Of a stretch of DNA of 55,514 bases, positions 1 through 55,514 are shown one piece after another. The translations under genes were made by a program, and so were the position numbers. Numbering within the stretch: position 1 is the first letter of the stretch; the number at the start of each line of letters is the position of its first letter. The stretch lies in the NCBI GenBank assembly GCA_001938485.1, contig MQRK01223772.1:1-55514 (forward strand), given 5' to 3'. The DNA comes from Girardia tigrina (lineage: Eukaryota). The notes below the pieces were generated by a model. The model saw only the letters and a list, made by a program, of their open reading frames with translations, was not told the origin of the DNA and searched no databases.

Positions 1-409
1 TTCCAAAAGTTTTTTCGCATATAAGACACATAGGAATAGTTTCATTTGTCGGTGAACAAATAAATCCAAATTTTAAGTAATCCAATGAATAATACCGACA
101 TTTCTTTTTAGATACTGAAACTTTCATTTTTAAATTAGGGTTCTGTAAATAAGTTAAAATTAAGTTGGTATATTATACTAATCCACATTATTAAAGCTTA
201 CTTTTTCACAAGTAACAATAATTAAAATTGATATCAAAACTANNNNNNNNNNNNNNNNNNNNNNNNNNNNNNNNNNNNNNNNNNNNNNNNNNNNNNNNNN
301 NNNNNNNNNNNNNNNNNNNNNNNNNNNNNNNNNNNNNNNNNNNNNNNNNNNNNNNNNNNNNNNNNNNNATGTGTGATTTGCGTATAAAGAACTGTTTTTC
401 CTTCGAGTC

Positions 410-505
410 CCAATAGACCCCCATTCGACCCCTTGGGTCAGATAGACCCCTACTGTTGTTAAATAGACCCCTAGGGGTCTACATAGACCACTTTGGCGAC
501 CCCTG
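410..505. mobile_element. hAT-type DNA transposon terminus with subterminal repeats
   Basis: Ends in CTTTGGCGACCCCTG (reverse complement CAGGGGTCGCCAAAG, a typical hAT TIR). It is preceded by several ATAGACC(CC) subterminal repeats. The other end is not seen. Confidence 0.6.
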
Positions 506-1289
506 GTTTAAATAAATATGTAGCAAAAAATGTTGCTGCTTATAATTGTGTTGACGAATTTGTGTTTTGATGTGCTATGACTCTCCTGTTACACTCGTGA
601 AAGTTATATTGCTAGCCTTTCTTGTGTTGTAAAAAATCCAAAACTATTAAATTAAAATAAAAACAATCATCAACGAATAATTATTGTTGTGCGTAAATTA
701 TCTTCATGGTTAATGTCCAGAGCTTTTCTTCTGTTCTTTTCCTAAGTCATTCTATTCTCCCACCGTATTTAATTGGGAAATTGTAATAGAATTTTGTCTC
801 TTATTTCTCTAAATTATTATTTGATGTCTCAAATTTATTTCACTTGATTAATTAGGTGAAATATCATTTTAATTAGGCCTAGGATACATGACTGATACGT
901 CTTGAGGCAAACTGTAACTATATTGAATTACGAAAGGCTACACGATTGCTCGTAGATATTCCTCTTCTTTTGTCACAGATACTTCTTTTAATGACATTTT
1001 GCAAAACAGAAATTTATTCATATTATTAATTATATGTATTTAGTATCTATTTTCTCTCATAATCTCATTTATTTCATCCATTTATTAAGGTGTCATATTT
1101 TTCTCCAGGAAATATTTGAAAAATTCATATTATACTACCGCAGATTTTTGGCATACAATTTTAACAATAAAAAATATGATACAAAAAATAATATTTTTTA
1201 GATATTGTCTTTTGGCAAAAAAATCAATTTTAATTTATTTTTTATTTAGTTTCTTCAACAGTATCAAGAATAGAATAAAAATCACTAAG

Positions 1290-1490
1290 GATATCATCTA
1301 GTCAACAATTCTCTACGAATGTGTCAGTTGGACACTTAGTCAGAAAACCATGGATAAACTGAAGTGCAATAGGAATCTTGGAGATCACGTGAACAGAAAA
1401 AAAACAAACGACTTTGCCTGGAAGAGAGTGACAGAAATACTAGGTACAATACGTGAATCAATACAAGAAACCATCAATAGTCAAAACACT
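1290..1490 (+). mobile_element. RTE-type LINE 3' fragment
   Basis: Translates LYECVSWTL...KKTNDFAWKRVTEILG. It is similar to 10930-11120 of the longer RTE copy (shared GGA..AGAGTGACAGAAATAC). Confidence 0.6.
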
Positions 1491-4400
1491 TCAGAAAATT
1501 GGGAAAGATTTTCACTATCGAAAAAAAGGTATGAAAATAGTGCAGTCATTGTCCAAGAATAATGTGAGTAAAATGAATTTAAAATGTTCTATATAAACGT
1601 CTTTAAGATTGCATGGTTTTATATTTGAATAGTTGCAAACCGGTACTGATTGGAAATTGGCAACTGAATTGCCGAAAGTTATTCAAAAAATCCTCGTTAT
1701 TAAAATTTGACGGATTAGCTTCAACGAAAGGAAGAAATAGAATCTTGATAGAAAATTACCGAAAAGTTATTACCATATTACTGGAACAGTACTAGAAAAT
1801 AAAAGACTACACTTGAAAAAAAACAGCCTGAATAATCATAAAACCGAGTTATGTCAACTCATTAATGTAATGAAAAGAAGAAATCAGATTTAATTGCATC
1901 TTCCATTAACGTTATAGAATAATTTGATAAAGAGATGACTAATGTTTATTAGTAACACAATAGAATCAGATTATTTATGAATACAATTAATTGACAAATC
2001 ATTCGGCGACAATAATTATTTCTCTGGCCAAGTCCAAATGAGTGTTACTGAAATTGACGCATGGAATTTGTAGCACAAATGCTGAGTTCCCTGTTTAGTC
2101 TGTTACTAAACATTATTCGGGTGAACTCGCAATGCAAATGGTTTAAGTGCCTTTAGTTTGATGGAAATTCGTTGGCGAGAGTGTCTTGTAAGACAAATTT
2201 CCAGTCCGGGTAAACCAATAAACCCGGCAAATGGATAGGGATCCGGTTGGATGCATCACAGAAAAAAATGGGGAAATCAGCTTGTAAATTTTTCCAATGC
2301 GACTCAAGTCAGCTGACTTTGACTGACCAGAATAGTTAGACATTGAATAGGAACAAATGAAATATATTATTTTGTGAATGATGTCACATCATGCTCTGTT
2401 GTTGACAATCATCAATTAATTCTTTGACTTCTTTTTCAAAGTTGTACGATGAAGAAACAAGTTCAAGATCGCTGCACTTTATTCAGTATTAAAAAAAACA
2501 ATATTCAAAAATCTAAATAAGTGCAATTTTATGGGTGTTGTCCGTTGAGATGGCAGTATTTGACAAAGAATGAATTGCCATTGTCACACGGGTCACGATG
2601 AATATCGTGAATGTCGTAAAACATATATCCAAAACATCAAAAGCGATAAATTTCATGTAATCTTCATGTTATGACTGAATTAGCGAAGAACGTACGAAAA
2701 AATCAAACCATTTGATTGTTCAATTCATTATTATAGAATCGATTGATAATAATAATTATTTTCAAAAATATATTTTATATATATATATTCCGTAAAATAT
2801 TGTTATAGATATGTTAAAATAAGATTTTCAAAAATTTAATGTAAAAATGAATTTATGTAAGAAATAAAATAAATTTTAGGGTAGATTTATTAAAATATTT
2901 ATGCAAAGATTTATTATAAAGTAAAAAAGTTAATTTCAATTTTGATGAAAATATTTAATTGAAATAAAATCAAAAGTAATTTAAAGTTAAATTTTTTATT
3001 TGCGAAGTGAAAGTAAACTAAACTATTTTTTGTAACTTTATTTTACACGATTAAATCAAAGTAAATTAAAAATGTCATTATAATTTCTTTTTGGAAATTT
3101 TAATTTGAATCAAAATATAATTGTAAAACAATTAAATCGACTTAAATGAACATGCGATTTTAATTTTATTTTGGGAAACGTAATTATTAATGGAAATATA
3201 ATTTTATTTTTTATGTAAAAAAGGTTTAATTTAAAAGTTGTTAAATTAAACGTAATTTCGACTTTAAATTCTATTTTCAAAATATTATTTTATTAAATCC
3301 AAAGTAATTTTTAAAACTATTATGAAAACGAAATGAAAAATGCTATTGTATAAAATTGGGAAATTTAATTGAGAAACAGGTAAATTTAAATGTACAATAA
3401 AATTGAAATTTAATAAAAGACGCAACAAAATCTTTGTGACAAAATTTTAATAAATTCACTTTATAATTGTTTTATTAAAAAAATATAGAATTTTAATTCA
3501 TAAAAAATAAAATAACCATATTTATATTTACATCAATTCTTATTTATAATGGTTCGTGTAAAAAGAAAGTGCAAAAGTTCCTCGAAAATATTTGTTTAAA
3601 AATCTCAAATTGTTGTAGAAATAAAGTTTTGTATTCATGACAACGTCTTTTGATCAAGAACCCAATACCGGCAAAATCTAATTATACAACAAACAAATCA
3701 AAGTTTATAATTTAATATTATAATACCATTTATTAAATATAAATTTCAAAAACTATCAATAATTTATTAACAAATTCAACAAAAACACCGAAAATCGTTT
3801 TTCTTATATAGTAAAATAAATTTATGCCAAAAAAACTTGTTTGAAGAAGACGAAAAAGAACAATTTTTTTGTCATTGATAATTATATTTTTGTCGATTTT
3901 TGCAATATTTAATTGAACCAAAAAATATAATAAAAAAACATATGTTACGAAGTTTTGTTTATAATTAAATGTGTCAGATTTCGTTAAAGAAAATAAGCAA
4001 CCCCTTCCATGATTGATTGCCAATTTGTGTCACATTTACATCTGTCCCCCCATCCTCCTTTCAAGCCACTGTTGTGTCAAAACAATCTCTGACAGATTTA
4101 TTGTCGAAATGTCGTTGTCGTGATCCGATTTTATTTTCCATCTTTTCTTTTCCTATTTGCTTTAATGAGTCTGGGGACACCAAACTGACTTTCGTAAATG
4201 GTAGTTTTTTTTGGAAAAAATATTATTTTTTTTGTTTCTCGTTTTTAAATTCAAATTATAATAATTACAATTTTAATTATTATATCAAAGTGTCTGTTTA
4301 TTAAATGTTTATTTAATTGGAGTCATAATAAATTAAAAAATAATAATTTTATAATTATAAAAAATGATTTTTAAAAAAATGGAGTTTAGAGATTACTGTT

Positions 4401-4594
4401 ATATATAATCTTTTAAATATAATTTTTTTAATATAATATTACAATCAATTTTTAAATATTTAAGCCACAGCGTTTGACCAGCTTAAATTGCCAGCTCATG
4501 TTAAGTAAAAAGCTGGAATAAAATTAACACTCCATATCAGACTTTTTTAAAAGTAAATGAAATGCATATATTTTTAAAATATTTATTTTTACTA

Positions 4595-5913
4595 AGGTGT
4601 GTCCACTAAAAAAGTGCACAAGTTTTAAAACCATCATAACTTTTTAATTAGACCTTCAAATTAACGGAAATCTGAACAAAGACTAGATCATAATAACACA
4701 ATAACTATTTTATTATATCAAACTATTAAGGCCATAAGAGTTAGCAAGTATTATTCTTTGTCTAAAATTTGCAAATAATGTCCTAAAATATAAATTGTTA
4801 AACTGCTTTGNNNNNNNNNNNNNNNNNNNNNNNNNNNNNNNNNNNNNNNNNNNNNNNNNNNNNNNNNNNNNNNNNNNNNNNNNNNNNNNNNNNNNNNNNN
4901 NNNNNNNNNNNNNNNNNNNNNNNNNNNNNNNNNNNNNNNNNNNNTTTTTGACAAATGGAATTTTGTTGTCCTCTAAGCACTTCAGACTTGCTTTGGCGTA
5001 GTGACAAGAAGCAAGATCTGGCCAGAAGATGAAGTGACCAGCTGGGTATTTCTCATTCAGATACGGAAGCAAACGCTTCGTTAAGCACTCGGAGATATAA
5101 ATATCCGAATTAGAAGCTACAGATTTCCATTTCCTGATGCACAGGTTTGAAATGCCTCGTCTGGAAACAGTTGCCCAAACCAAAACTTTTACTGTGAATT
5201 TGTCTCGAAATTTAGGGCGAATATTATCAGGTACATCACCGAACTTCTTTTGGTCCACATAATAACCCGATGTCATTGCTCCGGTGAGTGTAAAATACGA
5301 CTCATCATCAAGTACAAAGTCGGTTTTGGTCCTTTCCACAACAATTTTAGCGAGATTTTGCCACCTGGTTTTCTGGCGAATAATCTGTGTCGGAGTAACC
5401 TTTGGGGCTTCTTTCCTCTTTCAAAACACTATGTTATTAGTCTTGAGAATCTTATGAACGTAAGACTTTGAAACATTCATTTCTCTACCTAACTTTCTCA
5501 CACTTTGTCCAACAGTCAAAGTTGCACGTTGCAGAAGTCTCTTCCTTTTGTCTGACGTCATTTTAACAGGCTTCCTTCCACTTCCTACTTTTCTTTCAAT
5601 GCTGCCGGTCTTCTCATAGCGTTGTATTATTGCATATATACCTCTTCTGGAAAAATGAATGTCAGTAAACTTTGTCTCAGTCTCACTTTTACTGTGCGTT
5701 TTGAAAAAATTGATTATATCTTCATGTCGTTTTGAAATCATTATAATTGTCTCTAAAATAAAACATATTAAATCAAAAATTTTAAATACCTGCTTTACTA
5801 TTTCTAACCTATTAAAACAAATATTTAAATTCCAAATTTACGAAATTAAATAATATTACATTAAAAAGTTATGATGGTTTTAAAACTTGTGCACTTTTTC
5901 AGTGGACACACCT
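4595..5913 (-). mobile_element. Tc1/mariner-superfamily transposon, ITmD37E/DD37E-like, full length but disrupted
   Basis: ~50-bp TIRs (AGGTGTGTCCACT.AAAAAGTGCACAAGTTTTAAAACCATCATAACTTTTTAAT) flanked by TA. Transposase pieces at 5421-5741 (HTH, GSGRKP) and 4713-5339 (VLDDESYF, FWPDLASCHY). The third catalytic residue falls in an N-gap. Confidence 0.9.
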
Positions 5914-7536
5914 TATAAAATTAGTTTCATATTTTAAAATTAGTCCTTCCTCAATCTTGTTTGGAATCAAAATCTATTTTACCAATTACAGGTACATATA
6001 TAGTTTTTTTAGTTTATCTGTTCAGACCATTCACACCTTCATTCTATGAGGCCTCATACTTATTCTCCTAAGAGAAAGACAATTATTAATAATTGTAAAA
6101 TTAATGTAGTTAAAGTTTATATACAACAGTGTTTCTTAAAACTAAGATATAGATCGTTTTCGTCAAATGACTAAATTATATTAAATATAAGAAGGTAAAT
6201 AAAAAAACCATCATTAAATATACAAAAAAATACAACAATATTGAATGAGGTTTCATTTTATTTCTTTTATGGATCAAAAGAAAAAACAGTTAATAAATCT
6301 TTAAAAATATGTAAATTATAATTAAAACTACATATACGAAGCAAGACAACCAGTGTTTCTCAAATAAATTGTTCCTTAAACTTACAAATTAAATAAAACT
6401 TCTCAAGATTTATCAAAAAAGATTAATATAAATATAATATAATCATATCAGTAAATGATTGTTTTATTATGTCTCTGAAGTTTATAACATTTTTATGTAC
6501 ATCGAAATATAACACTCCTAGGACATCTAAAATGACAGAATTTACATAACTTCTCAGAATTGAGAACATAACAAATCTTACATTATATTATATGGAAATT
6601 GCTTTCATATTATATTTTTAATAATAAAAATAATATTAATATTAATAATATATTTGAATGTATCACGTAACCCTTACGTCATTGACTAAATTCTTGATCA
6701 AATCGTAAACATAAATGTAAAATAAGGATTATTTGCGAAATAGGAAAGTCATGCCAAATTCTCAATATGGATTGACTGAGACTTCCGTTTGAAAATTGAT
6801 TTAATGCTTTCGTCCCTTAAAGTTATTTGTCTTCGTTATAGACGGATCATTTTTGAAGTCTGATCTTTTCTAGGTAGCGTACATTGTTGCGTATCTTCGT
6901 CAACCCTGATTGAATCCCATTTTATCGATCTCCTTCTTTGATCCATTCCATCATTTATTGATGTATCTCTTTTTGATTGTTGTTGTATATATCTGAAAAA
7001 TTATGAAATTAACAAAAGTCAAACAAGATTAATATTTATTATTAAAACACATTATTAAAACAAATATAAATTATTTTTCAATATTTTTAGTTTTTTTTTA
7101 ATTTTTAAAATATATTATCATAAATGATAATTCAGGAGTCACTGATATTTCGGAAATGGATTTCTTATGCTTCTTACTGGATATCTTTTTTTTCTTCTCT
7201 ATCGTTTTTGTGACTGAGCTGAATGACGCAATTGTCTGATCACACGGAATATTTAATCTTCCTTTATATCTTTTAACATTATTTTAGTTTCTTTCAGGAG
7301 CTTTTGAGATGATTTGTACAACAATTCATAAGTCCAATTATTAAAAATCTTCTTTATAGGAAACGGTCAAATGTCTTTTGTTTTCCCTAATATTTTCTCT
7401 CCCGTTTCTTTTATTAACTCTGAACTTGGTATACCATATGTTTTTGTTATATAGATTATCTGAATTCTTTAAATTATTTTTTATATTATCTAAGATTAAT
7501 TTATTCAGCTTTTGTTGGATGTTCTTTCAATACGAT

Positions 7537-7714
7537 ACGTTTTCACTTTCTGTTCTTCTGCCCTCGTTTTTTCCATTAAAATTGAGTAGTGTTGGTTTTC
7601 TTCCATATACTATTTCAAATGGGATAGCCCATTTGAAATAGTATATGGAAGAAAACCAACACTACTCAATTTTAATGGAAAAAACGAGGGCAGAAGAACA
7701 GAAAGTGAAAACGT
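7537..7714. repeat. Perfect inverted duplication (87-bp arms, 4-nt loop) inside the Gypsy integrase
   Basis: 7537-7623 is the exact reverse complement of 7628-7714, with loop ATAG. Confidence 0.95.
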
Positions 7715-9167
7715 GGATTTTGTATTTCGTGGATTTCTGTATTTCACATCCCAAAGCGTATTTTACAATCGTAAAAACTTCTGTCCCAGCTCGTCTTTTA
7801 CGAGAATACATATATGCATGAATCATTTATTTAGCTGTGCGAAAAATTCGTTCAATTAATCCATTTGATTACGGGTAATACGGTGAACTCTAAGTTTGAT
7901 TATTATTCGTCGAAAAACAAAAGGTCTTAATTCAGCTGAAACAAAATGAGAACAGTTATCTGTATGTATACGATCTGGTTTTCCTTACTTTTATATCATT
8001 TGATCCAATAATAATTTTAATATAGATTTTGAATATATTGTTCAGAGAGATTTAAACCACATATTTGGAGAAGTAGTCGATTTTTCCTAAACATATACTG
8101 AGATCTTCATAAAAAAAGTTTAGAACGGTGCAATTACTTCAGATGGAGAGTTGGTTTATTTATGAGTATTTCGTGCTCTATCACGACCATTTTTACATTT
8201 TAATCTTGCACACGCCTAACACTTTGTAACAAAATCTTTTATATCGTGATCTACAGTTGGCCAGTAGAATTCAACTGACCGTAAATTTATAACCTAATAA
8301 ATAATGTTTAAATTTTAAAACAAAAATATACGTTACTAGCAGTTTCTTTTGAGTAATGCAATATTTATTTTGACTTTTAGTTAGAGCTTTTGAAGTCTAT
8401 GCAAGAACACATTCAGAACCATTTTGTATTTGCGATAATACTGCACCAATTGAATTTTGTGAAGCATCGGTGCTCAGTATGTAATGGCCGTTGGTTCTTA
8501 AAATATATAAAACGGGTGGGTAGGATAATTCATCATTCAGTTTATTAAACGAACTAATTTTCTCAGTGTTCCATTGAAACTTTTAACCTATCTTAGTGAT
8601 CAAAGTCAGAAGTTCCGATAATATGGCATAATTTTTAATGAATCTTCTATAAAAGTTAATTAATCCTAGAAAATATTGTAACTCCTTTATACAAATCGAC
8701 ATATGTCATATGTTATCGCACTTAATTCGTCAGGGTTCATTTTTACCCCTTCTACATCGATTATGTGACCAAGATACAGTATACTAGTTTTCAAAATGCA
8801 AAATTTCTCTGGAGACAATTTAAGACTTGCTTTTTAATATTCTGAAGCACTAAACTTAATCGATTATTGTGCTCTTCTATTGTCCTTCTAAAAATGAGGA
8901 CGTTATCTAAATAAATAAAACATTTTGACCAAGTTTTTCTTTTCAGAATAAGATTCATCTTCTTTTGAAATGTAGCTGGAGCTGAATACAGACCAAATAA
9001 AATTTTGATAAATTCGCAATGGTCACATTTTGTTGTAAATGCTTTACATCATTTTTCTTTTATTGGGATTTGATAATATCCACTTCATAAGTCAAGTTTA
9101 GAAAAATATTTCGCTTCTACAATTCATCAAATATTTCTTCACTTGCTTGGATCGGATATACAGGATG

Positions 9168-9833
9168 TAAGACAAAACGCCGCGAGCAAATATGTCGCGA
9201 ATAAAAACGACAAATGTAATAATTAAATTAATATTATTAAAATTATTAAATTTAATAAAATTTTATTGAATGAAAAGTAATTAAAAATGAATATTATTAA
9301 TTAAATTTTTTTTTCAAAAATGACTTAAATTAACCTATAAATAAACTGAAAATGTCTGGAAGTCGCAAAAAATTGTAATGTATATTTGTGGTGAAAGACT
9401 AAATTATAGAAAATTTAAATGGAGCTCAATCCGTTTTGTAGATAGATATTTTGTTTTTCAGAAAATATTTTAGAAAGTCAAATTATTTTTAAATAATAAA
9501 AAGTCATACTAACATATTACTTTATTCTAAGTTTTGGAATTATTTTTATAATAATATTGAAAAACATTGTCTATATTTTTAATTTTTCTAGTGTTAAATA
9601 AATTAATATTAAAATTTATAAAAAAAATAATAATAAATTGAATAAACATTAAAAATATTTTTCAATATTGTTATAAAAAATATTCCAAACTTAGAATAAA
9701 ATAATATTTTATATGATTTTTTATTTTTTAAAAATACTTTTTAAAATATTTTTTTTGTAAAACTTTTGTAAAATATTTTCTTAAAAACCAAATTGTTCGC
9801 GGCCTTTTGTCCCCGGTGATTTTTAATGATCCC
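9168..9833. mobile_element. Foldback MITE-like insertion within the Gypsy RT
   Basis: Imperfect subterminal inverted repeats GACAAAACGCCGCGAGCAA / TTGTTCGCGGCCTTTTGTC and a long AT-rich internal inverted repeat. It is flanked by duplicated Gypsy sequence CGGATATA(C/T)AGGA(T/C)GT. Confidence 0.65.
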
Positions 9834-10282
9834 GGATATATAGGACGTTCGGCCTATGCATTCAATCTCCGGTAGTCAGCACATAATCTTATATCTCCAT
9901 TTTTCTTTTTAACTATTACTAATGGAAAATTCTTCGGAGAATTACTTTGCCTGAGTATACATGTCCCTTTAAATTCCTTTACTTTAGAATATACTGCTTC
10001 TCCTAAACCTTTCGGAATCCTTCCAGGCTTGTAAGCAATTGGTTTTGCTTCTCCTGTTTCTATGGAATGTTCGGTAATTTTTGTAACACTAACATCCAAA
10101 GTATATTTGCTAAGAATTTCCAAGTTCTGCTGAATTATCTGCATGATGGAATTTTTAACCTTTTCCGGTAAATTATCCATATTTTGTTTAATAATTGAAC
10201 ACAAATTAGTTAATATTGATACTTCTCTTTTCTTTGATACTTGTGATAAACTAAAAGTGCTTTGCTTGGTACCGATTGTCAT

Positions 10283-11381
10283 AACTTTAAAGATTTCGAA
10301 AAAGCTTTTGACAGGATGTGGCACGATGTGGCACGAAACACTATCGCAAACTATGAATAAACACATCATATGAAAATATATTACAAAAATTATTAAGAGC
10401 TTTTACAAAGACGCAAAAACAAAAGTGTTGATAAGTGAGCAATTTAGCGACTGGTTTAAATCATCAGTAGGAGTAAGACAAGGTTGCATTCTTTCCACAA
10501 CACTGTTCAACCTTTTCTTTGAGAGAATTGTTATGGAAGCAATGGTTGATCTAGACAATGTTGGAAAAAGCTACGAAGGACAAGAATAACCAACCTACGA
10601 TTTGCTGACGATATAGACCTAATCAGTAAAGATGAAGCAGAGATTCAGGAACTTACAAATAGATTACCCCAAGCGTCAAAGAAATTTGGGAATGGAAATC
10701 AACAGACAAAAAAGCTTTTTTTCAGGAAACCATAACAACGAGGTTAAACTGGAGATTGACATATAAGAGGAGAATTATGAACAAGTTAAGAGTTTCAAAT
10801 ACTTAGGCTCTTCTATCACAGATAAGGAAAAGTGAAGAAGAAATCAGAAGTTGGATTTGTATTGCAATTAGAGCAATGCTTAAGCAGTTTTTAATCTCAA
10901 AGAATAAAGATCACTAAGCCTATTGTGTGGGCAACACTCCTCTATGGATGCGAGAGTTGAACAATATTTCAGAAGAGCATAGATAGACTTAAAGCGTTTG
11001 AAATGAAGTGCTACAGGAGAATACTGAAGATCACGTGAAAAGAAAAGAAGACAAGTGACTTTATCTGGAGAAGAGTGACAGAAATACAAGGTAAAAAACC
11101 GGAATCGATAGAAAAGACAATCAAGAGAAGGAAGCTGAAATTCTGCGGTCATCAAATAAGAAAACAAACCCTAGTAAAGGTTATGATTGAAAGAAGAGTG
11201 GAAGGTGAAAAATAAAGAGGACCAAAGAGGCAATTGACAGACGATTTAAAAGAATGGAGTGGATTGGGTATTGAATGTCTTAGAAAAAAGGCTACAAATA
11301 GAGTGATGTGGGAAAGTCTTGTGAATAATTGGGTGCACCCACGGCCCAACAGATAAGGTCCAAAAAAAGAAAGAAGAAGAA
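10283..11381 (+). mobile_element. 5'-truncated RTE-clade non-LTR retrotransposon (RT to 3' end)
   Basis: DFEKAFDRMWH, GVRQGCILSTTLFNL, NLRFADDIDL and FKYLGS motifs with frameshifts. Ends in an A/GAA-rich tail (AAAAAAAGAAAGAAGAAGAA). Inserted antisense into the Gypsy element. Confidence 0.9.
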
Positions 11382-14009
11382 TCAAATGAAACCATACACA
11401 ATAAAATCAATCGAAATCCCAAAATTGTATTGATTCACCGCCAATCATTAAATCGAAAGGATAATATCAATAATGTTACTATGCAACAAATTACTTATCT
11501 GGAATTTTCCAGAATACAATTTTATCACTAAAAATTCACAATTTTACACAAAACAATATAAATGTATATTTTATTTAAAAAAATAATTTTTAATCAGGAA
11601 AGTAAAACTCTCTCTTTGTCCACTAACAGAGAAAGAACAAAGGGGGAGTTTTGACAGATAAGTTTTTTTTAAGTAGGGACACTAAATAAAATAGTAAATG
11701 TATGAATGCACTAAACTGATCTAACTAGGTTACAGTTAGATAAGTTTAGTAATTTGACAAAGAAATTAATTATTAAACGACTTTTCAACCAAAACAAACT
11801 GCTTAGTATAACTATTTTTTTTAACAGAAAGATAAAAAGAAACAAGATGATATATCACAGAACAAGAAATATGTCGTTAGAGATATTTATCTTTAAAGTA
11901 TAGGTTACTTTATTGATAACGTCCTCCGGGAAAATTCGTCACACCAGTTATTGATATAATATAATGAATATCGGTCGGAAATAACGTTGGACGCGACATT
12001 AATTGTTTGGATAGAATAGCAGAATTGGATTATAATACTGGTAATTTGTTAATTAATTATTGTTGCCTTGCAAATTATGAATTTTTAAATTAGCAGATCA
12101 ATAGTATTGATAGCAATTTAATTTACATAATCTGGATGACAATATAATTTAATTATCATAATTATCTTCTTTGTTATTTCTGAGATCTTCTCATTTTCAC
12201 TTGCCTATCGTCTTGCTTTCTTTTTTCATTTCTTTTTCTTCTTGGACACAGAATACAAATAAAAAATAATAATATGACACAAAAATTAATACAGAAGAAA
12301 CATAAAATGTACTACAGATAAATGGATTACAGGAGAACAAAGATGTCACGAAATGTTTACATAAAATAAAACAGAAATTACGAATTGTTGTCAGTAGACT
12401 ATTAGAAGGAACACAACTCATTGTCAGTAGTAAGGCGACACTTTTTGTGACTGAAGAAATGAAAAATAAATTATAAAATAATTTCAAAAGATAAAATGAA
12501 GAACATTGATCGATCGACATGAATCTTTACTTAACAAGACTCAATTATTTTATTTTGAATTATCCAACAATCTTTCACTAGGCCAAGTAGGGACCCATCA
12601 ATTTAATTCATTGCAATTAAATGATTTGTTTAAGTTCTGTAATTTTTTTATTAATAACATAAAAAAATTAAAACATGCTTATAATGAAATAAATTATTCT
12701 AATTGTGTATATAAAAGTATTGAAAAAATAAGAGATAAATATAATGCATATATATATATATATATATATATATAATCATATAAATATCATTTAATTTGAT
12801 AAGGATATAAAGCGATATTAAAAGGTTTAATTTATCATTGTATTTTTGTGAGACTGTTCGCTCAATTATCCTCTTTTCCCAACGAAAAGAAGGTTAAAGT
12901 AAGATTAAAACCGTATTTATCAATTCTAGTGGAAATTAGCTTCTAAATTGGCAAATTGTCAATCAAAACTATTTCCCACAGAATTCTCTCTTCATTGAGG
13001 AATCATAACTGTGAAAATAAATACACGTTTTACTCATAAAATATTAAAACGTTGTGGTTTACCAATACAAGCAACTACAATTGACCTCTGTGCTCATTCT
13101 TTAATCATGTTTTTATTTCCAAATGATTCATTTTCGCTTTCAAGATGTCACGTGAGAAAATATTATTTTATTTATATATTCAAGTTTTCTTTTGTTTTTA
13201 CGAAATGAAATATTAATCTTCTTTTATCGGTTGACTTTGAGATAATTTAAGTTTGAAACCGAAAGGAAAACGTAATAAATATAATGAAAATTTGTTAATG
13301 AATTATAATAATAACATTTTCGTGTATTAAAAGAAATTCTGGTTCATTACAAGTACTGTTAATTAATCATTTAATTAATTAATTAATTGTATTTATTATT
13401 TGATCTGTCATTCATGATAGGTCTTATCAGTGACCTTTTATGAGAAGCATTTTAAAGTGGAAACATTCTCCTTTACTCTCCCCCCATTCATATAAATGAT
13501 AAGGAATTGTAAAAAGAAATTTTTTAAATTATTTAAATTAGAAATTATTTAAGTAAAATTTCTATTTTTCCATATTCACGTTCGCAAATTTGTGATAATT
13601 AATTTTAGAGTATTTCATAAGAAGCAAGCCGTAAGAAATTGAATAAATTTATTTTTTATAATTGTTACAATTTTTTTAAACAGTGTACTATATTTAACAA
13701 CACCAACCAACGAATATTAGTCGATATAGTCTGGTTAAACTAATAACAAAAGGGACTGAAAAAAAATAAATATAATGATAATAGTTAAATTCAATAAATA
13801 ATAATAAATAACAAATATAATAACAATACTACCAAGAAAGAAGAGGTTCACAAGATAGGATCACAAAAAGATGACAGATTCTGTTAAATAATTAATAATA
13901 TAATTTGTCGAAATTACTGAACAAAAATACACACACAAATGATCAATCAAGAAGAATATTGATTGAATTTTTTTCAGATATGGAACATACTGTTGAAAGA
14001 TCAATGATG

Positions 14010-14356
14010 TGCCGGCTGCCGGACCTATTTGCGGCAACATTACCTCTTAATTGTGCCGGGACACAGTGCCAAGAAAAATCAGCGTCTGTGTACCGATCGG
14101 GCCCAGTGACCACCGGTCGACATATCATCAAGTGTCGGTCCAGTGACTGATCCGAGGGAGTTGGCTGCCGGATATCACATGACAGTACATGACTCGATCA
14201 TACCGGTTCGTCATGTCGCGGAGTAGTGAAAAGCGTGATTGTACCGTCGGTCAAATTGGCCCGTTGAACACCGTCGGATCGGGAGTGATGGGGCCGGATT
14301 CAGTACGACCGGTTTGAGTTGCCGTCGAGCGTACAATCTCGTTGGTCCTGCATGAG
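14010..14356 (+). ncRNA. Candidate structured non-coding RNA (GC-rich island), family unknown
   Basis: GC/CpG-rich island in an AT-rich background with many nested stems containing G-U pairs on the + strand. No convincing ORF. Confidence 0.35.
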
Positions 14357-14519
14357 GTTGTTGTTTGTTATTTTTGATTAATTTAAAACAATAAAGTCGA
14401 CATTAATTATACGACAAATTCACTTAAAAAATTTAAAATTGTGTCTATTTCATAATTTATTTAGTTTATTAAAATAACAATCAGTTTTTTTTATTTCGGT
14501 CGTTTGACCGGAGCACCAC

Positions 14520-15004
14520 AACAAGTATGCCTGCATACCTGTAGGAAAACCTCGAGTGCCAGCGAGGCTAACATAGTGAAAAATTAAAAGAAAGTGTTAA
14601 ATAGCGCTTCCCAATAAATAATTGTCAAGTCTTTCAAAGAGTGCAGTAACACTTCTTCCAATCTTGACGTCGTCAGTTGTAGAATCAGCTCGAGACGAAT
14701 TGATGTGCTTAGTGCAAGAAGCTGCACCAAACATGGACTAAGACTCCCTCCTATCAGATAATGACAATTTTGAGAACAATGAAAGTGATGACGGGGATAA
14801 GATGAAAATACATAATATTATATGTATTTCCTAATAAAATATTACCGATCTTGAAACAATGCCTTACTTTTATATAAATTGTTACAAAATATATATGTAT
14901 AAATATAATTCAAACAAAATTTCAACCTAATCTTCTAACTAATAACTAATATTCTAAAGAGCAATCGCAAGTTCCTTAGTGGTACCCTTAAAAACAACAG
15001 GAAT
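14520..15004 (+). mobile_element. pogo-like transposon 3' remnant
   Basis: PVGKPRVP...IIVKSFKECS followed by an acidic tail. Ends GTGGTACCCTTAAAAACAACAGG, resembling the right end of the pogo element at 37154-38031. Confidence 0.45.
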
Positions 15005-15899
15005 ATTATATTTACTTTATAAAAACTTACAAATATTATATATAAATATTATTTTATATTTTTTATTTCATCATAAAAAGAATAAAAAACATATTTTATC
15101 AATTATATGTATTTTGTAAAAATGCATTTTGGAATTAAATTGTAAAATATTACATTGATTTCCATCATTAAAACAATAAATAAATTATTGTAAAGAATTT
15201 CTCATTTTCACAATTTTGATGTTTAAGAAATATTTAATTTTCATTTTATGATTTATTTTTTTGTTAAAAAATAGGAAATATAATTTGCTCGTGGAATTAT
15301 ATTTTTTCACTTATATTTTTTGTCACTTAATGCAACAAAATATAAAAAAAACATCCCATATATACATAAATTCATATATTATTTATCCGTGAATGAAAAT
15401 CTAAAATTTTTTGGATTAATTTATTATTGAAAAAGAAAACGAAATATCGAGAAAATTAACATTAATAATACATAAAACAACAATAAAAATATATTTTTCT
15501 ATTTAATAAAATTTATATTTCAACAAATAATAATAATAAAAAAAACTAAAAGCATATATAAATGAATTCATGAAATTCTGTTAATTGATAATTTTATTTT
15601 ATTTTTATCGTTTTTTTAAACATCAATTGTGATTTTGATTCATTCAAACTAAATTTAAATCATTTTTAAAGTTTTATTNNNNNNNNNNNNNNNNNNNNNN
15701 NNNNNNNNNNNNNNNNNNNNNNNNNNNNNNNNNNNNNNNNNNNNNNNNNNNNNNNNNNNNNNNNNNNNNNNNNNNNNNNNNNNNNNNNNNNNNNNNNNNN
15801 NNNNNNNAGGCTCGTTAATTTTTAAATTTTAAAATAAAAAAATGTAAATATTGTTAAACAAAAGATTTTAAAATAATAAATTAAATACTTTTGAGATGA

Positions 15900-16680
15900 A
15901 ACTAAGAATACGATGTTGAAAATGTTTAAACAGAATAAATAGTTTTACATATTAATTATAAAATAAAAAGCAAGTAGATTCTGAATGTAAATAATTAAAG
16001 ATAAGAGAAAAATCGAAGATAAAAAGACGAATTAAAACCCGATAGATTATCTAATGAAAATTCTAATATTGGATATACGCTAATCGTTCCTTATTCAGAG
16101 GGTTACAAAAAATTTAAATCGTCTATTTTAAAATCAATCGATATTAAATATTTGAATTTAAAAATCATTTCTAAACCTTACAAAATTCAATGTATGTTCA
16201 GCAATAAATCTCGTACTCCTTTGAGTTTATGTTCCATTCTGGTTTATCAATTTTCATGTAATTGGTGCAACGCTACATACATTGGAGAGACGTCTCGTCA
16301 TCTCTGTAAACGGATTCAGGAGCATGGACGATTGGGTAATGGGAGTAATATTGCTGGACATATGAAAAATTGTAGATCATAGGTGAAAACCACAAATTTT
16401 AAAATATTGTGCAGTAATTTTAAAAATTATTTAGAAAGAGTTACTTGTGAAGCATTATTGATTAAATCACTTAATCCGTCCATTAATGTCCAAACAAGTC
16501 TCTTCTACTTAGTTGAAAATATTTAATTAGTTATTACGCAAGATGTTTGCATAATCATCAATTTGCTATATATAAGACAGCGAAATTATTGTTAATTCAG
16601 CCTGAAGATGGTGGAAAATTAACTGAAATATATTGCGACAATAAAATTTGATTTTAATGACGTTCTTGATTTCAATAAAA
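15900..16680 (+). mobile_element. Penelope-like element 3' end (GIY-YIG endonuclease plus pLTR)
   Basis: VYQFSCNWCNATYIGETSRHLCKRIQEH (PLE GIY-YIG), then RVTCEALLIKSLNPSIN, followed by a hammerhead motif. Confidence 0.85.
16589..16641 (+). ncRNA. PLE-type hammerhead ribozyme, family A (stem II mutated)
   Basis: CTGAAGA-T-GGTGG AAAAT TAACT-GAAA-TATA-TT-GCGACAA. Same family as the intact copy at 33088. Confidence 0.6.
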
Positions 16681-16772
16681 GAAAATATTTAAAATAAATT
16701 TTTAAAATAAACTTGAAAAAAGATGGCAATTTTTTATTAAAAACAAATAAACGCCATTTAAAAATATATTTT

Positions 16773-16816
16773 AGGATAATATATTTCGACGGTTTAACCG
16801 TCATCATCAGATCACT
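16773..16816 (-). ncRNA. Hammerhead ribozyme, family B (inverted copy)
   Basis: Reverse complement reads AGTGAT-CTGATGA-T-GACGG TTAAA CCGTC-GAAA-TATA-TT-ATCCT. Confidence 0.85.
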
Positions 16817-17681
16817 GATTGTGTTCTTTTTTATTGCTTTTATATAAATGAATGATTATGTAATCAATTATGTAAGTCTAATCGAAAACTCTTAACAATA
16901 CTTTTAATAGATTTTGAAAACGTGGAAGAAAGAGACCAAGAGCGGTATAACAAACCTTTAATCATATTCATTTTATATTTAAACTCACAAAAACTGTTTA
17001 TGGAGGTGTACAAACCAGTATCAGTTTTCTTTCGATATATTTCAGTTTAAATATAAAATTTATATAAATTTAAATTTAAAAATATAAATTTATATAAAGT
17101 TTAAATATAAAAAGAATATGATTAAAGGTTTGTTATACCGCTCTTGGTCTCTTTCTTCCACGTTTTCAAAATCTATTAAAAGTATTGATACATTGAGCAA
17201 GTTATTGAATAATAACNNNNNNNNNNNNNNNNNNNNNNNNNNNNNNNNNNNNNNNNNNNNNNNNNNNNNNNNNNNNNNNNNNNNNNNNNNNNNNNNNNNN
17301 NNNNNNNNNNNNNNNNNNNNNNNNNNNNNNNNNNNNNNNNNNNNNNNNNNNNNNNNNNNNNNNNNNNNNNNNNNNNNNNNNNNNNNNNNNNNNNNNNNNN
17401 NNNNNNNNNNNNNNNNNNNNNNNNNNNNNNNNNNNNNNNNNNNNNNNNNNNNNNNNNNNNNNNNNNNNNNNNNNNNNNNNNNNNNNNNNNNNNNNNNNNN
17501 NNNNNNNNNNNNNNNNNNNNNNNNNNNNNNNNNNNNNNNNNNNNNNNNNNNNATGTGATCCTAAAATCAATGTTCAAACAGCACTCTCAACTAATTTGTT
17601 AAGAGTTTTCGATTAGACTTACATAATTGATTGCATAATCATTCATTTTCTTATATAAAAGCAATAAAAAAGAACATAATC

Positions 17682-17725
17682 AGTGATCTGATGATGACGG
17701 TTAAACCGTCGAAATATATTATCCT
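17682..17725 (+). ncRNA. Hammerhead ribozyme, family B (type I, minimal palindromic stem III)
   Basis: CTGATGA core at 17688, perfect 5-bp stem II GACGG/CCGTC, GAAA, palindromic TATA stem III, AUU cleavage triplet, stem I GAT/ATC. Confidence 0.85.
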
Positions 17726-19296
17726 AAAATATATTTTTAAATTTTTAAAAATATTAAGTTTTTAAAAAAATATTATATCTAAAATAAAATTAAAATATGT
17801 CTTGTATTAAAGTATCAAAATATTAAAATAGAATAGTTTAAAATATATATACAACAATTTTGAAAAAAATCAAGATTTAACGTTTAATTATAAAATTAAA
17901 AAAATAAAGCGTGAAAATTAATTTTTTCACCATCACTTTTAATAATTAAAAGTTATATCGATATTATTTTTTTCCATTTTTACATCTGGTTTGTACAAAA
18001 TTATATAAACGTCTAATTTTAAAAATTCAATCATTATAAAAGTTTTTTTCCTTTATTTGTTAGCTAAATTTCGATTAATTGTTTTTTTATTTTTTTATTG
18101 TCGTATTCGATTCTTATCGAATTATGTCAACTTGTTTTTAAAATTGTAAAAATGTAAGCACTAAATTATGATTTTTATTAGTTTCCTGTTGTCTCTTGGT
18201 TTGCTCCAAAGACTCACCAGTGGTAGCTAAGTCATGGTTGTGTTGGAACTAATTTTGAATTTTAAAGCCGTTAAATTCTATTGAACTCAAATTTTTTGAC
18301 AAAAAATAACAAAATCACAAGGTTAAAAAATTTGTTTTATAAAATGTTAATTCTCTCAATCAACAAAAATTTGAAATTTCAATTCAGCAAATTGAATTCA
18401 GCTAAGATCACAAATGAAAGCGTAAATGTCTCTCAGTGATTCGAAACTCTAAAAATCTTAAAAATTATTAGTTAAACTATTTTATTCATAATCGTCAATT
18501 TATTTTGTTAATCAATAATTCGTAAAAGTAACAATCATAAAATAATACTACTAAAATCGCAATCGTCAAAAATAAAAATTAGAGAAATTTTGCAATTGTA
18601 AAAAAATAATTGTTCTAGTATAACTGATTTTTAAAAAAACTTGATGACTATAACTATGTCTGATTGGTAAACCAATAAGAGCGAGCTATTTTCAAAACGA
18701 CCTTTTGTATGGTCATTTACATACTACATCCCAAAATCCAGACAAAGAACTCTTTGTCTGGTTTGAAATTTACATCAAAATATCAAATAAAACTGATGTA
18801 ACTTAGAAATTTTACTCTTGTTGGGTGTGATATTATTGGTGTTGTATTTTATATTATTATTTTAATTTTATTAATGTAAATTTATTTGTTTCATGGTATG
18901 CCTTAGCATCTGAGTTTATTTTGACCCAACATATTATTTAGATATGTCTCTCCTCTAAGTGTCCCTAACTCACACTTATTAGAGATCCATATCGTACCCC
19001 ATCAACCCCATCTGGCCCTTTATCTCACCAGTGAAGTTGATACCTATTGGGTTCGGCATTATATTTAAATATCTTAAATCTATGAAAGTTGGCTTATGCT
19101 ACTTCTATTTAGTAAATGATTATCTTATTTCTTCCTCAACATGTTTTTTTATTTGGTTACTATATTTCTTATTATGAGTTTATCATTTTCATATCAGAGA
19201 TTAAAGTTAAAAGAATATGAACAAATTATATGTTGACATTTTTTATTAAAATATAACAAAAGAAAATGCTAATCAAAGGCAATCCACCCATCGTCC

Positions 19297-20072
19297 CTAA
19301 TCATCCAAATCTGATAGATTGACAAACTCTTCACCTTGACCAGTTGTGATAGATCGGAACTGTAGGCTGTCACGAATCTTCTTCTGAATTTCTAGTTTTG
19401 ACTTAAAGTCCAGCCATTCTTATTGTTCTATAGTCTCTTGAAAATTATTTGTTGGAAAAAGCAGCGAAATTTGATACGAGGTATCAAAATCAGAGACTCT
19501 CTTTGACTGGTGTCATTCCTGATTACCGTCTTACCATCTTGGACGTCAACCTCAATACTACTGGGTTTAAAAACAGCTTGCAGCTCATTCTTGGCCTGTT
19601 GAAACATTTGAGCCTTTTGTTTCCTCTGTTCCAGCCGCTTCTGGGATCTGCTGAGCACCCCAGAGGAAGATGATGCCATATCCTCTTTCATAATTGACCC
19701 ATAAATGTTCGAGTTCGTCACCAGATGCTTCTTTTCTGTATTTGATCCAATCTTGTTTGCTGTTTCTATAATTATTTCGGGTTGCTCTTCTGAAATCTTT
19801 TCGATCACCTTCTTGTAGTAGCTGGACATATTTTGCTGGATTCTTATCTCGGTGACCTCGTTTTGCAAGGACTTTATTTTTTGTTGTCCTAGCAAATATT
19901 TGTTCACAACCGGTTTGTGAATTGATAGAGGAACGGAATTCTTTCTATAATCCTCAAATTCGGTTGTCCTCTTCGTCAATTCGTCATTCAGCTTGTCACA
20001 TTCGCCTTTCTATTTCTGTAACTCCAGCAGCAGTACTCTTTGTTGTTCTTTGCTTTTTTATTTTCCATCCAT
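19297..20072 (-). pseudogene. Disrupted ORF (~258 codons) for an unknown coiled-coil protein, possibly a TE accessory gene
   Basis: The 183-aa ORF 19428-19979 extends upstream through two stops (EQQRVLLLELQK*KGECDKLNDEL) to an ATG at 20072. It extends downstream by frameshift (EWLDFKSKLEIQKKIRDSL...DLDD*). No introns seen. Confidence 0.45.
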
Positions 20073-20216
20073 GCTGAATAAGTACGATGAGTGGATTAAA
20101 AAAATAAAATAAAAAAAATAAAAATAGAAGAACAAAAAGAATAATTGATGGAGGCTAAGAGAGAAACGAATTCTCTTCTAGAAATGAAACTTGGCAAGGA
20201 CGTTCTCAAACTTCCA

Positions 20217-20380
20217 GATCGTCAATAGTCTCGGCAGGCACTATAAGCACCTGCCGTTAATCTATTAACGGATCGGCAGTTATCAAATTACCTCACAACC
20301 TGTTCATATTCCCTACCTGATCGTCAATAGTCTCGGCAGGAACTATAAGCCCATACCGTTATCTATCGACAGATCGGCAG
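20217..20380 (-). repeat. Two tandem ~62-bp hairpin-forming repeats, 102 bp apart
   Basis: GATCGTCAATAGTCTCGGCAGG..CTATAAGC... occurs at 20217 and 20319. Each copy folds into a long stem-loop. Confidence 0.8.
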
Positions 20381-20800
20381 CCTTGAGGTGCTCCCCAACC
20401 TCCATCAACTTAAAAAAAAGAATCCTTAAAAAATTACCTAAGTTCAAAACAAAATCCTTTTTCTCTAATAAAATTTATTCAATAAAAAGTCTGATCAAGT
20501 GCACAAATTCGGATGAATTTATACCAATCTTTCGTCACAAAAACTCACAGAACCAGCAAGCAGTCAATTCTCACAGTCAACCTTCAATCATCCTTCACTA
20601 AGTCAACAGTCCTCAGATAGAAAAAACCCGGAGATGGCCAAAATCCCGATCAAACCCACGTCAACAAATCAGGCCATCAAATTCTCACAAGAAAATATTC
20701 GAATCGACAAGATCCAAGGGTCAAAACCAATTAAAAGTTTCTATTTTTTAATTAATTAATTATAAATTATCATTATAATATTTTATTTTTTAGATTTAGA

Positions 20801-20876
20801 GAGTTTTTCCATTGCCTGCCTCGGTGCCGGTGCAATGAATAGGCCCGAGGCTGACGCGAAGGAAAAACTCACTAGT
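20801..20876 (+). mobile_element. Helitron/Helentron-like terminal hairpin
   Basis: GAGTTTTTCC/GGAAAAACTC 10-bp inverted repeat enclosing a GC-rich hairpin, followed by ACTAGT. Confidence 0.4.
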
Positions 20877-20989
20877 CTCAACACTCTGATGTTTTTAATA
20901 TGACATGCATTCTTGGTTAATTTTTGGGTAGTGTATTTCAGAATGCTCAATGCAGAAAAATTTGTGGCGATTTACTTGAAACATTCTTG

Positions 20990-21570
20990 TTCATTATCAA
21001 ATGCATTGAAAAGTACTTGAATATACCAAACTTGATTTACCGTGGTTGCAAGAGCACCTTTTTTGGATTAACCGGAGGACTAAAAAGGATGTTGTGAGAG
21101 CCTGGTATTAATGCAATCATGTGTTTCCAGATTTTATTTTGACAGTGCTTATTTATGGCTCTGTTATCCCATTTACAAGGAGAACATGACATTTTAATGT
21201 CACCATGTTGTTTGTGAAGAAGCAAACCGACTATTTAGGTCTCCACAAATTGTCCACTGGTGTTTTTCATAAATGATTTTCTGGAGAACAAGTTACAGGT
21301 TTGAACATGTTTCTTTGAGATGAGTTAAGTTGGTCACAGGCATAGAGTCATATTTGTTGCAGTTGTGAAGAAAAACGCCTTTTAGACTTCTCTTTGAAGA
21401 GTCATGAAAACGTCTCCAGTCATCCGCACTATAAGCAGTTTCAGAGCCTCCAAAGCTTGACGACAAATCAGGAATATTATTACAATAAACGAAGTTGTTA
21501 TTCTGTGATAAATAAAGCAGGGAGTTTTTGTGATGGTTCCTGGTACCACGAATATGATGTCCCGGGACGC
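20990..21570 (-). mobile_element. Chapaev3-like (CMC) transposase remnant
   Basis: Minus-strand translation DDWRRFHDSSKRSLKGVFLHN...HLKET...HQWTICGDL...CKWDNRA...VLLQPR*IKFG matches my recollection of the family consensus WRLFIDSSKRSLKAVLLHN...PPLHIKLG. Confidence 0.75.
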
Positions 21571-22330
21571 AATTAATTCTTCAACCTCAACCTTCACACT
21601 AGAAGCTGAGTCGAATCAATTACCTATTTAATTTTCATATTATTATTTATATTACCTTTTTTTAAATAAGACACAAATGATTTGGCGATTTGTCATCCAA
21701 CAAATAATTCGATTGATCGTTTAAAATTTTCGAACAGAAATCAAACTTCGAAGACTATCTTCGGTAGGAGAGAGAAACAGTTTGAGCATAAATAAAAAAT
21801 ACAAAATACCAATAAATATATAAATATATCTTGAAATTCCTAAACATTATTATTATTATTGTAATTTTAAAACAATTTGATCTACATTAAAATTACCACA
21901 TGCTTTAGCGACTCTTAAAATAATATTCAGTTTTAAATAATAATTATATAATTTTCGTTAATAGTTTCAAGAATAATTTTGTTCTAAAACTAATTCTCTT
22001 TTAAAACAAAGACATTCTTTTAGAAATTTTTAATTTCTTTGTTTTAATTTCTGTTTTGTTTGATTGACATTCATTAGACTTGTATTTGGGCAATTGAGTA
22101 AGTGGTTTCTTAGGGATACTTTTAGAGACTTCAAAATTTACATTGTCGCATTTAAATAAGTTTTGTATGTAAGTCAAAATTTGTTGTCCGAATTAGTTTC
22201 TGTCAAATAGTTTTTGAGAGATCGCGATATGACCAGACTTTGTTGACTGGGTTGACCAAAAAGTTATTGCATTTTCGACCTCATCAGAAACAACGTCCAA
22301 AACAAGATAGAAATAACCATAACCAAAATA

Positions 22331-22623
22331 ACCATATCCATCATTTTTGTTGGATTATTTTCACAAACGACTGTCTAAGCTCGTAAGAAAATTTTTTAGA
22401 ATTGATTTGGGGCTGCGAGTACTCCAACAATTACGAGTGTAACCCCGGCGATCACTGTTGGATCAAGGTAGAATTTTACCGCTATTAAGGATGTCAATAT
22501 TACTTTTAATATTTTTATTATTATAACAAGTTTGATTGTCCTCAGAACAATTTTTGCCAAATCTTTCTTACGAGCTTAGACAGTCATTTGTGAAAATAAT
22601 CCAACAAAAATGATGAATATGGT
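22331..22623. mobile_element. Foldback/MITE with ~60-85 bp inverted arms
   Basis: ACCATAT.CATCATTTTTGTTGGATTATTTTCACAAA.GACTGTCTAAGCTCGTAAGAAA and its reverse complement at 22564-22623. Confidence 0.7.
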
Positions 22624-22941
22624 CATCTTGGTACTCCATTTTTAATCCATGGTAAAGTATACATTAAAATAAAATCAGTTGAAGTTTAATATAAGCAGTC
22701 TGTAAAATTAAGTTTCGTAATATATGGGAATTTAAATTTAAACATCACGCTAACGTTCTAAATCAAACTGAAGGAGAACAATGACGCACAAAACATATGC
22801 GATATTCACCAAAAACAATCTTTTAGAAATTTCAAAATCACTTAAATTTGCTTTCTATTAATTCTATCGCATTTTATAATCGTTTTAAATATTTTTGATA
22901 ATCTCTTCAAAAAACAGTCAATATTACTGTTAGTAGCTGAA

Positions 22942-23210
22942 GTAGGGGTCTCCGGATCGAGAGTTGAAGACCAACAACTAGTACTAGTGCGGTAAATTAT
23001 CGCTCGGCGGGACGGATCGGCCGGTCTTGTTCCGACCAGAATTCGATTGGACCCGCCTGGCACCGGTCGGTGTACCGCTAAGTAACAATCTCTCGACAGA
23101 ATTGCCGTTGCTTCCCGGAAATCCGCCGGGCGTCGCTGAATTGTGTGGGGCGATGGCGCAAGTGATCTGGAAAATTGGGCTCGTCGTCGAGCAATGAGAT
23201 TCGATTCGCC
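22942..23210 (+). ncRNA. Candidate structured non-coding RNA (GC-rich island), family unknown
   Basis: GC/CpG-rich island with nested long-range stems and several local hairpins, with G-U pairs on the + strand. No convincing ORF. Confidence 0.35.
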
Positions 23211-23499
23211 ATTTATTAGATCGTAAAATCAGGTTTTAACATGAAAAGAAAGCAAATAACACCGAATTAACATTTATTGACTTTCAAATTCAATATCAAC
23301 ATAAATTCCACAGTTTTAAAATTGTGTGTCATTCTTTTCACATTATTAAAACAATGATAGTTATTTTTTATTATTTTTTAATTTTTTGTCAGTTAAATTT
23401 GTGATTAAAATTTTCACGAGCACGACAAAAGCATTTATGTAACTTTCATTATCAACAAGTTCGCAATTCATATTCAAAAACAAAAATTTATTCGGTGAT

Positions 23500-23697
23500 T
23501 CAAAAGTTTTAACTAACTCCTCATATCCCCTAACCCTAACCATAAACCAAACCTTAACCTTAACCCTAACTTTAACCCAGTTTTTCACGGAGCAGTTTTT
23601 TAGGAAGCAATAATTATAGAAGCAATAATGAGAGGAGTAATTTTTATAGAGAGGAAGTTTTGAGGAGCACTTTTTTTAGAGAAATTACCTGGATACC
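23500..23697. mobile_element. MULE-like MITE end with degenerate TAACCC repeats
   Basis: (TAACCY)n-like tract at 23528-23578, short GAG(C/T)AA-type subterminal repeats, terminal AATTACCTGGATACC. Confidence 0.45.
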
Positions 23698-23699
23698 TT

Positions 23700-25021
23700 T
23701 TCAACTATTATCATCGTATACATTTTTTTATAAACTTCTAAAATTTATCATTTACATTCACTTCTACTTCTTTAATGTTTTCTGTTTTGTCTCTCATTAC
23801 GCATATAATATCTTTTATACTACTTTTACTATAAATATTGATACTTTGGGAGTCTTTTATATCTTTTAGTTTATTGCCCCGACTCGCTGCACTTCTGCCG
23901 AGTCTCTGTCTTTTGGGCGCTCTTCCTTCGTTATCGATTCTTCATATTCTTCTTCAATATTCGCCTCAAATCTTCTATTATTTCTTCTTTTTTATCTTTA
24001 TCTCTATATTGTCGTTAAAAGTTACCCCCTTCTTGGTAATTTTAATCCGATGATCTTTGTTTGTCCTTTCTTTCGTATAGTCTGGTATAACATTCGTCTT
24101 CTTTGTTACCTCTATTTTGGCCCCTCTTACATTCGATATTTAGACAATTTCTGCTTACATATCTCTGCTGTTCACAGGCAAAACTCTGATTTGTCTCCTC
24201 TCTGTACAGTTTGTTATAATATATGCCTCCATTTCTCATCGTAAACATTTCCTAGATTTAAGTTGTCTATTTATTCCACTTGTTTAATGGTTTCTATCCA
24301 AGTTTCGACTATTCTATATCTGTTGTTCCTGTACCCCAAACTATTGTTTGTTTCTTTTCAAATCTGCTGTTATTTCGTGCCATCATCTCCTTGTAGCTTT
24401 TGGTTTTGTTCTGCGTCCCGTTATCTCTTAGTGCGTTTTTCTGTTCCTCTACATTCTTGATCTCATGTATTGCACTGATCTTATTTTTTCTTTGTTCTAC
24501 TCCTTTTACTTTGTACATGCGTACTTCGTTCTTGATATCGATCTCATTACAGCAGTTCATTGATAATGTTGCAATTATATTCACTTTCGACGTATGACGT
24601 TGCAAAATTCTTTCTTCCAGCTTTTCTGTCTTGTTGAAAAAGACTTCCGCTATATCATCCTTCATCATATACCAGTACGGTTTTGACCAATCATTAAATA
24701 ATAAGGATGTCCGACCAAATGCTTTTACAAGTCGGTTTTTTATATTCTACTCTAAATTATCGACTTGTCAACGGTCTTATATTTTTCTTTCACGTCTCTG
24801 TCTAACAGACACAACACAATAATTTCTTCATTCTGCTTTGCCACTCTCGTAAATTGGAAGAACGTTTTACATTTCTCTATAAACGTCTTCACATTTTCAC
24901 CTTTCCAAAAGTTTTCAGGCAGCAAGTGATTCGTGAAGTAGTCAAAAACAGCGTTAGTCGCCATATTAGTAGAGTTTATGCCACTTTCACTATCATCAAG
25001 TTCGCGATTGGTATTTAACAC
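23700..25021 (-). mobile_element. Degenerate LTR retrotransposon gag region
   Basis: Frameshifted minus-strand ORFs LLPENFWKGENVKTFIEKCKTFF..., a Lys/Glu-rich helical region and a decayed zinc knuckle (FACEQQRYVSRNC). Confidence 0.6.
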
Positions 25022-26045
25022 AAAGAAAATATTCTGCGAATTAAAAATTTTAACTAACTTCTCATAATGTTAATTATCATTCAATTGTTTATTGAGAATT
25101 AATAATGCATAAAAATCATCACTTAAATTTCCAAACTCTTCCTGAATCCCGAATGCCAGTAGCCCGATTTGTGCTTGTAATACTAGGAAAATTAAATTGC
25201 TCAGTAGCTGGAATTATTATATTTGTAATTACTCTTGAGGTCAGTTCCATTTTAGTTATATGCGATACATTCAGCAAGTTTCGGGAAAAAATGCAAGTAA
25301 TCTCATTTGTGGCAACATAGTCATGGCTTTCTTTAATTTAAAAATAATTTTCTGAAGTCCTGATCATAGAGTACTCTGATTTATTGAATGTTTTCAAATG
25401 ATGGATCCTCAATACTCGGAAACAAGGAACAGAAATGGTCAACAAGTTTTTAATTAGAATGGATCTTCCTGTCTTTTACACCTTTTAACGTTTATTCTAG
25501 AGTTGCATCTCGCGGCTTTACGATTAAGGATATTTTAATATTGCCGTTATGAATCACAAATTCCTTATTTTGTCCATTCGCATATGATTCTTAGAAGTAG
25601 TATTCTGATGGCTTTCTATACAGAGTAAATACTGGTATTTTTCGTACAGAAAAATAGGTTTATGTAATACCACACATTTTTTATGAGATACATAAGTTCA
25701 GGTTTAATCCACATAACCCTCTCTGTATGATTATCTTTTCTAGTTGAGCAGTTGCTACTTAATAATTCACAGATTGTGTTCTCTAATTTCTTTCATATTT
25801 TATGTAGTTATGATTTAATAACAGTTTTGTTGGAAAACAAAATTAGTCCGTGCACAACACTCTTCTGAGAGTACCTTTCATCGGTAGTTTTACTTTCTTT
25901 CCTAGCGTTGGTCTTACTACTTTTTATCATAACAGGATCCATCTTAAGGTAAGACTTTACATTCGAAACCAATAACAGTTTTATTTTTTTAATTTAGTTT
26001 GAAAAAAACTCGTTTTGGTAATATTTTGTTTATAGAAAGATTTTC

Positions 26046-26151
26046 TGATCCATGAATATATGTTATATGTTATATGATCCATGAATATATGTTATATGTT
26101 ATATGATCCATGAATATATGTTATATGTTATATGATCCATGAATATATGTT
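26046..26151. repeat. 29-bp minisatellite, ~3.7 copies
   Basis: TGATCCATGAATATATGTTATATGTTATA repeated perfectly. Confidence 0.95.
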
Positions 26152-27224
26152 TGATTCAAAACAGTCTTCTGTCAATCTCATCTTAAGTCATTCATAATAA
26201 AATCTATTTATGTCTTTTTTAACTTCAAACTTTCCTTATGTACTTGTTCTTTGAGAGAATCAAATGTAAGTCCTTAGCAGGAGGAGCAACTTATTCAGCC
26301 TATAATCTTCTCTCCGTGATTTGTACAAGGTTAGACCGAATAACATGTACACATCCTTATTCGTGTTAAATAGATTAGTTTTCAGGTTTTTATACATTTT
26401 TTACAATATATCTTCGTAAGTGTGGATATTCTAGCTTTAAATATATTAATTGATTGTATTTGGTAGATCTTTTTGCACAAGTCTCTTTGTATATTTGTAA
26501 CAATTAATTTTCAGTTTTAAGGGTGCTATTCTCATAGATCTATGGATGACCCCTCTTTATTTAGATTCATTGAAAACTTTGATTTGTAAACAAGTACTTA
26601 ATGGAAGACAAATTGAAGGTTTATTAAGGTTTATTATTTGTTTTATCTTTTCTTTCTTATCCAAGAAAATATAAAATAATATTATTACTATTAATGTAAA
26701 AAAACAAACAAAAATCATTCTACAAAAAAACTTTTAATGATTATATCTTTTGTAAATTGAAAACATTGTGAAATGAACAAAAAATAAATTGACTGTTCGA
26801 AAATTTAAATTACAAATTCATTTCCATTTTTTTATACAATGAAAACAAAAAATTATTACAAATTGCTTTTCAAGATTAATTCTCGTACCTCATTCATAAT
26901 TTTTCAAACAGAAAAGAATCTTTTGTTTCAAGTTTAGATTTAATAGCGTAAAATCCTTTAGGTAAAAATTGTGTTAATTTTCTTTTTTTCAAAAATATTT
27001 GATGTAAAAATATTCTAATATTTGTAATAGTNNNNNNNNNNNNNNNNNNNNNNNNNNNNNNNNNNNNNNNNNNNNNNNNNNNNNNNNNNNNNNNNNNNNN
27101 NNNNNNNNNNNNNNNNNNNNNNNNNNNNNNNNNNNNNNNNNNNNNNNNNNNNNNNNNNNNNNNNNNNNNNNNNNNNNNNNNNNNNNNGTTTGTTAGTTGT
27201 ACGGTCACGCTTTTAAATTTTGCT

Positions 27225-27640
27225 GCGAGGAATATTTGGTGTTTTGATGTTTTTTGTGTAGTGTTTGCATGTTTAAATGTTGTGTGTTGATTTGGGATTG
27301 TGCCTCTCCTAATCAGATGAATGATTAATAGTTTAATTCTTATAATATAAAACTAATTTAATTAAATTTATTTTTAATATTCAAATTTTTAATTTTTATT
27401 ATTGTAAATTTTAAATATTTTTGTTGCTTTTTTTGTAAATATTTGAATAATTAAAATCAAATTAATGTTTAAAAATGATTATAAAAAGTAATTTTATTTT
27501 CGCAAATAAAATTAAAATTAAATATTTCAAATAAAATAATTTTTTCAAGTTAGTTCAGATTGGGATGAGAAGTATTAAACATTGAGTGATGGATTTAAGT
27601 AAAAGCAATACTATTGATTGTCAAAGAGATGATCAAAATT
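27225..27640 (+). repeat. Interspersed repeat, copy 1 (inverted copy at ~42245-42690)
   Basis: GAGGAATATTTGGTGT...GTGTTTGCATGT...TTCAAGTTAGTTCAGATTGGGA...AAGTATTAAACATTGAGTGATG is found reverse-complemented near 42.3-42.7 kb. Confidence 0.85.
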
Positions 27641-29419
27641 GTGAATGTAATAAATGTTCTATCAAAGAAGCAGAGTGAATCCATTTAGGGAAGTAGTCAA
27701 TCTGGATAGCCTGCATCAATACAATTCTGTGGGTACAGCACCTTCGCCGAAAGACACCCGGAAGCCGACGAAATCGATCGAAAACAGTACAAGTCGTTAA
27801 ATGGTTAAATTAACACTGATTTCGAATAATGACGATTTTCATGATTCCTTTACGGAATTTCGTGAAATTCTTTTTTGAAAATACTAATAAAATATTAATT
27901 TATTTGATAAATGACGATATCTATCACTCATTTACTAAGTATATTGCTAAAAATTAATTTTGCATAAATTAAAAATTTTCGGTATTAATAAATAATAAAA
28001 CATTTCCTTTATAAATAAGTTTTTTAATTAATAATGCAAATCTAAAATTTTTAACGGTGAATATTTAAGAAATGAAAGCTCTATTGATCTATATGTGTGT
28101 CTGTAATGCTCAATGTAAACAATCAATTAAAATTTTTATGAAAATACTAATAAAATACTAATTTATTCGACGAATTGCGATTTTGATCACTTATTTACTA
28201 ATTATATTTCTAAAAATCAATTTAGGTTAAATTTGCAAAATTTCGTTATCATCTGATTCACGGTTTGTCGGTCAAGCTCAAATTTTACTATGATCATATA
28301 CATGCTGATAAAATGCAAAATAGTAGAAGAACAGTGAATGCGCGTAAAATTGAGGTAAATCTGCACAGTCATCATTGAGACGGTTCTGTCTGTACAGCGC
28401 CTTCGCCGAAATACGCCGGGAGCCGACTTAATTGACTGACTGTTAAATCAATACGGAATTCCAAACAATAAATAATAAATTATAATTACTACGATTTAAA
28501 AATTAAAGCAGAAACTTTCAAAGACGAAAACTCAGCTCATCAGTCATATATGACGCTTTCCTTTTCTAGTTATATTATATTATATTATATTATATAAGTT
28601 TCAAAATTATATATTTTATATTTTTTAACAACGAAAAATAACCCAACTTCAGAACAAATGAATATTTATGTTTCTTCATCAATATATATTGCCTTTTATT
28701 TTATTGCTTTCTTTGAGAAGTTTTCCGGTATTTTATATATTATTTTACTGACAAAGAAACTTCTTTGGCTTCAATTGTTTACTTTTTCCGGATTGTTTTT
28801 TACTCTTTTGATAGTGATAAATCATTTAGAATTTACTTTAAGAGAAAAAAACTTGGTTACTTTGATATTTATTGGAAACTGTAAGATTACAGATTATCAG
28901 TCACTTTTGATAACCGGAATGTTTTTTTGTTTTAATGGATCATTTCTCAAAAATGATCATAAATTACTCAGAGATAAATCAAACAATTAATTTAGTCAAT
29001 CGAAACACGATTCCCTCCCATAAATAAGTTTTGGATGACTTTAAGGAGTTTCGTAGGAATAAAACAATAAATTATATTTGTATCATATTTTTATAATTAC
29101 CCATGAAAAAGAGAATATTAAATTTAGTTAGCAAAATTTTCTAAAATAGTTTCGGTAAATTAAATAAGTAGCATTTATATTTAATATTTTTTTAGTAAAA
29201 TAAAATTTTTTATTTTATTTTTGAAAGTAAAATGAAAATTGAGAAAAAAATAAAAATCAAAAATATTAATGAAAACTAAATAATAATAATTACCATTATT
29301 ATTATAAATAATTATAAATCATTAAAAAAAATCGAGAACAGTTTGTCTATTGTAAAGTAATCTGAATTACAAATGTAATTGTCATGAGTGTTAAAAGTCA
29401 TACCGGAAATCACAGGACA

Positions 29420-30320
29420 CAGTGGGCCTCCCATCTCTTTCGAATGGTATTGAGCCAGTAGGCTCTTTAGAGGGTCCACCCAAACTAAAGAGTGCTAGCT
29501 GCCCACCGATAGGCCTCCTACGGGGACGGAGTGCTTCAGTCTCTGAAATTTCTTGGGCTTCCCTGTTGCAAATGACCTATCATGAATTGTGGTACCATGA
29601 TTGAGCATCCCCTTGGCTGTATTGATGGACTTTGTACAGCCGCGAAAGGGACATTTGAACTTTCCCCTCGCATTTGGATCTACAATCCTAAAAGACAAAT
29701 GTGTATCTTCGGGATAAGTCGTTTGCTCCACCACCGTTGAAATAGTCGGGGTGACTGTTGCTTGCTGAAAATTGGTCGTTTGGATAAGTGTGGGTTCTTC
29801 GTCTCTGTCTGGATTGTCGCTTCTTCTATTGGATTGCACTGATGATTTTGTCGGATATTCATTGATATTCTCCCTCGCTTCTATTCGATGATCTTTACCC
29901 AGATGCCTAGTGAACCATCCTTTCGTTTTGTAACCTTTGCTGCATTTGGTACATTTAAACGGTTTTTCATCTTCTGGGAGCTGAAGTGGGATGCTTACTG
30001 TGGATTCCGTGTGATCCCACTTGAGACGTCTATTTAGCTCCTTTTGTTCGGCGAACTCCTTAAAGCAATCTTCTAACGTACATTGAAAGAGTTTATCTCT
30101 CTCATTGAGTAATTTTGGCAGATCGGCTCTTGTTCTGTTTGCTTCCCTTCTCTTATTAAGGAGTTGATGTATTGTCCTCTTTCTATTGTGGGGTCTCTGT
30201 GGACAATGTGATGTATGAAGTCTTCATACTTTGCACTATCCCCAAAGAGCCACTGTATATCCACTCTGAGGCATAGGACACAGTAATATTTTTCGCACTC
30301 AGTCCTTGTTTTATTCAAAG
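29420..30320 (-). pseudogene. Multi-C2H2 zinc-finger ORF remnant, probably the 5' part of an RLE-type (R2/NeSL-like) non-LTR element
   Basis: One reading frame gives FQCTLEDCFKEFAEQKELNRRLKWDH, FKCTKCSKGYKTKGWFTRHLGKDH and FKCPFRGCTKSINTAKGMLNHGTTIH. An upstream frameshifted segment gives YCVLC...HHIVH. No RT is seen. Confidence 0.55.
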
Positions 30321-30391
30321 CGAAGATTGCTATCCCATAAGTTTAGTCATGTCGTTTAACCTATGAAAAGGACACTAGTTTTCAGAAAACA

Positions 30392-31686
30392 TCTTGTGAA
30401 GGTGAGTCATACATTCTAACTTTAAATCTCTATAACCCAACATAAATTCACAAATTACAAAAAACTAATCAATTAGACTGTTGTTTGAATAAATTAAAAT
30501 AAAATTCATTTTAGTATTCATTTATAAATTTCATTTTTCATGAATATGTTGTCAGAAACAGGAAGTCGCGAATTAATTATTCGTTTATTTCAAGAAAATC
30601 CACAATCAAGTCAGAAAACAATTGCCAGAAAGGCAAAGGTTTGCCAGAAAACAGTTTCTAACGTTATTAAAAACGTCAATAACAACTTGAACGTTTGTAG
30701 AAAAATTGGATTGAGAAGAAGAAAGGATTTTTCATGTACACAGAATGTGAAGAAAGTAAAGGCTATGTTAGAGTGAAATCCTCGTCTATCAAATCGAAAA
30801 CTGGCGGTAAAGGCAAATTGTAGCGAGAAAACAGTTAGGAAAATTAAACAGTCTGTGGGTTTAAAAACGTATAAAGTTCAAGCAGTACCACAGCGAAACG
30901 CTAACGAGAACGTAATGGCGCAGCAGCGAACCAGAAAATTAAAATCTGGTTTTCTTGTGAAGAAAAAAGGTTGCATTATGGATGATGAGACTTATATGCT
31001 ATGTGAGCTTTCCCAGCTACCCGGACAAGAATTTTACTCTGCAACTAAGAGAGGATGAGTTGAAGAAAAATTTAGAAGCAAGAAAAAATATAAGTTTCCC
31101 TAAACATTTCTTGTTTGGCAGGCTATATGTGGATACGGGAAAAGGAGTAAATGCTTTGTCACATCTGGCACAATTAACACAGACGTCTATATGAATGATT
31201 GCTTGCAAAAGCGTTTTTATCATTCCTAAGTCAGCATGGAGGTCTTACTTTCTTTTGGAAGAATATTGCATCGTGTCCCTATGGTAAGGCAGCCAAGAAG
31301 TGGTACGAAGACAATAATATCGATTTGGTGGAAAGAGAGTCAAATCCATCAAATTGTCCAGAGCTTCGCCCTGTCGAAAGATATTGGGCCCTGGTAAAAA
31401 GGCAATTAAAGACGACAAACAAGAGGGTACAGACATTTGCAGATTTTCGGAACAAGTGGAATAATGGAGCAAAAAACGTGACAGAAACTACAATTGCAAG
31501 TCTAATGGCAGGCATTCCGGAAAAACTCGCAGAATGTATTAAAAAATATACATATTCTTTCTTAGCTCAATAAAATTATATTGAATGAAACACATTTTTA
31601 AAAACAGTCGGTTTTCTTTCAATCAAAAAAATGATTTTGACGATCGACGATTTTCAAGTTAGTAATATTTTTCGCACACAGTCCTT
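30392..31686 (+). mobile_element. ITmD37E/DD37E transposon, frameshifted, left TIR missing
   Basis: HTH at 30540, IMDDETY, and FWKNIASCPY...NCPELRPVERYW with 37 residues between the second D position and the E. Right end TCGCACACAGTCCTT. Confidence 0.85.
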
Positions 31687-31695
31687 CAGAAAACA

Positions 31696-32450
31696 AAGCT
31701 GCGAGTCTGGTAGGACATGAAGTTTTTAAACGTCCTACTGATTCCGGTTATACAGAAATGAAACTCGGAAGGTTAAAACTGCGGACATGGAAACTACACA
31801 AATTGAATGACAAAAAAATATCATCAATAAAACGATCCTATAAACAACGGAAACAGAAACATGTGTTCTAATAGAGACGCCTTGATGGGGAACAGAAACT
31901 ACCTAATTCAAACATTGGAAAAATCTCTACAGCAGCAGTACGATTTGAGCGTGGAGATAAGGAAAAGTTGTACTGATGATAAAAAAGAAAGGAATGACAA
32001 AAGTGAACTTTATTACATTACATAAGCAACGTTTTGTGTGTAAATACATCAGATTCATTTATATGTCAAATGTATGACTGTTGTCAAAGTTATAAAACTA
32101 ATGGATGGTTAACAAAGCATTTGATCAAAGATCATAGGCTAGGAATGCAGAATGAAAGTAGAATGGTAGGACAGAGTGACTTAATCCCGTGATTGAGGAG
32201 GTCTTACTTGTGTTTGTATCTTATGAAAAGGAAGAAAGTTTGAATTTTTGAAAGCCTTCAGGTTGATAGACGTGAAAACAAGAGCGACATTTTCATGTTA
32301 TTTCCTAATTGTACCACTGTTATATCAGCAAAAAGATTGCAAAATCATGAATAAAGGGAGCAAAACCATTTTTTATACTTGGTATGTCCAAAACGAACCA
32401 GAACTCAGAAAATTTCTTAGATCTACATCCGTTGGCCGTGTGACATGACC
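31696..32450 (+). mobile_element. Highly decayed 5' region of a LINE (APE endonuclease-like)
   Basis: MKLGRLKLRTWK...CVLIETP*WG loosely resembles an APE N-terminus. A GTAGGAC/GTCCTAC hairpin lies upstream. Confidence 0.3.
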
Positions 32451-32810
32451 ATAATGAACTTTGAATCTGAAGGTTTTATCCGATACTTTGTACCATCGAC
32501 AGCCTAAATACTTAAAATCTCTTTTTCAATGAAGAAACATTTTCCAATATTATTAATAATAATTTTATTTTACAATTTTCGGTTTTCATTTTTGAAATGA
32601 TGTACACCACCATAAAAAATTGCGATATATAATGACTAATTTTAAAACGAGCTTTAAGTAAAATATATTGCAGAAATTTTCCTTTTTATTAATTACATTT
32701 ATCGAAATTAAATTTTCGGTTCTAAATCCTATTTAAGAAAAGTTTAATTATATTGATTAACTTACAAAAGATCTAAATATTATGTTTATATATTATTATA
32801 TCAAATTTTA

Positions 32811-32863
32811 TTGTCGCAATATATTTCGGTTAATTTCCCACCATCTTCAGGCTAAATTAACAA
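32811..32863 (-). ncRNA. Hammerhead ribozyme, family A (stem II weakened)
   Basis: Reverse complement CTGAAGA-T-GGTGG GAAAT TAACC-GAAA-TATA-TT-GCGACAA. Confidence 0.6.
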
Positions 32864-33087
32864 CAATTTCGCTGTCTTATATAGCAAATTGATGATTATG
32901 CAAACATCTTGCGTAATAACTAATTAAATGTTTTCAACTAAGAGGAAAAGAGACTTGTTTGGATATTAATGGACGGATTAAGTGATTTAATCAATAATGC
33001 CTCACAAGTAACTCTTTCCCAATAATTTTTAAAATTACTGCACAATATTTTAAAATTAGATAAAAATTGTTAAAATTTGCAAAATTG

Positions 33088-33140
33088 TTGTTAATTCAGC
33101 CTGAAGATGGTGGAAAATCCACCGAAATATATTGCGACAA
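33088..33140 (+). ncRNA. Hammerhead ribozyme, family A (intact)
   Basis: TTGTT.AATTCA.GC-CTGAAGA-T-GGTGG AAAAT CCACC-GAAA-TATA-TT-GC.GACAA. Perfect stem II, and stem I has an internal loop. Confidence 0.85.
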
Positions 33141-35054
33141 TAAAATTTTATTTTAATGGCGTTCTTGATTTTAATAAAAATTGGACATTATTTTTTAAAT
33201 TTAATATTATTATTTGTCTATAAATAACATGAATGAATTAAAGATTTGTTTCATGTTTGAAACGTTAATAAATATAATCATCATCAATTTAAGTATGTTT
33301 TCCATTTACAATAATTTATAATCAAATTCTAATTTTTCAGATTATAATTTTCCTTGTAAAACGAGGCTAACTGTCCGCTAATAATATAATTAATATACAA
33401 AAAATAACATTTCTGTAGATTTACTCTTTCACCAAACTGGTAGAGCTTCATTTAATAAAATGAATACATACAAATCATAACGAAAAATCGCTAATTAATA
33501 CTTAATTTAAAATTATATTTAAATTAAAATTTTCAAATTATAAACCCACAGAAAATAAACTTTGTTTTTTAAATGTTAATGATAATAATGTCTAATAAAA
33601 CATTTTTGGTAAATTTAATTAAAATTTTTAAAAATCATGACAAAAAAGATTATTACTAATAAAAGATTTTAATTAACAATTTAATTTAACAAAATTATTT
33701 TTTAATTTTTTTTACATGTCATATTTAGTTCGTTTGAATCTTTTATTATTCTTGGTAATCACAAAAAGATGTTGTGAAATCCTGCAAGTTTTTGGTATAT
33801 CCAAACTTATCCGAAAACCATTACTTTTATTATTGCCAAGAACATCCCTTCACAAATCAATTTTAAGAAACATTCAACGCACTTGAAAGATCTGAAATAA
33901 GCCCTTAAAAAACGGGAATGATACTATTTAATGAATATATAGAAAGACTCTTAATCCTTCCGTAAATATCCATATTTACGTCGAACAATTTTTTTTAATT
34001 ATATTTTCCCTTTACGTTATTTTTTTTACATTTTATATTAAGTCAAAATTTCATTGTTGACAGTTTATCTTTTCCTTGTGTGACCTCCTTCTGTTGACGC
34101 GAGTGTACTTGTGTTGTATATATTTTGTATGTATGTAATGGCGTTTCGAATGGCTCTCTGATACTTTTAGTTATGTGATTTCTCTACCTTTTCTTATCTT
34201 CATTTTTTATTTTGGTAACCTGTTTTCATAGAGGATTTACAAGATTTATTTTATTTGTTTAATTATTTATTGATGACTCTTAGAGAAAGTATTTCGTTGA
34301 AGATTTATTTTATTTATTTATTTTATTTATGTAGTTATTTCTTTCTTTTTTATTATTCTCTGTTTCCCGGCGTATTGTTTTGGAAACCTCAAACATCATT
34401 TGGCATCGTCATCATACCGCAGACGCTCGAATTATAATATTTGAATTCGGAATTGCTATAGGCAATTCCAAATTCAAATATGCAGTCAATAAATTGATTA
34501 AAAAATTAAACTACAATTATTATTACGCGTACGGTTATTATTATTACGCTGTTATTTATCTCATTAAATCAGAAGGAATGAACAAAAAGAAAAGAAACGA
34601 CTCATAGCTACAAAGTTTGATCCAAATTTTATTCTTGAACTACCAGTGAACGTTATACAACATCATATTCGTGGACTATACGACAATTTATCATATTGTG
34701 TTAACTGATTATTTATTTTCTTGCCATTTCCCCGGCCTGGATGATTAATTACCTATTACGTGAAATTTTGGTGGTATTGTGATCTACTCCGAGATTTTCA
34801 GATCTCGTGATTTTCACCGAGAGGTTATATATCTATATTTTTATCTTTATTTTATTAGAGTAGTTAGTTGTGATATTGTGTTAATAGTCGAAAGGTAGTG
34901 GTTTGTGTTACTAATGCATCTTTTTTCACTTTAACACTCGTTATTTTTGGTTGAATACTTAACATACTCTAAAGATCAGTTTATTGATACTTATTTTTTT
35001 TAATTTTCTTCATTCTATTGATAAAGTGATTTTTACACCTTCCAATCTAGGTTT

Positions 35055-36197
35055 TACCATTTTCTTTTCAAATTGGACATTTTTCCATAAATAATAAATA
35101 AAAATCTTTATTATTTTAAATCTATGGTAGATAAACTATCAAAACAAACTCAAAATAACCGACCAATTAAATACGGCAGCGTGTCTAATGAGAAAATACT
35201 TAGTATTATCAGGCTAGTTGAAGATCTTGGGCATTCGATTAAAGAAGCATTAAATTTTGGAGATAAATGCAAGGATTGCTCGGAATATCATAAGGTAGAA
35301 ATGATCCGAAAATAGAGTATTAAAAAATGCTGGATGTGTACGTAGAGTTGATATGAATCTTGAGATTTTCTTGAAAATCGAAGAATTATTATCGGAAAAT
35401 AATTTAACGACTTTAAAAGAGCTACAATTAAAAATCACTCAATCATTTAATACAAAAATTTCTTTATCTACAATCAACAAAGGAATTGGTGATATTTGGA
35501 TTACAAGGAAGCTCAGACACAAAGAACTTGATAGGGTAAATGCTGCCAAAAACATTGATCTTAGAAGAGAATAAGTTTTGCTGTTTAATAACTACTTTGA
35601 ATCTGGCTTTCTAAGATTTATTATATAAAAAAGGAACTAGAGTTAATTCCTTGGTGCGTACAACTCAAGGTAGATCAATGTCTTTGATTGCCGCTATGCC
35701 AATGAAGAAAATGAGTAATTATATAGTAATTATCAATACTACAGTAAATTCTAATGTTTTTGAAGAGTATTTAGAAGAGCTCTGCAATCATGTTTTAAAT
35801 GTTGAGAAAATACATAATGCATTTTTATATTGGACAGTGCAAGAGTTCATTCCCAGCAAAAATTGCAAAGTAAAACTGAAAAACATCATTTCTCATTCCA
35901 TTTTCTTTCTCCTTATTCATAATGTTGAATCCGATTGAAAATACATTTTCAAAAATAAAATCTGGTATTCGAGTTAAATTGGCTATTAATATTAACATTA
36001 ATTTGCCTGAAATGATTATGAATGAAGTTAGTCAAATAACAGAAAGTGACTGTGAGGGATACTTTAGAAATATGGCCAGAAATAATACAAATTCGGCAGC
36101 TGGAACACCTCACGTTCATAAATAAATTATTAATTGCAATTTTCTTTCTTTAAAAAAAGTATATTAAAAAATTTTGTCCAATTTGAAAAAAATGGTA
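35055..36197 (+). mobile_element. Tc1/IS630-like transposon, degenerate
   Basis: TIRs TACCATTTT(C)TTTTCAAATTGGACA. Frameshifted transposase TTLKELQ...ISLSTI, SLIAAM, MLNPIENTFSKIK. Confidence 0.85.
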
Positions 36198-37153
36198 TAT
36201 ATAGAAGGTATAAGTTTACTGCTAGTGAATCAACCTACAATAACCAGTGAATTATTTTTCCTTAACACTAACGACATTTATCTGACAATTTATCGACCCC
36301 CCAGACAAATTATTTTTATTCTCGCTAATAAATAGATTTACTGTATTAAGTCAATGTAGCAACAGTATAAATACTAACTATATCCTCAACATTATATTTC
36401 CAATGCAAATTATTATTATTGGTAACAATGACATTTAATCTGTGTCCAGCTTCATCTTACAATATAATAATTTTGCAGTGACATTCAATCGGTAGTTTTG
36501 TATCATTATTTTAGACCTCAATTTATTTATTCTTTCACGAGACCCATTAAAATATCTCACAAATTTCACAACAGATTGTAACTAATTTGTAAAGAAAATA
36601 TTGACTTTCCACAGTTGTTTATGGTATTTTCAATCTTACGGGGAGACGTATCCCAATGACGAATATTTGCTTAAAGAATATTTTATAATAAATTTGGTTT
36701 TGATTATTTTATTATTTAAGCAATTTTAATCTTATTTTAATCGTTTAAAATTTTAAAAATTGTTTACAATTGTTCTTTATTTTGAGTTTTATTTTTATAT
36801 TTATGCCAATGTATATTTTATTTTTCCCCATTTAAAGAAAGTAACAATATGCGTGTTTCAGAATTTATTATTTCGATGTTCGTAATAACCTTAACCCAAA
36901 CCCTTGCACTGATCGTAGACAAGACAGAATTGTCAGATAAACCAAACAATAATCTAAAATTGCTTCATTTTCTATTTTTTTAAATATTTAAATAAATAAA
37001 ATATAAACTATGAACAATTACAAAACTAAAATTAAAATATAACTTCAACGGAAAGAGGTTTTGTGAGGAGCTATTTAAATTAGTTCTCTGATCAAAATTT
37101 AAATGGTTTTAAAAATTTTTTTGAACTGATATCAAATTGAAAATTTTAAAAAT

Positions 37154-38031
37154 TACCCTGTTTTATGGTTATATGATGGCACCTTAGTAGATTTTAAAAG
37201 ACAAAATTTTATCCCGAAAGTACCTTAGTAAACAGTGGAACCTTAGTTAAAAGTGGCACCTTAGTAAAACGAAACAAAAATTAAAAAAAATATTTCCATC
37301 TTTTTCAATTATATTTTTTAATCATCATAATCTTCATCTTCGCTACCAAAATTATTTTCATCCAACAAAATATCAATGAGCTGCTCACGAATACCTTGAT
37401 CTTCATCTACCTCATCTTTAGATTCTTCAGATTCTTCATCGCTTTCCTCAATAACTACATCTTCATTCGGATAAACATTGATTGTGGTCTTTTTGAAGCC
37501 ATTTTGATGGTAGAAACTGGAACTGAATCCCACGACTCTGATATCCATTGACAAATCTCTTCGCATGAAGCTCTCTTCAAATTTATTGATTTCTTATATT
37601 GCTTATAACCATTAATCATCCAATTTTCTCAATGACGACGTAAATGAGCTTTAAATGATTTGTTGACACTGATATCAAAAAGTTGTAATTTTTTCGTTAA
37701 TCCACCTGGAATCATGGCCATTAAGGTTCCATTTGTAACAAATTTCGATTTGACTTCACAAGTTCGATGTCCAGGAGCAGAATCTAGCATAAGAAGTGAT
37801 TTTGGATTAAAAATTGCCATTCTTCTTCTCAACCATACTTTTTCAAACCACAGAAGAGAAGAAATTTTTAAAAAAGCATAAAAAAACATTATTAAAAAAA
37901 TTTATTAAAAAATTTAAAAAAGTATAAAAACATATAATAAGATGGCACTAAGAAGAGAAAACATAAAATTTCAGGGTCAAAAAAAAATTTAATAAGCAAG
38001 CAGTGGTACCTTATAACCATAAAACAGGTTA
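37154..38031 (-). mobile_element. pogo/Tigger-type transposon, internally deleted
   Basis: TIRs TACCCTGTTTTATGGTTATA / TATAACCATAAAACAGGTTA. DDE_1-type LLMLDSAPGH...IPGGLTKKLQLFDISVNKSFK and an acidic C-terminus. Confidence 0.85.
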
Positions 38032-39042
38032 AGTAGAAAAATAATTAAATATTTTAACTTAAAAATATTCTTTATAAATTAATTCGATTTATAATATTAG
38101 TTTAGTAAAAAAATAAATGGATTAAAAATAGATAACAGATTGTTGTAGAGAATGACAATGAATAACAAGTTCCTAAATTGTATTAAATAGAAAAAAATGC
38201 GTTTTTTGTAATAAACGGAATATTCAAACAAAATATAAAAATCGAATTAACAAGATTATTATTTTCTATTATCATCTCACTCCACACTGATAAAATAGTA
38301 TTTTAAAAATAATAATTTATTTGAATTATAGTAAATAAATTTTATTAAAATCTGAAAATTTATTTTTCAAATTTTGAAATCAACAAGGGATATGATTAAA
38401 AAATTAAATCTTTAAAACATTAAAATATTGAATATTAAATATACGTAAATTAATAGTTTTCTTAAATATTTTACAAATAAATTAAAAATTAAATATTATT
38501 TTGATTTGATTTAAAATAGATTTAAAATTATTGGAAAATAGATCGGCGGTTTGATTACAAATTTAGGAATAATAGAAAATTGTGTTTTAATAATTGTTAT
38601 TAATAAAATATAAATTGTGTTAAAATGACTTCAGATATTGACGTTACAAATACATCTCACAACTTAAAAAGAAATCGATTGATCATACGAAGAATAAATC
38701 AGTTTATCAATAAATAATCACGCAAAAATAAAGTTATTTTGTTCGAATTGAAAACTAGTTTAATTATTATTTCGTAGAGTGTAATTGAAGCGATCGTTTG
38801 AGAAAACAGAAAAGAATAAATTTTTGTTAGTGTTCTTTTGTAAAAGGTTTTTTTAGAATGAATATCTGAATAGAGTGATTTCGTGAATAAATTGTGAGTA
38901 AATTTCGTGAATAAATTTTATATGAATAGAAAATTTCATCAATTATTGTAAAATTTTATATTTTTTATATTTTTATTTTCTTCTTTTTTTCTTTCATTAG
39001 ACAAGCTTAATTTTTTCTTTGGTTGGGAAAAATAACTTTATA

Positions 39043-40478
39043 CAGTGCTTTCAAAAGGTAACTGTGCACCTGCAATTTCAAAACAAGAACGATATCTTGT
39101 GTTCTAAAAATCTATAACAAAATATTTTGAGTAGTCAATTTTATGTGAAGAACAATGACCGTCTCTTAATTTATTAAAAATAACAAGAAAAGAGTCACAA
39201 CAACTGCTAGAAATGCCCACCAAGTTCGTGAATACAAACGTTAATTCGACGTTTCAAGTTTTCGAACACTCGGTGAATTTCCTCTTGGGTGATGGCTTCA
39301 ATTTGGTGTAGGATGTTATCACGTAGGTCTTGCAAAGTTTGTGGTTTGTTTCGGTAAACCTTTTGCTTTATCGCTCCCCACAAGTCCAAAACACTTAGAT
39401 CTGGGGATCTTGGCAGCCAAATTCCTTTGGAAATGATTCTCTTCGGGAAGATCTCATTCAAAAAACGAAGCGAAATGTTTGCGGTATGTGCTGTTGCACC
39501 ATCCTGCTGAAAATAGCCAGTCGATCGTTCTTCTTCAGTTAACTGGCCGATGAAAGCAGAAAGGATTTCCTTGCAGTACCTTTCTGATGTTATGGTTTCA
39601 GTAAAAAAGATGGNNNNNNNNNNNNNNNNNNNNNNNNNNNNNNNNNNNNNNNNNNNNNNNNNNNNNNNNNNNNNNNNNNNNNNNNNNNNNNNNNNNNNNN
39701 NNNNNNNNNNNNNNNNNNNNNNNNNNNNNNNATCCAGACAAATGAAACCACGCTTCATCGGAAAAAAAGTCTTGTCGAGCATGTCATCCTCATTCAGATT
39801 TTCCTTGAACCAATGACAAAACTGGAGTCGCTTTTCAAAGTCTGTGTTTTCAACTCATGTTGACAAATAACACGATATGGATATAACCTTAAAGTTTTCC
39901 TCACGGCGACATGTGCAGTTCCAACGGATACACTTACTTCTTGAGATAATTTTTCGCATTGAGTTTGTTGGACTCTGGCTCATGGCTTTCGAAATAACAT
40001 TGACTTTTTGCTCCGTTAAAATCGTTGGTCGACCTGAGCGGGAGGCATCATGAACGGATCCAGTTTCTCTGAACATGTTCACTAACACTCAAACTGCATT
40101 TCGATGAGGTATTGCTGTTGCGGGAAACTTTTCAGCAAATTTTTCCTTAACTGCTTCTGTGTATTCATCATTCGCACGAAAGACATGTTCAATCAAAAAT
40201 AGTCTCTCCTCCGTTGACAAAACCATTTTAAATTGGAATTAACTTCGCAATAAATTGACTTTCGTCAATGATTAGATTGAATATCAAAATGATATTTTTT
40301 TTAAAAAATTTAAAACGCTCAGTGTCAAGGTCAAAGTGTGCAGGTATGTGTTTTGTTCACGAATCTATTTCATAGTTCGATTTTATAGAAATTTGCATTT
40401 AAAAAGTCTGCTACAACGCTGATTATCTAAAAATAAGCCAGACAATGAAAGGTGCACAGTGACTTTCTGAACGCACTG
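39043..40478 (-). mobile_element. rosa-like mariner (D-38-D spacing), full length but disrupted
   Basis: TIRs CAGTGC.TTCA.AA.GT.ACTGTGCACCT with TA TSD. FRETGSV...SGRP, FQQDGATAHT...WLPRSPDLSVLD. Confidence 0.9.
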
Positions 40479-40969
40479 TATAAAAAATAACAAAATACAA
40501 TAAATAAATACTTGATAAATAAAATACATTAACACACACTATAATTATAAAATAATACATATAACTGAACCAAGCTATTGCTCTGATCTTAACCATAGCC
40601 TGAACCTTCATCCTGTTCTAAACCCTAGCCTTAACTCATACTCATTTGAATTAAATTAAAAATACTTTCTTTTTTTCTTCTAATGTTTTTCCAATATATA
40701 ATTAAAGTCTGGATTTAATTAATTAAGGGTTCGATTTCTTGTGTAAAAACACTAGTTTCTGGTCAGACTGAATTATTTGTTTTATGTTTATTTCTTGCCA
40801 AGGTTTTGTAAGCTGAAAATTTATTATCTTCTAAAAGAAGGCAAAATCAATCATTAGTTTTAGGTATTAAAAATGAAATTAAAAGTTTTGATAAATACAA
40901 TTAGTTTAAAAAAATAAAAAAGATTCATTTAAATTTTTAAAAAAAAATTCAAGTTCTTCAATACAGAAT

Positions 40970-41968
40970 CATGAGAACATGTAACCACTTAATATCAAGA
41001 TAGGATCGAATTGGATTTCTACCGGATCGATTTCAACAAATGACGACGTGGAAGTGTTCATTACCATATGTATAAGAAATTATAAAATTGTGGAAATTCA
41101 GGAGAGCTGTCAATAAAATAGAAAATACTTCAAAGCATATACGCCATGTAATTTCACAGATGGGTGATGAAGCATATTCCAACATAGCGATCGAGAATGA
41201 GACATGGATCTCTTTCCAAGGTAGAGGAAAGAAAGAAGATCACAAAGTTTGGATTCCTTCTAATGCTGTTCCACTAAAAGTGATTGATAAAAATGATTTA
41301 AAAAAATGACTGATAAAAATCTCTTGTTTTCGTAACCTTTACCTACAACAAATGTTTTAATGTAAAAGCACTGCCATATGGTACCAAGATTGATTCCGAG
41401 GCGTACGTGAACTTTGTTCATGACACCGGTGAAAAATGGCGGAAACTTAGATCTAACAGCATCAAGCTAAAGGAACTTAAGTGGTGGCATGATAATGCAA
41501 GACCTCATTCTAGCAAAGAAACAACTCTTTTTTTGAAAGAAGAAAAATAGAAAAAAATTATCAATCGCCCTATAGTCCAGATTTTAATCTGTGTGACAGA
41601 ATCTTGTTTTCAAAAATGAAGAAAAGTTTTAAAAATCATGTTTTCAAATCACATGAAGAAATTGAAGAAGCTTGTAAATTCTTTTTTAATTCTTTATCAA
41701 CAGAAACATTAAAAAATCAACTAGATAAACTTTTTAACTATTGTCAGTTGGTTAGTGACAACAATGGTGAATAAAATTTTAAATTTGCTGCATCTATTTT
41801 TTTAGTTGGTTAATAATACTATTTTTTTGGTAAGTTTCAAATTTTATGCTTTGAAATTTTAACACAGTATTTATGACAGTCTGAATAATATTCAGTCCAA
41901 ATTTGGTTAAATTTGGTAAAATATTAGTGTTTTTTTAAAGGCCACCTGAGGACTTTTGGGACAGCCTA
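40970..41968 (+). mobile_element. mariner-like transposase remnant
   Basis: IENETW, WWHDNARPH and QSPYSPDFNLCD motifs across frameshifts. Right end GGACTTTTGGGACAGCCTA. Confidence 0.75.
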
Positions 41969-42244
41969 AGTTGTTAAAATTCTTTCAATTATAACTAACT
42001 CTTTAAAAAGATAAAGAAACAATAGATAACCTATTGATAAAATACAGGATCAGGTGTCCATAATAGTAATTCGTCAATATGTGAGGTTGGATGACTGAAA
42101 CAGTAATCTGTCTTTCGTAGTTGATGAGAGAACAATGAAATCCATACAATAAATAGATTTTCTAAGTAGTTTTACAGATTTTCGGTATTGGTATTGTTAA
42201 GTGAACTCACACATTTGTCAGAACATTGTTTACATTCACAATTT

Positions 42245-42690
42245 CGATCATCTCTATGACGATCAATAGATTTGCTCTCACTTAAATTCATCACTCAATG
42301 TTTAATACTTCTTCTCCCAATCTGAACTAACTTGAAAAAAATTATTTTATTTAAAATATTTAATTTTAATTTTATTGGTTAAAATAAAATTACTTTTTAT
42401 AATCATTTTTAAACATTAATTTGATTTTAATTATTCAAATATTTACAAAAAAAGCAATAAAATTATTTAAAATTTACAATAATAAAAATTAAAAATTTGA
42501 ATATTAAATCTAAATTTTTATATTTATTTGAATATTAAATCTAAAATTTATTCAAATAAATTAGTTTTAGATTATATGAATTCAAATATTAATCATCCAT
42601 CTGATTATGAGAGACACAATCTAAAATCAACACACAACATTTAGACATGCAAACACTACACAAAAACATCCACACACCAAATATTCCTCA
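42245..42690 (-). repeat. Interspersed repeat, copy 2
   Basis: Reverse complement of ~27225-27640 with scattered substitutions and an internal duplication. Confidence 0.85.
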
Positions 42691-45600
42691 CATGTATCTT
42701 TACCTCCACTTAAACGAGTGGCCCTGTGTAAATTTAAGGGAAAAAATGATGTTAGCTATTTTTTTATCGATTTCGATATTAGAAATTGAAATCATGTTCA
42801 TAATTTTTTATTAATGATATCACAAATAAATTTAAACAAACTTTATACCCTTTCCTATGAAAAATAACATTGGTATTTTTATATCTCTTATTTTAAAAAA
42901 ACGATATTCATTTCGCCAATTTCATTTAGTTAATTAAACATTTTTTTTCATTTTAAAATTTTATGCAATTATTATAATTATATTATTTTAAATTATTTTT
43001 TTTTATTTTTTACGTGGAATTCAATCAAACATTTATTTAACTTTTCGGGTTTTTGAATTATTCATTTTGTAGCAGTTTTAAATTATTTTTTTTCATTGTT
43101 ATTTTTTCTAATAAATTCCAATTAGAAATACTTTAGTTTATTGTAATTTTAAATTTATGTTTGAAAATATAATATTATTTTTGAATTTTCTAAATAAATT
43201 ATTTAGCAAGATTAATTTTTAATTTACTTCTTCTAACTGACATTAACTGAACCTATGTATAATGTTTACAAATCAATTAATTTGAAATTTTAAATCAAAT
43301 CTTTTAATTTTTATAATATAAGTTAAAATTAATACTAATATTATTTATTTTTTTTGAAAGAAAAAATATACAAAGAAAATAGAATGAACTTTTAACGGAT
43401 CGATTATTTTTTTAATTGTTTAAAATTTTTTAAATACTTTACCCAAAAAAATGAAATTTTTTATTCGTTTTTTCATGATTTTATAAGCATAAATAAATAT
43501 TTTTTATTGATTTATTCTTTGAATAATTATTCTTCTAATTGGAATGTCTTAGTTAATTAACATGTCTGCGATGCTTTTTTATAGAATATCAATTCCAATG
43601 CTAATTATCTTTTAATATTAATAATATTAATTTTAAAAATAAAAATTTTTTATTATAAGAAATTATTTTTATATTTATAAAAATTATCAATAAATAAAAT
43701 ATTTATTTATTATTATATTTTTTTGTTTTTTTTGAAGTGTCATCGAATTTAATGTTTGAAATAAAATATGCATTTAAAGAAAAATAAATTTATTTGTATA
43801 TTTTTTGCTGTTTTTAATAAAAAAATATCTAAAAATAATTTTTATTTTTTAATAAAATCAAAGCTGAAAAAAACAATTAAATTTTAATTACATTTGTAAT
43901 TATTTTTCCATATTTTTATTTTTGAAATAGTAATTTTTTAATAATGTTTTTTTTTAATTTTAAATATTTAAAAGAAATAGTTTTTAATAATAATAATAAT
44001 TTATACAAATGTTGCAAAAATATTTATTAATTATAAAATTATAAATAATTTATAGAAATTTGTATTTTTGCTTTCTTTTAATAAAAACAATATTTATTCG
44101 GTACTCATAATAAATAAAATTGATTTTATATAATGATTTCTTAATAAATAGTATTTTCAAGCTATATTATACGGTTGATGCACAAGTTTTTGGCCCTCAC
44201 TTAATAATAATATGTTGAGATATATTTCGATCGATATTTTCAATAAAACCTTTTCTTTGTTCATTTCTTTTCCCAAATACACTTAATAATGCAGGCCAAC
44301 AAGGTACATGTCTATTTGCATGCTTCTCGTGCTTAAACTTAGAAAAACGCTACAGAAACAAAGGCTTCATTATTGACATTGTGACGGATAATTTGGAATA
44401 ATGTAAGTTTGTTGTTTGTATGCTGTTTAGATTTGTGACTCTCCTACTCAGATGGGATTGATATGTTATTGATTAATTATTTGAATCTAATGATATTAAT
44501 TTTAAGTACTAATTAATTAAAGTTTGATAATTATGAATTTTAATAATATTTTCAGTAAACGATTTTAACTTAGTAAATTTAATATATTTTAAAAATTAAT
44601 GTTTATTTAAAAAATTACATAATGTCTTTTTATCCAATAAAATTATGAGATTATTAAAATGTCATATTAAAAGTTCTCATTCATTGTTTTTTTTATATTT
44701 GAATATTTAATCAAAAACTATATTAATCAAAGAAAGATGACCTCTGAAAATTGTTGTGAAGAATCTGTTTGTGTTGTAAATAAAAGTTTGCATTCAAATT
44801 GTGATATTGTTAATAGATATGTTGTTAATAGACATAATGGTGCTTTGGCCTATTCAATGGTTAATCAATCGTTCTATTAGTTCAGAAATTTTGAATTTGT
44901 GCTCGAAAATAAACAAAAACATAGCAGACCAAAAGAAATGGATGATACCGAATTACGAGTCATACTGCCTGATTCGCAGAGAGGCAATTTGAGCACGGCA
45001 GCCATGCCCAGAGTTCAACAACTCGCATCTCGTTCTCGTTTTAGATTCGTGATTTCTGCGTGATAAATATATTCTATATAGATATTTAATTTTGTAAGCA
45101 AACAACACACATATTGTTTCCAATGAACAAGAACCGCAGTCAACATAATCCCCAAGAAATAAATATCTGTCAGTTGATGATTTTCCACAATTTTGGAATT
45201 ATCTCATTAATTCATTCCATTGATCATGAATGTCTTCACAATTTTTAATAGGTACTGAAATTTCGTCAATTTCTTTGATACGCAATCTCTGATCGGGAAT
45301 TCTTACATGATTATCTTCGAATATCTTCATAAAATAATGCACATTAAAAATATAGTTGTTAGGAATTAAAAATGTTAGGAAAATTTTTGAAAGAGAGTTA
45401 TATTAAATATGTACAAATTAAAATTTTTATATACATTTTTATATTTTTATATGTAACATTCGAAAAAAGAAAGTTATATTAAATATGTACAAATTAAAAT
45501 TTTTTATATAATTAAATATGTAACATTCGAAAAAATAAAATTACTAAAATTAAGATAAATTAAATTGCTAATAAAATTTTTTGAGAGTTTTAATATAATA

Positions 45601-46289
45601 TAAAAAGTAAAAAAAGTGTATAATTTTTATGTGAAACGATTTTAAAAAAGTAATAAAATTAAATGAAACGATTAAATATTTTAAAGTGTTATCGTAATTA
45701 TAGAAGTAATAAAAAAAAGCAAATATGAATATTTATATGTATTTTTATCTATATCGGTTTAAGATTTATGAAATAAATAGTTTCTCAAAAAAAATTGTTT
45801 AAATATTAGATTTAAACATTTTTTTGTGGTATAATAAAAGTTTTAATGTCTGATATTAATACTTCTGACGAGTTTCCAAGAACCTCTAATAATAGTCAAA
45901 TGGCAAAGATATCTGTTCTTTTAAATTAGACATTTCAATTTCAGTTAATGAATATATGAAAGAAATCGATATCTCAATAAATTTTTATTAGTTCTGAAAT
46001 CTCTATACCAACTGATTAATTAAAACATCCATAAAATTTACATTTTTCTTGGCATAATTTAATAATCTTAACCATCATAATAATAATTTTTTTACATTTT
46101 TATAATTACAAAAAAAACTAAATTAACCAAAAACATAAAATTTCTAAATTCAAAAGTTTTTTTAATTTAATTAACTTTCATTTTTCTGAATTTTATAATT
46201 TACATTTACAACAAAAAACTAGATTAACTAATCGATCAATTTTCTCAAATTTTAAAACATTTTTTTACCTTTTATATTCTCAAACACTA

Positions 46290-47006
46290 CCAAGATCACA
46301 TGTAAACTGGTTATAGATCTTTGAGAGAACTAATCCCTTGTCCAAAGGATATGAGATGAGTTCCACATCAGGTATCTCTAAAAAATATTGCACAAAGATT
46401 GAGTTATGCATCTATAATTATGCACGTCATCAGTGAAAATCGCTTCTTTTGAGAATTGTTACTGGTGACAAGAAACGTGTACATAAGGAGAATCCAAAGT
46501 GCAAAAGATCATGGGTAGACTCTGGCAAGAAAAAAACACTCCTTCCAAGCTAAATACTCCTAGGAAGAAGATGCTGTTATGATGGGATGCAAAGGGAGTG
46601 CTTAACTGATGTGTTCAAGCCCGGGAAAACAAGAATTGTAGCCTCAAGTTGGTTTTAGTGCCATGAAGATCATACTCCTCTATTAAAATGGTCGTCCCTT
46701 TGTTGCTGCAGCAACAAAAATTTTTTATATATATATGTGGCACCATCAGATTTTCATCTTTTAAGTGCTCTGCAGTACACTTTGGCCGGACAGAGCTGTT
46801 AAAACGAAGTTGATGTGATAAATTCATTGATTTCATACAACCCAGAAAAATGTTTCAGGTATGGCATCCAAAATGTTCTAGGGGATTGGTATAAGGGGAT
46901 TTATCCACACGGAGATTATTTTGATGATTAAAAGTTTGTCCTTTTTTCTAATATTTCTCAATTAATTCGCTTAATAAAAGCCAAGAATTTTTGCAACAAC
47001 CATAGT
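46290..47006 (+). mobile_element. Decayed mariner fragment
   Basis: LLRIVTGDKKRVHKENPKCKRSWV motif. Terminal AAGAATTTTTGCAACAACCATAGTA resembles a mariner TIR. Confidence 0.6.
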
Positions 47007-47629
47007 ATATTAGAATTTAATTTTTTTATATATTTCTTCTTTTTTATTAATTTTCTGTTGAATCAAAAAAAATAATTAAATTTAATTGATCATCAGCTTT
47101 TATATGAATTTATTGTTCCTTGATATTGTTTTTTTTAATCTTATCTAATATTATAAGTCCAACATTTTACGAAACGAAAATTAATGATTATTATTATTAA
47201 TACTATTAGTAAAGGTTGACCCCAAAAAACAGGATATAAAAACATGAATCATTAAACAAACGAAATTATTATCGTTGTTTGACTAATTATAAATCATATA
47301 ATGAAACTATTTTGGAGGTTTACCGAAAGAGAACCGATAAGAAATCCGATTTCGTCTGAGTCACTGAACAATTACATAAAAAAAGATTATTAAAAAAGAT
47401 TTTCGGACAAACAAAACAATCAAAAAGAACTATTTAGATGTTGAAAAAGAGACAATAGTGAACTAAAATAAATAATAACAACTAATTCAAACAAAAAATT
47501 GAACGTTATTTTTTAAAATCTATTGTAATACATTACGGCGGATTATCCGCCATAATATTAGTTTAACATAAATGAAAATGATAATTGTGTAATTAATCAT
47601 GTCATAACGGCTCAAAAAGAGATGTTGAG

Positions 47630-47790
47630 TGTGAAGCTTGAACAATCTCTACCAATGGATTAAAGATCATAGTGGATTATTGGAGCAATATTGCTGAACA
47701 TAAATTAAAATTTAAAAAGGAAATAGAAGAAAAGGATTTTCGAATTCTGTGTCATCGATTTAAAAATTATTGGGAGAGAGTAACAATATT
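47630..47790 (+). mobile_element. Penelope-like GIY-YIG fragment
   Basis: SNIAEH and KDFRILCHRFKNYWERVT parallel the 16340-16450 segment (SNIAGH, NFKILCSNFKNYLERVT). Confidence 0.55.
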
Positions 47791-47929
47791 AATATTAACT
47801 ATATTAATATTTAAGCTTCACAATTTGTATATTAAAATGTAAACGTAACCTAAAATTATGTTCTATAAACCTCAGTTTAATTTTATTTAAATAAAATAAT
47901 GACGTGAAAATCAGCCAAAATTGAATATA

Positions 47930-49207
47930 TTAGGTTGGGGAAAAAGTAATCCATTATTTTAATGCATTATTTATCGATCAAACAATTTCAAATTTATGCT
48001 CTTTGTCAAGGTAACATTTCATAGTTATTTCACAAAAAATTTTTGCTCTTTTTTATACAGTTCTGAGTTACAGGGTGTTAAAAATTGAAGTCAACAAAGA
48101 AAAAATTTGGTACATTTTACAGTTTTTATTCGATAAAGGCGAAAATGCAAGCCAGGCGGCTGTTATTGTGAATGGTGTTTACGGTGCCAATACTGTAACG
48201 GCTAATTACACGCAATTTTGGTTTCGTCGATTCCGTGTATGCATTTTTGATGTTAAAGATGCACATATGCAGGCCTATCGTTGAAAATGTTGATAAAATC
48301 TCGGCAATGATCGAAGTTGACTGGCATGTTTGTAGTCGCAGCATCGCACAGGAGCTGAAGATCGACCACAAAACGGTTTTAAACCATTTGGGTAAAGCAG
48401 GATTCAAAAAGAAACTTGATGTTTTGGTTCCACACCAATTAAAACCAAAAAAACATGATGGATCGAATTTCCATCTGCGAAGCCTTTGCTAAACGAAATG
48501 AAATCGACCCATTTCTTAAACGGATGGTTACTGGGGATGAGAAATGGGTTACATACGACAATATTGTACGAAAACGATCGTGGTCAAAGCACGGTGAAGC
48601 ACCTCAAACGGTCGCTAAACCAGGACTAATGGCGAGGAAGGTCCTACTGTGTATTTGGTGGGACTGAAAGGAATCATTTATTATGAGTTGCTTCCGTATG
48701 GCCAAACACTAAATTCAGATCTGTACTGTCAACAACTGGACCATTTGAAGATAGCAATTGATGAGAAACATCCAGAATTGGCCAACAGAAGAGGTGTTGT
48801 GTTCCATCACGACAACGCCAGACCACATACGTCTGTAGTGACTCGCCAGAAACTCAGGGAGCTTGGTTGGGAAGTTTTAATGCATCCACCATATAGTTCG
48901 AACCTGGCACCAAGCGATTTCCAACTTTTTCTAGCATTGCAAAATTTCCTGAGTGATAAGAAATTGGGATCAATAGAAGATTGTGAAAATCGATTACTAC
49001 AGTTTTTTGCCAAAGGACCAAGACTTCTACGAGAGAGGCATTATAAAGCTACCTTCAAAATGGTAACTAATTATACAACAAAACGATGTATATTTGACTC
49101 CAGTAGAAGTCTTGGACCTTTAGCAAAAAACTGTAGTAATCCAAAACATATTAAATAAAGTTTTGAATTTCACGCCAAAATAATGGATTTCTTTTTCTCC
49201 AACCTAA
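47930..49207 (+). mobile_element. mariner (DD34D, mellifera-subfamily-like), near full length
   Basis: TIRs TTAGGTTGG.GAAAAAG.AATCCATTATTTT with TA TSD, 1278 bp. EVNKEKIWYILQF, VPHQL, VTGDEKW, HHDNARPH, HPPYSSNLAPSDF. A few frameshifts and stops. Confidence 0.95.
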
Positions 49208-52200
49208 TATTATAACGAATGAGTTCCGAAAGAAAATTGATTAACAAATTTGAAACTCAGTGAAATAAATAAAAAATTATAACACAAACAGTTAAAATAG
49301 TCACCAAACGTATTTCGTGAAATAGAATTGCCAGTCAAATATCGTACGAACTTCGGTTTCGAATAATTAGGTAAGACGGTTTAATAATACTTTCTTTTGA
49401 CGATGATATAATAATTCTATATCGATTATTTAATTCTAGTTTTAAAATGGAAATTGAAATACGATCAAATAATTATAATTTATATGGTGGTAAAAATAAG
49501 GCGGAAGGAAATAACGCGCTGTTTTTTTAATTCATTTACTTTACCTATACTAAATTTTCTTTTTTTGATTCTTGACAGATTTAATATTTTCTTTTGATAG
49601 AGGAAATTTATTGTTATCTTGTTTTGGCGCGTGCAGTTTGCACCACCAACCTCCGTCGTTGGAAAGGGAAGAAAAAACAAATAGAACGAGCGTAAAATAT
49701 ATTGATACACGACATGAGAATACGAACCGAATCGGCAAAATAGGGGCATCTATCGGCATGATCATTGAATTGAAAACACGTGTATTGTTTGGGGATATTT
49801 GATTTGACGACTGAGTGTTTGCTGAAGTTGCTGGCTGTGCTTTTGCTTTTGGTCGTGGTGGATTCCATATTTCTTAATTTTTGAATTTGTTTGCCACTTT
49901 GTTTAGTAAAACAAAAACATTAATTTTTGTTTAGTCATTTAATTTGTTGAATTTTTATTTATAATGATTTTTTTTTGAACACCACACTTGTAAAGAACAT
50001 AATATAAATACAAAAAAATAAGAAAAAATACAAAAAGTATACGACACTCTTGCAGTTACACACAACACAAACAAGATTGTATCTCACGAGAGAAGAGAAC
50101 AGTAAAAAGATACAGATTAGATGAAGGATATTACACAGGTCGGAAAAATAAAATTCAGAAGTGTGAGAAACTCACACTACATGAACATTTTTAAATAGAG
50201 CCTTTATGACATGATTAATTGCAAATCATCACTTTCATATATAAGCTGCTAAAATTTTCTAGACTTAATTGTCTTTCTCGTGCGGTGAGTCTTCTGTGGC
50301 CAGTTGTTGCGTATCCGTTAAGTTTCAAATAATAAGTCTAAGAAATAAAAATTTTTGTCATTATTTTTAGATTCAGAAAATTAAATGTCAGACAATTAAG
50401 TCCTAGTGTTAATTTTTTATAACTTATATTTTTAATAAAATTTAAAATTTGTAAAATAAATTTGAAAAATAAAGAAAAATAAATAAAAAATCTAATAAAT
50501 TTCAAAGAAAATAAAAATTTTCCAGTAAATTTAAAAAAATTAAAATTCTAATCAATTTTAAAACTTTTGAAAGATTCCAGTAAATTTTAGAAAAAAATGA
50601 AAAACCTAATAAGTTTCAAAAAATTAAAAAAATTAAAGTAAAAAAATCAAGTAACAATATATTTATTTCTCAAAAGCCTAAATGGAAATCATTGGTCCAC
50701 AAGTTTTGGTCCCCAAGGCCGCGCAAGTATTCAACGATTGTTCGCTTGTCACCCTCTCCAAATCCCCTTCAACAATTAATTTTAATTTATTAGACTTAAT
50801 TTTTCAATTTTTTAAAATTTTTTGAAAGGTTTCAAATAATTTAAAATTTATTAGATTTCTAATTTTTAAAATTTACTGGATTTTTTTCTACAATCCTAAA
50901 AATATTTCTTGTAAAAAGAATTATAATTTTACTACAATCTTCAAATAATTTGAAGATAAAAAAAACAAAATCGTGTAGTGAGTCTTCTACAGCAAGATGT
51001 CCTGTTCCGGCTAAAACTAATGTTACTTTAGTCTGACGATAGCGGGTAACAATTAATTTTAATTAATTAATTAAATTAATTACAATAGATTTTCAAAAAT
51101 GGCATTAAATTTTTTTGATTAATGATTATAATTTTCCATCGTTTTTCAAGTCCTTTTTTTATTATTTTCCTTTATTTTCCTCGGTAAAAATAATACTAAA
51201 AGAAAAATATCGAGTAAAAAGAAAACAAATAATTTCAAATTTCTAATGACATTTTATTTTTTTTAGAGAAATTTAATTATTATCCCATGAGTCATTGAAA
51301 AAATGCTGTCAAATTTATTCCCGTAATTAATATTTCCGTTATTTCTGTCCTCGGGGTTCTCTTTTTTTCAGATGTGTGTTTAACGAAAATTCCTGTGTAA
51401 AAAAACGACCCCCTTCCACTTTTTTATATTCAGATGCGTTTTTATTATTTAATTATGTCTTTAAATAATTATTTCATCTGTTTTGAGTTATGTTTGTTTA
51501 TTTTTGTTGGAATTTCCAAGATGATTTATTTATTTATTGAAACCTCAATAAATAATATATTTTATCAATTAATTTTATTTTAATAGAAATTTCCAAAAAT
51601 ATACATATAAATAAAGTTTTGTAATATAAATATTTTTGTCCGGAAAATAGTTTCTTTTTCGAGTTCTGCCTTCTTTTTGTTTATCAATAATGGATTTATA
51701 TGTTGAACATTAAATCTTTGAGGTTAATTTATTATAGAATTAATTGATGATAAAAATTTTTATGATTAAAGGATAAAAATAAACAAAATAAATTTTATTT
51801 GAATTATGTATTAAAAAATATTTTATAATAAAATATACATTATTAAAATTTGTTTATTAAATTGGATGTAATAAATATATTAAATTAAATTAGAATACAT
51901 ATTTAATATAATAACTGAACAAAAGAATAAATAGTTCCATATTTCCTAAATTGGAATTAGTATCAGAGATCAAAAGTTCCTTTCTCAAAAAGCGATCAGT
52001 GACTTGGGGAAAAAAATAATTCAAAAATCATTCAAATCAAAGACATTCAAAAGATTTTCGGTGTATGTTTGAATGGATCTTTTCTGGTAAGCCATGTCTA
52101 CTCGTTTCGGTGTACACATCTTCTGTTACGATTATTCAAGATACAGGGCATGAACCGGGGATCTACTAGAGGACAATATCTTATGAAGACGCGGTAGCTG

Positions 52201-53159
52201 TATCACATTGGGCTGTGAAGATAGAACATCAGCGTGGTCCCTACTGTCTACCTTGTCAGTTGCCAGAAAATCACCGGTGGCATTCTTTCATTTTCTTCCA
52301 ATTGTCCAACCTTTCCAAGAAGAAAGCTCTCATGGGCCTGATTTCTTTCATTCCCCCTTTTGGAGACTCTGACTATAATATATTTTAATTATAATTAATT
52401 AAATTTGGAAGAATTTAGATTTGTGTCGAACTTTTTTAATCAATTACCGCTTGTAGTCATTATTAGGAGTTAATTTAAATTTGCATCTCGCCAAAATAGT
52501 TTATTATATTTTTTTTTAATTTGATACCTTTTAAAAAAGTAAATAAATACAAAAGTTTTAAAATTAAAAATGATATAATAAAGAAAACCATCAAAAATTA
52601 AATACTTAAAATACGTAGTTATAAGTTATAACTGTAAAATTTTTTTTTATTTTTAAATAACTATTTATTTTTATAACTTATAACAATAGATATATTTTAA
52701 TAAATGTTATGAAATAATTTTAAATAAATTTTAAAATAAATAATAAACGGATTAAACTTTATAATATTTTAAGAAATAATTTTGTTAAATAAAAGGCCTA
52801 TTGTAAATATAAATTAATTACTTTTAGAATAAAATTTTATAAAATTTTAAGTTTTAATTTAAAAATTATTTTATTAATTTAAAGTTTTAAAATTTATTAA
52901 ATTTTAAAAATTGAATTCGAAGAAAAATTTATTAGATTAATTTTAGCAAAATAAGTGAATTGAAAAGAAATTTGTTCAATTCTGTGAATTATTGTTGTTG
53001 GGATATTTGTTTCCATAAAACAACAAAAGAAAAATTAATCAACGAAATTCAAAATTTTTATTTACATCACAATTTGTTTATTTAAACAAGATTTTATTAT
53101 TTTTAAAAAACACGTTTTATTTGATTTTTAAAAAACAATAAAACTAGTTTAACACATCT

Positions 53160-53640
53160 CCATGCTCAGTTTGGCCCTATATCTCAGCGACTTCAGTCTG
53201 TCTACGGAAACTCTCTTGGTTTGATTATTAATTTTGATCTTCATGTTCTTGAGAATGTATACTTCAGCTAATTATTGAGTACGATCCGTCGTATAACGGT
53301 TCAAGGCATATCGTGTATTCATTTCTGAGCCAAACGTTTGTTAACGTCTCAAGTCTCCGATCGATGAATGGTTTGATGGAGGCTTTCCTTGTAGCTCCGC
53401 AGTTTAAGAAATATTTGATGTTTCTTTTTATACCTTCTGGTTCTTCAAGTTGTTTTTCCGTTGCAATTGGATGGTCATTAAGTAGTCTCATATTGTATCC
53501 AAAGGTGAGCTGAGAAGGTGATACTCTTCTGTCAGATTTGATAGTGTTTCTTAATCCGAGGAGGACTATAGGAAGATTTTTATACCAATCTTTGTTTGTT
53601 TCCTATGAGGCTGCATTTAATGAATCGTGAGCCTGTTCAC
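53160..53640 (-). mobile_element. Ty3/Gypsy integrase C-terminal remnant
   Basis: DWYKNLPIVLLGLRNTIKSD..SPSQLTFGYNMRL...VWLRN...LEPLYDGSY. Confidence 0.75.
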
Positions 53641-53967
53641 TAGTCTTACAGTCATGAAATCGATTCCAGCAACGTCTGTTGAATCAAAAGCCTCAAAAAA
53701 CTTCTTATAGTTATTTTTGTGTGATCGTGATCACAGAATAAATAGATTTTTACTTTTGATAATCTCTTGCACAGATGGAATACAATTGTTGCTAACCAAG
53801 GTGTTTACATTGAGAAATGATAAATAATATTTTTCTTACTAGTAATAAATTTTGTTCAAAATAAAAGTTGTTAGAACATTGCTATTTTTTTATTTCATTC
53901 GGAATCTTAGAGGCAATTGATAGAACGACGTAGAACCATCTATATTCTTTTATCAAATATAAACTCT

Positions 53968-54300
53968 TCACTTCGATATGCTGCTGATATAAAATGTTAA
54001 GATTAATAAAATTAATTTCCTCGGGCATGAATATACCCGCTCATAGTATGGTGCGAGAGCGGGCGCTGTGATTACATGGCCGCGACGCTCCTCGGCTGTG
54101 GGGGGGTGAACTTCAGGGCGCGGGGAGGTACAAATTGATACCTTTAATTTGCCGCCGCCGCTGTTTCGCTCTCGGTCGGTCTTGGGATTCATCGCGGTAT
54201 CGATCCGAAGACGGTCGATTTTCATGCTTCTTAAGGTAACTTTTTGAGTTAAAGTTTCTGTCGATTCTTCGGGAATTACGTGCATTTTTTTCAGTTTCAT
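53968..54300 (-). CDS. Hypothetical 110-aa ORF in the tandem unit (copy 1)
   Basis: ATG-initiated, with AATAAA ~75 nt downstream. No recognisable domain. It may be incidental to the GC-rich structured segment. Confidence 0.25.
   Translation of the reverse strand: MKLKKMHVIPEESTETLTQKVTLRSMKIDRLRIDTAMNPKTDRERNSGGGKLKVSICTSPRPEVHPPTAEERRGHVITAPALAPYYERVYSCPRKLILLILTFYISSISK
54018..54245 (+). ncRNA. Candidate structured RNA in the tandem unit
   Basis: TATAAAA at 53988, 5'/3' closing stem GGGCATGAA/TTCATGCTT, three internal hairpins, T5 at 54241 and T7 at 54285. Confidence 0.4.
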
Positions 54301-54528
54301 TTGTGATTTAAAGCGTCAGATTCGGTAATAGATTCACTAGTGACGTAAGACACTTTGAGTTTTGATGCGTCGACAGCAAGAAATTTTATGAGAGATTCAC
54401 GGACGATTTCGGCATTTTCCGTTCGTCTTGTTGTTCTAACTTTTCAGTTTGATTTTTTTCTCAATCAGTAGGGGAAAAATGTATGTTCTCCACCACCCCC
54501 CCGGGGGGGGTCGTAACTAGTTACCGTG

Positions 54529-54690
54529 GTTGCCATGGCAACGGTCGCGGTTACCATGGCAACGGTCGCGGTTACCATGGCAACGGTCGCGATCACCTTG
54601 GCAACGCTTCCGATTGGCCGCCGGGCCCCCTAGCAACGGTCGCGATCACCTTGGCAACGCTTCTGATTGGTTCCTTGGTTCCCTAGCAAC
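54529..54690. promoter_or_regulatory. Cluster of RFX X-box motifs and CCAAT boxes
   Basis: GTTGCCATGGCAAC (54529), GTTACCATGGCAAC (54550, 54571), ATCACCTTGGCAAC twice, CCCTAGCAAC twice. ATTGG at 54613 and 54666. Confidence 0.65.
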
Positions 54691-54896
54691 GGTCGCGAAA
54701 CCGTTCGGAATTTCATTCGGAATCTTAGAGTGTTTACATTGAGAAATGATAAATAATATTTTTCTTACTAGTAATAAATTTTGTTCAAAATAAAAGTTGT
54801 TAGAACATTGCTATTTTTTTATTTCATTCGGAATCTTAGAGGCAATTGATAGAACGACGTAGAACCATCTATATTCTTTTATCAAATATAAACTCT

Positions 54897-55229
54897 TCAC
54901 TTCGATATGCTGCTGATATAAAATGTTAAGATTAATAAAATTAATTTCCTCGGGCATGAATATACCCGCTCATAGTATGGTGCGAGAGCGGGCGCTGTGA
55001 TTACATGGCCGCGACGCTCCTCGGCTGTGGGGGGGTGAACTTCAGGGCGCGGGGAGGTACAAATTGATACCTTTAATTTGCCGCCGCCGCTGTTTCGCTC
55101 TCGGTCGGTCTTGGGATTCATCGCGGTATCGATCCGAAGACGGTCGATTTTCATGCTTCTTAAGGTAACTTTTTGAGTTAAAGTTTCTGTCGATTCTTCG
55201 GGAATTACGTGCATTTTTTTCAGTTTCAT
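54897..55229 (-). CDS. Hypothetical 110-aa ORF in the tandem unit (copy 2)
   Basis: Identical to the copy at 53968-54300. Confidence 0.25.
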   Translation of the reverse strand: MKLKKMHVIPEESTETLTQKVTLRSMKIDRLRIDTAMNPKTDRERNSGGGKLKVSICTSPRPEVHPPTAEERRGHVITAPALAPYYERVYSCPRKLILLILTFYISSISK

Positions 55230-55514
55230 TTGTGATTTAAAGCGTCAGATTCGGTAATAGATTCACTAGTGACGTAAGACACTTTGAGTTTTGATGCGTC
55301 GACAGCAAGAAATTTTATGAGAGATTCACGGACGATTTCGGCATTTTCCGTTCGTCTTGTTGTTCTAACTTTTCAGTTTGATTTTTTTCTCAATCAGTAG
55401 GGGAAAAATGTATGTTCTCCACCACCCCCCCGGGGGGGGTCGTAACTAGTTACCGTGGTTGCCATGGCAACGGTCGCGGTTACCATGGCAACGGTCGCGG
55501 TTACCATGGCAACG

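What the first reader, a model, noticed from the sequence alone, without database searches (positions are those of the whole stretch)
54512..54697. Seven phased RFX X-box-like sites with CCAAT boxes in each unit
Seen: a 21-bp repeat (GGTTACCATGGCAACGGTCGC) puts 14-bp sites at 54529, 54550, 54571 and 54592, two helical turns apart. It is followed by a 53-bp repeat twice, each with X-box + GATTGG + CCCTAGCAAC, and preceded by the palindrome GTAACTAGTTAC. Established: GTTNCCATGGNAAC is the RFX consensus, and RFX with NF-Y co-occurs at ciliary, sperm and MHC-II-type promoters and in some viral enhancers. The unit also starts with the forkhead-like TGTTTACA. Inference: a strong ciliated-cell or germline enhancer driving the array, a multicopy RFX sink, or iteron-like initiator sites next to an AT-rich unwinding region.
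Basis: partly seen in the sequence, partly recalled or inferred. Interest (0 to 1): 0.7.

Follow-up and report, generated by a model that had tools for sequence, protein, structure and literature searches.

The report
RFX-site ends of a split Polinton
The cluster of RFX-type binding sites is the tip of a very abundant virus-like transposon (a Polinton) whose genes lie here on two kinds of element with the same ends, one for copying DNA and one for integration and capsid, which likely depend on each other and would use the host's RFX protein as an on-switch.

Summary
The motifs are real: seven sites fit the degenerate X-box, three the strict one, with two CCAAT boxes. They do not drive an array; the 929-bp 'unit' is a single local duplication (784/784 identical). 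The cluster is the outer 235 bp of a ~1.1-kb terminal inverted repeat (TIR) with 2,814 exact ends in the genome, AGT termini and 6-bp target duplications (6 of 6 two-ended copies, plus this insertion): a Polinton/Maverick end, not a Helitron. The same TIR bounds two complementary classes: R (pPolB, predicted SSB, mini-TBP) and S (ATPase, integrase, capsid-like genes, protease). No locus of 318 held both. S genes carry a fixed TATA-like box that R's pPolB and TBP genes lack. Best reading: a bipartite Polinton whose ends likely recruit host RFX, as AAV ITRs do. Against: RFX binding is untested, motif positions were not significantly better conserved (p=0.56), S target duplications are imperfect, and a sister lineage keeps TBP/SSB beside ATPase and integrase and may be one-piece. 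The scan saw this repeat before in this genome (called Helitron or unknown), and a split Polinton and Polinton TBPs in other genomes.

The parts
54467..54701 (+). Outer 235 bp of the Polinton-type terminal inverted repeat (orphan copy, cut off at 54701 by the local duplication)
   Evidence: Sharp common left edge with unrelated flanks in 61 distinct ends, 59 beginning AGTA; 2,814 exact copies of the first 24 nt; other copies run on past 54701
54467..54490 (+). Element terminus (AGTAG...), predicted integrase and protein-priming end
   Evidence: complete Mavericks of the same genome begin AGTAGT/AGTAAT; function inferred from the family
54461..54466 (+). Left copy of the 6-bp target-site duplication TCAATC (repeated at 55390-55395)
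   Evidence: Partner end followed by TCAATC and the continuation of the interrupted repeat on contig C96078
54496..54510 (.). C-run/G-run hairpin, the feature that makes the end look like a Helitron 3' end
   Evidence: Sequence; length varies among copies
54513..54524 (.). 12-bp palindrome GTAACTAGTTAC (half-sites facing outward); variable among TIR subfamilies
54529..54584 (.). Three full palindromic X-boxes at 21-bp spacing (54529, 54550, 54571)
   Evidence: Match all three consensuses tested
54592..54690 (+). Four degenerate X-boxes with an intact right half-site (54592, 54625, 54645, 54678)
   Evidence: Match RYYNYY N1-3 RRNRAC only
54612..54617 (-). CCAAT box 1
54665..54670 (-). CCAAT box 2
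54702..54730 (+). 29-bp junction filler; its last 21 nt copy 53892-53912 of the duplicated segment (templated insertion)
53802..54701 (+). First copy of the 900-bp tandem duplication spanning flank, older repeat and element end
54731..55514 (+). Second copy of the duplication, 784/784 identical, running to the contig end
55396..55514 (+). Likely true left end of the inserted element; the contig breaks inside the X-box array
   Evidence: partner end on C96078
54049..54466 (+). Older dispersed repeat interrupted by the insertion (repeated at 54978-55395)
   Evidence: 82-88% identical copies elsewhere run on past the insertion point

Best explanation
The X-box cluster is the outer part of the ~1.1-kb terminal inverted repeat of a high-copy Polinton (Maverick)-type element whose genes are divided between two element classes with the same ends, and the repeat likely binds the host's RFX factor to switch these likely interdependent halves on. 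Shown: AGT ends, 6-bp target duplication, class R (pPolB, mini-TBP, an ORF with a predicted T7 gp2.5-type SSB fold; 6-10 kb) and class S (packaging ATPase, integrase, two capsid-like genes, protease-like gene; about 9 kb), both bounded by this TIR and never seen in one locus. Inferred: host RFX (with NF-Y where CCAAT boxes are present) would bind the arrays at each end and activate the inward-facing genes or assist protein-primed initiation; R's mini-TBP would read the YATAAAYR box in front of S genes; R's pPolB and SSB would copy both classes from the shared ends; S's integrase would insert both. My odds by step: Polinton-type TIR 0.95; R and S complement each other 0.7; RFX binding is used by the element 0.5.
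For: Ends and target duplications; 6 of 6 elements with both ends on one contig (among 21 contigs examined) have a perfect 6-bp duplication; this window's insertion has TCAATC on both sides. Genes of R: PF03175 over cut-off, gap-free links TIR to pPolB, PF00352 E 9e-16, top three folds for ORF2 are DUF2815, Enc34 SSB and T7 gp2.5 at Z 8.3, 7.8, 7.1 (rmsd 2.7-3.3, 106-108 aligned). Genes of S: rve plus chromo over cut-off; ATPase 67% identical to a Pox_A32-positive protein, protease 39% identical to a Peptidase_C5-positive one; major-capsid-like ORF has DJR-like clusters as nearest look-alikes (0.97-0.98; family on 15-24% of members). S copies with this TIR on one or both sides. R genes in 106 and S genes in 52 of 318 loci, both in 0; module edges face a TIR or their own module, never the other; 112 pPolB contigs and 98 capsid contigs share none. 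Inner TIR identity R-R 86.5%, R-S 86.4%, S-S 88.7%. Box 35-46 nt before the start of S genes (5/5, 6/7, 7/8, 13/17 copies) and absent before pPolB (0/9) and TBP (0/40, 0/17); background 31 of 583 tiles. Shared alleles are enriched for synonymous changes in pPolB (p 1e-31), TBP (p 0.0008), integrase (p 0.007) and protease (p 0.03). A metagenome Polinton carries TBP, ATPase, integrase and pPolB in one piece (L230). Host has RFX DNA-binding domains. RFX1/3 bind the AAV ITR D sequence (PMC5760533, abstract and Discussion).
Against: RFX binding, chromatin state and expression were not tested. The test for extra conservation of motif positions was not significant: 3 of 27 recurrent variants versus 19 of 105 private changes at core positions, p=0.56; spacer positions 16-18 are as conserved as the half-site; 205 of 723 unit occurrences miss even the degenerate consensus. 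CCAAT boxes are absent from the first 600 nt in 11 of 26 ends. Ends were picked partly by having 2-3 half-sites, so X-box presence in them is partly built in. None of 3 S elements checked has a perfect target duplication (5/6, 4/6, no match). A sister lineage (TBP and SSB about 68% and 57% identical to R's) has them next to an ATPase and integrase and behind the same TIR (L281, L291); its pPolB was not found or excluded, so a one-piece helper may exist. The assembly is fragmented (255,254 contigs) and breaks at these TIRs; 5 of 16, 11 of 38, 10 of 28 and 3 of 12 edges showed neither TIR nor gene. Selection signal was not significant for SSB, MCP or minor capsid. The capsid ORF has no Pfam hit and its single-sequence model failed. 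Which class the window's own element belongs to is unknown; its partner end is closest to R copies (max 93.5%), and that end differs from the window's after about 120 nt. Other Mavericks of this genome have no X-box clusters in their TIRs, so RFX sites are not a general need.
Confidence: 0.6

Rival explanations
1. R and S are separate non-autonomous deletion derivatives, each helped by a complete one-piece Polinton with the same TIR (perhaps the TBP2 sister lineage) that this assembly does not resolve.
For: L281 and L291 place TBP2/SSB2 beside ATPase/integrase behind the TIR; R and S read as complementary deletions of the order seen there and in L230; sister-lineage contigs are short; polB-less Polintons occur beside complete ones in insects (10.1101/2025.02.07.637071, passages).
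Against: No locus of 318 and none of 112 x 98 contigs joins R and S genes; sister genes are about 30% diverged from R and S, while R and S genes show their own purifying selection; S genes keep a promoter box whose likely reader lies on R.
Confidence: 0.25
2. The element is as described, but the X-box likeness is incidental: a short unit multiplied by slippage and end-to-end copying inside the TIR, with no use of RFX.
For: Conservation test not significant and spacers equally conserved; unit number varies between copies and between the two ends of one insertion; other Maverick TIRs lack the motif; no tandem X-box pattern in viral contigs and no cluster near 35 metagenome TBP relatives, most of which lack their ends.
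Against: All 26 ends scored keep at least one strict X-box while terminal positions 16-30 diverge; variation falls mostly at the degenerate X-box positions and spacing stays at 21, 31-32 and 42 bp; RFX is used at viral enhancers and at the AAV ITR (PMC7077322 passages; PMC5760533).
Confidence: 0.4
3. The repeat is a Helitron/Helentron end carrying a minisatellite (reading of earlier scan notes).
For: C/G hairpin followed by CTAG near the end; earlier notes.
Against: Both ends are inverted copies, with 6-bp target duplications and Polinton genes between them; the edge lies about 50 nt outside the CTAG.
Confidence: 0.02
4. A host ciliary or germline enhancer, or an iteron origin, belonging to a 929-bp tandem array.
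For: Good motif matches and helical spacing.
Against: The 929-bp unit exists at this locus only, as 1.8 copies, and is a patchwork of flank, older repeat and TIR; no gene was found next to it.
Confidence: 0.03

Closest known systems
Polintons/Mavericks (PMC8097293 passages; PMC6431247 passages)
   Same: Long TIR, AGT-type ends, 6-bp target duplication, pPolB, retroviral-type integrase, packaging ATPase, protease-like and capsid-like genes.
   Different: No single copy seen holds both pPolB and integrase; genes are on two 6-10 kb classes; end is AGTAG rather than (AGT)2; TIR holds an X-box array; mini-TBP and predicted SSB on the polymerase class.
Bidnaviruses (Bombyx mori bidensovirus; PMC4061559 passages)
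   Same: Two segments with conserved terminal structure; pPolB of Polinton origin.
   Different: Bidnaviruses are ssDNA, parvovirus-type capsid, capsid and polymerase on the same segment, no integrase; here both classes are integrated and polymerase is separated from capsid and integrase.
AAV ITR D sequence bound by RFX1/RFX3 (PMC5760533, abstract and Discussion); RFX1/EF-C sites in HBV and polyomavirus enhancers (PMC7077322 passages)
   Same: RFX site inside a viral terminal repeat or enhancer.
   Different: One site with binding shown there; here up to 18 phased sites per end, binding not tested.
polB-lacking Polintons of insects (10.1101/2025.02.07.637071 passages)
   Same: Mobile Polintons without polymerase, like class S.
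   Different: Complete relatives exist in that host and no complementary polymerase-only class is mentioned in the passages read.
TBP-bearing Polintons in metagenomes (L230, L255, L228)
   Same: Mini-TBP 41-69% identical, related ATPase, integrase and capsid-like genes.
   Different: L230 is one piece; no X-box cluster seen, though its ends are not on the contig.

Membership tests
Polinton/Maverick | Terminal inverted repeats | tested here: met
   Inverted ends on one contig in 6 elements; shared homology reaches about 1.1 kb
Polinton/Maverick | 6-bp target-site duplication | tested here: met
   6 of 6 two-ended R-type or gene-less copies and the window's insertion; 0 of 3 S copies perfect
Polinton/Maverick | (AG)3 or (AGT)2 end motif | tested here: inconclusive
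   Ends read AGTAG (59 of 61 AGTA): one AGT plus AG, against AGTAGT in complete Mavericks of this genome
Polinton/Maverick | Protein-primed DNA polymerase B | tested here: met
   PF03175 over cut-off in class R; not found in class S copies
Polinton/Maverick | Retroviral-type integrase | tested here: met
   rve E 8e-13 plus chromo in class S; not found inside class R
Polinton/Maverick | pPolB and integrase on the same element (autonomous definition) | tested here: not met
   0 of 318 loci; 0 shared contigs; sister lineage unresolved
Polinton/Maverick | Packaging ATPase and adenovirus-like protease | tested here: met
   By homology to Pfam-positive metagenome proteins, 67% and 39% identity; no direct A32 or C5 hit on the short open frames
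Polinton/Maverick | Double jelly-roll major capsid protein | tested here: inconclusive
   Atlas look-alikes with PF21738, 22% identity to PF21738-positive MCPs, weak BLAST E 0.003, no Pfam hit, model failed
RFX X-box | Match to GTNRCC(N0-3)RGYAAC or RYYNYY N1-3 RRNRAC | tested here: met
   3 strict, 7 degenerate; above all 300 shuffles
RFX X-box | Motif positions conserved more than spacers | tested here: inconclusive
   p=0.56; profile
RFX X-box | Bound by RFX in vivo | not testable with these tools
   Host RFX domains present; no binding data
Helitron | No target duplication and no long TIR | tested here: not met
   6-bp duplications and inverted ends; criterion recalled, not from a call
Bipartite virus | Two segments with shared ends and non-overlapping essential genes | tested here: met
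   some S-type sister copies also carry TBP/SSB
Bipartite virus | Segments complement each other and are packaged | not testable with these tools
   Only indirect: promoter box distribution and selection

The most novel reading that the evidence does not exclude
A bipartite, integrating dsDNA virus-like element: a Polinton split into a polymerase/SSB/TBP segment and an integrase/capsid segment that share RFX-loaded ends, running a three-step cascade in which host RFX starts the polymerase segment and its mini-TBP turns on the other segment in trans; its thousands of ends also scatter over 13,000 perfect X-box units through the host genome.
Probability: 0.35. Interest if true: 0.85.

Novelty: new variant of a known kind. 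Interest (0 to 1): 0.68.

Why it matters
Polintons are defined by carrying polymerase and integrase together. A lineage that amplified as two complementary pieces would be an integrating dsDNA case of genome segmentation and would give a natural record of how multipartite genomes arise. The RFX array gives a testable handle on an open question, namely which host factors and cell types switch Polintons on.

Tried and rejected
Rfam scan of the window: no match. Link of this TIR to pPolB lineage A through L042 rejected: it crosses a 3.3-kb gap, and lineage A/C elements have their own TIR without X-boxes. My interim idea that the TIR belongs only to an integrase-less, capsid-less satellite was revised when class S appeared. 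The idea that an element-encoded winged-helix protein reads the repeat: such ORFs were seen only in lineages A/C, none in R or S. Public runs: no RNA holder listed; contigs of two DNA runs lie on the region but none listed spans the duplication junction, one raw-read run and one probable RNA run laid nothing, so the junction is unconfirmed by reads and an assembly artefact is not excluded. Tandem X-box pattern in viral contigs: 0. TBP alignment in viral contigs: 0. pPolB query in viral contigs: 1 contig, no strict X-box, ends not on the fetched stretch. Protein atlas gave no usable hit for ORF2; Foldseek on PDB gave no match at E<=0.001, though its top rows are the same SSBs. Capsid model pLDDT 29, not used. 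The profile search over representative proteins was never run. Literature searches without a description of X-boxes in Polinton TIRs, Polinton TBP or a bipartite Polinton in the listings; the library lacks most subscription papers and Repbase reports, and I read no supplements, where such elements could be listed.

Full report
1. Observation. The window is a whole contig of a 1.43-Gb, AT-rich, fragmented genome; earlier scan notes call it a flatworm, which I did not test. Against published consensuses (PMC2375033 and PMC7077322, passages), seven sites match the degenerate X-box and three the strict one; 300 shuffles gave at most 2 and 1. There are two CCAAT boxes, both in the 53-bp units. The 929-bp period is one duplication: 54731-55514 equals 53802-54585 at 784 of 784 letters, with a 29-bp filler whose last 21 nt are copied from inside the segment. 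The first 244 bp of the unit matched nothing else among the 40 candidates scored.

2. The cluster is an element end. The 22-mer unit has 13,437 exact matches and the 24 nt starting at 54467 have 2,814; both reversed controls gave 0. Among 61 distinct ends, flanks are unrelated and 59 begin AGTA. Of 21 contigs examined, six showed both ends, inverted, 2.4-10.2 kb apart, and all six have a perfect 6-bp target duplication. In the window the element interrupts an older repeat; a pattern for the predicted other junction found one exact match, on contig C96078, where the inverted end is followed by TCAATC and the rest of that repeat. The two ends differ in unit number after about 120 nt, which may be slippage or a chimeric short-read path. 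TIRs, AGT-type ends and 6-bp duplications are the Maverick criteria in PMC8097293 (passages). The Helitron reading of three earlier notes fails on these points.

3. What lies between the ends. The genome holds at least five pPolB lineages, 22-43% identical. Lineages A, C and D are ordinary 17-19 kb Mavericks with their own TIRs, 6-bp duplications and no half-site clusters. The X-box TIR goes with lineage B. Class R: TIR, pPolB, ORF2 and a 145-aa TBP-like gene, TIR; many copies lack one or two of these genes and most have stops or frameshifts. ORF2's C-terminal domain folds (pLDDT 81) like T7 gp2.5-type single-strand binding proteins (six viral matches at E<=0.001). TBP relatives (26 proteins, 41-99% identical) sit in Polinton-like metagenome contigs; 35 were fetched and one, L230, has TBP, ATPase, integrase and pPolB in one piece. 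Using L230 proteins as queries revealed class S in this genome: TIR, acidic ORF, ATPase, integrase, minor-capsid-like, major-capsid-like, protease-like, TIR, about 9 kb, with no pPolB, TBP or SSB; of 11 contigs fetched for it, 10 showed this TIR beside the genes on at least one side and one showed none in the stretch held.

4. Are R and S two halves? Of 318 own-genome loci (overlapping fetches, not distinct elements), 106 hold R genes, 52 hold S genes and none both. Nearest features at module edges: before pPolB, TIR 8, SSB 3, nothing 5 of 16; after pPolB, TIR 14, SSB or TBP 12, another pPolB piece 1, nothing 11 of 38; after TBP, TIR 18, nothing 10 of 28; before S's first ORF, TIR 6 of 7; after the protease, TIR 9, nothing 3 of 12. 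The hit lists (112 and 98 contigs) share none. Inner TIR identity does not separate the classes. A YATAAAYR box, a lead taken from note e1-7908265, lies 35-46 nt before four S genes and before none of pPolB, TBP1 or TBP2; copies are not independent, so this is 4 of 4 genes against 0 of 3. Alleles shared by three or more copies are richer in synonymous changes than singletons for pPolB, TBP1, integrase and protease, but not significantly for SSB, either capsid-like gene or TBP2. Against the split: a sister lineage has TBP2 and SSB2 between the acidic ORF and the ATPase, behind the same TIR; R and S read as complementary deletions of that order, and I could not determine whether the sister lineage has pPolB. 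S target duplications are imperfect in 3 of 3. After I had reached this reading, a look-up showed that the scan had noted a split Polinton in another flatworm genome (e1-8580994); that note is unchecked and is not counted as support.

5. Do the X-boxes matter? In 718 units from 93 ends, CC, T, G and AAC are 95-99% kept while positions that the X-box tolerates vary, and spacing is mostly 21 bp (399), then 31-32 and 42. But the GGT spacer is as conserved, and a test contrasting recurrent with private changes was not significant (p=0.56). All 26 ends scored keep a strict X-box, though ends were picked partly by half-site content; 11 of 26 lack a CCAAT box. The host has RFX domains at about three distinct loci. 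RFX1/3 bind the AAV ITR and affect its expression (PMC5760533, abstract and Discussion). NF-YB is a planarian germline stem-cell factor (PMC4909293, search listing only). RFX use is therefore plausible, not shown.

6. Mechanism, committed. Shown: element ends, target duplications, two gene sets, shared TIR, box distribution. Inferred: RFX on the arrays starts transcription from the ends or helps priming; R supplies polymerase, SSB and TBP; S supplies integrase and capsid functions; both move by shared ends. The window's own element is unassigned: its partner end is nearest to R copies, and window-type ends are linked to TBP1 across a gap (L041) and to S genes (L037). The finding's coordinates cover an orphan end left by a recent tandem duplication; the templated filler suggests a real repair event (recalled pattern of polymerase theta-type joining), but reads did not confirm the junction.

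7. Comparison and novelty. It works like a Polinton and meets most criteria across the two classes, but no single copy meets the polymerase-plus-integrase definition (stated in the abstract start of PMC5499653). Bidnaviruses are bipartite with a Polinton-derived polymerase but differ in strand, capsid and gene partition (PMC4061559, passages). PMC8502044 (passages and section 3.4) mentions a TBP-like gene in a figure legend on midsize dsDNA viruses and no bipartite Polinton. Searches listed nothing describing X-box arrays in Polinton TIRs or a split Polinton; Repbase, most subscription papers and all supplements were not seen. Verdict: new variant of a known kind, interest 0.68.

Noticed in passing
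window 53160-53800: Decayed ORF (53264-53602, minus) that reads like the tail of an LTR-retrotransposon integrase (motif recalled); no Pfam hit.
   Followed up: partly
window 54049-54466; L003-L009: Older dispersed repeat with a sharp 5' edge, 82-88% identical copies, class not determined.
   Followed up: partly
L129/L081 (C188483), L131/L115 (C210886), L117/L118 (C254979), L106/L105 (C251634): TIRs of complete Maverick lineages A/C are themselves ~330-bp palindromes ending in an inverted copy of the terminus; A and C share capsid, ATPase and integrase at about 85% but have pPolBs only 23% identical, suggesting a polymerase swap.
   Followed up: partly
L082:1977-2537, L088:2584-3108, L102:2078-2587: Small HTH plus C2H2 zinc-finger ORF in lineages A/C, and a phospholipase A2-like domain fused before their integrase.
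   Followed up: no
L223/L260 (C231591), L261 (C252840): Palindromic derivatives carrying two inverted mini-TBP genes between TIRs, one with a perfect 6-bp target duplication.
   Followed up: partly
L281, L285, L291; metagenome L224-L226: Second TBP/SSB lineage (about 68% identical TBP) sharing the inner TIR; also present in public metagenome contigs.
   Followed up: partly
L093, L097, L101, L107, L112, L118: X-box-TIR elements are often inserted into or beside other Mavericks; may reflect copy number only.
   Followed up: no
window 4713-5837, 30777-31573, 39207-39854, 48619-49158, 16023-16382: Several transposase-like and retroelement-like ORF remnants (identities recalled from the translations, not tested).
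   Followed up: no
window 23528-23578: Degenerate CCCTAA run of 8.5 copies, telomere-like.
   Followed up: no
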